A DNA stretch of 64,000 bases from Gemmatimonadales bacterium. Lineage in GTDB: Bacteria; Gemmatimonadota; Gemmatimonadetes; Gemmatimonadales; GWC2-71-9. Positions 1 to 64,000 of this stretch are shown here, piece after piece. The number at the start of each line of letters is the position of its first letter. Position 1 is the first letter of the stretch. The translations under genes were made by a program, and so were the position numbers. Location: contig DATGVZ010000066.1 of NCBI GenBank assembly GCA_035299765.1, forward strand, positions 8,698-72,697. Direction: 5' to 3'. Below the pieces are notes generated by a model, which saw only the letters and a list, made by a program, of their open reading frames with translations, was not told the DNA's origin and did not search any database.

Positions 1-1014
1 CTCCGCCGCGCGATCGAGGTCCTGCAATGCCACCATCTCATTGGGGCTGTGCATGTAGCGGTTGGGCACGCTGACGAGTCCGGTCGGGATACCCCGCATC
101 GCGTTATAGATGGCGTCGGCGTCCGTCCCCGTTTCCCGCGGCGCCGCCTGGATCGTGTAAGGCAGCTTTGCCTGCTCCGCGCATTCCACCAGCAAGTCGA
201 AGACGAGGGGACTGACCGACGAGCCTCGCGTCAGGACGACGCCGCCGCCGAGCTTGTGATCGCCGGAGTGTTTCTTGTCGGCGCCGGGGTAGTCGGTTGC
301 GTGCGTGACGTCGATGACGAGCGCCACGTCCGGCTCGATTCCGATCGCGCTGGTCCGCGCGCCGCTCCCGGTCCAGGCGATCTCCTCGCGCGTCGAGGCG
401 ACCGCAAACACCGCGGCGTGTTTTGGTCGCTGGGACGCAAGCCGCCGTAACGCTTCGGCGGCCACGAAGGCGCCGATGCGGTTGTCGAGACTGCGCGACA
501 CGATCCGGTCGTTCGGGTACTCCTCCACGCGGCTGTCGATTACGCCGGCATCGCCGATACGAATTCTCGAGGCGGCCGCGTCCCGATTGGCGGCGCCGAT
601 GTCGATCCACAAGTCGATCACCTTGGTGACGCGATCGAGATCTTCCTTCTTCAGATGGTGGATCGCTTTCTTGCCGACGACTCCATGCACCGGTCCCTCG
701 CGCCCCAAGAGCAACACGCGTTGTCCGACCAGTACCTGCGAGTCCCAGCCGCCGATGCCGCTGAAGTAGAGAAACCCGTCCTCATCGATGTGCGTGATCT
801 GGACGCCGATCTCGTCGATGTGGCCGGCGAACATGAGCCGCGGCTTCCCTTTGGGATTGACCGCGGCCACGGAGTTGCCGTGCACATCGGCGTGCACGTC
901 GTCCGCGAACGTCGCGACTTCGTCGCGCCACAGGCGTGCAGGAGCCTGCTCGAACCCCGAGGGGCCCGGCGTGTCGAGGAGCTGCTTCAAGAATCCGACC
1001 GTCGGTAGCGTCAT
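1..1014 (-). CDS. M42 family metallopeptidase (glutamyl aminopeptidase/FrvX-like); 3' end lies outside the window
   Basis: Absent from the ORF track because this minus frame stays open to the window edge. My own translation from the ATG at 1014-1012 gives MTLPTVGFLKQLLDTPGPSGFEQAPARLWRDEV...KPRLMFAGHIDEIGVQITHIDE, which contains the M42 H-x-DEIG metal-ligand motif. Confidence 0.8.
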   Translation of the reverse strand, partial: MTLPTVGFLKQLLDTPGPSGFEQAPARLWRDEVATFADDVHADVHGNSVAAVNPKGKPRLMFAGHIDEIGVQITHIDEDGFLYFSGIGGWDSQVLVGQRVLLLGREGPVHGVVGKKAIHHLKKEDLDRVTKVIDLWIDIGAANRDAAASRIRIGDAGVIDSRVEEYPNDRIVSRSLDNRIGAFVAAEALRRLASQRPKHAAVFAVASTREEIAWTGSGARTSAIGIEPDVALVIDVTHATDYPGADKKHSGDHKLGGGVVLTRGSSVSPLVFDLLVECAEQAKLPYTIQAAPRETGTDADAIYNAMRGIPTGLVSVPNRYMHSPNEMVALQDLDRAAE

Positions 1015-1041
1015 GCTGTCGTTATGGTGTCCCGATAGTGT

Positions 1042-3273
1042 TTATTGCCGGCGGAGACCGACCCGATAGAGCAACGTGCCAAGGATCGCGAACATGACGA
1101 GGGCGACGATCGCCGAAGTCGCGAATCCTCCCAGCGCGTGATAGAGCTTCAGCGAATCAGCCAACCAATCGGCGGATTTGCCGCGGGCGCTTCCCCATCC
1201 CGCGATCGCCGCGACGGCGATGCCACAGATTGCCCCACCGGCGATCAGGCCGCTCGCGAAGAGGACGCCGGGCCCCGATTCGATTTCCGCGAGCGACCGG
1301 TTTGTCGACCGCACGCGGCGCTCGACCAGCCAGCGCACGACTCCACCCGCGAACATGCCCGCTGACGTCGTGAGCGGCAGGTACACGCCGACTGCCACCG
1401 GCAGCGATCCCACGCCCATCAGCTCGATCGCGATCGTCAGGAAGACCCCGATCAGCACCAACGCCCACGGCAGCTTGTGGGTCAGGATGCCGTCCGTGAT
1501 GAGCGCCATCAGCGTGGCTTTGGGAGAGTCGAGTCGCTTCAGGTCGTGGCCCGCGTACTCGTGAATGCGGCCGCCGATGCCCGGGTCGACGACGTAGCGG
1601 ATCTCGTGCGAGGCGGGATCGACGAGGTACTTGCCCGGCGGCACGCCCTGAGTCGGGAGGTACACGCGAATCACCTGATAGGTGTTGTTGTCGATCGAAT
1701 CGGTGCCACCGACACCGAAATGCGTCATCGTCTCGCTGTGAACGACGACGTTGCCGTCGGCGCTCTTGCCACTGGCCGGCGCGACAAAGCCGGGGCGCCG
1801 CTCCGGCACCTCGTAGCGGTAGGCGTTATTGAGGAAGGTGAGCGTCCAGCCCACGGCGAGCGCCGATCCGATAGCGCCAATGAGGATGGCGATCTGCTGA
1901 CGGCGGGGAGTCGCGCCCACCAGAAATCCGGTCTTGAGATCCTGCGACGTGTTCCCGCCGTTTGCGACCGCGACGGCGATCACGCAGGCGATCGAAATGG
2001 CGCGGACGCGATCATCGATCTGCGTCCATCCGAGCAACAGGAAGATGAACGAGATCGCGATGAGCGACGCGATCGTCATTCCGGAGATCGGGTTTGCCGA
2101 ACTGCCGATCTGTCCACAAATGCGGGACGACACCGTCGTGAAAAAGAAGCCGAACAGGATGATCAGGATGCCGCCGAGGAGATTCACGCCGATCTGTGGC
2201 AGGAGCGCCAGGACGATGGCGAGCGCGATCGAGCCGAACACGGTGACGCTGATTGGGAGATCGTCGTCGGTGCGCAATTTCGCCGCGATGGCCTGGCCGA
2301 CTCGGCTGGCGCGCATGTCCGCAAAGCCCGCGCGGAACGCGGCGATGATCGTCGGCATCGAGCGCGCGAGCGCGATGATCCCGGCGCTGGCTACCGCGCC
2401 CGCGCCGATATAGAAGACGAAGGCGGCCCGGACCTCGCCCGCGCTCATGTCGCGGATCAGCTTGGTCGTTCCGAACATCGGCTCCGTCATGGAGCTGCCG
2501 AACAGCTTGATCGCGGGCATCAGCACGACGTAGGCAAGACACCCTCCGGCGAACAAATAGCCCGCGATCCGCGGTCCGATGATGTATCCGACGCCGAGCA
2601 GCTCGGGACTCACCTCCACGCGGACTTCGGCGTTCTGATAGCCACGCAGCACTTTGCCGGGAAGCTCCTGCCACAGCTTCAATGCCGTCATCAAAAACTT
2701 GTAGACGAACGCGATGCCGAATGCCTGGAATACCGTCTTGGCGTGGATGCCGCCGCGCTCACCGGCGATCAGCACTTCGGCGCAGGCGGTGCCTTCGGGG
2801 TAGGGCAGATTGCCGTGTTCTTTCACGATCAGGGCGCGGCGCAGCGGAATCATCATCAGCACGCCCATCAGGCCACCCGCGATCGCGAGGATCGTCACGC
2901 GCGAGATGTCGAGGTCGTAGCCCATCAACAAAATCGCGGGAATCGTGAACACGACCCCCGCGGACACCGAATCGGCCGCCGATCCGGTCGTTTGGACGAT
3001 GTTGTTTTCGAGAATCGTCGAGCGGCCGAACCAGCGGAAAATGGTGATCGACAGGACGGCGATGGGGATCGACGCGCTGACGGTCAAACCGATCTTCAGT
3101 GCCAGATAGACATTCGAGGCGCCGAAGATCAAGCCGAGCAGCACGCCCAGCGTAATCGCGCGCGGCGTGAGCTCGGCCGGAGCCTGGCTGGCGGGAATGT
3201 ACGGCTCGTGCACCGCACCACCGGCTCCGGGTCGACCCGATGCCACTGGATGGGCTGCCGGAATGCTCGTCAT
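1042..3273 (-). CDS. OPT family oligopeptide transporter
   Basis: ORF 1042..3378 is polytopic. Its N-terminus ...LTPRAITLGVLLGLIFGASNVYLALKIGLTVSASIP is typical of bacterial OPT proteins. Start moved to the internal ATG (MTSIPAAH...); the start is uncertain. Confidence 0.85.
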   Translation of the reverse strand: MTSIPAAHPVASGRPGAGGAVHEPYIPASQAPAELTPRAITLGVLLGLIFGASNVYLALKIGLTVSASIPIAVLSITIFRWFGRSTILENNIVQTTGSAADSVSAGVVFTIPAILLMGYDLDISRVTILAIAGGLMGVLMMIPLRRALIVKEHGNLPYPEGTACAEVLIAGERGGIHAKTVFQAFGIAFVYKFLMTALKLWQELPGKVLRGYQNAEVRVEVSPELLGVGYIIGPRIAGYLFAGGCLAYVVLMPAIKLFGSSMTEPMFGTTKLIRDMSAGEVRAAFVFYIGAGAVASAGIIALARSMPTIIAAFRAGFADMRASRVGQAIAAKLRTDDDLPISVTVFGSIALAIVLALLPQIGVNLLGGILIILFGFFFTTVSSRICGQIGSSANPISGMTIASLIAISFIFLLLGWTQIDDRVRAISIACVIAVAVANGGNTSQDLKTGFLVGATPRRQQIAILIGAIGSALAVGWTLTFLNNAYRYEVPERRPGFVAPASGKSADGNVVVHSETMTHFGVGGTDSIDNNTYQVIRVYLPTQGVPPGKYLVDPASHEIRYVVDPGIGGRIHEYAGHDLKRLDSPKATLMALITDGILTHKLPWALVLIGVFLTIAIELMGVGSLPVAVGVYLPLTTSAGMFAGGVVRWLVERRVRSTNRSLAEIESGPGVLFASGLIAGGAICGIAVAAIAGWGSARGKSADWLADSLKLYHALGGFATSAIVALVMFAILGTLLYRVGLRRQ

Positions 3274-3359
3274 AGGCGGCACAATCTGCGCCCGCAATGG
3301 CGCCAGTGTCCAGCGTGATAAGTGGTCCCGCGCCCGAACCAGCGCGGGCTCCGGGGGGT

Positions 3360-4892
3360 ATGCAGGGCCCGATGACACAATCTCCTGACATCACTCATGA
3401 GCTGCGCCTCGCTTTGGCCGGGGCCTACGACATCGAGGCGCCAATCGGGCGCGGCGGGATGGCCCACGTCTATCTCGCGCGCGAGCCTCGCCTGGACCGG
3501 CGCGTCGCGATCAAGGTGCTTGACCCTGACCTTGCAGCCGACGAGGCGTGCCGCCGGCGATTTCTGAGCGAGGCGCGGACGGTGGCGCGCCTGACCCACC
3601 CGAACATTGTGCCGATTTTCGCGGTCGACGAGATCGGCGGGTTCGTGTTTTTCGCGATGGCGTATGTTGCGGGAGAAACACTTTCGCAGCGGGTCGCGAG
3701 CCATGGGCCGCTCGATCCCCACCAGGCGGGCCGCTTGCTGTGTGACATCGGGGAGGCTCTGGATTATGCGCACGCGCGCGGTGTGGTGCACCGGGACGTG
3801 AAGCCCGACAACATCCTGCTCGATGGCGCGACCGGACGGGCGCTGCTCTCCGACTTCGGCATCGCTCACGAGACCGGGATGTCCGGGAGGCCCGGGGTGC
3901 TCGGACGTCCTGCCGCACCGCGCGGGGGAGTGGTCGGCACCGCGGCATTCATGAGTCCCGAGCAAGCAAGCGGCGACGCCGTCGATGGGCGCAGCGACAT
4001 CTACTCGCTGGGTGTGGTCGCCTACTACGCCCTCTCGGGACGGCTGCCGTTTTTCGCCACAACGGACGAAGGTCTGCTGGCGCTGCACATCGGGGCTCCG
4101 GCGCCGCCGCTCGCCACCGTCGCTCCGTTCGTGGCGCCACGCGTGGCGCAAATCGTCGACCGCTGTCTCGCGAAGGAGCCGTGGGCGCGCTTCGCCGACC
4201 CAGCGGCGCTGGTCCGGGCGGTCGCGGAGGCGATTGGGGCCTCTCCGGTCCCGCTGGCGGTCCGCGCCTTCCTCGTGCGCAGCACTCACCTCGAAGCACC
4301 CGCGCTGATGCATGCGTTCGTGACGGGCGTGGGTCTGCTGCCGGCGACCGTTGCCGCCTGGCTCTCGCCAACCGAGGGTACGGTGCGCGCAGCGGCGACC
4401 CTGGCGCTCGCTGCGGCAATCGCGGCGCCGGCTGTGGTCGCCATCGTACGCGTGCGCCGCCTGCTCGCTGCCGGGCATCACCGCGCGGATCTCGTCGCGG
4501 CGTTGGCGGAGCGTCAGGCCCGGCGGCGCGAGGAATTGGCCTTCGTCTATGGTTCCGGTCCCACCAGCTTCGAGCGCGCCATTGGGTGGGTCGCGCGCGT
4601 GGCGCTGCTGGTGGCGACCACGGGTGTGGCGTGTGCTGCCGGGGTCATCAGTGTCCCCGGACTCCTCGAGCCGCTGCTTCCATCCATGGCCATTGGGGGC
4701 GCCGCGACAGCGCTACTCGCAGGTGTCGTGGCGCGCGCCCGAACGGAGCAACGCACCGACCCCCTGGGCGAGCGGAGTCTGCGGTTTTGGCGAGGACGAT
4801 TCGGCCGCGTGCTATTCCGGGTCGCGAGCGTGCCCCTCACGCCGGTCCGGCCGGTCGTCACCGTCCTCAGCCGCTCGGAGACCCCCGCCTGA
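3360..4892 (+). CDS. Membrane-anchored Ser/Thr protein kinase
   Basis: Hanks kinase motifs are present: GRGGMAHVYLA, AIKVL, HRDVKPDNILL, DFGIA, SPEQ. The C-terminal half has several hydrophobic helices. Start chosen at MQGPMTQ (3360); 3297 or 3372 are also possible. Confidence 0.9.
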   Translation: MQGPMTQSPDITHELRLALAGAYDIEAPIGRGGMAHVYLAREPRLDRRVAIKVLDPDLAADEACRRRFLSEARTVARLTHPNIVPIFAVDEIGGFVFFAMAYVAGETLSQRVASHGPLDPHQAGRLLCDIGEALDYAHARGVVHRDVKPDNILLDGATGRALLSDFGIAHETGMSGRPGVLGRPAAPRGGVVGTAAFMSPEQASGDAVDGRSDIYSLGVVAYYALSGRLPFFATTDEGLLALHIGAPAPPLATVAPFVAPRVAQIVDRCLAKEPWARFADPAALVRAVAEAIGASPVPLAVRAFLVRSTHLEAPALMHAFVTGVGLLPATVAAWLSPTEGTVRAAATLALAAAIAAPAVVAIVRVRRLLAAGHHRADLVAALAERQARRREELAFVYGSGPTSFERAIGWVARVALLVATTGVACAAGVISVPGLLEPLLPSMAIGGAATALLAGVVARARTEQRTDPLGERSLRFWRGRFGRVLFRVASVPLTPVRPVVTVLSRSETPA

Positions 4893-4916
4893 GGTAAACG
4901 TTAGTTTAGGGGCGCT

Positions 4917-6797
4917 ATGCCGCACCTCGCTCCCGATCGGCTGTTTCTCGATTTTCAAGCCGCTGTGGCGGGTCGCTACTCGCTGGAGCGCGAGCTGGGA
5001 CGCGGCGGCATGGGCGTCGTGTACCTCGCCCGCGAAGTCCGGCTGGATCGTCCCGTCGCGATCAAGCTCCTGCCGCCTTCGAAGGCATCGGATCCCAAAC
5101 TGCGCGAGAGATTCCTGCGCGAGGCGCGCACGGCGGCCAAGCTCTCCCATCCCAACATCATTCCGATCCACGCCGTCGAAGAGATCGACGAATTCGTGTT
5201 CTTCGCGATGGCGTACATCGAGGGCGAGACGCTGACGGAACGCGTGCGGCGGCGGGGGCCGCTTGCGCCCTCTGACGCATCACGTGTCCTTCGCGACGTC
5301 GCCTGGGCGCTCGCGTACGCCCATGGGCAGGGCGTCATCCATCGCGACGTGAAGCCCGACAACATCCTGCTCGAGACCAGCGGCCGCGTGCTGGTCGCCG
5401 ACTTCGGGATTGCGAGCGTGGTCGCCGGCGCGGGCGGGCTGGCGACCGGCGAGGTGGTGGGCACGCCGGAATTCATGAGTCCCGAGCAGGCGTTGGGCGA
5501 GGAAGTCGACGGGCGGAGCGACCTGTACGCGCTCGGCGTCGTGGGCTTTTTCGCCTTCTCGGGGACGCTGCCGTTCGAGGGCGAGAAGCCGACAGAGGTA
5601 CTCGCCAAGCAGATCACCGAGCCCGCGCCGCCGCTCGCGACCGTTGCGCCCGGTGTGCCGCGACGGATCGCCCATGCGCTCGACGGCTGTCTTGCGAAAG
5701 AACGGGAAGAGCGTCCGGACGGTCCGTCCGTTTTGGCCGATCAGCTGAGTCGAGCGCTCGAGTTGCGCCGCGAGCTGCCGATCCCGTTACGGGTATTCGT
5801 CAAGCGGGACGGGCGGCTCGACGATGGGCTCTCGCTGCTCTACCCGTTCGTACTGCTCGCCGCCGCCGTGCTCGCCGGGTCCGCAACCTCGACGATGATC
5901 GGTTTCGAAGTGCTCGTCGGCGGCATGACACTCGTACCGGTGAGCGTTCTCATCAGTCGCGCGCGCCGACTCTTGAAGTCCGGCTTCGATCACGGTGACC
6001 TCGAGGTCGCCTTCAAGGTGGAGTTGGAACGGTGGCGTGAGGAGCGAGTGGCCGGACAGCGTTTGGGCCCAACGTGGCTGGAGCGGGGACTAAACGCAGT
6101 CGCCCGCGGCGGCTTTATCTCCGCGGGGCTGGCCATCACGATATTTCCGTTTGTCTTCGGCTCTCCGTCGCTGTCGATGCTGCTCCAGGGACTCAGTCTC
6201 GGCATATACGCGAGCGCGTGCTCGTTGGTGCTCCTGCAACGTCGCCGTGACGTGGATACCGAATTCTGGAGCAAGCTGTGGGTGGGGCGCTTCGGCCGCT
6301 GGCTGTTCAAAGTGGCGCGAGCGATCACGCCCGCGCGCGCGTTGCCCTCGTCACTGACACATCGCCCCACCGAAATGGCGCTCGGCATGGCTGCCGAGCA
6401 GCTCTACGAGGACCTGCCCAAAGAGACGCGTCGTGAGCTGCGCGACCTCCCGGACGTCGTGCATCGTCTCGAGGAGGATGCGCAACGCATGCGCGCCCGC
6501 CTTGAGGAGTTGCAGGAGGCTCTATCGGACGCCGGCCAGCGCGGTGATCCCAATCCCGCGATTGCCGTGCGGCGTGATCGCATCGTCAAGGACTTGAACG
6601 CCGAGCGGGAACTCGTGCAGCAGCGACTCAAGGACGCCGTCGCAGCGCTGGAGACGATCCGCCTGAATCTGCTGCGGCTGCACGCGGGGACCGGAAGTGT
6701 CCAAAGCCTGACGACCGATCTGGGGCTCGCGCGTGAGATCGCGCGCGACATTGGTGCGCAAGTGGACGCCTACCGTGAGATCGAGAGCGCGCTCTAG
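4917..6797 (+). CDS. Membrane-anchored Ser/Thr protein kinase with C-terminal coiled coil (paralogue of the upstream kinase)
   Basis: Kinase motifs GRGGMGVVYLA, AIKLL, HRDVKPDNILL, DFGIA, SPEQ. It has the same post-kinase membrane module as 3360..4892 (RRLL..G..H.DL, FW..GRFGR.LF.VA) plus a charged helical tail. Confidence 0.9.
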   Translation: MPHLAPDRLFLDFQAAVAGRYSLERELGRGGMGVVYLAREVRLDRPVAIKLLPPSKASDPKLRERFLREARTAAKLSHPNIIPIHAVEEIDEFVFFAMAYIEGETLTERVRRRGPLAPSDASRVLRDVAWALAYAHGQGVIHRDVKPDNILLETSGRVLVADFGIASVVAGAGGLATGEVVGTPEFMSPEQALGEEVDGRSDLYALGVVGFFAFSGTLPFEGEKPTEVLAKQITEPAPPLATVAPGVPRRIAHALDGCLAKEREERPDGPSVLADQLSRALELRRELPIPLRVFVKRDGRLDDGLSLLYPFVLLAAAVLAGSATSTMIGFEVLVGGMTLVPVSVLISRARRLLKSGFDHGDLEVAFKVELERWREERVAGQRLGPTWLERGLNAVARGGFISAGLAITIFPFVFGSPSLSMLLQGLSLGIYASACSLVLLQRRRDVDTEFWSKLWVGRFGRWLFKVARAITPARALPSSLTHRPTEMALGMAAEQLYEDLPKETRRELRDLPDVVHRLEEDAQRMRARLEELQEALSDAGQRGDPNPAIAVRRDRIVKDLNAERELVQQRLKDAVAALETIRLNLLRLHAGTGSVQSLTTDLGLAREIARDIGAQVDAYREIESAL

Positions 6798-7945
6798 TCG
6801 CGCACCCGCTGCAGCCGCTCTACCGCCTGCTGCAGCATGTCTTCCGTTTTACAGAACGCAAACCGCACGTACCTGCGGCCTAGCTCCGGGCGCGAGTAGA
6901 AGCTCGAGCCTGGCACGGTGGCCACGCCGTGCTCCGCTGTCAGCCACTTCGCGAACTCATCGTCGGGAAGATCCGAGAGTCCTGAGAAATCGGCCATGAC
7001 GTAGTACGCACCCTGGGGCGGCCGACACTTGAATCCCGCTTGCAGCAATCCGCCGCAGAGGATGTCGCGCCGCCGGCGGTAATCCCGCGCGAGTCCTTCG
7101 TAATAGTCGTCGCCCAGCGTTTCCATGCCGACGGCGATCGCCTCTTGCAAGGGGGCGGGAGCGCCGACGGTGAGGAAGTCATGCACCTTCCGGATCGCAC
7201 CGGTCACGTCAGGAGGCGAGACGATCGTCCCGATTCGCCAGCCGGTCACACTGAATGTCTTCGAGGCACCGCTTGTCGTGATCGTGCGATCGGCCATCCC
7301 CGGCAGCGTCGCGATCGGGATGTGCTCGCCCTCGTAATAGATGTGCTCATAGATCTCGTCGGTCACGGCAAACGCGTCGTGGCGCTGGCACAGCTCGGCG
7401 ATTGCCGTCAGCTCGGCGCGCGAGAGCACCCGGCCCGTCGGATTGTTCGGCGTGCAGACGATGATGGCGCGCGTCTTCGCGGTGAACGCCTTGGCGAGAC
7501 GGTCCAGATCGATCGGCCCCTCGGCTGGCATCGGGACGAAGACCGGCTTCGCATCGCAGAGGATCGCGTCGGGTCCGTAGTTCTCGTAGAACGGCTCGAA
7601 CACGACGACTTCGTCGCCCGGATTCACGATCCCGAGCAGCGCTGACACCATTGCTTCGGTCGCTCCGCAGGTCACTGTGACCTGCGTCATGGGATCGACC
7701 GGCAGGCCATACCAGTCCTGGTATTTCGCGGCCAACGCGTTCCGCAGGCGCGCCGCACCCCAGGTGATGGCGTACTGATTCACGTCATCGCGGATCGCGC
7801 GGGCGGCCGCCTCTTTCAAGACGTCGGGGCAGGGAAAGTTCGGGAAGCCCTGCGACAGGTTGATGGCGCCGTGCTCGTTTGCGAGCCGGGTCATCCCCCG
7901 AATCACCGATTCGGTGAAGCCGTGGGTTCGCCGGGCTGTGCGCAT
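6794..7945 (-). CDS. PLP-dependent class I aminotransferase (YbdL/kynurenine-aminotransferase-like)
   Basis: 383 aa: ...INLSQGFPNFPCP...NQYAITWG...VVVFEPFYENYGP...SGASKTFSVTGWRIG (PLP lysine context SKTF). Its stop overlaps the convergent kinase stop (CTAG). Confidence 0.85.
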   Translation of the reverse strand: MRTARRTHGFTESVIRGMTRLANEHGAINLSQGFPNFPCPDVLKEAAARAIRDDVNQYAITWGAARLRNALAAKYQDWYGLPVDPMTQVTVTCGATEAMVSALLGIVNPGDEVVVFEPFYENYGPDAILCDAKPVFVPMPAEGPIDLDRLAKAFTAKTRAIIVCTPNNPTGRVLSRAELTAIAELCQRHDAFAVTDEIYEHIYYEGEHIPIATLPGMADRTITTSGASKTFSVTGWRIGTIVSPPDVTGAIRKVHDFLTVGAPAPLQEAIAVGMETLGDDYYEGLARDYRRRRDILCGGLLQAGFKCRPPQGAYYVMADFSGLSDLPDDEFAKWLTAEHGVATVPGSSFYSRPELGRRYVRFAFCKTEDMLQQAVERLQRVRD

Positions 7946-8007
7946 GAGGACTTAAAGATAGGCATCCGAGCGACGGTTCACCCGTCGCCCGGATGGGAGC
8001 CGCCCGC

Positions 8008-8325
8008 CTAGGACTTCAGCTTCGTGTTGATCTCGACGAGAATGGGCTGTGGCGTGTCGACGAAGACGACGTGACTTCCCATGTGCCGGACCGTGAACTT
8101 CAGCGGCGCGCTTTTGGCTTTGGTCTGACGGTAATAGACGACCTGATCGTCCCCCGACTGCTCCACCCGTACGATCTCGAATCCCTTCTGCACGAGCACA
8201 TCGCGCGTCACCGACATCGCGCGGCTCGGGTCGACGAGGAACGCTTTCTTCGGCCCGTGTCCCTGCGCCATGGCAGGGGAAGCCGCGAGGGCACTCAATG
8301 CAACGACCAGCAGCAAGCGAGTCAT
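8008..8325 (-). CDS. Small secreted hypothetical protein
   Basis: ORF 8008..8349. The internal ATG gives the signal peptide MTRLLLVVALSALAASPAMAQ. No recognisable domain. Confidence 0.55.
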   Translation of the reverse strand: MTRLLLVVALSALAASPAMAQGHGPKKAFLVDPSRAMSVTRDVLVQKGFEIVRVEQSGDDQVVYYRQTKAKSAPLKFTVRHMGSHVVFVDTPQPILVEINTKLKS

Positions 8326-8345
8326 GGCCCCTCCGGTAAAGGAAG

Positions 8346-9488
8346 TCACTTCAGCAACAGCTTCGCGATCGTATTGAGCTGCATGTTACTCGTGCCTTCG
8401 TAGATCGTCCCAATCTTCGCGTCGCGGTAGAACTTTTCAACTGGATATTCTTTGGTATAGCCGTACCCACCGAAGAGCTCTACCGCCAGCGACGTCACGC
8501 GCTCGGCGACCTGGGAGCTGAGCAGCTTGGCCATGGCCGCCTGCTTCGTGTACGACTGGCCGGCATCCTCGAGCCGGGCCGCGTTGTAGACCATCAGGCG
8601 GGCCGCCTCGAGCTCCGTCGCCGCCTGGGCAAGCTGGAATTGGACCCCCTGGAAGTCGGCGACCGGTTTGCGGAATTGCTGGCGCTCCTTCACGTACTTG
8701 AGGGACGCGTCGAGCGCGCCGCGGGCCACGCCGATCATCTGCGCGCCGATGCCGATGCGGCCGGTGTTGAGGGTCTCAATGGCCACCTTGTAGCCCATGC
8801 CGACGTCACCGACGAGATTGACGGCCGGCACCTCGCAATGATCGAGAATCAATTCGGCCGTCGATGACGCGCGGATGCCAAGTTTGTCCTCTTTTTTGCC
8901 GACGCTGAATCCCGTGAAGCCGCGCTCGACCGCGAAGGCCGTGATCCCCTTGTAGCCCTTCGCGAAGTCCGTATTCGCGAAAATCACGTAGAAGCCCGCC
9001 TCGGCACCGTTCGTGATCCACAGTTTGCGGCCGTCGAGAATCCATCGATCACCTTGCTTCGTGGCTTTGGTCTGGAGGCCGAATGCATCGGACCCCGATG
9101 CGGCTTCGGAGAGCGCGTACGCGCCCACCAAATCGCTGGCGAGGCGCGGGAGATAGCGGCGTTTGATGTCCTCGGACGCCCACTTGAGGAGCAGCGCATT
9201 GACGAGCGTGTTCTGGACGTCGACGAAGATCGCCGTCGAGGCATCGACGGCGGAGAGCTCCTCGACCGCGAGGACGGTCATGAAAAGACTGCCGCCGGCG
9301 CCTCCGTGGGCCTCGGGAATCTCGATTCCCATCAGGCCGAGCGCGAAGAACTTCGGGATGAGAGCGGGATCGAGCTGCGTGGCCTGCTCCATCGCCTGCA
9401 CGCGCGGCCGGACTTCCTGCTCGGCGAAGTCGCGTACCGCGCCTCGAAACATCTGCTCTTCTTCGGAGAGCTGCGTGAGTGGGTTCAC
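8346..9488 (-). CDS. Acyl-CoA dehydrogenase (short/branched-chain type)
   Basis: 380 aa with ACAD hallmarks: ...GAYALSEAASGSDAF...WITNG...IYEGTSNMQLNTIAK. Confidence 0.9.
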   Translation of the reverse strand: MNPLTQLSEEEQMFRGAVRDFAEQEVRPRVQAMEQATQLDPALIPKFFALGLMGIEIPEAHGGAGGSLFMTVLAVEELSAVDASTAIFVDVQNTLVNALLLKWASEDIKRRYLPRLASDLVGAYALSEAASGSDAFGLQTKATKQGDRWILDGRKLWITNGAEAGFYVIFANTDFAKGYKGITAFAVERGFTGFSVGKKEDKLGIRASSTAELILDHCEVPAVNLVGDVGMGYKVAIETLNTGRIGIGAQMIGVARGALDASLKYVKERQQFRKPVADFQGVQFQLAQAATELEAARLMVYNAARLEDAGQSYTKQAAMAKLLSSQVAERVTSLAVELFGGYGYTKEYPVEKFYRDAKIGTIYEGTSNMQLNTIAKLLLK

Positions 9489-10486
9489 GCCTTCTTGTCG
9501 GACGGTCCTGCCACCAGCATCTCCCGGATGCCACCCAGCGAGCCGAGGACGCCGGTCGCCTCGTACGGCATATAGACGACTTTGTTATTCTGCCCGGAGA
9601 CCATTTCTTTGAGCGTTTCGATGTAGCGGATCGCGATCAGGTAGCGCGCGGGATCGCCGCCCGTGCCCTTGATCGCCGCGGTGATGCGCTCGATCGCCTG
9701 CGCCTCGGCCTCGGCCACCTTGAGCCGCGCTGCCGCTTCGGCTTCGGCGTGCAGAATCTTCGCTGCCTTATCGCCTTCCGCCGTGTTGATCTCCGACTGC
9801 CGGATGCCCTCGGCGGCGAGAATGCGCGATTGCCGCTCGGCGTCGGCGGTGATGATCGTCGCCCGGCGTTCCCGCTCGGCGCGCATCTGCTTCTCCATCG
9901 CGTCACGAATGTCCCGTGGCGGATTGATGTCCTTGAGCTCCACCCGGCTGACCTTCGATCCCCACTTGTGCGTCGCCTCGTCCAGAATCGCGCGCAGCTT
10001 CGCGTTGATGGTGTCGCGCGACGAGAGGATATGGTCCAGCTCCATCTCGCCGATCACGTTGCGCAGCGTCGTCTGCGTCAGCTTCTCGATGGCGTCGGGC
10101 AGGTTCGCGATCTCGTAGGTCGCGCGAACGGGATCGGTGATCTGGGAATAAATGAGCGCGTCGATTTCCACGACCACGTTGTCCTTCGTGATCACGTTCT
10201 GGCGTGGAAATACGTAGACGGTCTCGCGCAGGTCGATACGCTCGGTGCGGAAGCGGCGGGAATAGCTGTCACCTGCCGGTGTGACGATTGTCTGGTGCCA
10301 ATCGACCGACCGCGGCCGATCGATGATCGGTACGATGAAGTTGATCCCCGAGGCCAGGGTCTTGTGGTAGCGGCCGAGGCGCTCGACGATCATCGTCTGA
10401 GCCTGCTGGACGACGCGAATGCTCTTGGAGATCAGAACGATGACGCCGAAGGCGACGGCGGCGACGAGTATCGTGCCTGGACCCAC
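9485..10486 (-). CDS. SPFH/band 7 (stomatin-like) membrane protein
   Basis: N-terminal TM helix followed by IRVVQQAQTMIVERLGRYHKTL.SGINFIVPIIDR and an Ala/Glu-rich coiled tail. It lies directly downstream of an NfeD gene, the classic pairing. Confidence 0.9.
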   Translation of the reverse strand: MGPGTILVAAVAFGVIVLISKSIRVVQQAQTMIVERLGRYHKTLASGINFIVPIIDRPRSVDWHQTIVTPAGDSYSRRFRTERIDLRETVYVFPRQNVITKDNVVVEIDALIYSQITDPVRATYEIANLPDAIEKLTQTTLRNVIGEMELDHILSSRDTINAKLRAILDEATHKWGSKVSRVELKDINPPRDIRDAMEKQMRAERERRATIITADAERQSRILAAEGIRQSEINTAEGDKAAKILHAEAEAAARLKVAEAEAQAIERITAAIKGTGGDPARYLIAIRYIETLKEMVSGQNNKVVYMPYEATGVLGSLGGIREMLVAGPSDKKA

Positions 10487-10489
10487 GCG

Positions 10490-10930
10490 TTAGATCTCCT
10501 TTTCGACCATCAGAGTTGTGCCGTCCACCTGGATGATCGTGACGGGCGTGCCCGGCTCGATCGCCGTGGCGTCGCTGGAGGCACCGCGCCAATCTTCGCC
10601 GTCGACTTTCACACGGCCGGTGCTGCCCGGTCCGATCCGCTCCGTCACGATCGCCGTCTTACCAAGGAGGGCGTCCACGCCGGTGCGCAGTTCGGAGCCC
10701 GGGCCGAGCTGGAAGTAGTGCATCAGACGCGGCCGCAGCCCTGCCATGCTCGCGACGCTGGAGACGGCGAATGCGATGCCTTCGGTGACCAGTCCCAAGC
10801 CCGGGATCAGCGCGACGACTCCCGCCACGAAGGCCCCGACCGCGAGGCAGGCGAGCCAGAAACCCGCGGTGAACATTTCGGCGACCAGCAGCGCGACACT
10901 GGCGAGAAACCAAATCAGCCAATCGGGCAT
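10490..10930 (-). CDS. NfeD family membrane protein
   Basis: Hydrophobic N-terminal half plus a C-terminal OB-like segment (GRVKVDGEDWRGASSD...GTPVTIIQVDGTTLMVE). Start set at ATG 10930 (MPDWLIWF...); TTG 10972 is the alternative. Confidence 0.85.
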   Translation of the reverse strand: MPDWLIWFLASVALLVAEMFTAGFWLACLAVGAFVAGVVALIPGLGLVTEGIAFAVSSVASMAGLRPRLMHYFQLGPGSELRTGVDALLGKTAIVTERIGPGSTGRVKVDGEDWRGASSDATAIEPGTPVTIIQVDGTTLMVEKEI

Positions 10931-10999
10931 ATGGTTGAAAGCTGCAACCCTTACCGGAGTTACGCTATCCAATTGTCATCCCCTCGCGGAGCCGCCCCT

Positions 11000-12088
11000 A
11001 TGATCCTGCGCTCGCTGTCGCTCGTTGCCTGTGCCACACTGCTCGGTATTCCCGCTGCTGCTCAAACGTCACGTTATGTCCTCAAGGGCGACTCGGTCGC
11101 CGTATACAACCTCGTCGGCGCGCTGCGGGTCGAGGCCGGATCCGGCGGCGATGTCGTCGTCGAAGTGCAGCGGGGCGGGAGCGACGCTGCCAAGGTCCAG
11201 GTCGAATCCGGGCCGCTGCGCGGCCGCGAGACGTTGCGCGTCATCTATCCTGGCGACGTCATCGTGATGCCCGATTGGGGACGAGGGTGGAACACGACGT
11301 TGCGCGTCCGCGATGATGGAACGTTCGGCGACGACAGCGGATGGGACGGAGCGAGCCACAAGCACGGACGGTTTCGCGATCGGGAAGGGCACGAGGTACG
11401 CATCACGGGCCGTTCGCGCGATGGACTCGAGGCATCTGCCGATCTGCACGTGACGGTCCCCGCCGGCAAGAACGTCGCGCTGTACCTGGGCGTCGGCAAA
11501 GCGGTCGTGACCAACGTCGATGGCGTCATCCGCGTGTACGTCGCGTCGGCTGACGTCGCCGTCGATCGCACGCGCGGCACGCTGCGCGTCTCGACCGGCT
11601 CTGGAAACGTGGATCTCCGCGACGGCACCGGCGACGTCAGTCTGGAAACCGGCTCGGGCGACATCACGGTATCCGGAACCAGCGGTGCGCGGCTGCGTCT
11701 GAACACCGGCTCGGGCGGCGTCACGCTCCGCGATGGCAAGGCGAGCGACCTGATGGTCGAAACGGGATCGGGCGACATCGAGGCGACCAACACGTCGGGT
11801 GACCAGGTGTCGTTCGAGACGGGCAGCGGCAATGTCGACGTCGCGCTGGTCGCCACGTTCCGCTCGCTGCGGATCGAAACCGGCTCCGGCGACGTCACAC
11901 TCAGAGTGCCGCAGACGCTTGGCGCGCAGGTGGATCTCGACACGGGCAGCGGTGACATCGATCTCGGTGGGTTGACGCTACAAGTCCGACGCCTCGAGCA
12001 TGATCACATCACCGGGACGATAGGCGACGGCAGTGGCCGTGTCTCGGTCGAGACCGGATCAGGCAACGTGCGGCTGCAGAAGCTCTAG
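11000..12088 (+). CDS. DUF4097-type beta-strand repeat protein (putative adhesin-like), secreted
   Basis: This is the real part of the long ORF 9479..12088. It starts at ATG 11000 (MILRSLSLVACATLLGIPAAAQ, a signal peptide). The C-terminal half is a run of (E/N/D)TGSG(D/N)(I/V) repeats. Confidence 0.8.
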   Translation: MILRSLSLVACATLLGIPAAAQTSRYVLKGDSVAVYNLVGALRVEAGSGGDVVVEVQRGGSDAAKVQVESGPLRGRETLRVIYPGDVIVMPDWGRGWNTTLRVRDDGTFGDDSGWDGASHKHGRFRDREGHEVRITGRSRDGLEASADLHVTVPAGKNVALYLGVGKAVVTNVDGVIRVYVASADVAVDRTRGTLRVSTGSGNVDLRDGTGDVSLETGSGDITVSGTSGARLRLNTGSGGVTLRDGKASDLMVETGSGDIEATNTSGDQVSFETGSGNVDVALVATFRSLRIETGSGDVTLRVPQTLGAQVDLDTGSGDIDLGGLTLQVRRLEHDHITGTIGDGSGRVSVETGSGNVRLQKL

Positions 12089-12516
12089 ACGTCTCCTTCT
12101 TCGAGCCGCCGCAGCTCGCGGCGCTCTTTTTTTGTCGGCCGGCCCTTGCCTGTGTAGGCAGGGGCCGGTGCCATTTTGTGCTGTTCGGCGAGCCGTTCAC
12201 GCGCGGCGCGACCCTCGATCGATTCTTCGTAGAGCAATTGGGCATCGCGAGCCGAGCCGCGTCGATTAGAGAGCGCTCGCACCGTCAGCAGCCAGTCATA
12301 CGGACCGATACGAACTCGCAGCTCGTCGCCGAGGTGAATCTGCTTGCCGGGCTTGGCGCGTGTACCGTTGACCTGTACCTTGCCGCCGGAGATGGCGCCT
12401 GCAGCAAGGCCGCGCGTCTTGAAGAAACGCGCGGCCCAGAGCCAACGATCGAGGCGAACCGAGTCTACCGGCTGCGGAGTTTGCCGAGCAACCGTAGGAT
12501 CTCGAGGTACAGCCAA
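12085..12516 (-). CDS. hslR: S4-domain RNA-binding heat-shock protein 15-like
   Basis: C-terminal part of ORF 12085..13053: VRLDRWLWAARFFKTRGLAAGAISGGKVQVNG...KKERRELRRLEEGD is collinear with Hsp15. The only start codon just upstream of the conserved block is TTG at 12516. That start overlaps the BI-1 gene end by about 50 nt. Confidence 0.75.
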   Translation of the reverse strand: MAVPRDPTVARQTPQPVDSVRLDRWLWAARFFKTRGLAAGAISGGKVQVNGTRAKPGKQIHLGDELRVRIGPYDWLLTVRALSNRRGSARDAQLLYEESIEGRAARERLAEQHKMAPAPAYTGKGRPTKKERRELRRLEEGDV

Positions 12517-13196
12517 ATCAGCGTCACCATCAAGCCGAACGCGCCGTACCACTCCATGAATTTCGGCGCGCCGTGCTCGGCGCCCTGCTCGATGAAGTCG
12601 AAATCGAGGACCAGGTTCAGCGACGCGATCACGACGACGAACAGACTGAAACCGATGCCGAGCGCGCTTCCCTCGTGCAGGAAGGGAATGCGGATGCCCC
12701 AGAAGCTGAGCCCGATCGCGACTAAATAGAAAATCGCGATCCCGCCCGTCGCCGCGGCGACGCCGAGCCTGAACTTCTGCGTCACGGAAATCAGGTGGGC
12801 GCGATACACGATCAACAGCGCGAACAGCGTTCCGAACGTCAGCGCCACGGCCTGGATGACAATGCCGTGGTAGGTCGCTTCGAGAATCGCGGACAATGCG
12901 CCGAGTGCGAGTCCTTCGAGCGCCGCGTAGACCGGCGCCGTGATGGGCGCCCAGGCGGGCTTGAATATCGTGACCAGCGCGACCGCGAAGCCGCCGAGTA
13001 GGCCGGTCCAGAGATATCCCCCAACGGGTACGCCGGCGAACGTCTGCATCCACGTGTACGTCGCGGTTGCGACGAGTAGGAGGAGCAGGAAGCCGGTGCG
13101 ATTGACGGTTCCTTCGATCGTCATCCCTTCGCCGGCGGCGATGGGACCGAAGCGTTCGAAGGTTTTGGCGTTCAATGCTGGGTTACTGGTACGCAT
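12465..13196 (-). CDS. Bax inhibitor-1/YccA family membrane protein
   Basis: 243 aa with 7 predicted helices. The N-terminus is MRTSNPALN...F and the charged C-terminus is LLGKLRSR, typical of BI-1/YccA. Confidence 0.85.
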   Translation of the reverse strand: MRTSNPALNAKTFERFGPIAAGEGMTIEGTVNRTGFLLLLLVATATYTWMQTFAGVPVGGYLWTGLLGGFAVALVTIFKPAWAPITAPVYAALEGLALGALSAILEATYHGIVIQAVALTFGTLFALLIVYRAHLISVTQKFRLGVAAATGGIAIFYLVAIGLSFWGIRIPFLHEGSALGIGFSLFVVVIASLNLVLDFDFIEQGAEHGAPKFMEWYGAFGLMVTLIWLYLEILRLLGKLRSR

Positions 13197-13226
13197 CTAT
13201 CTCCCCTGTAAGAAGCGGATTGCAAG

Positions 13227-14537
13227 CTAGTGACGGGCCGCCAGATAATCCACGGCCGCATGCGCAAGTGCCCGTATACCAATCGGAAAGGCCGCTTCAT
13301 CCACGAAGAAGCGGGGCGAATGGTTCGGCGCCGCGGTGCGGGGATCCGTTCCCGGCGGCGTGATGCCCAAGAAGAAGAACACTCCGGGCACGCGCTCCTG
13401 ATAGCGGGAGAAATCCTCAGCCGCCGTGATCGGTGGGCCGAGTGAGACGTGAGTGGCACCGGCCACCGCGCGCAGGGTGGGAAGCAGTCTCTCGGTAAGC
13501 GCGGGATCGTTGTACGTCACCGGGTTGCCGCTGTCGATGGCGACAAACGCGGAGGCGCCGGCGCTTTGCGCGATGGATTCCGCGGTCCGCCGTACGCGAT
13601 CGAACACGTCGCGGCGCACAGCGTCCTCGAACGTGCGGATCGTTCCGATCATGACGACACTGTCGGGGATGATATTGTTGCGCACGCCACCATTGATCGC
13701 GCCGACGGTGACCACTGCGGGCGCAGCCGTCAAGTCGATCTGCCGGCTCGCGATCGTCTGAAGGCCGAGGACGATTTGCGACGCGATGACGATAGGATCG
13801 ATTCCCGCCCACGGAATCGCGCCATGTGTCTGCCGCCCGTGCACGACAATCCGGAAGGAGTTCGAGCTGGCCATCGTGCCGCCAGGCCGATAACGAATCT
13901 CGCCCGTTGGATACGGGAACACGTGCAGGCCAAAGATGGCGTCGGGTTTTGGATTCTCGAGCGCCCCTTCCGCGATCATCAGCGCGGCGCCCCCCTGTTC
14001 TCCCGCCGGCGCCCCTTCTTCCGCTGGCTGGAAGATGAATTTGACGGTCCCGGGGAGGTCGTTGCGCATGCTCGTCAGGATCTCGGCGACCCCCATGAGC
14101 ATGGCCGTGTGCGCGTCGTGGCCGCAGGCGTGCATGACGCCGACTTCCTGGCCGTTGTAGGTCGCCCGCACTTTGGACGCGAACGGCACATCGACCTCTT
14201 CGGTGACGGGCAGCGCGTCCATGTCCGCGCGGAGCGCCACGACCGGTCCCGGTTTGCCGCCGCGGAGTACGCCGACGACCCCGGTATGGGCGACGCCGGT
14301 GCGCACCTCGAGTCCCAGCGCGCGGAGCTCCTGCGCGACGATGTCAGCGGTACGCGTCTCGCGATTCGACAGCTCCGGATGCGCGTGGATGTCACGACGC
14401 CACGCGACGACTTTCTCGACGACTTGCGGGACGCGCCGATCGACATCGGCGTCAAGGCGGTTTGCTTGGGCGGAGAGAGATGGAACGGCCGCAAACGCGG
14501 CCAGGGACATCGAGGCAATGCGCAGGAGAGTAGTCAT
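13227..14537 (-). CDS. M20D family amidohydrolase (N-acyl-amino acid amidohydrolase-like), secreted
   Basis: Signal peptide MTTLLRIASMSLAAFAAVPSLSAQ. Motifs WRRDIHAHPELS, MHACGHDAH and FQPAEEG are typical of M20D. Confidence 0.85.
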   Translation of the reverse strand: MTTLLRIASMSLAAFAAVPSLSAQANRLDADVDRRVPQVVEKVVAWRRDIHAHPELSNRETRTADIVAQELRALGLEVRTGVAHTGVVGVLRGGKPGPVVALRADMDALPVTEEVDVPFASKVRATYNGQEVGVMHACGHDAHTAMLMGVAEILTSMRNDLPGTVKFIFQPAEEGAPAGEQGGAALMIAEGALENPKPDAIFGLHVFPYPTGEIRYRPGGTMASSNSFRIVVHGRQTHGAIPWAGIDPIVIASQIVLGLQTIASRQIDLTAAPAVVTVGAINGGVRNNIIPDSVVMIGTIRTFEDAVRRDVFDRVRRTAESIAQSAGASAFVAIDSGNPVTYNDPALTERLLPTLRAVAGATHVSLGPPITAAEDFSRYQERVPGVFFFLGITPPGTDPRTAAPNHSPRFFVDEAAFPIGIRALAHAAVDYLAARH

Positions 14538-14617
14538 GAGAATAAGCTAGCCCGAATCCGCGCAACCTTTCCACCGTACAGACTGTCGAACCCTAGGGCC
14601 CTTTCTGGAGAAATCGT

Positions 14618-15448
14618 ATGAGCCGTCTGGCACTATTACTCGCCGGTAGCGCACTCATCCTTCCGCTCGCATCTCTCACTGCCCAGGAAAGCGACGAGGA
14701 ATGGCTACTGAGATGCCGTGAATCCTCGTGGGGCGATTGGTCGTCCCGCGCTCGGCACTGCGAAATCCGCGAGCTAGGTCTCAAGGCGGCGGGCAAGCCA
14801 CTGACCGTAGACCCGAGTATGAATGGCGGCGTCGAGATCGAAGCGTGGGATTCCGATAGCATCGACATCGCGGCCCGCATACAGGTCGGCGCTCGTACCG
14901 CCGACGAGGCGGACGCGATCGCCCGTGACATTCATATCGAAGCGTCAGGCGCCACTATCCGCGCCAGGGGACCTGGTCCGTTGGGGCGCCACCAGAACTG
15001 GTCTGTGAACTTCGTCGTGTTGGTGCCACGCCGAACGGATCTGTCGCTGGCCACTCAGAACGGGCCGTTATCGGTGAAAAACGTCAACGGCCACATGGAG
15101 CTGTCGACGTTGAACGGGCCGCTGTACCTCTCAGGCGTGGCGGGCGACGTGCACGCGCGCGCCGAAAATGGTCCCCTGGCTGTGAGACTGATGGGCTCGC
15201 GCTGGGACGGCGTTGGACTCGACGCCGAAACGACAAACGGCCCGGCGGATCTTCGCATTCCGGACGATTACAACGCGAAGATCGAGTTCGGAACCGTGAA
15301 CGGTCCGATGAACGTGGGCTTCCCACTGACGGTGACACTCAGCGGAAGAGTTCGAGACCGCATCTCCACGACGCTGGGCAGCGGTGGGCCTCCGGTTCGC
15401 GTGGTGACGACGAACGGGCCGATGACGGTGCGGCGCACCAGTCCCTAG
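14618..15448 (+). CDS. DUF4097-like secreted repeat protein
   Basis: Signal peptide MSRLALLLAGSALILPLASLTAQ. Repeated (Q/L/V/T)NGP(L/M/A) strands follow (NGPLSVKN, NGPLYLSG, NGPLAVRL, NGPADLRI, NGPMNVGF, NGPMTVRR). Confidence 0.7.
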   Translation: MSRLALLLAGSALILPLASLTAQESDEEWLLRCRESSWGDWSSRARHCEIRELGLKAAGKPLTVDPSMNGGVEIEAWDSDSIDIAARIQVGARTADEADAIARDIHIEASGATIRARGPGPLGRHQNWSVNFVVLVPRRTDLSLATQNGPLSVKNVNGHMELSTLNGPLYLSGVAGDVHARAENGPLAVRLMGSRWDGVGLDAETTNGPADLRIPDDYNAKIEFGTVNGPMNVGFPLTVTLSGRVRDRISTTLGSGGPPVRVVTTNGPMTVRRTSP

Positions 15449-15888
15449 ACGCCGATATCCTCGTTCCACAGCTCCGGGTGCGCCCGGATGAACTCGGTCA
15501 TGATGCGGATGCAGGTAGGATCCTGCCGTACATCGATCGAGACGCCACGGCCCGCAAGTAGCTCCTCCTCCCCGCGAAACGTGCGGTTCTCCCCGATGAC
15601 GGTCCGCGGAATTCCATAGAGCAGAATCGCGCCGCTGCACATCGCGCACGGGGACAGCGTCGTGTACAACGTCGCGTTGCGATAGACCGTGGCCGGCAGC
15701 CTTCCCGCGTTCTCCAACGCGTCCATCTCGCCGTGCAGCACTGGACTCCCTTTCTGCACTCGGCGGTTGTGTCCGCGTCCCAGGACCTTGCCGCCTGCAA
15801 CGAGCACCGACCCGATCGGGATTCCTCCCTCTCTCAGGCCCTGCTCGGCCTCCGCGATCGCGGCCGCCAGAAACGGATCGGTCGTCAT
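15445..15888 (-). CDS. FCY1-type cytosine/nucleoside deaminase (CDA zinc-binding fold)
   Basis: HGEMDALENAG...TLYTTLSPCAMCSGAILLYGIPR...WNEDIGV is collinear end to end with yeast-type cytosine deaminase as I recall it (HxE and PCxxC zinc ligands). Confidence 0.85.
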   Translation of the reverse strand: MTTDPFLAAAIAEAEQGLREGGIPIGSVLVAGGKVLGRGHNRRVQKGSPVLHGEMDALENAGRLPATVYRNATLYTTLSPCAMCSGAILLYGIPRTVIGENRTFRGEEELLAGRGVSIDVRQDPTCIRIMTEFIRAHPELWNEDIGV

Positions 15889-16535
15889 CGAGCCTCGGCG
15901 ATCATGGCGTCGTACTCAAGCACATTGGGTCCGCGTGGTGCTTCAAGCGCGATGCGTGTCATCGCGCGGGCGATGACCGCGGCGTGAATTGGCCGATAGC
16001 GCCGCAGTCGTCCAAACAGGAGCCACGAGAGGAGCGGAGCAGCCATTATCGCGATGCGCTCGCCGAGGCGGAATTCCGCACGCTCGCCGAGCAGCAGCGA
16101 CGGCCGGAAAATCTGAATCGCGCGATAGGGGAGTTTACGAACGTCTGCTTCCGTGTCGCCTTTGACGCGGCTGTAGAACACCCGCGCGGCGGGATCGGCG
16201 CCGATCGCGCTCACGAGCAGGAATTGCGTTGCGCCGGCGCGTAAGCCCGCCCGCGCCAGTGCAACGACGTAGTCGTGATCGACGCGCCGGAACGCTGCCT
16301 GCGATCCCGCTTGTTTGATCGTGGTGCCGAGACAACAGAAGACGTCATCGATGTGTGGGAGATCGGTAAGGGAATCGAAGTCGACAATGCGCTGCTCTAG
16401 CTTGTCGTGGCGTTGAGGGATGAGGCGACGGCCGATGGTAACGACCCCGGTCCAGGCGCTGTCTGCGAGCAGATGCTGCAGAACGTGACTGCCCACGAGG
16501 CCGGTCGCGCCGGCGAGCAAAGCGGTGCGGCTCAC
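15885..16535 (-). CDS. NAD(P)H-binding oxidoreductase (atypical SDR, HTATIP2-like)
   Basis: The N-terminal Rossmann motif LLAGATGLVGSHVL is present; 216 aa. Confidence 0.75.
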   Translation of the reverse strand: MSRTALLAGATGLVGSHVLQHLLADSAWTGVVTIGRRLIPQRHDKLEQRIVDFDSLTDLPHIDDVFCCLGTTIKQAGSQAAFRRVDHDYVVALARAGLRAGATQFLLVSAIGADPAARVFYSRVKGDTEADVRKLPYRAIQIFRPSLLLGERAEFRLGERIAIMAAPLLSWLLFGRLRRYRPIHAAVIARAMTRIALEAPRGPNVLEYDAMIAEAR

Positions 16536-16564
16536 GCCCGCTAAAGTAAGTTATTATCGCACTC

Positions 16565-17296
16565 GTGGTCACCTTTGCGATCATTCAATCCGGTTTGTCG
16601 AACGCGCTGCAACATCAGCCGCTCGTTGCCGTGCCGCTGCTCTTTCTGGCCGGTCTTGTGACGAGCACCAATCCCTGCATTTGGCCGATGATCCCGATCA
16701 CCATCGGTACGATCACCGGCGTGGGGGGGGGCACGCAGGGCGCGACGCCTTCGCGCCGCCGCACGATTGCGCTGACGCTGACGTACGTCGCCGGGCTGGC
16801 GCTGTTTTACGCGATTCTCGGACTGATCGCAGGATTGAGCGGATCGCTGTTCGGCACCATCAGCTCGAACCGATGGTCGCGCCTCGTCATCGGGAGTCTG
16901 CTGCTCGTGTTTGCACTGGTGATGTTCGACGTGATTCCGGTCCGGATGCCGGCGCGGTTGGCCACGTGGGCCGGAAGTCTCGGCGGAGGATCGTATCCGG
17001 CGGTGTTTCTGCTGGGCGCCACTTCAGGAATCGTCGCGGCCCCCTGCGGTGCGCCCGCATTCGCGGTGGTCCTCACCTGGGTGGCGGCGACGCACAGTGC
17101 GACGTTGGGATTCGTGTACCTGTTTGTATTCTCGTTGGGAATGACGGCCGTCCTGATGATCGTCGGGATCTTCTCGGGAGTGCTGGCAATTCTGCCGAAG
17201 CCGGGCGCATGGATGAACAGGATCAAAAAAGCCGCGGGCGTGGTTCTCCTGCTCATGGCTGAGTACTACTTCGTCAAAGCGGGGCAAGTATGGTGA
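16565..17296 (+). CDS. ccdA: Cytochrome c biogenesis/thiol-disulfide transmembrane electron transporter CcdA (DsbD family)
   Basis: Polytopic protein with the two conserved Cys regions, LVTSTNPCIWPMIP and GIVAAPCGAPAF. Confidence 0.85.
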   Translation: MVTFAIIQSGLSNALQHQPLVAVPLLFLAGLVTSTNPCIWPMIPITIGTITGVGGGTQGATPSRRRTIALTLTYVAGLALFYAILGLIAGLSGSLFGTISSNRWSRLVIGSLLLVFALVMFDVIPVRMPARLATWAGSLGGGSYPAVFLLGATSGIVAAPCGAPAFAVVLTWVAATHSATLGFVYLFVFSLGMTAVLMIVGIFSGVLAILPKPGAWMNRIKKAAGVVLLLMAEYYFVKAGQVW

Positions 17297-17823
17297 CTGG
17301 GTACGCGGTGTGCGGTGCGGTGTGCGCGGGGGTGCTGCTCTTGGGGCCCGCCCTCATGTCTGCACAAGAGGTCATCGGCATTCCGGTCGGCGAGACGCCG
17401 CCCGCCGTCACGCTGCAGAATCTCAACGGCGACTCAGTCTCCTTGTCCCAATGGATCGGGAAGAAGCCCGTCCTCATCGAGTTTTGGGCGACGTGGTGCC
17501 CCATTTGCGCCGAGCTGTTGCCGCGGATGGAGGCCGCCCACAAGAAGTACGGCGATCGCGCCGAGTTTCTCGTGGTCGCCGTGGCCGTGAACGAGAGCCA
17601 GAACACGGTTCGGCGTCATCTCGAGAAGCAGCCGATGCCGTTCACCATCCTCTGGGATGGCAACGGCGCCGCGGTGCGCGCCTTTCAAGCCCCGAACACG
17701 TCCTACGTCGCGGTTCTCGACGCCACAGGGCGCGTTGTGTATACGGGGGTCGGGGCGGATCAGGATATCGAAGGAGGACTCCAAAAGGCGGCAGGGGCGC
17801 CAACGGCGGCAGGGCGACGTTAG
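17290..17823 (+). CDS. TlpA/ResA-like periplasmic thioredoxin-fold thiol:disulfide oxidoreductase
   Basis: Signal/anchor sequence followed by KPVLIEFWATWCPICAELLP (WCxxC). It overlaps ccdA by 7 nt. Confidence 0.85.
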   Translation: MVTGYAVCGAVCAGVLLLGPALMSAQEVIGIPVGETPPAVTLQNLNGDSVSLSQWIGKKPVLIEFWATWCPICAELLPRMEAAHKKYGDRAEFLVVAVAVNESQNTVRRHLEKQPMPFTILWDGNGAAVRAFQAPNTSYVAVLDATGRVVYTGVGADQDIEGGLQKAAGAPTAAGRR

Positions 17824-17843
17824 GCCATCGCCCTTGCCGCCGT
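17803..17843. terminator. Long imperfect hairpin between convergent tlpA and the peroxiredoxin gene (candidate bidirectional terminator)
   Basis: ACGGCGGCAGGGCGA (17803-17817) pairs with TCGCCCTTGCCGCCGT (17828-17843): 15 bp with one bulge and a 10-nt loop holding the tlpA stop. An outer helix GGCGGCA (17788-94) / TGCCGCC (17853-59) extends it. There is no clear U-tract. Confidence 0.45.
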
Positions 17844-17848
17844 TGCCG

Positions 17849-18433
17849 TCATTGCCGCCCTGTGCTGTCCGCCGGCACCAGCTTCGCGATCGCCGCCGTC
17901 AACTCCGTATATGCGGTCGGATCGATCTCCCGGAACGGCGTCGCTCGGTAGGCGATTTTCCCGTCCGGTCCTACTACGAACAGAGTGCGGTTGTCGAGCT
18001 TGTACTGGGCGTTGAACGCGCCATACGCTTTCCCGACCGCTGAATTCGAATCGCTCGCAAACAGGAATGGATACTCGGCGTCCCGCGCCCATGAGGCGAG
18101 GGCGGTGTCCGGGTCTGCGCTGATGGCGATGAGAACGACGTTGCGGCCGTTTTTGAAAACCTGTGCGTACTGATCACGGTACGCATTCATTTGAATCGTT
18201 CAGCCACGCGTTCGGGCTTTGAAGAAGAACGCGAGCACGACCGTCTTTCCCTTGTAATCGCTGAGGCGCACTGGACTGCGGACCGTTCCGAATCGGGTTG
18301 CGCCGGGCACGGAGAAGTCGGGAGCTACGGCGCCGACCTCTGGTACCGGCGGCGCAGCCGGCGCGGCCTGCTGTTGCGCCGCGGCGCCAGCCGCCAAAAC
18401 GGTGAGCCCACCAACCAACGCAAGCTGTCGCAT
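17849..18433 (-). CDS. Exported AhpC/TSA-family peroxiredoxin with in-frame TGA at the peroxidatic Cys position (candidate selenoprotein, or otherwise a nonsense-disrupted gene)
   Basis: Track ORFs 18200..18433 and 17849..18190 share one frame. The joined sequence reads APDFSVPG...KGKTVVLAFFFKARTRG-TGA-TIQMNAYRDQY...DNRTLFVVGPDGKI. The TGA (18202-18200) sits where the T-x-x-C active-site Cys belongs. The signal peptide is MRQLALVGGLTVLAAGAAAQ. Confidence 0.65.
18164..18185 (-). promoter_or_regulatory. SECIS-like hairpin downstream of the in-frame UGA
   Basis: On the minus-strand RNA the sequence is UGA + 14 nt + UGCGUAC-CGUGAUCA-GUACGCA. That is a perfect 7-bp stem with an 8-nt loop carrying G at position 2, and the loop starts about 21 nt after the UGA. 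Confidence 0.5.
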
Positions 18434-18495
18434 AGACGATCCTCTTTTAGAGCCGCGAGAATATATCTATTTGGCGAGCAGCTCGCCGGTCTTCA

Positions 18496-19038
18496 TCAGT
18501 GACCTCCTTCTCCCACGCGGTACCGGGTTCTGAGAATCTCTACGTGATGCCGTTCGTGCCCCGGAATCATGTACGCGATCGCCCGCACGCTCACCGGGTT
18601 GCCGCTCGCGGTGCCGCGTCGGCGCCACGCATCGGCATCGAATGTGCGCAACAGGGCGAGGGTCGCGGCCCGGGCGGTACGCAGCTCGCCGACGAGATCG
18701 GCGAGCGAGCGGGTGTCGAACTTTGCGACCGGGACATACGCGTTCTCATCGAATCCCGGCAGCGGCGTGGTATCGCCGCGCGCGATCCGTAACGCCCGGT
18801 AGGCCATGATGCGCTCGATGTCGGCGAGGTGGCCAACGATTTCCTTGACGCTCCATTTGTCGCGGGCGTAGCGATGCATCGCGTCCGCGTCGGACAGCCC
18901 GCGCAGCAACGCCGCCGTGTCCTCGATCTGCGACGCGCAGACGATCACCGGATCCAGCTCGGGAACGCGCTTGATGTAACCGACGAAATGCGATGGAATC
19001 TCGTCCGGCTCCGGCCGGCCGACGGTTCTGGCGTTCAC
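18496..19038 (-). CDS. DinB family protein
   Basis: 180 aa four-helix-bundle type with His triad context (...EIVGHLADIERI..., ...PGHERHHVEIL). GTGA overlap with the upstream DinB gene. Confidence 0.75.
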   Translation of the reverse strand: MNARTVGRPEPDEIPSHFVGYIKRVPELDPVIVCASQIEDTAALLRGLSDADAMHRYARDKWSVKEIVGHLADIERIMAYRALRIARGDTTPLPGFDENAYVPVAKFDTRSLADLVGELRTARAATLALLRTFDADAWRRRGTASGNPVSVRAIAYMIPGHERHHVEILRTRYRVGEGGH

Positions 19039-19532
19039 GACGCCTTTCCGCCGAGCTCATTCAACGCCATCGCCTTCACGGTTTTCCCCTCTCCCGTCAG
19101 AATGCGCCGGTGATAATCCACCTGGCCGAGGTGATAGGCGAGATGCGTAGCGAAATGAGCGAGGAACGCGCCGGTGGTGGAGTTGACGCCGCCCACCGGC
19201 TCGGGATATGGCCGAGCGAGGTCGGCCTCGCTGACCTTGCTCATCCCGGTCTGGACCGCGGCGATCGCGTTATCGATCTCGCGCAGCAGCTCGGCACGCG
19301 GGATGTCGCGGCTGCCGAACTCGGCGTCGCGATTGCGGACGTATCCGTTCTTGCCGAGCACGTGACCGACGAAATACTGAAGATTGCCGGCGAGGTGAAG
19401 GGCGAGATTACCGCCGGGATTCGCGATGCCGGGCAGAACTTCCCAGAGGCCCTCATCGCTCGGGTACGACTCGATCTCGCGGCGCAGCGCCTTGAGCTCG
19501 CGGGTGATGACGTTGGTGATCCAGTCTTTCAT
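19035..19532 (-). CDS. DinB family protein (DUF1572-like)
   Basis: MKDWITNVITRELKALRREIESYP...NLALHLAGNLQYFVGHVLG...HLAYHLGQVDYH, the DinB superfamily pattern. Confidence 0.75.
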   Translation of the reverse strand: MKDWITNVITRELKALRREIESYPSDEGLWEVLPGIANPGGNLALHLAGNLQYFVGHVLGKNGYVRNRDAEFGSRDIPRAELLREIDNAIAAVQTGMSKVSEADLARPYPEPVGGVNSTTGAFLAHFATHLAYHLGQVDYHRRILTGEGKTVKAMALNELGGKAS

Positions 19533-20275
19533 CAGATCCTCCCTATCCGCATGGCCACCGGCCAGCGGGCTAAGCGCACCGACTGTGGAGTACCCCAGGG
19601 CCCCGCCAGCTTCGCGACGAGGGTATCGACAGGATCCTGGCGATGGTGTTTCATGAACGCGCGCGTCGCGGACCAGGTACGGATGTAGCCCGTCACGTCG
19701 TTCAAGGTCACCGGTTGCTCGATCAGGAAGTTGGGCGCGGCAAATTCCGCAAACGGAAACTCAATGCCTCGATAACGTTCCTCGGTGATGCGCCGTTCCG
19801 GCGGCCAGAACGGTCCTACGACGTCGCGGTAAAACTCGCGGACGATCGGGTCGATCTCGGGCGCAATCTCGAAGAGCAGGTACGTCCACACTGCGACAAC
19901 GCCGCGCGGCCGCAACACTCGCCGCGCCTCCGCCCAAAATCTGGGGCGGTCGAACCAATGCAGGGCCTGCGCGGCTGCGACGAGGTCGACCGATGCGTCC
20001 TCCAGGCCGCTCGCCTCGGCCGGTGCCACGCGATACGTGATGCGCGGGTGGCGCGTCGCATGCTCGAGCTGCGACTCGCTGGCATCCGTTGCGAATACGT
20101 CGCGAAAGTGGCGCGCCAGGCCGATCGCCGCCTGTCCCGATCCCGTGCCGCAGTCCCACGCGGCCTCCAACGCCGGCGCCTCACGCGCGAGAAAATCGAA
20201 CACCGCATCTGGATAGCGCGGCCGGAATGCGGCGTACGCGGCGGCAACACCCGAGAAATGATCTGCGAAGCTCAC
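19532..20275 (-). CDS. Class I SAM-dependent methyltransferase
   Basis: Motif I is AWDCGTGSGQAAIGLA. Start reassigned to GTG 20275 (VSFADHFSG...), which forms a GTGA overlap with the stop of the M28 gene. Confidence 0.8.
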   Translation of the reverse strand: MSFADHFSGVAAAYAAFRPRYPDAVFDFLAREAPALEAAWDCGTGSGQAAIGLARHFRDVFATDASESQLEHATRHPRITYRVAPAEASGLEDASVDLVAAAQALHWFDRPRFWAEARRVLRPRGVVAVWTYLLFEIAPEIDPIVREFYRDVVGPFWPPERRITEERYRGIEFPFAEFAAPNFLIEQPVTLNDVTGYIRTWSATRAFMKHHRQDPVDTLVAKLAGPWGTPQSVRLARWPVAMRIGRI

Positions 20276-21915
20276 GGTGTCCGCGGCGCCGGCGCAGGCG
20301 GGGGTGGCGGCGCGGGTGCGAGCGGCGGCGTGGCGCGCTGCGGCTGCTGGCAATCGGGCCACGCGCCCGCCTGGCCGTTGGGTCGGGCCTGGAACACATC
20401 GCGCTGCACGCGGGAGACATGCGTCGTGTCCTCGGACGCGAGATAGACGAGCATCGCCGCGAGCGTTGCGTTGGTCTTCACGTCGTCGAAACTGATCTTG
20501 TCATAGGTATCGCGGTTTGTGTGCCACGTGTACCGGCCGTAGTCCCAATCGCCCGATCCGAGATTGAAGCCGGGAGCCCCGCAGGAAACGAACGACGAGT
20601 GATCCGTCCCGCCGCCGCTCGGCGCGCCGGGAAAACCGAACTTGATATTGCGCGTGATATCGGCCGGCACGCGCGCGAGGTAGCGCGCCAGGTTGGCCGC
20701 TGCATCCGGGAAACCGGATGCGCTCATGTTCTCGATCCGGCCCGTTCCGTTATCCTGGTTGAACAAAGCCTGCAGTCCCGCGAGGATCTCGGAATGATCC
20801 TGTACGAAGCCACGCGAGCCGTTGAGGCCCTGTTCCTCGCCGCTCCAGTGACCGACGAGAATCGTGCGCCGCGGATTGGGATAGACCTGCTTCAGAATTC
20901 GCATCGCCTCGATCATCGTAATCGTTCCCGTACCGTTGTCCGTCGCGCCCGAGCCGCCGTCCCACGAGTCGAAGTGTGCGGACAACATCACATACTCATT
21001 GGGCAGCTGCGCGCCTTTCATTTCCGCGACAACGTTGAACACCGGAACCTCGCCCAACGCCTGCGACTCCGCGGTCAACTCGATGACCGGGGCTTGTTTG
21101 TTGTCGGCGAGACGAAAGAGTAGACCGTAATCCTCGCAGGCGACGTCGATGACAGGCGCGCGGTCGGTCTGCGCCGCGAAGATTTTCTGCACGCCCCAGC
21201 CCTGGGACCAGAAGCTGCCGATAATTCCCGCGGCGCCCGCCTCCTCGAGCCGTCGCGAGAGTGCGGCGGCTCCGTTTACTCCCGTTCCTGAATAGCCAGT
21301 CCGCTGCACGCGTTGTTGCCACGTCTGTTGCGCGACGGTACGGCGTGCTTTGAGCGAATCGGCCGTCGTCTGCGTGGCCCACTTCTCCCAGCTGTCGTCC
21401 GGTCGGCACGTTGGTTGAGGGAATGAGATGAGCACGAACTTTCCCTTTGCCTGCGGCAACCACGCGACGAAGGCCGAGCTGTCGGCGACGTCGGGAAGAA
21501 TGACGACGGGCGCGCGTACCGGCCGCGCGCGGGGCGTCGGCGGGCTCCAGGCGAGCATCGTCGCCTCCAGGGTGCGCGTGCGCGGCGCCACGAGATCGAG
21601 ATGCGTCTTGGCGCGACGCCAACTGCGCCACGTCCCATACTGCTCCTTGCGCACCGGAATGCCCCACGCCGTGTACGTGGCCACCAGCCAGTTTTGGGCG
21701 GCGGTCATTCCAGGCGATGCGGTCAGGCGCGGTCCGAGGGAATCAAAGAGCACCTGCGCGAGATGTGGGAGCGCAGAGCTGTCGGTCTCGATCGCCCAGA
21801 TGCGGCGCAGAACAGAATTCTCGACTATGAAACCCGACGGCTGCGGTGGACCTTGGGTAAGCGCGACAGCTGGAGCGAGGACGGCAACAAATAGCGCGGG
21901 CAGGACGCGTCTCAC
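20272..21915 (-). CDS. M28 family aminopeptidase with PA domain, secreted, Pro-rich C-terminal tail
   Basis: MLSAHFDSWDGGSGATDNGTGTITMIEAMR...GHWSGEEQGLNGSRGF (M28 zinc ligands). Start set at GTG 21915, 7 nt after an AGGAG, giving the signal peptide VRRVLPALFVAVLAPAVALTQ. The tail is PPLAPAPPPPPAPAPRTP. Confidence 0.85.
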   Translation of the reverse strand: MRRVLPALFVAVLAPAVALTQGPPQPSGFIVENSVLRRIWAIETDSSALPHLAQVLFDSLGPRLTASPGMTAAQNWLVATYTAWGIPVRKEQYGTWRSWRRAKTHLDLVAPRTRTLEATMLAWSPPTPRARPVRAPVVILPDVADSSAFVAWLPQAKGKFVLISFPQPTCRPDDSWEKWATQTTADSLKARRTVAQQTWQQRVQRTGYSGTGVNGAAALSRRLEEAGAAGIIGSFWSQGWGVQKIFAAQTDRAPVIDVACEDYGLLFRLADNKQAPVIELTAESQALGEVPVFNVVAEMKGAQLPNEYVMLSAHFDSWDGGSGATDNGTGTITMIEAMRILKQVYPNPRRTILVGHWSGEEQGLNGSRGFVQDHSEILAGLQALFNQDNGTGRIENMSASGFPDAAANLARYLARVPADITRNIKFGFPGAPSGGGTDHSSFVSCGAPGFNLGSGDWDYGRYTWHTNRDTYDKISFDDVKTNATLAAMLVYLASEDTTHVSRVQRDVFQARPNGQAGAWPDCQQPQRATPPLAPAPPPPPAPAPRTP

Positions 21916-21999
21916 GATGCGACTCCTGGTCGGTTCGAGAGGAATGAGAAGTTTGTGCAAGGGCGCTAATGAGAGGAAGTCCGGACCCGGCCAGCGTTT

Positions 22000-22030
22000 G
22001 TTAACCCCGGGCTGGCAGCCCGGGGTTAAC
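22000..22030. repeat. Perfect 31-nt palindrome in the GNAT-M28 intergenic spacer
   Basis: GTTAACCCCGGGCTG-G-CAGCCCGGGGTTAAC: 15-nt arms that are exact reverse complements. No flanking U/T tract on either strand. Confidence 0.8.
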
Positions 22031-22037
22031 ACACCCG

Positions 22038-22535
22038 CTAAAGGATCCTTCGATATCTCACCTCCGGGACCTGTGTCGTTGGATAGGTCCGTTTCCCCCC
22101 GTCCAGGTCAAACCCATGCTTCTCGTAGAACCGCCGCGCGCTCCTGTTCTCTTCGAGCACCCAGAGCGTCACTTCCGCAAATCCGCGGCGCCGAAACTCA
22201 TCGAGCACGTGATCCACCAGCGCGCGGCCGTAGCCGCGACCGCGCAAGTACGGCAGCACATGCAGTGACGTGATGTGGCCGACGCGTTTGGGATCGTCAT
22301 CGAGATCTCGCGACGGAATCATCTGACAAAACGCGAGGGCTTGGCCTGCTTCCTCGATCAGGAACACCGGCCACTCGCGATCGGCGATGCGTTCGGACCA
22401 GAAACGGGTGCGATAGGTAAGGTCGGTCTTCGCGATGACATCATCCGGCATGATGCCGCGGTAGGCGACGCTCCACGACTCGACGTGAATGTGCCCGACC
22501 GCTGGGGCGTCTTTCGTCGATGCGCGTCGGATCAT
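22038..22535 (-). CDS. GNAT family N-acetyltransferase
   Basis: MIRRASTKDAPAVGHIHVESW...LHVLPYLRGRGYGRALV (acetyl-CoA binding R/Q-x-x-G-x-G/A). ATG 22535 overlaps the Fpg stop (ATGA). Confidence 0.85.
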   Translation of the reverse strand: MIRRASTKDAPAVGHIHVESWSVAYRGIMPDDVIAKTDLTYRTRFWSERIADREWPVFLIEEAGQALAFCQMIPSRDLDDDPKRVGHITSLHVLPYLRGRGYGRALVDHVLDEFRRRGFAEVTLWVLEENRSARRFYEKHGFDLDGGKRTYPTTQVPEVRYRRIL

Positions 22536-23437
22536 CGGCCCAGCTTCGCCTCCCATTCTTCCAGCGAGCGGGGCCAGTCGGCCTTGAGCAGTCGTGAAAG
22601 CGAGCGATCGGCCAGCACTCGACCGCCCGTCTGACACGTCGCGCAGTAGTTCGCCTCATTGTCGGCGTAGCGAATGCGTTGTACGGGCGAGCCGCACACC
22701 GGGCAGGGCTGCTTGTAGCGTCCGTGCACCGCCATTCCTTCCTTGAACGCGCTCACTTTTTCGGGGAATTTCGTGCCCCCTGCGGTCTCGGCGCGCAGCT
22801 TCTCGATCCAAGAGCGTGTTGTCTTCTGTGTTGCCTCGTACAGCCGCGCGATTTCTTCGTCAGTCAATTTTCCGGCGAGCTGAAACAGCGAAAGCTTGGC
22901 CGCGTGCAGAATCTCATCAGACAGCCAGTTGCCGATGCCGTCGAACAGATGGGGATCGGTGAGCGCGCGCTTCAGCGTGTGGGACTCCGATTGCAGCCGG
23001 GTGCGGAAGGCATCGAGATCGGCGGCCAGCACGTCGAGACCGCCGGGATCGTGCGCCGCGAGCGCGGCTTCACCCTCCACCACGTGCAGCGATGCGCGGT
23101 GCTTCGGGCTCGCCTCGGTGAGGAGCAACGTGCCGGTTGGAAAATCGAAGGAAGCGAGCCCGACTCTGGCGGGCGGGCTGGTGCCTCCCGGCCGCCACTT
23201 GAAGCGTCCCGCAATCATCAGGTGGAAGACGAGGAACATTCCCCCTTCCATCTCCCACACGATGCGCTTCCCGATGCGTTTGAGTCCGACGACCTTCCGG
23301 CCTTCTGCCGCGGCCAGCGGCGGGTCGACGGTGCGGAGCAGGGAAGGACTCGTGATGCGCACGCGTTCGAGTGGCTGGCCCACGATTCGCGGGGCCAGCG
23401 CCTCGAGGTAGATCGTGATGTCGGGAAGCTCCGGCAT
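22532..23437 (-). CDS. Fpg/Nei family DNA glycosylase/AP lyase
   Basis: N-terminal MPELPD (catalytic Pro2/Glu3), an H2TH region, and a C-terminal zinc finger CPVCGSPV...YCATCQ. Confidence 0.85.
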   Translation of the reverse strand: MPELPDITIYLEALAPRIVGQPLERVRITSPSLLRTVDPPLAAAEGRKVVGLKRIGKRIVWEMEGGMFLVFHLMIAGRFKWRPGGTSPPARVGLASFDFPTGTLLLTEASPKHRASLHVVEGEAALAAHDPGGLDVLAADLDAFRTRLQSESHTLKRALTDPHLFDGIGNWLSDEILHAAKLSLFQLAGKLTDEEIARLYEATQKTTRSWIEKLRAETAGGTKFPEKVSAFKEGMAVHGRYKQPCPVCGSPVQRIRYADNEANYCATCQTGGRVLADRSLSRLLKADWPRSLEEWEAKLGR

Positions 23438-23450
23438 AGCCGGATCCTAT

Positions 23451-25286
23451 CTACTGGAACACTTGCAGCGCCACCTCGACCCGGCCGAACGGCGCGCTCA
23501 CCTGAACCCCCTGCACCATTTGCTTGACCCGCGTGAACATCTCACGCGCGATGGTGACGCCCTCCGCGAGCGCCGCTTCCTTCCCTTGCTCCTGCGCCTT
23601 CCTCATGCGCTGGAGCACCTCCTCGGGCACCGACACGCCGGGGACTTCGTTCGCGAGAAACTCGGCGTTGCGCAGGGAAATGAGCGGCCAGACCCCGGCG
23701 ACGATGGGCAGCTTGAACTGATCGACGCGCTGGAGAAATGCCTCGAGCTGGCGCACGTCGAACACCGGCTGCGTCACAGCGAATTCCGCCCCCGCATCCA
23801 CCTTCCACGCGAACCGCGACAGCTCGCGATCCTGGTCGCCGGCACCGGGATTCACGCCGACACCGATCGCCCACTTCGTGGCGCCGCCGAGCGGATTGTT
23901 GCCGGGATCGAGGCCCTGGTTCAATCGATAGACGAGGTTCGTCAAGCCGATCGAATCGATGTCGAACACCGCGGTCGCTTCGGGATAGGGCCCCATCTTC
24001 GGCGGATCGCCCGTGATGATGAGAATGTTGCGCAACCCCGCGGCGTGTGCGCCGATGATGTCCGACAGCATGCCGAGCAGGTTGCGGTCGCGGCAGCAGT
24101 AGTGAATCACGGTCTCGATGCCCACCTCGCGCTCGATCAGCAGCGCCGATGGCAGTACCCCCATGCGACTTTGCGCGCGTGGGCCATCGGGCACGTTCAC
24201 CGCATCCACACCGGCGGCTTTCAGCGCGCGACACTGCGCCAGCATCGGCGTCGGATCCACACCCTTGGGCGGCACGATCTCGACGCTCGTCACCAGCTCA
24301 CCGCGCGCGAGCTTATTGCCCCAGCCGGATTTCAAGGCGAGCGGGGTCGCCGTCACTCCCTCAGGCGCCTTCACCTGCGCGCGCGAGACGACGACGCTCG
24401 GCTGCCGCGGCACCACGCTGGCGACGTAGTCGCGGATCTTCTTGATGTGTTCCGGCGTCGAGCCGCAACAGCCGCCGACGAAGCGCGCGCCCGCTTCGAT
24501 CATGCGCCGCGCGTAGCTCGCCATGTACTCGGGAGACGCGAGATAGATCTTGCGGTCGCCCACATCCTTGGGCAGACCGGCATTGGGCTGCGCCGAGATC
24601 GGCTTGTCCGTCGCCTTCACCATCTTTTCGACGGCCTCGAGCACGCCCGCCGGCCCGACGGAGCAGTTCACACCGATCACATCCGCGCCCCACGCCGTGA
24701 GCTGCTTGGTGAAGGTCTCGGGATCGGTGCCGTAGTACGTCAGGCCATCGGTGCCGATCGTCATCTGGCAGACGACGGGCAGATCGGTTGCGGCGCGCAC
24801 GGCGTTCAGCGCCGCGTGCATTTCCTGCATGTCGCTGAACGTCTCGAGCACGAAGCCGTCCACGCGGCCGGCAAGCAGGCCCTGCACCTGCCGGGCGAAC
24901 AGCGCTTGCGCTTCGGCTTGCGAGGTCGGGCCGAACGGCTCGATGCGAATGCCGAGTGGGCCGATCGCGCCGACCACGCTTGCGCGGCCTCCCGCAGCGG
25001 CGCGCGCCAGCTCGGCGGCGGTGCGGTTGATCTTCTCGGTGTCGTCGGCGAGACCGTAGCTGTTGAGCTTCAGCGGATTGGCGCCGAAGGTATTGGTCTC
25101 CAGGATCTCCGCGCCCGCGCGCACGTACTCCGCGTGCACTTCCTGCACGAGCCGCGGTTGCTTCAGGTTCAGCTCGTCATAGCAGACGTTCAGGAAGAAG
25201 CCCTTGCCGTACAGCATCGTGCCCATCGCCCCGTCGAAGACGTGGACGCGGCCGTCGGCAATGAGAGATCGGAAGTCAGTAGGCAT
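23451..25286 (-). CDS. Bifunctional homocysteine S-methyltransferase / 5,10-methylenetetrahydrofolate reductase (YitJ-like)
   Basis: The N-terminus FDGAMGTMLY...ILETNTFGAN...GGCCGSTPEHI is the Hcy S-methyltransferase domain, and the C-terminal half is MetF-like (...HYCCRDRN...ITGDPP...). Start set at ATG 25286 (MPTDFRSLIADGRVHVFDGAMGT) by collinearity with YitJ. Confidence 0.9.
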   Translation of the reverse strand: MPTDFRSLIADGRVHVFDGAMGTMLYGKGFFLNVCYDELNLKQPRLVQEVHAEYVRAGAEILETNTFGANPLKLNSYGLADDTEKINRTAAELARAAAGGRASVVGAIGPLGIRIEPFGPTSQAEAQALFARQVQGLLAGRVDGFVLETFSDMQEMHAALNAVRAATDLPVVCQMTIGTDGLTYYGTDPETFTKQLTAWGADVIGVNCSVGPAGVLEAVEKMVKATDKPISAQPNAGLPKDVGDRKIYLASPEYMASYARRMIEAGARFVGGCCGSTPEHIKKIRDYVASVVPRQPSVVVSRAQVKAPEGVTATPLALKSGWGNKLARGELVTSVEIVPPKGVDPTPMLAQCRALKAAGVDAVNVPDGPRAQSRMGVLPSALLIEREVGIETVIHYCCRDRNLLGMLSDIIGAHAAGLRNILIITGDPPKMGPYPEATAVFDIDSIGLTNLVYRLNQGLDPGNNPLGGATKWAIGVGVNPGAGDQDRELSRFAWKVDAGAEFAVTQPVFDVRQLEAFLQRVDQFKLPIVAGVWPLISLRNAEFLANEVPGVSVPEEVLQRMRKAQEQGKEAALAEGVTIAREMFTRVKQMVQGVQVSAPFGRVEVALQVFQ

Positions 25287-25303
25287 CGGTTGCGTGTCGT
25301 CCC

Positions 25304-25342
25304 AAAAGAAATCCCCGCCCAAGGCCAACGCCCGGTACGGGG
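25304..25342 (-). terminator. Leader hairpin plus U-tract upstream of the Hcy-methyltransferase/MTHFR start (candidate attenuator/terminator)
   Basis: The minus-strand RNA reads CCCCG-(20 nt)-CGGGG followed by AUUUCUUUU. It ends 18 nt before ATG 25286. Confidence 0.4.
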
Positions 25343-25345
25343 TCT

Positions 25346-25395
25346 GGCTTTTTAGCGGTTGTTTAACGTGGCCGCAATACGCCGCAAATCGCCAC
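25346..25395 (-). promoter_or_regulatory. Candidate SAM-II-like pseudoknot riboswitch in the leader of the methionine-cycle gene
   Basis: The minus-strand RNA reads GUGGCGAUUUGCGGCGUAUUGCGGCCACGUUAAACAACCGCUAAAAAGCC. Helix GUGGC/GCCAC is interleaved with UUGCGG/CCGC(U)AA, giving H-type pseudoknot topology. The GAUUU...UUGC...GCUAAAAAGC strings resemble my memory of the SAM-II consensus. No covariance-model search was run. Confidence 0.35.
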
Positions 25396-25468
25396 GAATC
25401 GGTTGTCTCTGCTCAACGTAGCGGCACCGGAAAATAATAGCCAGGGTCAAGCGTACTCTTATAAGAAC

Positions 25469-25969
25469 ATGAGCAAGATCGCGCCTGATCAGCTCTTAGC
25501 ACAGCACGCACCGGCGCTCCGCAACTTCCTGGGCGCTCGCTGCCGCGACCCTGAGTTGGCCGCCGAGTTGCTGCAAGAAGTGGCGGCGCGCCTGGTTACG
25601 GCGAGCCCGCGACTGACACTCAACGGCAATGTCCGGGGCTACCTGTTCCGGATCGCGGCGAACGTGTGGCACGACCACTTGCGGCGCGAGCTGGTGCACC
25701 GCCGCGCTGCGCTGGCCATGCAGTCCGATGAGCCAGCAACGGCCGCAGCCGCCGACGCCCGCCTGCTGGAGCGCGAGCTCCGAGCAGCAGTCCGTCATGC
25801 TGTGAGCGAGCTGCCGACGCCGCAGCGTGAAGTCGTGGAGTTGCGACAACACGGTGGACTGACGTTTCAAGCGATCGCCGACCGGCTGGGCCGGCCGCTC
25901 GGGACGGTGCTCACGCAAATGCGCTCGGCGCTCGCTCGAATCAGCACGGCACTGGAGAACTATCGATGA
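25469..25969 (+). CDS. ECF (group 4) RNA polymerase sigma factor
   Basis: Region 2 (...YLFRIAANVWHDHLRR) and region 4 (LPTPQREVVELRQHGGLTFQAIADRLGRPLGTVLTQMRSA) are present. ATG at 25469. Confidence 0.85.
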   Translation: MSKIAPDQLLAQHAPALRNFLGARCRDPELAAELLQEVAARLVTASPRLTLNGNVRGYLFRIAANVWHDHLRRELVHRRAALAMQSDEPATAAAADARLLERELRAAVRHAVSELPTPQREVVELRQHGGLTFQAIADRLGRPLGTVLTQMRSALARISTALENYR

Positions 25970-26361
25970 ATCATCCGACCGAAGACGAGCTGCTGCTCCT
26001 CGCGTATGGCGAGCTCCCTGACCCGCGAGCCGCGGAAATCGACTCTCACGCGGCTGCGTGTCGCGCGTGCCAGGAGAAGCTTGCACAGTTCGAGCGCGGT
26101 CGCGCAGCGCTGGACCTTGTAGTGCCGGCGCGACGTCAACACGCGATGGTCTGGGCCACACTCGCGCTCGCGGCGGCGGCAGTGGTCGCGGGGGTGGTGA
26201 TCACCAAGTCGGGACCGTCTCGTGACCCGACCGAACGCTGGACGCCAACGACGACGTGGTCGGGGACGGCCGGATATGTGACCGGCGGTAAGGCGATGCT
26301 GGATATCGACGCACAACTCACTCGACTCGAACGGGAGCGGTACTATGGCCTGCCGAATTAG
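25966..26361 (+). CDS. Zinc-binding (ZAS-type) anti-sigma factor, single-pass membrane
   Basis: It overlaps the sigma gene by 4 nt. H-x3-C-x2-C motif (DSHAAACRACQ), then the TM helix MVWATLALAAAAVVAGVVI. Confidence 0.75.
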   Translation: MNHPTEDELLLLAYGELPDPRAAEIDSHAAACRACQEKLAQFERGRAALDLVVPARRQHAMVWATLALAAAAVVAGVVITKSGPSRDPTERWTPTTTWSGTAGYVTGGKAMLDIDAQLTRLERERYYGLPN

Positions 26362-26995
26362 TGCTCTGGTTGGTGTGTTTGGGCTCTTGGCGGCCTCGTC
26401 GGGCGCGGCTCAGGAAATGCCCAACCCACAAGCAATGCAGATGCAGGTGCAGCAGATCATGCAACAGCGGCCGCGGGAAGCAGAAGCCGCCGCTCGCGCA
26501 TTTCTGATGTTCGTCGCGCCGGATCGTGTAGCGGGGCTCGATAGTCTCAGACAGCAGGCCAACGCTGCCAATAATCAGCCGACCCTAGTGGTGGACGGTA
26601 CGCCGATCGCGAGCCCATCCGGGGCGGATCAGTATTGGATGGAGGTAGCGCAATTGACGGTGCAGTTCGACATGGTGCAGAAGCTCAATCAGCGCGATAG
26701 CGTCCGCGCCCAGCTGGTCGGCAAGATGTTTGGGCTCGAGGCGAACGCCCGCGCCCGGCAACGAGCCTATCGCACGGCGACCGAGGCGCAGCGCCAGGCG
26801 CTGCGCACGCAGATCGAGGCGCTCATCTCGCAGCACTTCGATCTGGAGGACAAGCTCAGGGGTCTGGAGATTGCGGATATCGAGCGACGCCTCGCGGACG
26901 TGCGCGCCGAGACGCAGCGCCGGCATGATAAGCGCGCGGAGTTCATCAAGTTTGCCGTGGACGACATCGTGCGCGATGCCGTTCGGCCCCGATAA
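26345..26995 (+). CDS. Secreted helical/coiled-coil hypothetical protein (third gene of the ECF module)
   Basis: Signal peptide MACRISALVGVFGLLAASSGAAQ, then a Gln/Met-rich and Arg/Glu-rich helical sequence. No recognisable domain. Confidence 0.6.
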   Translation: MACRISALVGVFGLLAASSGAAQEMPNPQAMQMQVQQIMQQRPREAEAAARAFLMFVAPDRVAGLDSLRQQANAANNQPTLVVDGTPIASPSGADQYWMEVAQLTVQFDMVQKLNQRDSVRAQLVGKMFGLEANARARQRAYRTATEAQRQALRTQIEALISQHFDLEDKLRGLEIADIERRLADVRAETQRRHDKRAEFIKFAVDDIVRDAVRPR

Positions 26996-27018
26996 CCGGA
27001 GCGTCGTTCGCGAATAAT

Positions 27019-27071
27019 CAATGTCCAATGATCAATGGTCATTGGACATTGTTCGTTGATCATTGGACATT
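27019..27071. repeat. AT-rich palindrome plus third repeat copy upstream of the DUF2231-like gene
   Basis: CAATGTCCAATGA (27019-31) and TCATTGGACATTG (27039-51) are exact reverse complements separated by 7 nt. TCATTGGACATT recurs directly at 27060-71. The region is locally much more AT-rich than its surroundings. Confidence 0.85.
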
Positions 27072-27076
27072 CCGAT

Positions 27077-27917
27077 ATGCCCAATATCGGCTCGTACCAC
27101 CCGATCATCGTCCATTTCGCGATCGCGCTCCTCGTCGTGGGCGTGATCTTCCGGTGGATCTCCCTCACCGGGCGCGTTGCTTTCGCCGGACCGGCGGCCG
27201 CGACCTTGATACTTGCCGGCACGGTTGCCGCACTCCTCGCCGTGCGTTCGGGGACTCGATGCGCACGGGCCGGTCGAGCGGATCCCCGGCGTCCGACAGG
27301 CAGTCATGGACCATGAGGACGCGGGCCACTGGGCACGCAACGTCTTCCTGGTCGTCGCGCTGTTGGAGATCGTGGCGCTCGTCGCCGCGAAGCGCAGCGT
27401 ACCAATGGCGCGCGTCGCGCTGTGGGGCTCTGCAGTCGTAGGCGTCTTCGGCGTGGCCGCCCTGATGAAAACGGCCGATCGCGGCGGCGATCTCGTGTAC
27501 AGCTATGCCGGCGGCGTGGGCACGCGATCAGGCGACACGGCGGACGTCAGCCGGCTCTATCTCGCCGGTTTGTATCAGGCGGCTCAGGCCGCGCGCGCGC
27601 GCCACGACAGCGCCCGAGCGGCTGAGCTGTTCAGGGAGCTCGAGCGCCGCAATCCGAACGATACGACCGTGCGGTTTCTGGCGATCGAATCGCTGGTGCA
27701 CGACAGGAACGATGGGCGAGCCGCGCTCGTCGCCCTGACTCGACTGACCGTCGCGCCCGACGATCGGCGGCTACGTTTGCGGTATGGTTTCCTGAAGGCG
27801 GACGCCTATGTCGCAACTGGAAAGCCTGACTCCGCGCGCGCTACGCTCGAGCAGCTCGCCCGCGATTTCCCCGACACGCAACAGCGCGTCAACGAGCGGC
27901 TAAAGAATGTTCACTGA
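27077..27917 (+). pseudogene. DUF2231-like membrane protein with TPR-like C-terminal domain, interrupted by a +1 frameshift in a G4 run
   Basis: Frame 1 (ATG 27077) gives MPNIGSYHPIIVHFAIALLVVG...LLAVRSG, then runs out of frame. The frame of ORF 27213..27917 continues with (L)DAHGPVERIPGVRQAVMDHEDAGHWARN... Removing one G from GGGG at 27250-27253 restores a continuous DUF2231-type sequence. Confidence 0.55.
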
Positions 27918-27934
27918 TCAATGATCATTGATCA
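27915..27934. repeat. Perfect 20-nt AT-rich palindrome spanning two convergent stop codons
   Basis: TGATCAATGATCATTGATCA is its own reverse complement. It contains the TGA of 27077..27917 and the complement of the TGA of 27932..28087. It shares TGATCATTG with the 27057-27065 repeat. Confidence 0.85.
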
Positions 27935-28087
27935 TTCGAACAGCCCAATTCTTTGGGCCACCCACCACGCAGCCACACCCCCGGCAATGAAGCCGAGCAC
28001 GCCGCCGAACGGTCCAAACAGCTTGCTGCCGAGCGCGCCGGCGACCGTTCCGACGACGAAACTGACAAGTGTCTTGAGAAGCTTCAT
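27932..28087 (-). CDS. Small glycine-zipper membrane protein (51 aa)
   Basis: MKLLKTLVSFVVGTVAGALGSKLFGPFGGVLGFIAGGVAAWWVAQRIGLFE. Its ATG overlaps the stop of the YggT gene (TGATG). The longer upstream part of ORF 27932..28267 is rejected. Confidence 0.6.
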   Translation of the reverse strand: MKLLKTLVSFVVGTVAGALGSKLFGPFGGVLGFIAGGVAAWWVAQRIGLFE

Positions 28088-28659
28088 CAGGACCTCAGGA
28101 TCGAGAGAAGGATCTGCCGCAACAACATGAGCGCCAGCCACGCCACGATCGGGCTCACGTCGAACGCGCCGAGTGCCGGTACGACGCGTCGAATCGGCTC
28201 GACGATCCAGTCGGTGAGGATGTACGCGGGCCGGATCCAGCGCGAATAGCGAAACATTCCGAACCACGCGGCAATCACGCGCACGATCAGCGCATACATC
28301 AGGATGCGGTAGAGAATCTCGATCAGCAACGCGAGCGTCGCGCGTGTACCGGAGTGCGCCGCGATGTTGACCGTCTGAAACGACCCCAAGAACCAGCCTA
28401 TCAACGACAACAGCACGATGCCGGCGATGGCCGCCAGCACAATGAGCCAGCCACCGGCGTGCGCCGGATTGCCACCCATGCGCACGAGTCGCCGTTCCAC
28501 GGGTCGGAGAACGGGATCGGTGACCGACCGCAGCCCGCGTCCCAGTGCGGTGAAGGGCGAGATGCGGCGAGTGCGCACGAGCCAGGAGCCCAGGGCGGCG
28601 AGTGCCGCGAGCGCGACGACGCCAAATACGACGTACCGCACGATCGCAAACGTGTTCAA
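28087..28659 (-). CDS. YggT family membrane protein (duplicated YGGT module)
   Basis: Two copies of the YggT pattern: ...TDPVLRPVERRL... and ...DWIVEPIRRVVPALGAFDVSPIVAWLALMLL. Confidence 0.8.
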   Translation of the reverse strand: MNTFAIVRYVVFGVVALAALAALGSWLVRTRRISPFTALGRGLRSVTDPVLRPVERRLVRMGGNPAHAGGWLIVLAAIAGIVLLSLIGWFLGSFQTVNIAAHSGTRATLALLIEILYRILMYALIVRVIAAWFGMFRYSRWIRPAYILTDWIVEPIRRVVPALGAFDVSPIVAWLALMLLRQILLSILRS

Positions 28660-28662
28660 CTG

Positions 28663-31600
28663 TTACGAGCCGTAGGCGGCTGAGACGATGCGCTCCTGCT
28701 CTGCCTTGTGGGCGGCGGGATAGCCTTCGGCGGGACTCGAGCGCTCCGGGCGCGACACATCGAGGAGCGCGACGGACTGCGGCAGCGCGTCGCGAATCTT
28801 CGGCAGCACGAACTTGCGCGCGCCCATGTTGCGCGGCTCTTCCTGCACCCAGACGACCTCTTTGAGATTCGGATAGCGGCGCGCGTATTCTCCGATCTCC
28901 GTGCCGGGGAAGGGATAGAGCAGCTCCAGCCGCCCGATTTTCACGTGTGGCGTCTCAGTGCGGCGTGGCGAAGCGATGATGTCGTAGTAAATCTTGCCGC
29001 TGCACAGCAGCAACCGCGTGACTTTCTCGGGCCACGTCCGGTCGCGATCCCAAAGCACAGTCCTGAACTGCCCCAATACGAGATCGTCGAGCTGCGACGA
29101 TGCGGCAGGCAACCGCAGCAAACTCTTGGGCGTCATCAGGACGAGCGGCCGGATCTCCGTGTGCCGCGCCTGCCGCCGCAGGAGATGGAAGTATTGCGCC
29201 GGCGTGGTGCAGTTCGCGACGCGAATGTTCCCTTCCGCGCCCAGCGCGAGAAACCGCTCGAGGCGCGCGCTCGAGTGCTCCGGGCCCTGCCCTTCGTAGC
29301 CGTGCGGCAGCAGCAGCGACAGCCGCGACGTCTCGCCCCACTTCGCCAACCCCGCGATCAAGAACTGATCGATGATGACTTCAGCGCCGTTCGCGAAGTC
29401 GCCGAACTGTGCCTCCCACAGCACCAGCGCATCCTGCGCTTCGACCGCATAGCCATACTCGAAGCCGAGGCAGGCGTATTCCGAGAGCGGGCTGTTGTGC
29501 AGCTCGAACGACGCCCGGCCGTCGGGCAGGTTCTGAATCGGCGTATGTCGCGCGCCGGTGTGCACGTCGTGGAGCACGAGATGTCGCTGACTGAACGTGC
29601 CGCGCTCGGTGTCCTGCCCGGTCAACCGGATCGGCGTTCCCTCGATCAGCAGCGAGGCGAACGCCAACGACTCCGCGTGGGCCCATTCGATCCCGTCTTT
29701 GGACATGAGCATGTCACGACGCCGCTCGAGCTGCTTCTGAAGCTTGGGATGCGTCGCGAAGCCGTCGGGCACCGCGAGCAGCTGCTCGTTGAGCCGTTTC
29801 AAGGTCTCGCCGTCGACGGCAGTGGCGGGCTCGGGCGCGCTCTCGCGCTGGATGCGCTGCGGCTCCTCGGCGCGTTGTCCTGACTTCACCGCCTGCTGCA
29901 CGGCCGCGAGCCGCTGATACGCGGCGTCCGCGTCCGCATCCGCTTGAGCGGCGGGGACGACGCCTTCCTGCGCGAGCTGCGCGGCGTACTTCTGACGGAC
30001 CGACGGGGTCTGCTTGATCCGTTCGTACATCATCGGCTGCGTGTAGGCCGGCTCATCGGCCTCGTTGTGACCGTACCGGCGATAGCCCACCAGGTCGATC
30101 ACGACGTCGCCATGGAATTTCTCGCGGTACATCATCGCGAGCCGCACAGCCGCGAGACACGCTTCCGGATCGTCGGCGTTCACGTGCACGATCGGCGCAT
30201 CGAAGCCTTTGGCGAGATCGCTCGAGTAATCGGTCGAACGGCCTTCACGGGGTTCCGTGGTGAAGCCGATCTGATTGTTGAGGATCAGATGGAAGGTGCC
30301 GCCGGTCGTGTAGCCGGGGAGGCGCGCGAGATTGAAGGTCTCGGCGACCACGCCCTGGCCCGCGAACGCGGCGTCGCCGTGCAGCAAGACCGGGAGCGCG
30401 ACGTTCACGTCGAGTTGCCCCGCCGCGCCGCTCCGATTCGTTTGGTTCGCGCGGGCCCGTCCCTCGACGACCGGATTCACCGATTCCAAATGGCTGGGAT
30501 TGGCCGACACCATCACGGCGATGTCCTTGCCGCTGGCCGTGTGGTACACCCCTTCAGCGCCGTGGTGATACTTCACATCACCGGTGCCGGCGTTCCACCC
30601 TTCCGATTCAGCCGTCTCCTCGCGGCGGCCTCCCTCGAACTCCGCGAGGATCGTTTCGTACGGAACGTTCACGACGTGCGCCAGCACGTTGAGCCGCCCC
30701 CGGTGCGCCATACCGATGGTCGCCTGGCGCGTACCGTGCGCCGCGGCGAGCTCGAGCGTGAAATCGATCATCGGCACCGTCATGTCGAGCCCTTCGATCG
30801 AGAAGCGCTTCTGGCCGAGGTAGGCCTTGTGCAGGAAGCGCTCGAGCGTGTCGACCGCGGTCAGCCGCGCCAGCAGCTGCTTCTTTCCATCGGCTGAGAG
30901 CGGGCGCCGATGCTGGCCCGATTCGATCACTTGCCTGAGCCACAGGCGCTCCTCGTGACTCCCGATGTGCTCGACCTCATAGGCGATCGTGCCGCAGTAG
31001 GTCGCCTGGAGGTACGGCAGCGCCTCCGCGAGTGTCTTGCCCGGCACATAGATGCGGAGCACGTCGGCGGGAATTCGCGCCATGATCTCCGGCGTGAGTC
31101 CCAACCGGCCGATGTCGAGGGACGGATCGCCGGGCGGCTCGCTGCCGAGGGGATCGAGATGGGCGGCGAGGTGGCCGAAGTTCCTATGGGCTCGGACGAG
31201 CGCATAGGCTGCAGCTACATCTTTGAGATCCTCGACACTCACCGACTCCGGTTGGGGAGGGGGGACGGCGGAAGGGGGAAGGGTACTGCGCAGAGGTGCA
31301 GCAGTCGCAGGAGGCGCCGTATACCCTTCCCCCTTCCCGCTTCCCCCTTCCCCTTTCGCCAGGCTCTCCGCCACCCCCTCGTAAAACCGCTCCTCGCCCT
31401 GCAAGAGCGAATCGAGAGTTCGCAGAAACATCCCCGACTCCGCGCCCTGAATGATCCGGTGATCGTACGTGCTCGTGATTGTGATGATCTTCGTGCCCCC
31501 CCCGGTGATCTCGCGGATGGTGCCGGTCGCGATGATCGAGCCTTGGCCCTTCATGAGGCGCGGCACCGACGCGACGGTGCCCAACGTACCGGGATTCGTC

Positions 31601-32310
31601 AGCTGAATCGTTCCACCAGCGAAGTCGTCGGGCAGGAGCCGGTTGCTGCGCGCCTTCTCGACGAGCATTTCGTACGCCGCGTGGAACGCCGCGAAGTCCA
31701 TCGACTCGGCGTGCTTGATCACGGGTACGAGAAGCGCCCGGCTGCCGTCCTTCTTCTCGACGTCCACGGCGAGGCCGAGTCCGATGGCGCCCGGGTCGAC
31801 GCGATGGGGTTTGCCGTCGATTTCCTGGAACGCGTGCGTCATGACGGGGAACCGCTTCGCCGCCTGCACGATCGCGTAGCCGATCAGGTGTGTGAACGAG
31901 ATCTTCTTACCGCTTGCCGCGAGCTGGGTATTGAGCGCTTTGCGACGCGCGTCGAGGTTCGTTGCCGGGATGTCGCGGAAGGAGGTCGCCGTTGGGACCG
32001 TTAGCGACTCGGTCATGTTGGCAACGAGCCGGGCGGCGGGGCCGGTGATCGGAGTCGCGCCGCGAGGAAGAGAGACGGGGGAAGGGGGAAGGGTACTGCG
32101 TGGCGCGGCGACTTCCCCTTCCCCCTTCCCGCTTCCCTCTTCCCGAGGAGTTGCGGACCGATCTGCGGGAATGACTGGGAGCTCCGCGAGCTTCCCGTTA
32201 TCGAATAATTCCCGCCACTCGGGGCCGACAGACGACGGATCGCGGAGGTAGTCCTCGTACATCGCCTGGACGAAGGCGGCGTTGTGGGTGCCGAAGACGA
32301 ATTCGCTCAC
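28663..32310 (-). CDS. kgd: Multifunctional 2-oxoglutarate dehydrogenase E1 fused to an E2-like succinyltransferase domain (Kgd/OdhA type)
   Basis: About 1215 aa. The N-terminal third carries an acyltransferase catalytic domain (...SFTHLIGYAIVQA...TSTYDHRIIQGAESG). The remainder is E1o (...GMAHRGRLNVL..., ...LHGDAAFAGQGVV..., ...WEAQFGDFANGAQ-like). Start set at GTG 32310 (VSEFVFGTHNAAFVQAMYEDYLRDP). Confidence 0.9.
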   Translation of the reverse strand: MSEFVFGTHNAAFVQAMYEDYLRDPSSVGPEWRELFDNGKLAELPVIPADRSATPREEGSGKGEGEVAAPRSTLPPSPVSLPRGATPITGPAARLVANMTESLTVPTATSFRDIPATNLDARRKALNTQLAASGKKISFTHLIGYAIVQAAKRFPVMTHAFQEIDGKPHRVDPGAIGLGLAVDVEKKDGSRALLVPVIKHAESMDFAAFHAAYEMLVEKARSNRLLPDDFAGGTIQLTNPGTLGTVASVPRLMKGQGSIIATGTIREITGGGTKIITITSTYDHRIIQGAESGMFLRTLDSLLQGEERFYEGVAESLAKGEGGSGKGEGYTAPPATAAPLRSTLPPSAVPPPQPESVSVEDLKDVAAAYALVRAHRNFGHLAAHLDPLGSEPPGDPSLDIGRLGLTPEIMARIPADVLRIYVPGKTLAEALPYLQATYCGTIAYEVEHIGSHEERLWLRQVIESGQHRRPLSADGKKQLLARLTAVDTLERFLHKAYLGQKRFSIEGLDMTVPMIDFTLELAAAHGTRQATIGMAHRGRLNVLAHVVNVPYETILAEFEGGRREETAESEGWNAGTGDVKYHHGAEGVYHTASGKDIAVMVSANPSHLESVNPVVEGRARANQTNRSGAAGQLDVNVALPVLLHGDAAFAGQGVVAETFNLARLPGYTTGGTFHLILNNQIGFTTEPREGRSTDYSSDLAKGFDAPIVHVNADDPEACLAAVRLAMMYREKFHGDVVIDLVGYRRYGHNEADEPAYTQPMMYERIKQTPSVRQKYAAQLAQEGVVPAAQADADADAAYQRLAAVQQAVKSGQRAEEPQRIQRESAPEPATAVDGETLKRLNEQLLAVPDGFATHPKLQKQLERRRDMLMSKDGIEWAHAESLAFASLLIEGTPIRLTGQDTERGTFSQRHLVLHDVHTGARHTPIQNLPDGRASFELHNSPLSEYACLGFEYGYAVEAQDALVLWEAQFGDFANGAEVIIDQFLIAGLAKWGETSRLSLLLPHGYEGQGPEHSSARLERFLALGAEGNIRVANCTTPAQYFHLLRRQARHTEIRPLVLMTPKSLLRLPAASSQLDDLVLGQFRTVLWDRDRTWPEKVTRLLLCSGKIYYDIIASPRRTETPHVKIGRLELLYPFPGTEIGEYARRYPNLKEVVWVQEEPRNMGARKFVLPKIRDALPQSVALLDVSRPERSSPAEGYPAAHKAEQERIVSAAYGS
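31268..31354. repeat. G/A-rich hairpin repeat, copy A, in frame inside kgd (linker after the E2-like domain)
   Basis: GGAAGGGGGAAGGGTA (31270-85) and TACCCTTCCCCCTTCC (31322-37) are exact reverse complements. It shares a 21-nt left core and a 22-nt right core with copy B. It is translated as ...KGEGGSGKGEGYTAPPATAAPLRSTLPPSAVPP... Confidence 0.85.
32077..32144. repeat. G/A-rich hairpin repeat, copy B, in frame inside kgd (N-terminal linker)
   Basis: It contains GGAAGGGGGAAGGGTACTGCG and CCCTTCCCCCTTCCCGCTTCCC, both identical to copy A, with a shorter spacer. It is translated as ...EEGSGKGEGEVAAPRSTLPPSPVS... Confidence 0.85.
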
Positions 32311-32345
32311 GGGTTGGAATCTATAGGGTATCTTATTTCGCAAGT

Positions 32346-33254
32346 ATGCCGCTGCTCACACTCTCACTCTTGCTGATTGCGACTCAAGTATCTGATAGCA
32401 CGCTGCGAATGCGCGTGGCTGCGCGGATTGCCAAGGTGCCGGCGCGCGCAGTCGGCGTATACTATCGCGACCTCGCGGGCCGCGACTCGCTAACCGTGGG
32501 CTCAGCAGTGCGGTTCCACGCCGCGAGCACGATGAAAGTACCGGTCATGATCCAGCTGTTCCGCGACCGCGACGCGGGACTCCTGTCGCTCGACGACTCG
32601 CTCACCGTCACCAACACCTTTCGCTCGATCGTCGACAGCTCGCCATACCAACTCGATTTGACGGACGACTCCGATTCCTCACTGTACCAGCGCGTCGGGC
32701 AGCGGATCTCGATTCGCGCGCTCATCGAGCTGATGGAAACGGTGTCGAGCAATCTCGCGACGAACCTGCTCATCACACGCGTCGGCCCGCCGCGCGCCAA
32801 CGCCACCGCCCATGCGCTGGGAGCCGATTCCATCCTGGTGCTGCGCGGCGTCGAAGACGGCAAGGCGTATCGTGCCGGCCTGAACAACACGACCACGGCG
32901 CGCGATCTGGGTGTGCTACTGGCGGCGATCGCGGAGAACCGGGCGGCGTCTGCCACATCATGTCGCGAGATGCTCGCCATCCTCGGCCGGCAACAGTTCA
33001 AGGAGGGAATTCCGGCGGGGCTGCCGGCGGGAACGCGCGTCTATCACAAGACGGGATGGATCGACCAGGTTGTCTATCACGACGCGGCGCTGGTCGAGCC
33101 CGCGGGGGGCGGGGGCCGCTACGTGTTGGTGGTGCTGACCGGCGGCATTCCGAAGAGCGACGATGCCTACGCGCTGGTGCGCGATCTGTCACGCATCGTC
33201 TACGAATCGCGGACGCGGGATCAATCGACCGGAAGGACGGGAGGAAAGCAATGA
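32346..33254 (+). CDS. Class A beta-lactamase-related serine hydrolase
   Basis: S-x-x-K (ASTMK), S-x-N (VSSNLATN) and KTG (YHKTGW) motifs occur in the right order and spacing. Confidence 0.8.
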   Translation: MPLLTLSLLLIATQVSDSTLRMRVAARIAKVPARAVGVYYRDLAGRDSLTVGSAVRFHAASTMKVPVMIQLFRDRDAGLLSLDDSLTVTNTFRSIVDSSPYQLDLTDDSDSSLYQRVGQRISIRALIELMETVSSNLATNLLITRVGPPRANATAHALGADSILVLRGVEDGKAYRAGLNNTTTARDLGVLLAAIAENRAASATSCREMLAILGRQQFKEGIPAGLPAGTRVYHKTGWIDQVVYHDAALVEPAGGGGRYVLVVLTGGIPKSDDAYALVRDLSRIVYESRTRDQSTGRTGGKQ

Positions 33255-33646
33255 AGCTGATCACCACCATCGTGCGACCGGAGCGCCTGCCCGAGGTGAA
33301 GGCGGCGCTGTTTCGCGCCGGCATCACGGGCATCACGTTGAGCCGGGTGAGCGGGCACGGCGGCGAGCACGAGATCGTGAGCCAATATCGCGGCACCACG
33401 CTCGTCATGGAGTTCCACGAGAAGGTCAAGATCGAAATGGTCTGCTCGGAGCCGTTCGTGCAGCCCTGCATCGATGCGATTCTCTCGTCCGCGCGCACCG
33501 GGGAAGTGGGCGACGGCAAGATCTTCGTGCAGCCGATCGAGCGCGTGATTCGCATTCGTACCGGCGAACAGAACAATGAGGCGCTCACGGCCGTGAACGC
33601 CGATGAGGTGCAGCAGGCGGCGTTGCGCGCCGCCGACACAGAATGA
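33251..33646 (+). CDS. glnK: Nitrogen regulatory protein P-II (GlnK-type) with about 19-aa C-terminal extension
   Basis: ATG 33251 (ATGA overlap with the upstream stop). MKLITTIVRPERLPEVKAALFRAGITGITLSRVSGHGG...YRG...GDGKIFVQPIERVIRIRTGE. It lies directly upstream of amt. Confidence 0.9.
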   Translation: MKLITTIVRPERLPEVKAALFRAGITGITLSRVSGHGGEHEIVSQYRGTTLVMEFHEKVKIEMVCSEPFVQPCIDAILSSARTGEVGDGKIFVQPIERVIRIRTGEQNNEALTAVNADEVQQAALRAADTE

Positions 33647-34986
33647 CCCAAACGCCGGCGATTTCCGCCGGCGATACCGCGTGGGTGCTCGCCTCGAGCG
33701 CCCTGGTTCTGCTGATGACGGTCGGGCTCGCCTGTTTCTACAGCGGGCTCGTTCGTTCCAAGAATTCCCTCAACACGATGATGATGAGCATCGTCGCCAT
33801 GGGCGTGATCGGCGTGCAGTGGGTGCTGATCGGCTATTCGCTCGCGTTCGCGCCGGGATCGGGATGGCTGGGCGGGCTCGCGTGGGTCGCGCTGCGCGGC
33901 GTCGGCGCCGAACCGAATCCGGCATACGCGGCCACGATTCCGCAGCAGGCACACGCGGTCTATCAGGCCATGTTCGCCGTCATCACGCCCGCGCTGATCT
34001 CCGGCGCCATCGTCGAGCGGATGCGGTTCCGCGCGTACCTCGCATTTCTCGTGCTCTGGTCGACGTTCGTGTACGCTCCGTTGGCCCATTGGGTCTGGGG
34101 CGCCGGTGGCTGGCTGCAGAAGATGGGCGCGCTCGATTTCGCGGGAGGGACGGTGGTGCACGTGAGCGCCGGCGTATCGGCGCTCGTCGCCGCCTGGTTC
34201 CTCGGACCGCGGCGCGACTACCGCAGAGTGCCGATATCGCCGCACAACGTGCCGCTGGTCCTCATCGGCGCGGGGTTGTTGTGGTTCGGCTGGTTCGGTT
34301 TCAACGCCGGCTCGGCGCTGGCGGCCAACGGACTCGCGGCGCTGGCATTCGTGAACACGAACGCGGCGGCCGCCGCTGCGGTGCTGACCTGGGCGGTCCT
34401 CGATTCAACCCGGACTGGGAAGATCACCGCTGTCGGCGCTGCGACGGGTGCGGTCGTGGGATTGGTGGGAATCACGCCAGCCGCTGGTTACGTGACGCCA
34501 CCGGCATCGCTTGCCATCGGCGTGATCTGCGTGCTGATCAGCTACTTCGCGATGCAGCGCCGCTCGAGAAGCCGGCTCGATGATTCACTCGACGTGTTTT
34601 CCTGCCACGGTCTGGCCGGCATTGCCGGCGCATTGCTGACGGGCGTCTTTGCGACGAAGCTCGCGAATCCGGGCGCGGCGAACGGCCTGTTCTATGGAAA
34701 CCCGGGGCAGATGCTCGTGCAGCTGTATGCGGTCTTAGCGGCGGTAATCATTGCGGCGGTCGGCACCGTCGTGATTCTCGCGATCGTCCGCGCCACACTG
34801 GGTACACGCGCCAGGATCGCGGACGAGATGCTGGGGCTCGATCTCAGTGAACATGGCGAGGAAGCGTATTTCGGCGGCGAGGCGGCGCTGGGTGGGAGTG
34901 CGTTGGCGCAGAGCGTGATCGTCGCGGAGGACCCGGGTCCCCCGGAGCCTGAACGGCGGGGGGGGGGCGCTGCAAAGAAGCGCTAG
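33643..34986 (+). CDS. amtB: Ammonium transporter (Amt family)
   Basis: 447 aa, polytopic, with ...DFAGGTVVHVSAGVSALV... and ...CHGLAGIAGALLTGVFA... (conserved twin-His contexts). Confidence 0.9.
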   Translation: MTQTPAISAGDTAWVLASSALVLLMTVGLACFYSGLVRSKNSLNTMMMSIVAMGVIGVQWVLIGYSLAFAPGSGWLGGLAWVALRGVGAEPNPAYAATIPQQAHAVYQAMFAVITPALISGAIVERMRFRAYLAFLVLWSTFVYAPLAHWVWGAGGWLQKMGALDFAGGTVVHVSAGVSALVAAWFLGPRRDYRRVPISPHNVPLVLIGAGLLWFGWFGFNAGSALAANGLAALAFVNTNAAAAAAVLTWAVLDSTRTGKITAVGAATGAVVGLVGITPAAGYVTPPASLAIGVICVLISYFAMQRRSRSRLDDSLDVFSCHGLAGIAGALLTGVFATKLANPGAANGLFYGNPGQMLVQLYAVLAAVIIAAVGTVVILAIVRATLGTRARIADEMLGLDLSEHGEEAYFGGEAALGGSALAQSVIVAEDPGPPEPERRGGGAAKKR

Positions 34987-36281
34987 CTGACGCGCCGGGT
35001 CTTCCTTCTCATGAAGTCCATCAAAATGAACTGGCCCAGCGTCATCGTGTTCGTGAAATAGGCTTTCCCCCGGCAGATCGCGGACACCTTCTTCACGAAC
35101 TCGACCAGGCTGCGGTCGCGCGCGAGCATGAACGTGTTGATCAGGATGCCGCTCCGGCGGCACAGCGCGACTTCGCGGTAGGTCGCCTGGAGGATGTGCG
35201 GGTCCAGGCCCATCGAGTTCACATAGATCCGCCCGTCGGGCTGGGTCAGCGCCGATGGCTTCCCATCGGTGATCATGATGATCTGCCGCATGTCCTTGCG
35301 CTGCCCCATCAGAATGCGTCGCGCCAGTTTCAGCCCTTCCGTCGTGTTCGTGTGATACGGCCCCACCTGCGCGTGCGCCAACTGGCCGATCGGAATCTCC
35401 TCGGCGGTGTCATGGAAGAGCACGACGCGCAGTGTGTCACCGGGGAACTGCGTGCGAATCAGGTGCGTGAGCGCGAGCGCGACCTTTTTCGCCGGTGTGA
35501 AGCGATCCTCGCCGTACAGAATCATCGAGTGCGAGCAGTCGAGCATCAGCACCGTCGCGGAAGACGAGCGGTATTCCGCCTGATACACCATCAAATCGTC
35601 GTACTCGAGATTGATCGGGACACCCAGGCCTTCGCGCTTCAAGGCGTGCGATAGCGTCGCATTGACGTCGAGGTTCAGCGTGTCGCCGTACTCGTAACGC
35701 TTACTCGCCGCTTCGGCCTCGACGCCGGTTGCCAGGTGCTCCGTCTCGTGCGCGCCGAAGCTCGATTTGCCGATGCTCCCCAACAAATGCTTCAGGGTTC
35801 GATAGCCAAGAAAATCGATGCCTTTGTCGGTGAGGTTGAACTGGACCTGCTGCGCGGCTTCCTTGGCCATGCCGCCGGGGCCGAGCACCGGCTGCTGCGC
35901 GCCGGGCATCTTCGGGGCCTGCTGCAGATTCAGATATCCCTCTTCAATCAGCTTCTGCACGATCTGATCGAGCAGCTCGGCGAGCTGTTTCTGCAGCTCC
36001 GCGTCTTTCTGCGCGTCGCCGGTCGAGTCGCCGCGCAGGACATTGAGCATGTCCTGCGTGAGCTGGCCCGAGTCCATGAGCGCTTGGAGAATCGCCTGGC
36101 GGAGGGCGTCGAGTGAGCGGTCGGGATCTTCCTCGCCGAACTCGCCCCAGAACGGATGCGAGTACGGGCCGCCGGCGAACCCGGATTGCAACAGGAAGTC
36201 CGCGAGCTGATCGAGCAGCGCCTGGAGGTTGAGCGTCTCGAGCAGACCGGGGACGTAGCGGCTGTAGGTCGTGTATTTCAT
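34983..36281 (-). CDS. vWA domain-containing protein (CoxE/ChlD-like partner of a ChlI-like ATPase)
   Basis: ATG 36281 ([12 protein letters not shown]...). The C-terminal vWA fold has MIDAS-type [10 protein letters not shown] and ...[10 protein letters not shown]. Confidence 0.8.
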
Positions 36282-36322
36282 GTCTCTACCCACAATGTCA
36301 TGCGCTCGCGACCTTTCACGCA

Positions 36323-37561
36323 ATGACCTTGGCCGCCAGCGGGGGGGGAGCCCGACGCTACGGGTTCGGGGCCCTCGCCCACCGCAACTTCCGTCTCTTC
36401 TTCATCGGTCAGGGCATCTCCCTCGTCGGCACGTGGATGCAGAACGTCGGCGAGGGGTGGTTGATCCTCACGCTGACCAACTCGCCGTTCTACGTCGGTC
36501 TCACCGCGGCCCTCAGCTCACTCGGCGTCTTGCTGTTCAGCCTCTACGCTGGCGTGGTCGCCGATCGCGTCGACAAGCGTCGCGTCATCATCTTCATGCA
36601 GCTCGCCTTCATGATCGAGGCGTTCACCGTCGCCATCCTCGTCTGGACCGGCGTCATCGCCGTCTGGCAGGTGCTGGTCCTGGCGACCGTCCTCGGCATC
36701 GCGAGCGGGTTCGATATCCCGATGCGGCAGTCGTTCATCGTCGACATGGTCGGCAAAGACGACTTGATGAACGCGATCGCGCTGAATTCATCGCTCTTCA
36801 ACGGCGCGCGCGTGATCGGGCCAGCCATCGCCGGCTTTCTGATCGGCGCGTTGGGCATCGCGTGGTGTTATTTCCTGAATGGCCTGAGCTACATCGCGGT
36901 CATCGCGGGCCTGCTGATGATGCGCCTACCCGCGACGATCCGGCCGCAGAAGACGACATCGACCTGGAGCGGTTTCCGCGAGGTACTGACCTTCTTGCGC
37001 GCTGACCGGCGCATCCGCTCGCTGATGATACAGACAGCGATTTTGAGCGTCTTTGGCTTTCCCTACATCGCAATGATGCCGGTCTTTGCACGCGATGTGT
37101 TGCATCGTGGCGCAGCCGGCTACGGCGCGCTCACGTCGTCCATCGGCATTGGCGCCGTCATTGGGGCACTGGGGATCGCACTCGCATCGGCGCGCATTCG
37201 CGCGCGCGGGCGTCTGATGTTGGTGGGAGGGACCGCATTCGGGATCCTCCTCATCCTCTTCTCGGCGTCCCGCTCGCTGGTCCTGTCCATGGTGCTGCTC
37301 GCGCTCGCGGGGTGCGCCATGATCGTGAATAACTCGATCACGAACACGCTGCTCCAGACCGCCGCGCCCGATCATCTGCGCGGCCGCATCATGGGGTTCT
37401 ATTCTTTTGTGTTCGTGGGGATGGCGCCGTTCGGCGCGTTCATATTCGGGCTCGTGGCCGAGCACGTGGGAGTCCCGCACACGCTCGCGGCGGGTGGAGC
37501 GATTGTCGCGCTGGCCGTCGTCATTACTGCGATCCGCGTGCCGGAGCTACGCCAAGCCTAA
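36323..37561 (+). CDS. MFS transporter (EntS/DUF894-like)
   Basis: 412 aa, 12 predicted helices. N-terminus ...FRLFFIGQGISLVGTWMQ..., and the loop motif VADRVDKRR. Confidence 0.8.
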   Translation: MTLAASGGGARRYGFGALAHRNFRLFFIGQGISLVGTWMQNVGEGWLILTLTNSPFYVGLTAALSSLGVLLFSLYAGVVADRVDKRRVIIFMQLAFMIEAFTVAILVWTGVIAVWQVLVLATVLGIASGFDIPMRQSFIVDMVGKDDLMNAIALNSSLFNGARVIGPAIAGFLIGALGIAWCYFLNGLSYIAVIAGLLMMRLPATIRPQKTTSTWSGFREVLTFLRADRRIRSLMIQTAILSVFGFPYIAMMPVFARDVLHRGAAGYGALTSSIGIGAVIGALGIALASARIRARGRLMLVGGTAFGILLILFSASRSLVLSMVLLALAGCAMIVNNSITNTLLQTAAPDHLRGRIMGFYSFVFVGMAPFGAFIFGLVAEHVGVPHTLAAGGAIVALAVVITAIRVPELRQA

Positions 37562-38184
37562 TTCCAGCCGCGTCGCTTTACCTCGGCGACAATGAGCTCG
37601 GCTGCACCGTCGAACCCCAGCCGCTCCGCGTTCAACACGATGTCATACTGTGTAAGGTCCTGCCGATCGCGCCCGTAATGCGTCTCGACGTACTCATCGC
37701 GCTGCCGATCGGTCTCTTCCATCAGTTTCGCGGCATTCGCGGGATCGACGCCCAGTCTCTCGACGGCGACCTTCTTCCGGAACGCTTTCGATGCGATCAC
37801 GTAGACGTGCAGCGCGTTCGGTCGCATCGCCAGGATTGCCTGCGCACCGCGTCCGACAAGCACCACTCGCCCCTCGTTCGCCGCCTCCGTGATGACACGC
37901 TCGGTCATCTTGACGATGGTCTGCTCCTCAGTCTCGACGAGGGGCGGTGACCCGCCGGTGCTGACGAACATCTCCGGGGACGCGACGGCCAGTGTGCGTG
38001 CCAGCCGCTCCAGGAGACCCGGCGCGCGCTCTTCGCGACGCGCGACTTCGTCCGGGGACAGGCCCGCGAAGCGCGCCACCTGATCGACGAACTCGTTGTC
38101 GATCAGCGTCCACCCCAGCCGCCGGACGACCAGGCGGCCGATCTCCGAGCCGCCGGACGCGTACTGCCGCGTGATCGTGACGAG
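37558..38184 (-). CDS. Cytidylate kinase-like family protein (Cytidylate_kin2); no canonical start codon upstream of the conserved N-terminus
   Basis: Track ORF 37558..38079 starts at a GTG. The same frame upstream reads ...KPLVTITRQYASGGSEIGRLVVRRLGWTLIDNEFVDQVARFAGL, the family's conserved N-terminus, and I found no ATG/GTG/TTG back to the in-frame TGA. The 5' end is approximate. Confidence 0.7.
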   Translation of the reverse strand, partial: LVTITRQYASGGSEIGRLVVRRLGWTLIDNEFVDQVARFAGLSPDEVARREERAPGLLERLARTLAVASPEMFVSTGGSPPLVETEEQTIVKMTERVITEAANEGRVVLVGRGAQAILAMRPNALHVYVIASKAFRKKVAVERLGVDPANAAKLMEETDRQRDEYVETHYGRDRQDLTQYDIVLNAERLGFDGAAELIVAEVKRRGWN

Positions 38185-38189
38185 CGGCT

Positions 38190-39116
38190 TTACGGCTGAC
38201 GAAGATTGCGTCGGAGATCTCCGATATTGAGCATCGGAATGCCGCCCTGCGTGGGCACGAGAATGACGAGGTTGTTCGACGACTTCAGCTCACGCAGCAC
38301 GTCGAAGTACTGCCGCGTCAGCGCTTCCGGCGTGAGGGTCGTGTTGAGGAGACGTTGCTGCTCGGCCTGCAACCGGGCGACCTCGACGCGGTGACGCTCG
38401 GTTTCCACCTGCTGCTCCTGCGCGATCTTGTTGTTGATCGCCTGGACGACCTGCGCGGGCGGCTGCAGGTCCCGCAAGAAGAACGCCGTGACCTGCGCGA
38501 TCCGGAATGGCGGCCCGCCGGCGCGCGGCTGGGTGACGAGCGCGGAATCGACGAGCGCTTCCATGGTCTGCGCGATCTTGGTGCGCTTGGAGATGTCGTT
38601 GATCGAGTACTGCACCATGCCGTCGCGCACGCCCTTGCGGATGGCATTGCGGACGGCGCTGTGGATCTGGTTCTCGTCTCCGATCTCCGTGTAGATGCGC
38701 GCTGCCTGCTGCGGATCGATCTGCCAGCGGATGCCGACGTCCACGGTCATCCCCATCTGTTCGCTGGAGAGGGCCGCAATCTCCTCCACCTGATCGCCGG
38801 TGAACGGGTACTGCTCTTCGCGCGTCGTGAAGTGCTCGACCGATGACCAGGGTGTGACCACGCGGATGCCCGGCAGCAGCGGTTTCGGATCCACGAAGCC
38901 GAACGCATGGCGCACGCCGACTTGGCCCGCGTTGATCACCACCAACGTCGATCCGAGGACGACCAGCACGCCGACAAACAGCGCGACATAACTCAGGATA
39001 CGGAGTGTCCCGCTGATCGGCCGGCCGGCGGCAGTCTCACCGCGCACGGTGGCGGCGCCGAGGCGAAGGAAGAAGGCTACCGCGAGGAGTACAAGCCCAA
39101 AGACAAGCTCTCCCAT
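38190..39116 (-). CDS. SPFH/band 7 (prohibitin/HflC-like) membrane protein
   Basis: N-terminal TM helix, an SPFH core (...VINAGQVGVRHAFG...), and a C-terminal coiled coil (QQVETERHRVEVARLQAEQQR). Confidence 0.85.
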   Translation of the reverse strand: MGELVFGLVLLAVAFFLRLGAATVRGETAAGRPISGTLRILSYVALFVGVLVVLGSTLVVINAGQVGVRHAFGFVDPKPLLPGIRVVTPWSSVEHFTTREEQYPFTGDQVEEIAALSSEQMGMTVDVGIRWQIDPQQAARIYTEIGDENQIHSAVRNAIRKGVRDGMVQYSINDISKRTKIAQTMEALVDSALVTQPRAGGPPFRIAQVTAFFLRDLQPPAQVVQAINNKIAQEQQVETERHRVEVARLQAEQQRLLNTTLTPEALTRQYFDVLRELKSSNNLVILVPTQGGIPMLNIGDLRRNLRQP

Positions 39117-39140
39117 GGCGACTCCCGGATGTGAAAGGAA

Positions 39141-40616
39141 TTACGTAAAGAGGTTGGGTCCTGGTCCGGGCCCCTTGAATGGAGGCTTCGGTTCGCTGCG
39201 CGCCCGGACATAGCCGAGCTCCTCGCTGCGCGCGATGCGTTTCTCAGCGACCAGTCCTTCGAGCACCAATTCGCACGCCGAAACCATCGTGGCGGGATCT
39301 TTCTTGCCGGCGAGACCGACCTGATCCACCAGATCGAGCAAGCCGGGAACGACGGTAAACCCCTTGAGGAGTGCCTCGGAGCGCTCGTCGGGCGTGATCT
39401 TCAGCGCGCCGCCTTCGTCGAACCAGTGAACGATGTCGTCCACGTTTGCGCCACCGACACGGCCTTCGAATGTCCGCCCCGCCGCGCGTCGAATCAAATC
39501 CTTGGCGATCGTCTCCGCGCCCTGGAGCTCGCCTTCGTACTCGAGCTCGAGCTTGCCGGTGATGGCGGGAAGCGCCGCATACACGTCGGAGATTCGCGGC
39601 ACGACGGTCTTCTCTTTCGTCAGAATCGTGCGGCGCTCGGCATTCGACAGCACGTTATCGAGAACGCTGATCGGCAGCCGCTGCGACACCCCGCTGCGGC
39701 GATCCACGCGTTTGTCATCGCGCGCTTCGAACGCGATTCGCTCGATCAGCTCCGCCATGAAGTCGGGAACGCGAATCGAGCGTCCGCCGCCGTTGCGCTC
39801 GACCCACGCTTCCTGTCGCGTGATCGTGGATCCGAGCTCCACCGTGAGCGGGTAGTGGGTCGTGATCTCTGAACCGATCCGGTCCTTGAGCGGCGTGATG
39901 ATCTTCCCGCGGGCCGTGTAGTCCTCGGGGTTGGCGGTGAAGACGAGCGCCACATCGAGGTTGAGGCGGACGGGATAACCTTTGATCTGGACGTCGCCTT
40001 CCTGCATGATGTTGAACAAGCCCACCTGAATCTTGCCCGCGAGATCGGGAAGCTCGTTGATCGCGAAGATGGCGCGGTTCGCGCGGGGCAAGAGCCCGAA
40101 ATGCATCGTGAGCTCGTCGGACAGCAGGTGCCCGCCGCGCGCGGCCTTGATCGGATCGACGTCCCCGATGATGTCGGCGATGGTGACGTCCGGCGTCGCC
40201 AACTTTTCGACGAAGCGCAGCTCGCGCGCCAGCCAGGCGATCGGCGTCTTGTCGCCGCGCTCGGCGAGCAGCTCGCGGCCGTACTTGGAGATCGGCTCGA
40301 ACGGATCGTCGTTGACTTCGCTGCCCGCGAGAATGGGAATCTCTTCGTCGAGCAGCGTGATGAGCTGGCGCAGGATGCGGCTCTTCGCCTGACCGCGCAG
40401 GCCGAGCAGAATGAAGTTGTGGCGGGAGAGAATCGCGTTGACGAGCTGCGGAATGACGGTTTCCTCATAGCCCACGATGCCGGGAAACAGCATCGAGCCG
40501 TTTTCGAGCAGGCAGATCAGATTCTCGCGCATCTCGTCCTTGACGGTGCGTTGGCGGCGAGCGGGACTGGCCCACTCCGTTTGTTTCAGCTCAGCAAGAG
40601 TCGTTGCTTGTGTCAT
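39141..40616 (-). CDS. AAA+ ATPase of the Mg-chelatase subunit I (ChlI/BchI)-like family
   Basis: [35 protein letters not shown] (Walker A-like), AINELPDL (Walker B), and sensor/Arg-finger regions. 491 aa. Confidence 0.8.
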
Positions 40617-40634
40617 GGCTCGACGTTAATCCCT

Positions 40635-43400
40635 TCAACCCGTGCTCTGCAACCCTTGCGCTATCCCGCGTACACTTGCCAGCAGCGCCCGAAACACGTC
40701 GTTGTCTGGGCGCCCGTCGGCGCGCCACCGCTCCAACAGATCGACTTGGAGCAGACTCATCGGGTCCACATATGGATTGCGGAGCAGAATAGAGCGCTGC
40801 AGCGCCGGATCGGAGTCGAGCAGCGCGTTCTCCCGCTTCAACGCGAGCACGTTGGCCACGGTGCGATCGAACTCCGTCCGAATTACAGGCAAGTAACGTT
40901 CGCCGAGCTCGCCGGCGAGGCACGCGTATCGCGCGGCGATGGAGAGATCTGCGGTGCCGAGCACCATCTCGACGTCGTCGATGAGCGCCCGCAGAAAAGG
41001 CCACTCGACGAGGATGTCACTAAGCGTCGCCGTGCCGTAGCGCTCTGCCGCGCGGTCGAGCGCCGTACCCAGGCCATACCAACCGGGCAGCAGGTGACGG
41101 CTCTGAGTCCAGGCGAACACCCAGGGGATCGCGCGCAGCCGCTCGATCTCGCCGCTCTGCTGCTCCTCGTTCAGGCGTGACGCTGGGCGACTGCCGATTT
41201 CCATGCGCTGGATGACGTCGATCGGAGTTGCCAGCCGGAAGTACTCCACGAAGCGCGGGTCGTCGTAGACCAGAGCGCGGTATGCCGCCCGGCTGTCGCG
41301 AGCGATGTCGTCCATGATGGTGGTCCAACCGCTCTCGCGAGCGTCTGGCGCGCGGGGGGGGGGCAGGGCGGTCGCGAGCGTCACGGCGCTCACGGTCTGC
41401 TCGAGCGTTCGCATGGCGATGCCGCGCAGGCCGTACTTCGCGTTGATGACCTCGCCCTGTTCCGTGACCCGGAGGCGTCCCCGGACGGATCCCGCGGGTG
41501 AGCTCAGAATCGCGCTCGCGATCTTGCCGCCGCCGCGGCTGACTGTGCCGCCGCGTCCGTGAAAGAAGGTGAGGTCGACGCCAGACCGATCCAACGTCTC
41601 GACGAGCGCCGCCTGCGCCCGCTGCAGCGCCCAGCGCGCCGCGCCGATCCCCGCGTCCTTGTTGCTGTCGGAGTACCCGATCATCACCACCTGGTGCATA
41701 CCGCGTTCGGCGAGGTGGGCGCGGTAATAGGGGTCGTCCAGTAGTGCACCTATGACGTCGGGCGCGTCTTCGAGGTCGGCCACCGTCTCGAAGAGGGGCG
41801 CGACGTCCAGTGCGATGTGCTTGGTTCCCGTCCGCGCGAGCCCGCCCCAACGACCCAGGAGAAGAACCGCGAGGACGTCGTCTGCTCCTTGTGTCATGCT
41901 GATGATGTACGGTCCCAGGGCGTCCGGCCCAAAGCGCGCGCGGCACTCGGCGATCGCCTTGAATACGTCCAGCGTGCGCGTGGCTTGGTCGTCAGGAGAT
42001 CCCGATGGCTGCTCTCCTTGCTCGAGTGCGCGTCGCAGCCGCGCGAGGCGGTGAGCGGGAGTTCGATTACCCCAATCGGGGTCGCGCAACAGGGTCGCGA
42101 GCACGGCGCGATGGACATGCGCGTGTTGTCGCACGTCGATCGTGGCCAGGTGAAAGCCGAACGTTTCGACGCGGCGCAGCAGCCGCTGCACAGCGAACAA
42201 TCCCGCGTGCTCGCCGCGGTGCGCGCGCAAACTCGCAATCACCGCGCCCAGATCGCGCTCCAGCTCGCCGGCAGTGGCGTAGCCGTTCGACGGGGACTCA
42301 TCGCGTCGCGTCGCATCGAGGCGCGCCGCCATCAGGCTGAACAGCAGGCGGTATGGCATATCGTGATAGCGCGATGGAATCGCGGCCAGCGTCTTGGGGA
42401 ATTGGGCGCCATACGTCGCGACGCACTCGCGCACGGCGTCGCTCACGCCGGTGCGCGCTCCCGACTGCGACAGGCGTCGCGCCAGCTCTGCTGCCTCGCG
42501 GCGGTACAGCGCGACCACCAACTCACGTTGGCGCGCCAGTGCCGAGCGCAGCGTGTCACCGCCGGCGTTGGGATTGCCGTCCATGTCCCCGCCAACCCAC
42601 GACCCGAAGCGCAGGACCGGCCGTGTCGGCACCTGGATGTCGTACACATTGCGGACGGCCTGCTCCAACTCTTCGTAGAACGGCGGGACGATGCGGTAGA
42701 CGACGTCCGTCAGATAGAAGAGCACGTTCTCGAGCTCATCCATCACCGTGGGACGCGCCGAAGGCTGCGGATCGGTCTGCCAGGTGATGGTGACTTCTTC
42801 GCGAATCCGCGCCAGTGTGGCGCGCTCTTCATCGGGCGTGCGCGACGGATCGAGCCGCTCCACGAGCAGCCGGCCGATCACCTGCTCCTTCTCGAGCAGC
42901 GTGCGCCTGGTCGCTTCGGTCGGATGCGCGGTGAATACCGGCTCGATCCGCAGCCGCTGGAGCAGGGCCGCGATCTGTGGCGGGGGGATGTTCGCCGCCG
43001 CCAGCCGCCCGACCGTGGCTTTGAGACTGCCCTCCTGCGGATCGCTCGCGCTGCGCAGATAAGCGCGGCGTCGCCGGATGCGGTGAATCCGCTCGGCGAG
43101 GTTGACGACTTCGAAGTAGGTCGAGAACGCGCGGACCAGCGTTTCGGCATCGCGCGGCGGCAAGCCACGCACCAGCGCATGCAGCTCGTCATCCGCTGAG
43201 GCGATCGCGGCGCGGCGGGCGCGCTCGACGAGCTGGAAGAACGGGTCGCCACACTGCTCGCGCAAAACGTCCCCGACGAGTGCGCCGAGCGTGCGGACGT
43301 CGTCGCGCAGCTGCGCGTCCTTCGGGGCAAACTCGACCTCGCGGCGAACGCTCAGGGAGCCTCGGCGGGTGTGAAGAGCCGGGCCGCGGCGACTCCCCAC
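40635..43400 (-). CDS. ppc: Phosphoenolpyruvate carboxylase
   Basis: VFTAHPTEATRRT, ...GYSDSNKDAG..., ...FHGRGGTVSRGGG..., and the C-terminal ...GIAQGLQSTG. GTG 43400 is the only start in frame. It overlaps the upstream gene end by about 49 nt. Confidence 0.92.
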   Translation of the reverse strand: MGSRRGPALHTRRGSLSVRREVEFAPKDAQLRDDVRTLGALVGDVLREQCGDPFFQLVERARRAAIASADDELHALVRGLPPRDAETLVRAFSTYFEVVNLAERIHRIRRRRAYLRSASDPQEGSLKATVGRLAAANIPPPQIAALLQRLRIEPVFTAHPTEATRRTLLEKEQVIGRLLVERLDPSRTPDEERATLARIREEVTITWQTDPQPSARPTVMDELENVLFYLTDVVYRIVPPFYEELEQAVRNVYDIQVPTRPVLRFGSWVGGDMDGNPNAGGDTLRSALARQRELVVALYRREAAELARRLSQSGARTGVSDAVRECVATYGAQFPKTLAAIPSRYHDMPYRLLFSLMAARLDATRRDESPSNGYATAGELERDLGAVIASLRAHRGEHAGLFAVQRLLRRVETFGFHLATIDVRQHAHVHRAVLATLLRDPDWGNRTPAHRLARLRRALEQGEQPSGSPDDQATRTLDVFKAIAECRARFGPDALGPYIISMTQGADDVLAVLLLGRWGGLARTGTKHIALDVAPLFETVADLEDAPDVIGALLDDPYYRAHLAERGMHQVVMIGYSDSNKDAGIGAARWALQRAQAALVETLDRSGVDLTFFHGRGGTVSRGGGKIASAILSSPAGSVRGRLRVTEQGEVINAKYGLRGIAMRTLEQTVSAVTLATALPPPRAPDARESGWTTIMDDIARDSRAAYRALVYDDPRFVEYFRLATPIDVIQRMEIGSRPASRLNEEQQSGEIERLRAIPWVFAWTQSRHLLPGWYGLGTALDRAAERYGTATLSDILVEWPFLRALIDDVEMVLGTADLSIAARYACLAGELGERYLPVIRTEFDRTVANVLALKRENALLDSDPALQRSILLRNPYVDPMSLLQVDLLERWRADGRPDNDVFRALLASVRGIAQGLQSTG

Positions 43401-46297
43401 GCAGCGAGATCGAGCGACGCCCGTCCGTCACTGGCCACTGGGATCGCCTCGCCATTCTGCTCGACCAGATTGGTGCGCCGCGCGAGCTTGAAGGCGTACG
43501 CGGCGGGCCATATGCCAACGGCGCGGGCCTGCCCCGCGACGTCGAGCAGCTTGACGATCACGCCGTCACCGTCGTCCGCTGGTTTTGCGCCGACGATCAT
43601 CACGTTCTTATCGGCATAGAACAGCGCGCGATCCTTGGCAATCAACGGTCCCGGAGTCTCGTTTGAGTAGGACGGGCTGACATAGAGGGGATCGCACGCC
43701 GCCCAGCCGCGCCGCACCGGTTCGGTTAGATCACCCGGCGCGAGCAGCGACAGTCTGAAGCGAAACGTCGCAGCGCCCCCCTGCGATGCGGCGTAGTTCG
43801 TATGCCAGTAGTTGTTCATCGCGTATGCGAACAGCGTCCCGTCGGGGACGATGCTCCGGCGCCACGCTCCCCGCACGAGATCGTTCAACGTGAACAGAGG
43901 AGTATCGGGTGCGCTCCACAGCAGCCCGTCCGCACCTTCGCGCAGCCAGACCCAGTGAGTGTGACAGTACCAGTCGCGGCAGCTGCCTGGCTGCTGATCG
44001 CGGTCGACGGTCATGCGCCCCAACGGCACTTCGAGCTCCACGGTCGGATTCGTGAATGAGAATGGGAACGCGACGTAGAGTGCTTCTTTCGCAAGCGTCG
44101 GCGTCTTGACGATGCGATTCTCGATGTCGATCCAGGGCAGCTCGTCGTACAGTGTTACAGTCGAGGTGATCGAAGGAAATCCTTCGAGCGACCGATCCAC
44201 GACCAGCCGCACACCGATCCCGGGTAGCCGTTCGCGCCGGCATCTGACCAACTTCGCCTGAGTGAGCGAAAGCTGCGGCGGATTCTTGAGATCGTTGCGG
44301 TCCCCGGAGGTCCATAACGCGCTGTGCTCACCGCCGAGCGCGTAAACGAGCTGGTTCAATCCCGACCACCCGGAGACCTTCACGCGCTCCTTGCCGTCGG
44401 GTCCCGAAAACGACCGAATGGCGCCACTTGCGGGATCGATGCGGACGCTGAAGCCCCCGGCCGTGGCATCGAGCCCGTTCCCATCACTCGTTGCTGTTCG
44501 GGCTGCGCGATCGGCTTCAGTCACAGCCAGGTAGCCAACCGACGGGACTTCGCGGAACAGCACCAGCGCGTCGCCATCCTCGAGATCCACGGACGGTAAT
44601 TCGCGGCCTTCGTGCGTGAACGATTTGCCTGCGCCGGCCGGGACCCGCGCGAGATCGCTGCGCTCCCAGGTGCCCGCGTTGAGTACCAGCCGGCCGCGAC
44701 CGGCCCGCGTCGCGCGGCCCAACCTCATGAGTCCGTCGCGGAGGTCGTCGCGCGCGGCGGCGGCGCCGGCTTCGATGAATCGCTTCTTGTATGCCCACTG
44801 CGCGACGGTTTGGCGAGACGTGGGATCGGAGACGCTGACGTCCGCGCCCCACGTGTGCTCGCCAAAGAGCAGCAGGTCGCGCCACATTGTCGCCCGATCG
44901 GCGGCCCGGTCGCGTCGCTGCTGCACGGAATTCTCATCGCGCGGCTCGATGCGATCGTCCCACAACGCGACGATTTCGGCGGCACGAGCGGCCAATTGCG
45001 CAGACCGAAACGCGGCGAGCTCCGCCGCCGTCGAGGCCGCGCCGTCTTCCCAGTACGTGCCGGTATCACCGCGACGCACGGGGATTCGCGGTCCGTAGCG
45101 GCGTTCCACATCGCGGAAGAACTCATCGGAACGGCCGGTGACGATGCGCGGAAAGACATAGCGGCGGCCGAATTCCTCCACATTCGCGACCATCGCTTCC
45201 TTCATAGGGGCGTTGTCCTGCCAATCGGCCCCATACAGCAAGGCGGTGTCGTAAGGCCAATCCTGCGCCAGCAATGCGGGTTGGTTGAGGAGCCACTCGG
45301 AAAGACGATGGGCCATTTCATCGGGGCCGGCCTCGAACCCGAAGCGCGCGCCATCGCCATAGTGATGCGCGCGCCAATGCAGCACCCGGCTGCCGTCCGG
45401 TCCCTCCCAGTAGTAGAGCTGTGGGTAGACGGTCCCCTCGCCACGAGCAGTTGCCGGCAGGAGTGGCGCGGCGCGGTCCGGATTGGCGCCGCTCGCCAGG
45501 TACTTCACGCCGCTCGCCGCGAGCAGCATGGGAAACGTCAGCGTTTGGCCGGGAACGTCGGTAATCTGTGCCGTTGCGAACGTCAGCCCGCGCTCTCTTG
45601 CGAGTTTTCCCGCCGGCCACACGAGCCGCGCGAATGTCTCGTGATCGAGAAGTCCCGTGAGCATGTTCGCGAACAGCGCTTGCCATCCAATCCTGCCGTC
45701 GCGGAGGGCCTGCAGGAGTGCGTCGCCCGCCTCGCTCGACCGATTCTCCAAATAGGAGAGAACCTGCAGCGCGCACTCGGCGGTGAATCGAAAATCGCGA
45801 TGACTCGAGAGCCGCGCGACTGCCGCATCGAGGTTGCGGCGATGGATCTCGAGCGCGCGTTCCTGGAGATCGGTGTAGCCGACGTCGGTGTGAATCGAGG
45901 CGAGCCAATACAGCGTCCACCGTTTCGGCGGCGTGACGCGCACGCGCCGGCGCGCCACGCGGTCTCGTCCGACTTCGACGTCGACTTGATATTCTGATGG
46001 CTCGGAGAGCGGCACCCAGAGCTCGCCGCTCAACGTCGCTCCTTCCGGCGAGGGGAGTAGCCCGGCGGTGCCGACGAGCGCACCGCGCCGATCGGTGACG
46101 CGGGCGCGGGCCGCCGGTGCGCTGAGTCCCGCGACGGTGATGCGCGCCAGGTTTTTGTGGCCATCGGGTTGTTGAAACAGCGCGGTGGGACGGACATCGA
46201 TCACCGGTTGTTGCGACGGCGTTCCAGAAATGGAACGACGCAGCGCCGGTATCGTCGCGGCCAATGCAAGGAATGAGCGACGATCAAAATGGGGCAT
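43352..46297 (-). CDS. Glycoside hydrolase family 38 (alpha-mannosidase-like), Tat-signal
   Basis: Twin-Arg leader MPHFDRRSFLALAATIPAL. The N-terminal GH38 core has ...WLASIHTDVGYTDLQ.... 981 aa. Confidence 0.75.
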   Translation of the reverse strand: MPHFDRRSFLALAATIPALRRSISGTPSQQPVIDVRPTALFQQPDGHKNLARITVAGLSAPAARARVTDRRGALVGTAGLLPSPEGATLSGELWVPLSEPSEYQVDVEVGRDRVARRRVRVTPPKRWTLYWLASIHTDVGYTDLQERALEIHRRNLDAAVARLSSHRDFRFTAECALQVLSYLENRSSEAGDALLQALRDGRIGWQALFANMLTGLLDHETFARLVWPAGKLARERGLTFATAQITDVPGQTLTFPMLLAASGVKYLASGANPDRAAPLLPATARGEGTVYPQLYYWEGPDGSRVLHWRAHHYGDGARFGFEAGPDEMAHRLSEWLLNQPALLAQDWPYDTALLYGADWQDNAPMKEAMVANVEEFGRRYVFPRIVTGRSDEFFRDVERRYGPRIPVRRGDTGTYWEDGAASTAAELAAFRSAQLAARAAEIVALWDDRIEPRDENSVQQRRDRAADRATMWRDLLLFGEHTWGADVSVSDPTSRQTVAQWAYKKRFIEAGAAAARDDLRDGLMRLGRATRAGRGRLVLNAGTWERSDLARVPAGAGKSFTHEGRELPSVDLEDGDALVLFREVPSVGYLAVTEADRAARTATSDGNGLDATAGGFSVRIDPASGAIRSFSGPDGKERVKVSGWSGLNQLVYALGGEHSALWTSGDRNDLKNPPQLSLTQAKLVRCRRERLPGIGVRLVVDRSLEGFPSITSTVTLYDELPWIDIENRIVKTPTLAKEALYVAFPFSFTNPTVELEVPLGRMTVDRDQQPGSCRDWYCHTHWVWLREGADGLLWSAPDTPLFTLNDLVRGAWRRSIVPDGTLFAYAMNNYWHTNYAASQGGAATFRFRLSLLAPGDLTEPVRRGWAACDPLYVSPSYSNETPGPLIAKDRALFYADKNVMIVGAKPADDGDGVIVKLLDVAGQARAVGIWPAAYAFKLARRTNLVEQNGEAIPVASDGRASLDLAAWGVAAARLFTPAEAP

Positions 46298-46379
46298 GAT
46301 TCCTATAATTTAGCGATGCTTGACTGTGTGAGTCCTCCGTGTACGTTTCGCCGTCCCCCAGCCCTCAACAGGAGCTCGC

Positions 46380-46625
46380 ATGAAGCGCATCGCATTGGTC
46401 GTGGCGCTCGTCGTCATGGCCGCAGGCGCGTGTAAGAAGGCGCAACAGAGCGGCAGCATGGCTGCCGACAGCGCGCGAATGGCCGACTCGATGAAAATGG
46501 CCGATTCGATGAAGATGACGAGGACGGACACGACGCATCACATGGCCGCCGACACGTCGAAGGCTCGCATGGATACCACGCATGCGCGTCGTCCAGCTCG
46601 TCGTCCAGCGACACGGCGTCCGTAA
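46380..46625 (+). CDS. Small Met/His-rich lipoprotein
   Basis: Lipobox VVMAAGAC. Tandem MADSMK-MADSMK (an 18-nt DNA duplication) plus HHM. AGGAG lies 6 nt before the ATG, and a strong terminator follows. Confidence 0.65.
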   Translation: MKRIALVVALVVMAAGACKKAQQSGSMAADSARMADSMKMADSMKMTRTDTTHHMAADTSKARMDTTHARRPARRPATRRP

Positions 46626-46652
46626 TCGCGCTTGTCGTTTCGAAGGGAATCA

Positions 46653-46682
46653 AGCCCGGGTGCTCCCCGGGCTTTTGATTTT
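46653..46682. terminator. Intrinsic terminator between convergent genes
   Basis: AGCCCGGG-TGCTC-CCCGGGCT (a perfect 8-bp GC stem) followed by TTTGATTTT on the plus strand. Confidence 0.8.
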
Positions 46683-47689
46683 CATGCGCGCGCCACTTGT
46701 GTCGCCCGCGCAATCGCCGTGCGGGCGTCAAACGGCGGCTCCCATCCCAGCTCATTCCGAATCCGATCCGTCGCGTACGGATTCTCACCCACAATGAATG
46801 AGACGGCCGCCCCGGCGAGGCCGGTGTAACGCCGCGGCTGCAGCAGTCGCAGCAGCGCACTCCAGATCGCCACGCCAGTGGCTGCGATGGTGATGGGAAC
46901 AGGAACGAATCGGACGCGGATCCGCAATGCCCGTGCGAATTCCCCGAAGAACTCACGTTGCGTAAGCAATGGCGGCCGGTCACGCGTGACGTTGTACGCG
47001 CGGAAACCCGTCGACGGCCGTGCATCGAGAGCAGCCAAAATCGCCGACGCGACATTGCCGGCGTACACGCACGACAGGTGGTTCGTGCGCGGGCCAAGCC
47101 GTGGCAGCACGCGGCGCCGCATCGTGGCAATGACGCGCGCCGTGAACAGCTTGTCGCGCTCTCCGTAGATCACATTGGGCCTGATGGCTATGACGGACAG
47201 GCCGTCGCGCTTGGCTGCCTCCTGGACGATCTCCTCGGCGGCCCGCTTGCTGCGTGCGTAATAATCGTGCTCGGAAAGCGCTTGAAACGGGAAATCCTCC
47301 CCGAAGCCGGGCCCGCCGGCCGGCGGTTCGATCGCGCGCCCGTAGACCGCGACTGTCGACACATGGACGAGCGGCACGCGCAGCCGCCGCGCCGTCTCGA
47401 CCGCGAGCCGAGCGCCGCCGACGTTGACGCGCATGAACTCATCGAGCGAAACGCGCGAAACGATGATCGCGGCGGCATGGACGATCGCTGAGACTTCACC
47501 TCCGGCGCCGGCGCGCTCCCACGCCCTGGGGTCCGTCACATCTCCGATCACAGGCTCGGCACCAAGACTCGCGACAATTGCCTGCGAATCGGGGCGAACA
47601 AGGGCCCGCACGCGTGCGCCACGGATGCGCAGGGCGTCGAGAACATGACTCCCCACGAGCCCACTGCCGCCCGTGACGAGGACGGTCAC
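46682..47689 (-). CDS. NAD-dependent epimerase/dehydratase family protein (extended SDR)
   Basis: GTG start. MTVLVTGGSGLVGSHV (Rossmann) and the YxxxK context YYARSKRAAE. Confidence 0.85.
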   Translation of the reverse strand: MTVLVTGGSGLVGSHVLDALRIRGARVRALVRPDSQAIVASLGAEPVIGDVTDPRAWERAGAGGEVSAIVHAAAIIVSRVSLDEFMRVNVGGARLAVETARRLRVPLVHVSTVAVYGRAIEPPAGGPGFGEDFPFQALSEHDYYARSKRAAEEIVQEAAKRDGLSVIAIRPNVIYGERDKLFTARVIATMRRRVLPRLGPRTNHLSCVYAGNVASAILAALDARPSTGFRAYNVTRDRPPLLTQREFFGEFARALRIRVRFVPVPITIAATGVAIWSALLRLLQPRRYTGLAGAAVSFIVGENPYATDRIRNELGWEPPFDARTAIARATQVARA

Positions 47690-48759
47690 GCTGGCCGGAC
47701 GCTGGGAACCGTGAACGGAAGATCGACGACGCGAGCCTCTCTGCCCGAGGCGCGCACGACGGCGCCTACCGGCACCTCGCGGCGAAGCACCGCCAAACCG
47801 ATCCAGCGCCCCAAGAGCGAGCCCCCGCCGTCGGGCAGCCAGGCGATGCTGGTGACGCGGCCCACATCGCGCTCGTCATCGGTGACGGCACTCCAGCCGG
47901 TCGCCGGAGTGGCCGGCGGATCCGTCTCGAAGAGCAGCCCGCGCAGATGTCGGTTCGCATGACCGCGGAAATGCAGGCGGCTGACGGTTTCCTGGCCGGT
48001 GTAGCAGCCCTTCGTGTACGAGATACCGCCGATCTCATCGAAGCGCAGCTCTTGCGGGATCGTCTTCTCGTCGACTTCCGAGGCGAGTCGCGGCCAGCCC
48101 GCGAGGATGCGCGCCAGCTCCAGTGCCGCCGGCGTGCCCGCGTGCGCACCACCGCGCACCAGCCGCTCTGTGACGGCATCGCGGTATTGCGAAGCGACGG
48201 TGATCTGAAACAGGAACGGCGCCAACTCGGGCGCGCGGGCGACTTCAAGCGGCATGTCGCCGACGGTCGTTTCGAGGACGCGATTCGGATTATGTGGCAG
48301 CGGCAGGCCCGCGGCTCCCATCACTGCCGCCGCATGGGCGCCGGTGATTCGCAGAACCGTCATGTCTTCAGTGCGATCAGCCGAACGCGCGAGACGCGGC
48401 GGCACCGACCGTTGCAGGATCGTCAGCGCTCGGTCGCGCCCTTCCGCCGGCACGGTGAAGCGGACCCGCGACCCAAGGCGCGCAGCCCAGCCGTCGACGA
48501 CGATCATTCCTTTCGGTGTGAGCAGCGCGCCGTATACGAACGCCGCGTCGCCCGGCTTCTCAATGTCACTCGTGAGCAATCCCTGAAAACAGGAAATCGC
48601 TCCGTCTCCCGAGCCCGCGCCCGTGAGATCGATGACGCCGACCTCAGCCGGCGCGACCACGGCGCCCGCGCGCAGCTGATCAACGATCTCGGCGGGCACC
48701 TCGTCGCGATCGAGGCGCACGACGGTGGGAGCGGGCGCGGCGGGAAAGGTGTCGCTCAT
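47686..48759 (-). CDS. ygfZ: YgfZ/GcvT-like folate-binding protein
   Basis: ATG 48759 (ATGA overlap). The signature ISYTKGCYTGQETVSRLHFRGH is present. Confidence 0.8.
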   Translation of the reverse strand: MSDTFPAAPAPTVVRLDRDEVPAEIVDQLRAGAVVAPAEVGVIDLTGAGSGDGAISCFQGLLTSDIEKPGDAAFVYGALLTPKGMIVVDGWAARLGSRVRFTVPAEGRDRALTILQRSVPPRLARSADRTEDMTVLRITGAHAAAVMGAAGLPLPHNPNRVLETTVGDMPLEVARAPELAPFLFQITVASQYRDAVTERLVRGGAHAGTPAALELARILAGWPRLASEVDEKTIPQELRFDEIGGISYTKGCYTGQETVSRLHFRGHANRHLRGLLFETDPPATPATGWSAVTDDERDVGRVTSIAWLPDGGGSLLGRWIGLAVLRREVPVGAVVRASGREARVVDLPFTVPSVRPA

Positions 48760-49427
48760 AGGTCTGCGAGCTCGGCCGCGGTGTGTCCGGAGAAAGAATC
48801 CCACACCAGCGCGGCGCCCCGGCCGCCGAATGTGCTCCCGGGGTAGTTCGTCGTCAGCATCACGCACGCCATTCCTGCGGCGCGCGCCGCTTCGAGGCCC
48901 GGCAGCGAGTCCTCGATCGCGACACATGCGTTTGCTGCAACCGCTCGTCTCTTGGTGAACGCGGCTTGGGCGGCGAGGTAAGCGGCTGGATCGGGTTTAC
49001 AATGCCGCACATCATCCGCGGCGATGACGATCTCGAAGCGATCCCCCAGCCCCGACTTGCGCAGCACGATGTCAATCTCGCGGCGCAGTGCACCGGAGAC
49101 GATTCCCAACCGGTAGCGCCGGCCGGCATCGCGCACGAATTCCGTAGCGCCGGGGACGAGCCGCAACGATTTCGTAACGAGCGCGAGATACCGGCGCGAT
49201 TTGGCCGCGACGAGCCGATTCAAGATCTCGGTCGTCAGCGTGCGATTCGCGCGCCGAAACGCCTGAACGAATCCTGTGCGGTCGTCCAAGCCGAGGTAGT
49301 CGGCGTAGTATTGCTCGCGTGACATGGTGATGGCATCGTCACGCAGGATGGCTTGCAGCGCTTCACAGTGCTGCGCCTCATCATCGACCAACACGCCGTT
49401 GAAATCGAACAACACGGCTTCGGTCAC
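48756..49427 (-). CDS. HAD superfamily hydrolase (beta-phosphoglucomutase/phosphoglycolate phosphatase-like subfamily IA)
   Basis: GTG 49427 is preceded by AGGAG. VLFDFNGVLVDDE (motif I DxD), ...IVSGA..., ...VAIEDSLPGLEAARAAG. The upstream 290 aa of ORF 48756..50300 are rejected. Confidence 0.85.
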   Translation of the reverse strand: MTEAVLFDFNGVLVDDEAQHCEALQAILRDDAITMSREQYYADYLGLDDRTGFVQAFRRANRTLTTEILNRLVAAKSRRYLALVTKSLRLVPGATEFVRDAGRRYRLGIVSGALRREIDIVLRKSGLGDRFEIVIAADDVRHCKPDPAAYLAAQAAFTKRRAVAANACVAIEDSLPGLEAARAAGMACVMLTTNYPGSTFGGRGAALVWDSFSGHTAAELADL

Positions 49428-50269
49428 AGCGTCTCCTTGAGCCACCCGACCACGTTGGGCCAGCAGGACTGGCGAGCGCGGTCTGACAGTACCAGGCCAC
49501 GATGCGTCAGTCCCGGCTCGACCGCGAGCTTCTTGCGACGCGATCCGACGCGGTCGACGACCTGCCGGCAGGCCGCTGGTGGTGCGAAGATCCGATCGGC
49601 GCTCCCGGCCACGCCGAGGTACGGGGTACTCACCGCCGCCAGGCCGCCAAAGTAGTCGAATCCATCGGTCCCGAGCCACGCCCCGCGCACGTTCCACTCC
49701 ATCCATTCCGCGATGATCTCCGCCGCCTCGTCTTCGTTGCCGAAGCGCAGCGCCCGCGCCGGGAAGCGACCCAACGCGCGCGACAGGGCAATCGTGCAGG
49801 CGGCGAGCGTCCTCCGTATGGGTCCGAGCCGGCGCGGGCCCGGCGTCCCGAGCGTGACGACCGCGGCGAGCGGAGCCGCCGCCGCAACGCGCGCCAGCCA
49901 GCAGAGACCGGCGGCGCCCCCCGCCGAGTGTCCGATCCACGCGAGTGGCGCGCCGTCGGTCTCTTCGCGCACGCGAGCAACCAACGTGGGCGTATCGTTC
50001 AGCACCCAGTCCTCGAACGTCCAGGCACCGCGTCGCGGTTCGCGCGCGCTTTCGCCATGATGCCGGAGATCGGCGAGCCACACGTCTAGGCCCGCGGCGC
50101 CGAGAAAATGGGCCATTCCGCCCGTGCCGTTTTCGGAGTGCAGCCAGAAGCGATGATTCGTGAAGGCGCCGTGGACGAGTAACACGGCGGGGCGGCCGTC
50201 TCGAAACGCGCGCACACGATGCAGCGCCAGCTCCACGCCGTCGGGCGCGGAGATGAGGCGCGCCGTCAT
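49424..50269 (-). CDS. Alpha/beta hydrolase
   Basis: AVLLVHGAF (oxyanion region) and the nucleophile elbow GHSAGG. 281 aa. Confidence 0.8.
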   Translation of the reverse strand: MTARLISAPDGVELALHRVRAFRDGRPAVLLVHGAFTNHRFWLHSENGTGGMAHFLGAAGLDVWLADLRHHGESAREPRRGAWTFEDWVLNDTPTLVARVREETDGAPLAWIGHSAGGAAGLCWLARVAAAAPLAAVVTLGTPGPRRLGPIRRTLAACTIALSRALGRFPARALRFGNEDEAAEIIAEWMEWNVRGAWLGTDGFDYFGGLAAVSTPYLGVAGSADRIFAPPAACRQVVDRVGSRRKKLAVEPGLTHRGLVLSDRARQSCWPNVVGWLKETL

Positions 50270-51516
50270 TCGTAGCGTCCCGCCGCGCGATAGGAGTCAT
50301 CGAGCAGCTCGACCGGGTGACGTACGCGCGCCGGAATTCTTGCCGCGGCCAACCCTGCTCCGATTTGCATGGCGCAGCCGGGGTTGCCGGTCGCGACGAC
50401 CTGCGGCGCCGCGACTCGAAGCCGCTCGATCTTTGCCGCCAACACCGCGCGCGACATCTCCGGTTCGAGCAGCGTGAACAGCCCCGCGCTGCCGCAGCAC
50501 TCGGCGGCGCCGGGGACTTGCACGAGCTCGAGGAGCGGAATCGCCGCGAAGAGCTTCAGCGGCGGCACGGCGACGCCTTGCGCGTGCAGGAGGTGACACG
50601 GTGGATCGTACGCGACGTGCAGGTCCAGCGGGGCTCCGGGAACTGGACCTTTCATCGCATCGCCGGCGAGGAGCTCCGTGACGTCGCGTACGCGGGCGCC
50701 GAATTGTTCGCTCCGGGCGGTTTCCAACAGATGCCCGTATTCCTTCATCATGGCACCGCATCCCGCGCTGTTCACGACGATGGGCTCGTCGCCAGCGCCG
50801 AACGCAGCGACGTTCTTGCGCGCCAACTCGCGTGCTTCGTCGATCAATCCGGCATGTGCATGCAGCGCACCGCAGCAGCCCTGGCCCGAGACTTCGCGAA
50901 CGTCGTAGCCGTTGATGCCCAAGGTGCGCACGGTAGCATCGTGGACGTGGGAGAAGAGGCCTTGTTGGACGCAGCCGCGAAACAAAAGGACGGAATTTTG
51001 GAAGGTCGGAAAGTTGGAAGGTGACAACGTACCACGTTCCAACCTTCCAACTTTCCAACGTTCCGGTTTCGTCGCCCCCAACATCCCCATGGCGAATCGG
51101 ACTGTTCCCCAGCCAGCGAACAGTCGCGGGAGTCCGGTCGCTCTGAATAGTCGGGCGAACCAGTACACGACCGCACTCACTCCCGGCGTCGTCAACGCCC
51201 AAAGCGCCATTCTCGCGAGGCGCGGAAGGCCGCGAGCGGCAGTGAGTCGTGCGCGAGCAGCCTCGAGGCCATGGCCGTACTGCACACCGGAAGGGCAGAC
51301 GGGCTCGCAGCCGCGGCAGCCGAGACAGCGATCGAGGTGATAGGAGAGCGCGGCGTCGTCGGCGGTCAGGTCGCCGCGCTCGAGGGCCCGCATCAGCTCG
51401 ATGCGGCCGCGGGGTGAATCGGATTCATCTCCGGTGGCGAGGAACGTCGGGCAAGCCTGAAGACAGAAACCACAATGCACGCATGCGTCCAGCCCTTCGA
51501 AGCCTCCTCGCGTCAT
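50266..51516 (-). CDS. glcF: Glycolate oxidase iron-sulfur subunit GlcF ((Fe-S)-binding, CCG domains)
   Basis: ATG 51516 (ATGA overlap with glcE). CVHCGFCLQACP and CLGCRGCEPVCP ferredoxin motifs, with C-terminal CCG-type Cys clusters (GCCGALHAH, ECCGSAG). Confidence 0.9.
   Translation of the reverse strand: MTRGGFEGLDACVHCGFCLQACPTFLATGDESDSPRGRIELMRALERGDLTADDAALSYHLDRCLGCRGCEPVCPSGVQYGHGLEAARARLTAARGLPRLARMALWALTTPGVSAVVYWFARLFRATGLPRLFAGWGTVRFAMGMLGATKPERWKVGRLERGTLSPSNFPTFQNSVLLFRGCVQQGLFSHVHDATVRTLGINGYDVREVSGQGCCGALHAHAGLIDEARELARKNVAAFGAGDEPIVVNSAGCGAMMKEYGHLLETARSEQFGARVRDVTELLAGDAMKGPVPGAPLDLHVAYDPPCHLLHAQGVAVPPLKLFAAIPLLELVQVPGAAECCGSAGLFTLLEPEMSRAVLAAKIERLRVAAPQVVATGNPGCAMQIGAGLAAARIPARVRHPVELLDDSYRAAGRYE
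50998..51066. repeat. Hairpin repeat (TTGGAAGG-type) inserted in frame in glcF
   Basis: GGAAAGTTGGAAGGT (51008-22) and ACCTTCCAACTTTCC (51042-56) are exact reverse complements. An inner AACGT/ACGTT pair and partially matching outer flanks extend the hairpin. The total is about 69 nt, or 23 codons, translated as ERWKVGRLERGTLSPSNFPTFQ. Confidence 0.85.
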
Positions 51517-52721
51517 GAGCCTTCTGTGGCAACCACGAGCGCGCTGCCGGGATCGAAGGTGCGGCGCAGTCCGGCCACGAGCGGGCCCACGCCTTCGCGA
51601 TACGCACCGAAGTGGCCGACGGCGCCCCGCAGCGGCCACGGCGCGCGCTCGAGCGTGAGCGGCACCTCGAGTCCCGCGAGCGTGCGGCGCAATCGCTGCA
51701 GCCGATCGATGCTGGCGTCGCCCGTCCACCGGATCGCGCCCGCCGCTGGCGACGCGGAGATCCATTCGTCGCCCAGCTGGTGTTGGAGCAGGTCGAGCAG
51801 CTCGTCGCTCGCCGACGGCACGCCGCCGATGCGGAAGGTTACCGGCCGGACCGCAAATCCCTCGGCGAGACGCATCCAGAACGCGTGCGCCTCTTCGGCG
51901 CGCAGCGGCGTGAACCGGGCGCCGCCGCTTGCCGCGCGCAGCCCCGCCTCATCGGCGGCGACCAGCGCCGGTGACCCGGCGAGTCGCACGCCGAGGACCC
52001 AGCGCTCGCGCCGGGCGAGCGCTGGGGACACGAGCTCGAGCGCGGCGGGCGTGAGCCCGGCGGCCGCGACGTCTTCGCCAACCTGCGTGAGATCCTCGCG
52101 CGCGCCCTCGAGCAAATAGGTGACGTCGGCGCGCGGCAGCGTGCGCAGTCGCAGGTGCACGAGAACGATCACCCCGAATGCGCCGAACCCGCCGGCCTGC
52201 AATCGCGTGAGGTCGTAGCCGGCGACGTTCTTCATCACTCGGCCGCCGCTCTGGACCATGCGGCCATCCCCGGTCACGAACGTCACGCCGAGGAGATGAT
52301 CTTTGATCGGACCGAAGCCGTGTCGCAGCGGGCCGGCCGTCGCGGTGGCGACGATGGAGCCGAGCGTGCGGCCCGCCAGGCCCGGCGGATCGATGCCCAG
52401 CCAGGCGCCGCGATCGGCGAGCTGCTGGCGCAGCTGGTCCAATCCGATTCCCGCTTCGGCCGTGGCCGTCAGATCCGCCGGCTCGACCGCGGGAACCCGA
52501 TCGAGGCGACGCGTGGTGAGTGCAAGGTCGGCGGGCGCGTCGCTCTGCAGCCACGTGCCCGCCCCTTCGATGCGCACCCGCCACCCTTCCTGATGGGCCG
52601 TGCCGAGCAGGAGGGCGACCGCGTCGGGCGATCCGGGAGCGATGCGGGGGACGCGGTCGGTGCTGGGCTCGAGAACGGCGCCCTCGCCCAACAAGGCGGT
52701 GACTTTCTCGAGGATGGTCAT
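51513..52721 (-). CDS. glcE: Glycolate oxidase FAD-binding subunit GlcE
   Basis: FAD-binding PCMH-type domain (...GGRVMKNVAGYDL...). It sits between glcD and glcF with 4-nt overlaps on both sides. Confidence 0.85.
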   Translation of the reverse strand: MTILEKVTALLGEGAVLEPSTDRVPRIAPGSPDAVALLLGTAHQEGWRVRIEGAGTWLQSDAPADLALTTRRLDRVPAVEPADLTATAEAGIGLDQLRQQLADRGAWLGIDPPGLAGRTLGSIVATATAGPLRHGFGPIKDHLLGVTFVTGDGRMVQSGGRVMKNVAGYDLTRLQAGGFGAFGVIVLVHLRLRTLPRADVTYLLEGAREDLTQVGEDVAAAGLTPAALELVSPALARRERWVLGVRLAGSPALVAADEAGLRAASGGARFTPLRAEEAHAFWMRLAEGFAVRPVTFRIGGVPSASDELLDLLQHQLGDEWISASPAAGAIRWTGDASIDRLQRLRRTLAGLEVPLTLERAPWPLRGAVGHFGAYREGVGPLVAGLRRTFDPGSALVVATEGS

Positions 52722-54205
52722 GGAACTCCTGCAAGCATCGGCTGACCCCGAGGCGGCGCCCCGGGGTTAGCCGAACCCCAATTGCCCCGGTTGCCGTGAG
52801 TCCATTCCCGGCACGCATGCACCGGCACCACCTTGCCGGGATTCACCCGTTCTTTCGGATCGAACACTCGCCGCACCGCCTGCATAGCACCCAGAGACTC
52901 CGGATCGAAGATGAGCGGCATGTAGCGCAACTTGTCGATGCCTACGCCATGCTCGCCTGTGATCGTACCACCGGCGGCGATGCATGTCGACATGATCTCC
53001 GCGCTCGCGGCTTCGACGCGTTGCTTGAGCACCGGATCGGTGGCATCGAACGAAATGTTGGGATGCAGATTGCCGTCGCCCGCGTGAAAGACGTTGCTGA
53101 CGACGAGGTCATAACGTTTCGCGATCGTGCAAATCGTTTCGAGAACCTGCGGGAGCGCGGAGCGCGGCACGACGGCATCCTGCACGACCAGGTCGCGCGA
53201 CAGTCGTCCCATCGCGCCGAACGCCTTCTTGCGTCCCTGCCACAGTCGCTCGCGCTCCGCCTCGCTGCCGGCAACGCGCACCGAGCGCGCGCCTGATTTC
53301 CGCAGCAGCTCGGCAACGGCATCGGTCTCCGCGATGACGCCGGCCTCGTTGCGGCCGTCCAGCTCCACGAGCAGCACGGCGGCGGCATCGCGCGGATACC
53401 CCGCCGCATACACGGAATCCTCGACGGCGGCTATGCAGGATTGATCCATCATCTCGAGGGCCGCCGGCACGATGCCGGCGGCGATGATCGCCGAGACCGC
53501 TTCACCAGCGACGCGGAGTCCATTGAAGTCCGCCAGCATCGTTCGCACCGCGCGCGGCAGCGGCGTGAGACGCACGGTAATTTTCGTGGCGATGCCGAAG
53601 TTTCCCTCGGAACCAACGAACAGGCCGACGAGATCGGGACCCCACGGCTCGCCGCCGGGGCTGCCGCTTTCCACCAACGTGCCGTCGGCGAGCAAGACCT
53701 CGAGCGCGAGCACGTGATTCGCGGTGACGCCGTACTTCAGGCAGTGTGGACCGCCGGCGTTCTCGGCCACATTCCCGCCGATCGTGCAGGCGCTCTGGCT
53801 CGAGGGATCGGGCGCGTAGTGCAATCCGTGTGGCTGTGCGGCCGCGCTGAGCTTCGCATTCACGACGCCGGGTTCGACGATGGCAAGCCGATTCGCGGCA
53901 TCGACACGCACGACGCGATTCAGTCGGGTCAACACGAGCAGCACACTTCCGGCATCGGCAAGCGCACCACCCGACAAGCCGGTGCCAGCGCCTCGCGGTA
54001 CGAAGGGAACGTCGTGCGCGGCCAGCAGTCGCACGACGGCGATCAGCTGCTCACGAGTGCCCGGCAGAACGATGAGATCGGGAAGGCGGCGATGAGTGGG
54101 AAGACCGTCCATCGCGTAGGTGATACGTTCGGCACGGGCTTCTCGAACGTGCCGCGATCCAACGATCGAAGCGAGGTCCGGAGCCAGGTGAGAAAGCGAG
54201 GACAT
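52718..54205 (-). CDS. glcD: Glycolate oxidase subunit GlcD (FAD-linked oxidase)
   Basis: ATG 54205 (MSSLSHLAPDL...). ...PRGAGTGLSGGA..., ...HAGDGNLHPN..., ...TGEHGVGIDK.... Confidence 0.9.
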   Translation of the reverse strand: MSSLSHLAPDLASIVGSRHVREARAERITYAMDGLPTHRRLPDLIVLPGTREQLIAVVRLLAAHDVPFVPRGAGTGLSGGALADAGSVLLVLTRLNRVVRVDAANRLAIVEPGVVNAKLSAAAQPHGLHYAPDPSSQSACTIGGNVAENAGGPHCLKYGVTANHVLALEVLLADGTLVESGSPGGEPWGPDLVGLFVGSEGNFGIATKITVRLTPLPRAVRTMLADFNGLRVAGEAVSAIIAAGIVPAALEMMDQSCIAAVEDSVYAAGYPRDAAAVLLVELDGRNEAGVIAETDAVAELLRKSGARSVRVAGSEAERERLWQGRKKAFGAMGRLSRDLVVQDAVVPRSALPQVLETICTIAKRYDLVVSNVFHAGDGNLHPNISFDATDPVLKQRVEAASAEIMSTCIAAGGTITGEHGVGIDKLRYMPLIFDPESLGAMQAVRRVFDPKERVNPGKVVPVHACREWTHGNRGNWGSANPGAPPRGQPMLAGVP

Positions 54206-54245
54206 GCTATATACTAGATGTACACACGCACCGCGGTAAACAGTC

Positions 54246-54280
54246 AAAAGGGGCCGGGACAATCGTGTTGTCCCGACCCC
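54246..54280 (-). terminator. Intrinsic terminator downstream of the sigma-70 family gene
   Basis: The minus-strand RNA reads GGGGUCGGGACAA-CACGA-UUGUCCCGGCCCC (13 bp including one G-U pair) followed by UUUUG. Confidence 0.8.
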
Positions 54281-54329
54281 TCAAGCCTGTGACCCGCGGT
54301 GCGCCTGCTGCGTCTAGCCTTTGCCTGTC

Positions 54330-55223
54330 CTAGGCCGCTCGCCAGAACCCTTTCAGTGCTTTTCCATCCGGAGATTCACGGAGCTTCTCAAACGCGCGTT
54401 CTCTGATTTGCCTGATTCGCTCGCGCGTGACGCCCATCAGCGCTCCGATCTTTTCGAGCGTCATCGCCTCGCTGCCTTCTTCGAGCCCGTAGTAGAGATA
54501 GAGAATCTTGCGCTCGCGTGGCGTGAGATACTTCTGGAAGATCCGGTCGATGAATTCGCGCATCAACTTGCCGTCGGTGCGCTCTTCGATCTCGCCGCCT
54601 TCCTGGCCCGCGAAGCGCTCGCCGAGCGTCGCCGCATCCTTGTCGGTGCGATCGACGGGCGCGTCGAGCGACAACTCCGCGGCCGTCATGCGGCGCGCGG
54701 TGCGGACGTTTTCGACGCTGTCTTCGAGTGCCTGGGCGATTTCGTTGTCGGTGGGTTCCCGGCCCAGCTCCTGCGAGAGATACGTCTCCGTGCGGCTCAT
54801 GCGAATCAGCTGCGAGTTCTGATTCAGCGGAATGCGAACGCTGCGCGTCTGCTCCGCCAACGCCTTCAGCACCGCCTGCCGCACCCACCACACGGCATAT
54901 GAAATGAATTTGACGCCTTGATCGGGATCGAACTTCTTGACGGCCTTGAGGAGTCCCTCGTTACCGATGGCGACCAACTCGGAGAGATCGAGTCCGTGGC
55001 CTTGATATTTCTTTACGTAAGAGATGACAAAACGCAGGTTGGCCGTCACCAAACGCTCGGCGGCTTTTTCATCTCCCCGTTGCACGCGACGAGCGAGACG
55101 ACGTTCTTCAGCGGGATCTTTTATGAGGGGGAGTTTTTGTATGTCTTGTAAGTACTGGTCGAATGCTCCGGAGGGGGTGGTGCGGAAAAACGCTTTCGCT
55201 TTGCCGCCATTCGACCGAGCCAT
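54330..55223 (-). CDS. Sigma-70 family RNA polymerase sigma factor, short RpoD-like form lacking region 1.1
   Basis: Regions 1.2-4 are present: FDQYLQDIQKLPLI, LVTANLRFVISYVKKY, GNEGLLKAVKKFD...KFISYAVWWVRQAV, and region 4 LTPRERKILYLYYG...TLEKIGALMGVTRERIRQI. Start set at ATG 55223 (GGGAGA lies 6 nt upstream); ATG 55277 is the alternative. Confidence 0.88.
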   Translation of the reverse strand: MARSNGGKAKAFFRTTPSGAFDQYLQDIQKLPLIKDPAEERRLARRVQRGDEKAAERLVTANLRFVISYVKKYQGHGLDLSELVAIGNEGLLKAVKKFDPDQGVKFISYAVWWVRQAVLKALAEQTRSVRIPLNQNSQLIRMSRTETYLSQELGREPTDNEIAQALEDSVENVRTARRMTAAELSLDAPVDRTDKDAATLGERFAGQEGGEIEERTDGKLMREFIDRIFQKYLTPRERKILYLYYGLEEGSEAMTLEKIGALMGVTRERIRQIRERAFEKLRESPDGKALKGFWRAA

Positions 55224-55338
55224 GCCGGTTCTCCCGAGCTGCCGTGTTGTGATCGGAACAGACGGCGCTGCCGCCATTTAGGCCAACGGGAACGGCGGCA
55301 ATATAGGTTTTCCTGCCAATAGGTGCAAATCTCCACGG

Positions 55339-55411
55339 TTATCCACATCACAAATTAATAGATATGTGAGCATTCCGTGGTTTGTCCACTATCCACATCC
55401 GGTGTGGAAAC
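55339..55411. promoter_or_regulatory. Cluster of DnaA-box-like 9-mers in an AT-rich intergenic spacer
   Basis: TTATCCACA (55339-47, perfect consensus), TTGTCCACT (55382-90), CTATCCACA (55389-97), and TGTGGAAAC (55403-11, the complement of GTTTCCACA). The AT-rich stretch AAATTAATAGATAT lies between them. Confidence 0.5.
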
Positions 55412-55496
55412 AGCTTTCCCCACCCGTGATTCCCCTCGGAACGGAGTCAATCCGAAGGATGAGAAGAACCTGTGGAGAGGTGGAAAGGAATGTGGG

Positions 55497-56603
55497 CTAC
55501 GTGTTGACCAGAATCTGACGCATCAAATCCTCGTCAACAGCTACGGTCCAGCCGTTCTCGTCATCGCCGTAGGGCGTACCGATGGCGCGCGGGATCGCCA
55601 CCCGCAGCTCCCCGGCGCGAACCTTCTTGTCCGATCGCATCGCCTCGATCAGATCATCTACCCGACTCGCATCGGGCCGCTCGATGGGCAGGTTGAGCCG
55701 CTCGAGGACCGCGGCGATACGCGACGCCGTGCCCGCCGCGGCGATCCCGAGCGACTCGGCGAGTCGCGCTTCGTAGACCATGCCGATCGCGACCGCCTCA
55801 CCGTGCAACGCCTCGTACTTCGACGTCGCTTCGATGGCGTGGCCGACGGTGTGACCGAAATTCAAGATCGCCCGCCGGCCGGCCTCGCGCTCGTCGAGCC
55901 CGACGATCGCCGCCTTGATCTCGACCGACCGGCGTACCAGCCGTTCGAGGGCGGGCGCGTGCTTTCCGAAGATTTCCGCGTAGTGCCGTTCCAGGAAGCC
56001 GAAGTAATCCGCGTCGGCGATGGCGCCGTGCTTTACCGCTTCGGCCAGTCCGGCAGAGAGCTGCACGCTCGACAACGATCCCAGCGCCTCGAGATCGGCG
56101 ACGACGAGGCGCGGTTGGTGGAATGCGCCCAGCAGATTCTTCCCCGCCGCCACGTCGACGCCGGTTTTCCCACCGATCGATGAATCGATCATCGCGAGCA
56201 GCGATGTCGGCGCTTGAACCAGCGGCACGCCACGCAGGTATGTCGCCGCCACGAAGCCACCGACGTCGCTCACCACCCCGCCGCCCAATGCGATGACCGC
56301 GCAATCGCGGCCGAGCTGCGCGGCGAGCATGCGGTCGCTCAGGGACGCCCAGGTGTCGCGCGTCTTGTTCCATTCGCCGGCCGGAAACGTGAAAAGCCTC
56401 ACCGTGACGCCCGCCTGCTCGAGCTGTGCTGCCAGAGGCTCCCCGTACACCTTGCCGACATGTGAATCGGAGATCAGCGCATAGGCCGCCGCGGGGCAAT
56501 GGCGCGGCAGGAGCTCGTCCAGCTTCTGAAAGAGTCCGGGGGCGATGAGGATGTCGTAAGAAGCGTCTCGCTGTTCCTGGAGCGAGACGCGAATCGTCAC
56601 CAC
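55497..56603 (-). CDS. aroB: 3-dehydroquinate synthase
   Basis: 368 aa: ...ALGGGVVSDVGGFVAATYLRGV...DSSIGGKTGV..., ...NFGHTVGHAIE.... Confidence 0.92.
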   Translation of the reverse strand: MVTIRVSLQEQRDASYDILIAPGLFQKLDELLPRHCPAAAYALISDSHVGKVYGEPLAAQLEQAGVTVRLFTFPAGEWNKTRDTWASLSDRMLAAQLGRDCAVIALGGGVVSDVGGFVAATYLRGVPLVQAPTSLLAMIDSSIGGKTGVDVAAGKNLLGAFHQPRLVVADLEALGSLSSVQLSAGLAEAVKHGAIADADYFGFLERHYAEIFGKHAPALERLVRRSVEIKAAIVGLDEREAGRRAILNFGHTVGHAIEATSKYEALHGEAVAIGMVYEARLAESLGIAAAGTASRIAAVLERLNLPIERPDASRVDDLIEAMRSDKKVRAGELRVAIPRAIGTPYGDDENGWTVAVDEDLMRQILVNT

Positions 56604-57127
56604 GTGACGTCGGCGTGCCCCGTCTGCGCGTTGACGGCGCGAGCCAGCACGAACAGCAGATCGGAAAGCCGGTTCAGATAGTGGATGATGGTCTGGTTGG
56701 TCGGCTGCTCGCGGTTCAAGCTCACCACCGCCCGCTCCGCCCGCCGGCAGACCGTGCGCGCGACGTGCAACGCGGCCGCTTTGGACGCGCCACCCGGCAG
56801 AATGAAGTTCTTCAGTGGCGTGAGGCCGGCCTCGTGACGGTCGATGACCTGCTCCAGCGCGGTGACGTCCGCGGCGTCGAGCACTTCGCGGAGCTTACCC
56901 GGATCGTGAGCCGCGAGCTCGGCGCCCATCGTAAAGAGATCTCGCTGGATTGCCTGTAGCAGGCTGGACTCGAAAGGCACGGGTTCCAGCGTCGCGGCAA
57001 ATCCGAGCGCCGCGTTGAGCTCGTCGACTTCGCCATACGCGCGCACGCGGAGATGGTCTTTGGGAACGCGGCCCCCGCCGAAGAGCCCCGTCTCACCAGA
57101 GTCGCCAGTCTTCGTGTAGATCTTCAC
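56597..57127 (-). CDS. PduO-type ATP:cob(I)alamin adenosyltransferase
   Basis: The GTG 57127 start gives VKIYTKTGDSGETGLFGGGRV.KD..RV.AYGEVDELNAALG, the canonical PduO/MMAB N-terminus. Confidence 0.88.
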   Translation of the reverse strand: MKIYTKTGDSGETGLFGGGRVPKDHLRVRAYGEVDELNAALGFAATLEPVPFESSLLQAIQRDLFTMGAELAAHDPGKLREVLDAADVTALEQVIDRHEAGLTPLKNFILPGGASKAAALHVARTVCRRAERAVVSLNREQPTNQTIIHYLNRLSDLLFVLARAVNAQTGHADVTW

Positions 57128-57144
57128 GAGTCGGGAACGTACCC

Positions 57145-58068
57145 TCAGGGGCAACGGAGCGCGAGCGGTTGCTCCGCGATGACGTTGCGCGTGGCGGCAT
57201 CCAGCGCCACGGCGCGGGAATCGCTGATCCTCACGTCCGCGATTTCATCGACCAAGAGCAGCGTCCCGCCGCCCGCGCCGGCCACCGCGCCTCGCAGCGA
57301 GTAGCGCCGCGCACCGGCCGAAATCATTCCAGCGACGAGCCGAGTGCGCTGTGGACGCAGCACCCACCGCAGGGCACGCAACGCCGTGTCTGTGACGGCC
57401 AGTCCCGTGATCAGCAAGGTGTCTGCTGCGCGAACGAATCGTCCTCGGAATCCCACCGCATAGGATGAACTGCTGCGGAACAGCGGCACGACTTCGCCGG
57501 CGTCCGACGCCTGGTCGGCATCGAGCACGAGGCCGTGCAGCAATGCCGCCGGGCTCCCGCTGATACTGTCGGCGCGTTGTGCGACGCGGGTCACGAGACG
57601 AAGCGCAGCCTGTCGAGCAAGCGTTGCCGACGGCGTGCCGGCGCCACCGGCGAACGGCTGCGCATCGAGGAGTGCGACCACCGCGACGTGAGACGGTGGC
57701 GTACTGTGACCCGCTGCACCTCCCGGCGGAAACGCGAATACCAGCTCTGTGACCGATTCGGAATACCCGCACGTCTCGCCGGCGTGGAAGCGAGCGAGCA
57801 CGAGCCGGCCCGGTGCCGCGCCGCTCGCCGAGAGTACCGTCGCGCGGTGTCCACTGTTGGGATCAACGGCGATGAGCGGTTTGATGCGCAACGAGTCAGC
57901 CAGATCGCGGCGCGTGAGCTCGTGGTACACGTCCCGTGCAAATCGGTCGCCGGCAATGAACACGTGGGCTTCGCCGCCGAGGCTCCAGCCGAGCGCGGCA
58001 CGCCGCCCGTTACCGGCGCATCCCACTAGGACAAGGACAAGAAGCAGGTTAGCGTTGGCCCGATGCAA
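57145..58068 (-). CDS. Hypothetical lipoprotein
   Basis: This is the lower part of ORF 57145..58638. TTG 58068 gives MHRANANLLLVLVLVGCAG (lipobox). Third-codon-position G/C bias is consistent with coding, and no competing gene lies on the other strand. The start is uncertain, because this choice overlaps the divergent FNR ATG by 6 nt. Confidence 0.5.
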   Translation of the reverse strand: MHRANANLLLVLVLVGCAGNGRRAALGWSLGGEAHVFIAGDRFARDVYHELTRRDLADSLRIKPLIAVDPNSGHRATVLSASGAAPGRLVLARFHAGETCGYSESVTELVFAFPPGGAAGHSTPPSHVAVVALLDAQPFAGGAGTPSATLARQAALRLVTRVAQRADSISGSPAALLHGLVLDADQASDAGEVVPLFRSSSSYAVGFRGRFVRAADTLLITGLAVTDTALRALRWVLRPQRTRLVAGMISAGARRYSLRGAVAGAGGGTLLLVDEIADVRISDSRAVALDAATRNVIAEQPLALRCP

Positions 58069-59085
58069 GACGCGAAAGATATCACCATCATCGGCGCCGG
58101 CCCGACGGGGCTGTTCGCCGCATTCTACGCAGGTATGCGAGGCGCGTCGCATCGGTTGATCGATAACCTCGATCAAGTCGGCGGCCAGCTGACGGCGCTG
58201 TACCCCGAGAAATACGTCTTCGACGTTGCGGGCTTCCCGAAGATTCTCGCCAAAGACCTGGTGAAGGGGATGGCGGAGCAGGGTCTGCAGTGGAAGCCGC
58301 CGGTGCATCTTGCGCAGAAGGTGATCGCTCTCAAGCGCACGCAGGAGAACGGCAAGCCCCTGTTCACGATCGTCACCGACCAAGATGAGTATCCGGGCCG
58401 CACGGTCTTGATCGCCGGCGGGATCGGCGCCTTCACGCCGCGCAAGCTGCCGCTCAAAGACGTGGATCAGTGGAACGACAAGGGGCTCCACGATCGCGTG
58501 CTCAATCTGCAAACCTTTGCCGGCAAGCGGATTCTCATCGTCGGCGGCGGTGACTCGGCGTTCGATTGGGCGGTGAACCTTCAGGGCGTCGCCAAATCCA
58601 TCGTGATGATCCACCGGCGCGACGGCTTCCGCGCCCACCAGGCGACCGTCGACCAGGTGCAGGCGCTCGCCGCGGCTGGGAAGATGGAGCTGCGCACGTT
58701 CTGGGAGCTGAAAGCGATCAGTGGAGCCGACCGGATCGAGCGCGTGACCATCATCAACAACAAGACGAAACAGGAAGAGACGCTGCCGATGGACTGCGTG
58801 ATTCCGCAGCTCGGCTTCGTTTCGTCACTGGGCGCGATCGCGGAGTGGGGGCTCGACATCGAGAAGGGTGACATCAAGGTGGCGCAGACGATGGAGACCA
58901 ATATCCCGGGCATCTACGCAGCGGGAGACATCACGACCTATCCCGGGAAGCTGAAATTAATCGCGACGGGTGTGGCTGAGGCGTGTATCGCCGTCAACCA
59001 TGCGGTGCACTTTCTCAACCCGTCCGCCAAGTTCGAGCCGGGACATAGCTCGAACATGGCGATTTTCGGACAGAAGGACGATTAG
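58063..59085 (+). CDS. Ferredoxin-NADP(+) reductase, thioredoxin-reductase-like (YumC type)
   Basis: ITIIGAGPTGLFAAFYAG (FAD GxGxxG), ILIVGGGDSAFDWA (NADPH GxGxxA), and YAAGDI. It lacks the TrxB CxxC. Confidence 0.88.
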   Translation: MQDAKDITIIGAGPTGLFAAFYAGMRGASHRLIDNLDQVGGQLTALYPEKYVFDVAGFPKILAKDLVKGMAEQGLQWKPPVHLAQKVIALKRTQENGKPLFTIVTDQDEYPGRTVLIAGGIGAFTPRKLPLKDVDQWNDKGLHDRVLNLQTFAGKRILIVGGGDSAFDWAVNLQGVAKSIVMIHRRDGFRAHQATVDQVQALAAAGKMELRTFWELKAISGADRIERVTIINNKTKQEETLPMDCVIPQLGFVSSLGAIAEWGLDIEKGDIKVAQTMETNIPGIYAAGDITTYPGKLKLIATGVAEACIAVNHAVHFLNPSAKFEPGHSSNMAIFGQKDD

Positions 59086-60560
59086 CGCGCGAGCTGTACG
59101 ACCACTGAGTCTATCTGCGCGAGCATCTGCCTGTTCGGTACGTCGTGCGCGTTGGCTTGAATCGAAAAGGTGATCACCCGCCCGTCCGGTCGCTCGATAT
59201 AGCCCGATAGCGTATTCACCCGGAAAATCGATCCCGTTTTCGCGAGCACGCGACCTTCCAGCGGCGTCCCGCCGAAGCGCTTCTGCAGCGAGCCGCGCTG
59301 CTCGGCGCGTGGCAGCGCGGCGAGAAATGGCCGCCGCTTGGGGTGGCGATACATGTAGGCGAGGAGCTGCACGAAGGTGTGCGGAGTGACGAGATTGCCG
59401 GCCGATAATCCCGAGCCGTCATCGAGGGCGAACGCCGTCGAGTCGACCTTCACCGAATCCATCAGGAATCGCTTCTCGACGTCGAGCCCCTTCGCCCAGC
59501 TTCCCGTGTCACCGACCTCGCGCCCGAGAATCTTGAGCAGCATTTCGGCGAACCAGTTCTGACTGGTATTGAGGATCGGGAAAATGATGTCGGTCAATGG
59601 TCGACCGCGGTATTCGACGATTGGATTGCTCCGGACGCCACGATACGCCATCGAGTCGGTCGTGCTGGCTGCGCCGCCTTCCACCGACACACCCTTGCGC
59701 TGTAGCGACATCCCGAGCGCGCGCGCGGCATAGAGACTCGGATCTGGTAGCGCGAAGCTTTCGATCCACGGCGTGCGGCTCAGCGACACGGTCCCTTCGG
59801 CCCAGATGTCGAGTGTCCCCGGCTTGCGGAAGAAGTTGTCGCCGATCGTCGTGCCGGAATCCGCCGGCACCGTCCGCGCGCGGTTCTCGAACGTGAAAAG
59901 GTGCAGGTCGGGATTCCAGGTGATGGACGGCGGCTGATCCACCGCGCCGCCGGGTGTGATCTGGAAATCGACGCTATTGTCGTGGAATCCGAGCCCCGAG
60001 ACGGGCGCCGCATACCACCAGTTGAGGTCGAACGAGCCCCAGTTCCAGTGCGTCAGCCTCGGCTCGAAATACGATCCGTCTCCCACGATTCGCCCGGTGA
60101 CGCGGCGCAGTCCGTGCGCCTTGAGCGAATCGGCGATGGCGTCGACGGCGGTCCACGTCGAGTCGCACACACCCGGCGCCAGCGTATCGACCGCGTAGCA
60201 GCGCTCGGACCACGTTGGATCGCCCCGCCCGTAGAGAATCAAATCGCCCTTCAGCAGGCCGTTCGTCACCGTTCCGTTCGCATACACGCTCGTTCGTACG
60301 CGATAATCGGCGGGGAGCAGGACTGTCGCCGCGGCGGCAACGACGAGCTTGGTATTGCTCGCCGGTACGGAGAAGTGATCGCCGTTGCGGTTGAATAAGA
60401 CGTGCCCGCGATCGTCCTGGGCGTAAATATTCCACGTGGCGCGATCGAACGGCGGCTGATCGAGCAGCCGCGTGATGCGCTGCTGCAATGAGCCGCGGCT
60501 TTGCGCCTGGAGAGCAGCCGCGGCGCTAATCGTAAGCGACGCGAGGATCAGCTTTCGCAT
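59082..60560 (-). CDS. dacB: D-alanyl-D-alanine carboxypeptidase/endopeptidase (PBP4, peptidase S13)
   Basis: Signal peptide MRKLILASLTISAAAALQAQ. S-x-x-K (PASNTK), S-x-N (DGSGLSAGN) and KTG (LAKTGS) motifs are present. Confidence 0.88.
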   Translation of the reverse strand: MRKLILASLTISAAAALQAQSRGSLQQRITRLLDQPPFDRATWNIYAQDDRGHVLFNRNGDHFSVPASNTKLVVAAAATVLLPADYRVRTSVYANGTVTNGLLKGDLILYGRGDPTWSERCYAVDTLAPGVCDSTWTAVDAIADSLKAHGLRRVTGRIVGDGSYFEPRLTHWNWGSFDLNWWYAAPVSGLGFHDNSVDFQITPGGAVDQPPSITWNPDLHLFTFENRARTVPADSGTTIGDNFFRKPGTLDIWAEGTVSLSRTPWIESFALPDPSLYAARALGMSLQRKGVSVEGGAASTTDSMAYRGVRSNPIVEYRGRPLTDIIFPILNTSQNWFAEMLLKILGREVGDTGSWAKGLDVEKRFLMDSVKVDSTAFALDDGSGLSAGNLVTPHTFVQLLAYMYRHPKRRPFLAALPRAEQRGSLQKRFGGTPLEGRVLAKTGSIFRVNTLSGYIERPDGRVITFSIQANAHDVPNRQMLAQIDSVVVQLAR

Positions 60561-61446
60561 AGAGCACGTCGGTGAGAAGGTTGACCAGCAGGAAAATCAC
60601 GGACAGGAACAGGATGCTGCCCTGGATCGCCGGCAGATCGCGCTTTTGAATCGCCAGCAACACGTAGCGTCCCACGCCGGGCCAGGAAAATATCGTCTCG
60701 GTGAGAATACTTCCGGTGAGATAATTGCCAACGTCGAGTCCGAGCACGGTGATAATCGGAAGCAGCGCGTTCCGAAACGCGTGACGGCCGATGACGCGGC
60801 GTTCGGGAAGACCTTTCGCCCGCGCCGTGCGCACAAAATCGGCGGGCAGCACCTCGAACATGGCGCCGCGCGTCATGCGCGCGAGAAACGCGATCGAACG
60901 CGTTCCGAGCGTCAGCGCGGGCAGCACCAGAAACGCCATCCCGCCGTATCCCGACGGCGGCAGCCATTGTAGTGCGACGGCGAACAACAGGATCAGGAGC
61001 AAACCGACCCAGTAAACGGGGAATGATACGCCGACGTAGGCGATGAACATGCTGCAGCGGTCGACCGCACCGCCCGGCCTGATCGCCGCGAGCACACCGA
61101 GTGTGATACCACAGGTCGCGGCGAGCAACATTGCGGCTCCGGCGAGTTGCAGTGTCTTGGGAAATCGCTCGGCCAGGTCGCCGAGGATGGGACGCTGGGT
61201 AATGTAGGAGCGGCCCAAATCGCCCCGTACGACACCCCAGAGATAGTGGCCAAACTGCGCGGGCACGGGCTCGTCCAAATGCAGCTCGGCGCGCAACCGG
61301 ATGATCGTGGCGGAGTCGGCCCGCTCCCCGACCATTTCGGCGACGGGGTCTCCGGGGATGACGTCGAGCAGCAGGAAGGCGACGACGAGCACGCCGAACA
61401 GGGTCGGTATGATCGCCAGCAGTCGGCCGACGACGAGGCGGATCAC
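60526..61446 (-). CDS. ABC transporter permease (DppB/OppB-like)
   Basis: GTG 61446 (GTGA overlap with the SBP stop). VIRLVVGRLLAIIPTLFGVLVVAFLL and the EAA-loop region FVRTARAKGLPERRVIGRHAFRNALLP. Confidence 0.88.
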   Translation of the reverse strand: MIRLVVGRLLAIIPTLFGVLVVAFLLLDVIPGDPVAEMVGERADSATIIRLRAELHLDEPVPAQFGHYLWGVVRGDLGRSYITQRPILGDLAERFPKTLQLAGAAMLLAATCGITLGVLAAIRPGGAVDRCSMFIAYVGVSFPVYWVGLLLILLFAVALQWLPPSGYGGMAFLVLPALTLGTRSIAFLARMTRGAMFEVLPADFVRTARAKGLPERRVIGRHAFRNALLPIITVLGLDVGNYLTGSILTETIFSWPGVGRYVLLAIQKRDLPAIQGSILFLSVIFLLVNLLTDVLYAKADPRVAYD

Positions 61447-63023
61447 TTGGGATGCGCTTTGATCCAGCGCTGGCCGTTGAAGATCACCGGCTCGTCCCAC
61501 CCGTCGAGCGATGGCTGGGCGGCCCAGAGATCGACCGGAAACCAAAGGTAAATCCACGGCGCGTCGCGAAAGATTCGGGTCTCGATGCGGCTGTAGAGCG
61601 CCTCGCGCGCGCGCTGGTCGACGGTGCGGCGCGCCGTGAGGATCAGCGAATCGGTGACCGGATCACTATAGAAGGAAACGTTGCCGCCGGGCCCGAAGCT
61701 GGCGCTGTGAAAAAGCGGATAGAGGAAGTTGTCCGCATCGGGATAGTCGGCCCACCAGTCCAGCAACGCCATATCGGTTTCGCCTTTGCGCGCCGCCTCA
61801 CGCATGCTGGACGCGTCGCGCGACACGATCTCGACCCGGATGCCGACTGCCGAGAGCTGTGCCTGCAGCGCCTGGGCAACGCGACCCAGTTCCACGTTCG
61901 TGCCTGACCGCCATAGCTGCAGGGCGAACCCGTCCGGATAACCGGCGGCGCGCAGCAGCCGTCGCGCCTCGGTGGTGTCGTACGCGTAGGGCCGGCGGGT
62001 CGGATCGCTGCCGCCCAGCGCGGGCGGAATCGATCCCGCGGCCGCGATGCCGCGACTGTTCCAGACGGTGCTGAGGATCTCAGGGATATTGACGGCGTGA
62101 TTGATCGCACGCCGCACGTTCGGATCGCGCAGCGGACCACGGCGATTGTTGAGCGCCACGTAGACGACGCGCAGCGCGGCTTTGCGGTGCAGCCAGTCGG
62201 CGTGCTCGTGCTCCCACTTCATCGTCTCACCGAACGGGATTTCGGCAACCGAAAGCCGGCCCGCCAGAAACTCGGCCGCGCGCGTCAGGGGCTCGGGCAC
62301 GATGCGCACGGTGAGCGATTCGGCGCGGGGCGCGCCGCCCCAGTACGACGGATTGCGAGCGAACCGGAGGTAGTCGTCGTGCTCCCACGCGACGAATCGC
62401 CACGGTCCCGTGCCGATCGGCCGCTGGCCGAAGTCGGGCGCTACGGAAGACGGCACGATCGCGGCGACAGGCATGGCAAGGAATTTCGGAAACACGGCGA
62501 GCGGCTGCGTCAGCGTGAAGACAACCGCGCTGTCGCCGAGGAGCTCGATGCCGCGCACGCCGAGGGCCCGGCCGTCGGCATAGTCCTGCGCGCCGGCGAT
62601 CGGCAGCAGCGGCCAGACTCGTCCGCCGTGCGTTGCGGGATTCAGAACACGCAGGAGTGAGCGTTTGACGTCGGCCGCGACAAACGGATGGCCATCGTGA
62701 AATGTGACTCCCGAACGCAAATGAAAGACGTAACGCTGCGCTTTCTTGTCGGCAGTCCAACGATCGGAAAGGCCGGGCAGCAGTTTGCCGTCGGGATCGA
62801 ACTGCGTCAGACCGTCGAACAACAGCGAGACCATCTCGCCCGTAGGCACATCTGTGGACAGCGCCGGATCGAGCGAACGTGGGTCGTAGGTTTCGTAGTA
62901 GACGAGCCCCCGCAGCTCGTTCCCGCCGCCCGACTTTGCATGGCAGGCAGCGAGAAAACAGAGGAACAGGGCGCTCGTCGCGGTGTCGAAAAGGTTGACA
63001 GTGCGGAGCAAGTGTCGCAACAT
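61443..63023 (-). CDS. ABC transporter substrate-binding lipoprotein (family 5, peptide/nickel)
   Basis: ATG 63023 gives MLRHLL...SALFLCFLAACHA (lipobox). The family 5 body includes ...YVFHLRSGVTFHDGHPF.A.DV.... Confidence 0.85.
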   Translation of the reverse strand: MLRHLLRTVNLFDTATSALFLCFLAACHAKSGGGNELRGLVYYETYDPRSLDPALSTDVPTGEMVSLLFDGLTQFDPDGKLLPGLSDRWTADKKAQRYVFHLRSGVTFHDGHPFVAADVKRSLLRVLNPATHGGRVWPLLPIAGAQDYADGRALGVRGIELLGDSAVVFTLTQPLAVFPKFLAMPVAAIVPSSVAPDFGQRPIGTGPWRFVAWEHDDYLRFARNPSYWGGAPRAESLTVRIVPEPLTRAAEFLAGRLSVAEIPFGETMKWEHEHADWLHRKAALRVVYVALNNRRGPLRDPNVRRAINHAVNIPEILSTVWNSRGIAAAGSIPPALGGSDPTRRPYAYDTTEARRLLRAAGYPDGFALQLWRSGTNVELGRVAQALQAQLSAVGIRVEIVSRDASSMREAARKGETDMALLDWWADYPDADNFLYPLFHSASFGPGGNVSFYSDPVTDSLILTARRTVDQRAREALYSRIETRIFRDAPWIYLWFPVDLWAAQPSLDGWDEPVIFNGQRWIKAHPK

Positions 63024-63048
63024 AGCCAAGACTGGCAAATCCCGTCAA

Positions 63049-64000
63049 TTGCGCGTCGCATCCCTCCTGCTGCTCGCCGCGCTCGCGGCGTCGACCGTTC
63101 TTTCCGCTCAGGAGCAGGAGCGGGTGGTACGGGAGCTGGCGTTCGACGGTAACCGTGCGCTCGAGGATCTGACACTCGAGAGCGCGATCGCGACGACCAA
63201 ATCGAGCTGGTGGGCTAGGAGCCCCTTGGTGCGGTGGCTCGGGCTCGGCGAAAAACGCTACTTCAGCGAAGTCGAGTTTCGGCGCGATGTCGTGCGCCTG
63301 ATTCTGCTCTATCGCCAGAGCGGATACATGAATGCGGTCGTCGACACGTTGGTGCGCCGCACCCCTCGGGACGTCTACGTCACGTTTCGCATTCATGAGG
63401 GCGATCCTGTGCGGGTCGCCGGGCTCGATGTGAAGGGAGTCGAAGGAATTCTGGACCTTAAGGACCTGAAGAGCGATATGCCGCTGCAAGTCGGCGATCC
63501 CTTCAATCGTTTCCTGATGCAGGCCTCAGCCGATACCATCGTGGCGCGTTTGCGCAATGACGGGTATCCGTACGCCGAGGTACTCCGAAACTTCGATTCT
63601 GAGGCGGGGGCGTTGCGGGCGGAAATCGAACTGGATGTGCAACCCGGGCCGCGCATGCGCGTTGGTGAAGTAGTGATTCGGGGCTTACGCGAAGTCGATA
63701 CTGGTACCGTCAGCCGCGTGACGTCCGTGCGTCCCGGTCATTTTTTTCAACAGGAAGCGCTGTATCAGACGCAGCGCGATCTCTACGGAATGGGGGTCTT
63801 CAGTTCCGTCCACGTCGTGCTGGTCGATTCCATCCCACCGTCGGCACCGGGCGATTCCGCCGTGAGGGTGCTGATTCAGGTTGTGGAAGGGCCGCGCCAT
63901 CAGGTGCGACTGGGGGCGGGATATGCGACGTTGGAGTGCTTCCGGGTGCAGAGCGGCTGGACCGCTCACGATTTTCTTGGCGGGGCGAGGACGCTCGATC
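63049..64000 (+). CDS. BamA/TamA family outer-membrane protein (POTRA repeats then barrel start); 3' end lies outside the window
   Basis: Not in the track because the frame is open to the window edge. My own translation from TTG 63049 is MRVASLLLLAALAASTVLSAQEQERVVRELAFDGNRALED...VTFRIHEGDPVRVAGLDVKG...QPGPRMRVGEVVIRG...VQVVEGPRHQVRLGAGYATLECF. It has about three POTRA units. GTG 63001 is an alternative start. Confidence 0.8.
   Translation, partial: MRVASLLLLAALAASTVLSAQEQERVVRELAFDGNRALEDLTLESAIATTKSSWWARSPLVRWLGLGEKRYFSEVEFRRDVVRLILLYRQSGYMNAVVDTLVRRTPRDVYVTFRIHEGDPVRVAGLDVKGVEGILDLKDLKSDMPLQVGDPFNRFLMQASADTIVARLRNDGYPYAEVLRNFDSEAGALRAEIELDVQPGPRMRVGEVVIRGLREVDTGTVSRVTSVRPGHFFQQEALYQTQRDLYGMGVFSSVHVVLVDSIPPSAPGDSAVRVLIQVVEGPRHQVRLGAGYATLECFRVQSGWTAHDFLGGARTLD

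Follow-up and report, generated by a model that had tools for sequence, protein, structure and literature searches.

The minus-strand segment 18433..17849 of the 64,000-nt stretch of DNA analyzed here (the window) is very probably a single Gemmatimonadales gene whose product is an exported '1-Sec' peroxiredoxin of the BCP/PrxQ-like kind. An in-frame UGA (18200..18202, minus strand) occupies the peroxidatic position of this protein, and we infer that selenocysteine (Sec) is inserted there as residue 78. The original prediction for this locus, a selenoprotein peroxiredoxin, held in its core: the TGA recurs in 160 sequences, purifying selection acts on both sides of it, its column is occupied by Cys in more distant homologues, and it is followed by a covarying hairpin.

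Two minus-strand open reading frames, 18200..18433 (77 aa) and 17849..18190 (113 aa), share one frame and are separated by TGA 18202..18200 and the three codons ACG ATT CAA. Translation confirmed this layout, on which the original prediction had been built. The joined gene runs from an ATG start (18433..18431) to a true terminator that is also TGA (17851..17849) and encodes a precursor of 194 residues, all on the minus strand. Six nucleotides 5' of the ATG, a Shine-Dalgarno-like AAGAGGA (18440..18446, minus strand) was recognized by eye. Residues 1-19, MRQLALVGGLTVLAAGAAA (18377..18433, minus strand), form a putative Sec-type signal peptide by a by-eye, heuristic assignment, with cleavage expected before QQQ and a Pro/Ala-rich linker thereafter. 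A short hydrophobic N-terminus followed by a QQP(A/T)APP-type linker was present in all TGA-form homologues inspected. Judged from its N-terminal sequence, the peroxiredoxin is thus likely to be exported. The joined product contains VVLAFFFKARTRG, the UGA, and then TIQMNAYRDQY, and its translation includes no Cys anywhere, as had been claimed for the mature protein; the same was true of all 151 complete Sec-form mature proteins. Public gene calls in every assembly examined consist of a 77-aa and a 112/113-aa ORF, or else read through the TGA with code 4.

The protein has clear matches to the Pfam families AhpC-TSA (1.8e-28; 99.4 bits, cut-off 26) and Redoxin (1.2e-18; 67.8 bits, cut-off 26.6). 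The original prediction had named the PrxU type as the known Sec-containing peroxiredoxin; the equivalog HMM for PrxU (NCBIfam NF040737), which requires 270 bits, gave this protein only 59.8 bits. By these comparisons the encoded protein is classed as BCP/PrxQ-like and not as PrxU. Its closest solved relative by sequence was the BCP 2ywn (E 1.8e-15). An AlphaFold model of a Cys homologue that is 64% identical (P0004; pLDDT 86) has a thioredoxin-like peroxiredoxin fold with C81 at the start of helix 79-90, and its best matches in the PDB were BCP/PrxQ proteins, with target-normalised TM-scores of 0.83-0.87.

Alignment with 11 Cys homologues placed the UGA in the column of their invariant Cys78, and the UGA also aligned with the peroxidatic Cys of 2ywn, in agreement with the claim that the TGA falls exactly on the catalytic residue. 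In the same alignment the catalytic Thr75 of T-x-x-U (codon 18209..18211, minus strand) was near-invariant, R74 was invariant, and so was the catalytic Arg149 (codon 17987..17989, minus strand), the downstream Arg that was expected to be retained. The PxxxTxxC(U) plus distal Arg motif is nevertheless present only in part: Thr75, the predicted U78, and Arg149 are in place, while the Pro is replaced by Phe71 (codon 18221..18223, minus strand). This replacement separates the two forms of the protein almost completely. The Pro site is Phe in 121, Tyr in 27, and Ser in one of 149 Sec forms, with no Pro among them, as against 75 Pro and one Tyr in 76 Cys forms. With the active-site Pro absent, ordinary peroxiredoxin chemistry is therefore not guaranteed.

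The comparison of orthologues that had been proposed as a check gave TGA in 160, TGC in 13, and TTA in one of 174 related sequences at codon 78. All 80 loci from Gemmatimonadota species-representative genomes carried TGA, as did 78 of 80 metagenome loci; TGC was found in only two of these 160 scanned loci. The genome loci came from Gemmatimonadales, Longimicrobiales, and other Gemmatimonadota MAGs, with a single one from a record labelled Bacillati; their protein identities ranged over 65-91%. Among the 120 best database matches, which include more distant homologues, 76 had Cys in the UGA column. When both forms were placed in one neighbour-joining tree, a few Cys forms fell among the Sec forms, but the resolution was too low for conversions between Cys and Sec to be counted. 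As a separate observation, Leu was seen at codon 78 in one low-coverage contig (L002, TTA) and in one database protein (P0001, 92% identical).

Substitution patterns on both sides of the TGA were similar. Across 45 codons upstream, pS was 0.51 and pN 0.14 (pN/pS ~0.28), and across 50 codons downstream, pS was 0.47 and pN 0.17 (pN/pS ~0.35), so both halves of the TGA-form gene evolve under purifying selection. Relatives degraded by further lesions, which the original prediction had named as a sign of a pseudogene, did not turn up, as none of the 160 TGA-form sequences had an additional stop or other lesion. Of 159 loci, 157 had the true stop 108-119 codons past the TGA; this stop was TAG in 60, TAA in 59, and TGA in 40 of the 159. 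Since TGA ends the same gene in 40 loci, there is no reassignment of the genetic code; in the window, long ORFs likewise end in TGA (12), TAG (9), or TAA (6).

Directly downstream of the UGA is a SECIS-like hairpin, N-GCGUAC / CGUGAUCA / GUACGC-N' (18164..18185, minus strand), found as an inverted repeat and supported by comparative data. Its stem pairs 18179-18185 with 18164-18170 (7 nt, 100% complementary) and encloses the 8-nt loop CGUGAUCA (18171-18178), with G at loop position 2 and the dinucleotide G-U at positions 2-3. The stem begins 14 nt and the loop 21 nt after the UGA. This geometry is the one originally described, and the SECIS reading attached to it gained support from synonymous sites, covariation, and fixed loop nucleotides. 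In the bSECIS consensus reported by Zhang and Gladyshev in 2005, the loop lies ~16-37 nt from the UGA and has a G within its first two positions, and the present hairpin agrees with both features. Synonymous change is nearly frozen across its six codons (pS 0.04 vs ~0.5 in the flanks), and the RNAalifold consensus was exactly the 7-bp hairpin, with no conserved lower stem extending it. Apart from the closing pair, the other six pairs of the stem are invariant and are therefore uninformative by covariation. The closing pair was CG in 57, UA in 46, GC in five, and AU in one sequence, with one mismatch, and its covariation score was reached by none of 500 shuffles. In the loop, U26 and U29 (from the codons CGU and GAU) were fixed in 138 and 139, respectively, of 143 distinct Sec forms, even though CGU and GAU are non-preferred codons in these genes.

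The Cys forms help to show which of these features are diagnostic. The peptide AYRDQYA is encoded in 11 of 13 Cys-form loci, where 6-7 stem pairs are retained. Because codon bias preserves much of the helix in such Cys forms, the stem alone is not diagnostic. With the same peptide, however, they use CGC/CGG in eight of nine cases and GAC in seven of nine, and they are without the loop G-U dinucleotide kept by the Sec forms. What carries the evidence is the freeze at synonymous sites, together with the nucleotides of the loop and the covarying closing pair. Taken singly, the hairpin did not fold significantly (z = -1.62; 15 of 200 shuffles folded as well), the 585-nt gene contains six short inverted repeats, and no Rfam SECIS family matched the 64-kb window at the gathering threshold; the significance of the hairpin comes only from comparison. 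Another 7-bp hairpin, upstream of the TGA (18207-18213 with 18227-18233), was not conserved and showed no covariation, and served as an internal negative control.

Several other explanations of the interrupted frame were weighed against Sec insertion. The TGA does interrupt the frame in the window sequence, and gene callers do return two ORFs, which could be the decaying remnants of a Cys peroxiredoxin killed by a nonsense mutation. This is extremely unlikely given that the same TGA, with no other stop, occurs in 160 sequences down to ~65% protein identity, that pN/pS is low on either side, and that the true stop keeps its place downstream. Synonymous divergence of ~50% excludes the loci being copies of one clone. 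That the TGA is a sequencing or assembly error for TGC or TGT has nothing in its favor beyond the rarity of in-frame stops, and we regard its probability as practically negligible, as the codon occurs in 160 independent contigs and the identical 585-nt gene, TGA included, is present in four independently assembled contigs from different samples. The two conserved pieces might instead be a split protein, in which a 77-residue exported peptide assembles with a separately initiated 113-residue C-terminal protein, and there is indeed an ATG (18190) four codons past the TGA. That Met, however, is the invariant M of TxQM and is present in the unsplit Cys forms too, and therefore does not point to a start. 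A separate C-terminal protein would also have neither signal peptide nor catalytic residue, and no Shine-Dalgarno sequence precedes the ATG, the upstream GGCUGAACGAUUCAA being A/U-rich coding sequence. We consider a split protein very unlikely.

The remaining alternative, somewhat less remote but still improbable, is that the UGA is recoded to something other than Sec. Trp, Cys, Arg, or Gly might be inserted by near-cognate or suppressor-tRNA read-through that the hairpin stimulates, or SelB might deliver Cys carried on tRNA(Sec). Downstream hairpins that stimulate read-through occur in other systems, and no Sec machinery turned up in the sequences covered, which were the window and related loci totalling 1.49 Mb, with flanks no longer than 10 kb. 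ARAGORN detected no tRNA-Sec in them, and tblastn searches with the E. coli proteins SelA, SelB, and SelD detected no selA, selB, or selD, giving only two weak GTPase-domain matches; coverage this local makes the negative result uninformative. Against non-Sec recoding, catalysis needs Cys or Sec at the codon, so that Trp, Arg, or Gly would kill the enzyme; TGC is one mutation away, yet was found in just the two scanned loci mentioned above; TGA also serves these genes as a normal stop codon; and the hairpin combines bacterial SECIS geometry with a fixed loop G-U. This is the dinucleotide recognized by SelB in the Moorella and E. coli SelB-SECIS structures.

Further selenoproteins were sought in two ways. 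A scan of the window for in-frame TGA codons with coding-like flanks returned only antisense-looking frames. An all-against-all search of the related loci recovered the peroxiredoxin cluster completely (160 of 160) and no second selenoprotein gene; the remaining conserved in-frame TGAs were true stops with in-frame neighbours, or antisense frames.

The Sec peroxiredoxin lies convergent to two plus-strand genes, as had been noted originally and as Pfam matches now bear out. These genes encode CcdA, with a DsbD transmembrane domain (16565..17296; DsbD_TM 4.3e-43), and a TlpA-like thioredoxin-fold protein with a WCPIC motif and a hydrophobic N-terminus (17290..17823; Redoxin 2.1e-21, Thioredoxin 2.8e-10). 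Of the TGA-form loci, 96 extended far enough downstream to be judged; among these, tlpA was adjacent and convergent in 77 and the ccdA-tlpA pair was convergent in 76, which suggests an envelope peroxide-reduction chain. The pair was also found beside six of eight Cys-form genes. From this arrangement, TlpA is the probable direct reductant of the peroxiredoxin, and CcdA the probable membrane conduit for electrons to TlpA.

We propose the following sequence of events for the Sec peroxiredoxin. UGA 18202..18200 would be decoded as selenocysteine during translation, with the hairpin at 18185..18164 bringing SelB-GTP-Sec-tRNA(Sec) to the ribosome, like the E. coli fdhF SECIS. The precursor would then be exported via its N-terminal signal peptide. 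In the envelope, the U78 selenolate, activated by T75 and R149, would reduce peroxide and become a selenenic acid. Because the protein has no Cys, this selenenic acid may be resolved directly by the CxxC thioredoxin-fold TlpA encoded next door, which CcdA would keep reduced with electrons from cytoplasmic thioredoxin.

Parts of this scheme have counterparts in known systems. Peroxiredoxins with a T/SxxU motif (PF00578) are an established bacterial selenoprotein family (PMC13188914, PMC1794560), whose motif has been described as PxxxTxxU (PMC13188914). The Gemmatimonadales protein shares with this family, for example with PrxU of Eubacterium acidaminophilum, the AhpC/TSA fold, Sec in place of the peroxidatic Cys in T-x-x-U (here predicted), common Cys homologues, and a SECIS hairpin in the coding region just 3' of the UGA. 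It differs in its apparent signal peptide, its dedicated CcdA-TlpA pair, and its Gemmatimonadota lineage, and also at the Pro of PxxxTxxU, for which 148 of 149 Sec forms have Phe or Tyr. Among solved structures, those nearest in sequence (E 1.8e-15 to 5e-12) are BCP/PrxQ and AhpE types without a resolving Cys, such as Sulfolobus tokodaii 2ywn/4g2e, S. solfataricus Bcp1/Bcp4, and M. tuberculosis AhpE and BcpB. The catalytic Thr, Cys (UGA), and Arg positions are shared with these proteins, as is a single redox-active residue; they are, however, cytoplasmic Cys enzymes, whereas the present gene has a UGA, a putative export signal, a Pro/Ala-rich linker, and Phe for Pro.

For the electron pathway, the nearest parallel is ScsB -> TlpA -> PprX of Caulobacter crescentus, an envelope peroxide pathway shown experimentally (Cho et al. 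2012, PMC3322552). Both systems combine a DsbD-family transporter, a TlpA, and an exported peroxiredoxin. In the Gemmatimonadales system the three genes are adjacent and syntenic, a minimal CcdA takes the place of ScsB, and the peroxiredoxin is, in all likelihood, Sec-dependent. The hairpin, in turn, resembles the fdhF SECIS of E. coli in lying right 3' of the UGA within the ORF and in having G-U at loop positions 2-3. In fdhF the 4-nt loop, GGUC, begins 18 nt past the UGA, while the Gemmatimonadales loop begins at 21 nt and has 8 nt, and we identified no bulged U in the Gemmatimonadales stem.

We found no report of Sec use in Gemmatimonadota in the literature searched. The degree of novelty is lower than the original prediction implied, in that TxxU peroxiredoxins are already an established family; the Gemmatimonadales gene is a further case of a known class and leaves the Sec-insertion mechanism unchanged. 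A broader generalization, which we offer tentatively and rate at slightly less than even, is that Sec is a core, order-wide trait of Gemmatimonadales and that Cys can give way to Sec only when the otherwise near-universal Pro is also lost (F/YxxxTxxU). The enzyme would then be a mechanistic variant of its own, a single-selenol envelope peroxiredoxin recycled directly by a periplasmic TlpA that CcdA supplies with electrons.

Gemmatimonadales are an abundant and largely aerobic soil lineage. If the Sec reading is correct, these soil bacteria would need selenium and the Sec machinery for an envelope peroxidase, and one more exported bacterial selenoenzyme would join what are, to our knowledge, few. 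Because the gene is split in public annotation, functional profiles of a major soil phylum lack one of its conserved antioxidant enzymes. The strict exchange of Pro for Phe or Tyr together with Sec would amount to a natural experiment on the role of the PxxxTxxC proline and could also inform on how selenol and thiol active sites differ. Finally, the codons that follow the TGA carry an invariant signature, ACN NTN CAR ATG NNN GCG TAC CGT GAT CAG TAC GC, which could allow these genes to be re-annotated automatically.

Two minus-strand ORFs that share one frame, an N-terminal one of 77 aa (18200..18433) and a C-terminal one of 113 aa (17849..18190), join into a 585-nt peroxiredoxin gene (18433..17849) whose product reads MRQLALVGGLTVLAAGAAAQQQ...VVLAFFFKARTRG*TIQMNAYRDQYAQVF...DNRTLFVVGPDGK...GRQ*, asterisks marking stops. 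The only internal stop is the TGA at 18202..18200 (codon 78). As originally predicted, the joined product contains no Cys, nor does the mature protein in any of the 151 complete homologues with TGA at this codon (Sec forms). With Cys substituted for the stop, the window protein matched the Pfam families AhpC-TSA (1.8e-28) and Redoxin (1.2e-18). The TGA is not a sequencing error: the identical gene, TGA included, was found in four contigs from separate assemblies of different samples, and all four are annotated as 77 aa plus 113 aa. This is a genuine and conserved selenoprotein-type gene that public annotation divides in two; the observation behind the original prediction is confirmed and its interpretation supported.

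We searched for relatives of the window protein and, among the best 120 matches, found 33 fragments of about 112 aa (84-97% identity) and 76 full-length proteins (52-70% identity) that have Cys where the TGA aligns. Being C-terminal halves, the fragments imply the same stop. In an alignment with 11 Cys forms, the TGA falls on the invariant Cys78, the peroxidatic position to which it had been assigned; R74 and R149 do not vary and T75 hardly does, R149 being the downstream catalytic Arg that had been described as retained. All 80 loci from GTDB species-representative genomes (65-91% identity) have TGA at this codon. These loci come from Gemmatimonadales, Longimicrobiales (within Gemmatimonadota), unnamed Gemmatimonadota MAGs, and one record labelled Bacillati. 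Although only Cys forms were used to seed a metagenome scan, TGA forms predominated in it (78, with 2 TGC forms). Counting all loci, including exact protein look-ups and the window itself, we found 160 TGA, 13 TGC, and 1 TTA, and among the closest relatives the TGA form greatly outnumbers the Cys form. These comparisons indicate that the TGA is genuine and old.

Three records stood apart. The Bacillati record ('Bacillati bacterium ANGP1', VBAL01000178.1) has a TGA-form gene whose product shares 79% identity with the window protein, and all other matches alongside it were from Gemmatimonadota; either mis-binning of the contig or transfer of the gene may explain this. The TTA (Leu) codon lies at L002:332-334, in an ENA contig with a coverage of 1.6, and a 92% identical database protein (P0001) also has Leu at the Sec position. 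Each is either a G-to-T error or a rare allele that is inactive.

An in-frame stop could also mark a pseudogene, in which case relatives should be degraded by additional lesions. None was found: the 160 TGA forms carry no further stop from 45 codons before to 50 codons after the TGA, and substitution patterns are purifying both upstream (Nei-Gojobori pS 0.51, pN 0.14) and downstream (pS 0.47, pN 0.17) over these stretches, which rules this reading out. In 157 of 159 loci the frame ends 108-119 codons past the TGA. A changed genetic code is the reading embodied in a JGI gene call (L001:548-1120, protein P0003) that was made under code 4 and places Trp at the Sec site. However, the true terminator of the gene is TAG in 60 loci, TAA in 59, and TGA in 40, and in the window the long ORFs that look coding terminate in TGA (12), TAG (9), or TAA (6). 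These genomes thus use TGA as a normal stop codon and a changed code is ruled out; the call in L001 itself passes the true TGA terminator into unrelated sequence. A second code-4 call, P0044, also has Trp at the Sec position, and such calls hide the selenoprotein in databases.

Decoding of the UGA as Sec would proceed via SelB and a SECIS element, and the 7-bp hairpin that had been proposed for this role is present. Its arms, TGCGTAC and GTACGCA (18185-18179 and 18170-18164, minus strand), are separated by 8 nt; the stem lies 14 nt and the loop (CGUGAUCA) 21 nt from the UGA. By itself the hairpin does not stand out: its single-sequence fold z-score is -1.62, and the 585-nt gene holds six short inverted repeats. 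In the ungapped alignment of TGA forms, positions +18..+37 from the UGA (GCGUACCGUGAUCAGUACGC) are nearly invariant, six third-codon positions included, and pS is 0.04 over the six hairpin codons versus about 0.5 in the flanks. The closing (seventh) pair, +17/+38, joins two synonymous sites that change together (CG 57, UA 46, GC 5, AU 1; one of the 110 distinct sequences has a mismatch). In 500 shuffles the covariation score was never as high as observed, and shifted registers collapse. The RNAalifold consensus of 143 distinct sequences is exactly this 7-bp helix with no other structure, and together these patterns argue that the hairpin acts as a functional RNA element. Another perfect 7-bp hairpin, upstream of the TGA (18207-18213 with 18227-18233, minus strand), was rejected as neither conserved nor covarying; the other 123 distinct Sec-form sequences have 3-7 of its pairs and no covariation, making it a chance feature and an internal negative control.

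Nine distinct Cys-form sequences, most encoding the peptide AYRDQYA, provided a further control. Those with AYRDQYA retain 6-7 stem pairs through codon bias, so the stem by itself is not diagnostic. Synonymous sites are free in the Cys forms, with CGC or CGG replacing CGU in eight of nine, GAC replacing GAU in seven of nine, and GCC and UAU also seen, whereas in Sec forms CGU (138/143) and GAU (139/143) are fixed against the G+C-rich codon preference of the Cys forms. U26 and U29, in the loop, are thus under selection only with a UGA codon. G25-U26 occupy loop positions 2-3, in agreement with the predicted G at position 2, and E. coli fdhF likewise has G-U there (loop GGUC), although its loop starts 18 nt after the UGA rather than 21. 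In SelB-SECIS structures, a G-U dinucleotide in the loop is the target recognised by the C-terminal winged-helix domain of SelB. Around the UGA (-12..+17; window 18185..18214, minus strand), A/U-ending rare codons are enriched in Sec forms only (CGA at -12 in 104/143, CAA at +9 in 119/143, also AUU, AAU, and CGU), the nine Cys forms having G/C-ending codons near codon 78; an unstructured spacer or a slowed ribosome are possible causes.

Neither the window nor 1.49 Mb of related loci, which are gene neighbourhoods only, contained tRNA-Sec, selA, selB, selD, or a second selenoprotein gene, and we found no mention of Sec use in Gemmatimonadota in the literature. We therefore infer the residue inserted at the UGA, and we consider it very probable that it is Sec.

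The closest solved relatives by sequence were archaeal BCP/PrxQ proteins (2ywn, E 1.8e-15; 3hjp; 2cx3) and M. tuberculosis AhpE, whose peroxidatic Cys aligns with the TGA. The AlphaFold model of a Cys homologue (P0004; pLDDT 86, pTM 0.79) has a Prx fold in which the Cys opens helix 79-90, and best matches BCP/PrxQ structures (target-normalised TM-score 0.83-0.87). The suggested parallel to the PrxU type did not hold, since the protein reached 59.8 bits with the NCBIfam PrxU model, whose cut-off is 270, and sequence comparison places the protein in a BCP/PrxQ-like branch instead. In Cys forms the peroxidatic Cys is the sole conserved Cys, and the Sec forms have none; recycling of the enzyme must therefore depend on a thiol from outside the protein. 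The N-terminus resembles a Sec-type signal peptide: it opens with MRQ and a hydrophobic stretch, continues with AAA|QQQ, and leads into a linker rich in Pro and Ala. Homologues show the same pattern, and export is inferred from sequence.

T/SxxU peroxiredoxins are an established bacterial selenoprotein family with several separate Cys-to-Sec origins (PMC1794560, PMC13188914), comprising 12 Prx selenoproteins and five such events in one survey (PMC1794560, Table 1) and listed elsewhere as PF00578, TxxU (PMC13188914, Table). The gene is thus an addition to a known family, from which it differs in its BCP/PrxQ-like rather than PrxU branch, its apparent export with a dedicated CcdA-TlpA partner pair, and its spread across sampled Gemmatimonadales MAGs, reaching Longimicrobiales. 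It also lacks the Pro of the PxxxTxxU motif, described as 'highly conserved' (PMC13188914). At this column (window 18221..18223, minus strand; loci L001-L175), the 149 Sec forms have Phe (121), Tyr (27), or Ser (1) and never Pro, whereas 75 of 76 Cys forms have Pro, the lone exception (P0028) combining Tyr with Cys. Cys/Sec and Pro/(Phe, Tyr, Ser) covary strictly, a curious active-site correlation. The value of the gene lies in annotation and the selenium biology of soil bacteria, its mechanism falling within the known framework.

Convergent with the peroxiredoxin gene and directly downstream is a TlpA-like thioredoxin-fold gene with a WCPIC motif (17290..17823, plus strand), next to ccdA (16565..17296, plus strand; DsbD_TM 4.3e-43). 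Of the 96 TGA-form loci with enough downstream sequence, 76 have the predicted convergent ccdA-tlpA pair at this position, and it also lies beside six of eight Cys-form genes inspected. In Caulobacter, experiments have shown an envelope chain for peroxide reduction made up of the DsbD-family transporter ScsB, TlpA, and the exported peroxiredoxin PprX (PMC3322552). From this synteny and precedent we propose an analogous path, in which electrons would pass from cytoplasmic thioredoxin through CcdA and TlpA to the Sec-peroxiredoxin and on to peroxide, the selenenic acid being resolved directly by the TlpA CxxC. We regard the chain in this form as somewhat more likely than not. Directly upstream on the same strand are two DinB_2-superfamily genes (18496..19038 and 19035..19532, minus strand), one of them MST/mycothiol-S-transferase-like. 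A search with the proximal gene (18496..19038) found a homologue at the matching position in many TGA-form loci, and the two may be co-transcribed thiol-dependent detoxification genes.

Elsewhere in the window, a 436-aa M20 peptidase ORF (13227..14537, minus strand) is intact here and in three other assemblies; in WNFF01000394.1 (L178:13654-14964) it is called as two ORFs of 180 and 250 aa, probably through an assembly error. A SAM-II riboswitch (SAM_alpha, RF00521) was matched at 25332..25405 (minus strand; 45.2 bits, gathering score 36), directly upstream of a fused homocysteine S-methyltransferase/MTHFR gene (23451..25328, minus strand). As the family is named for Alphaproteobacteria, its occurrence in a Gemmatimonadales genome may merit recording.
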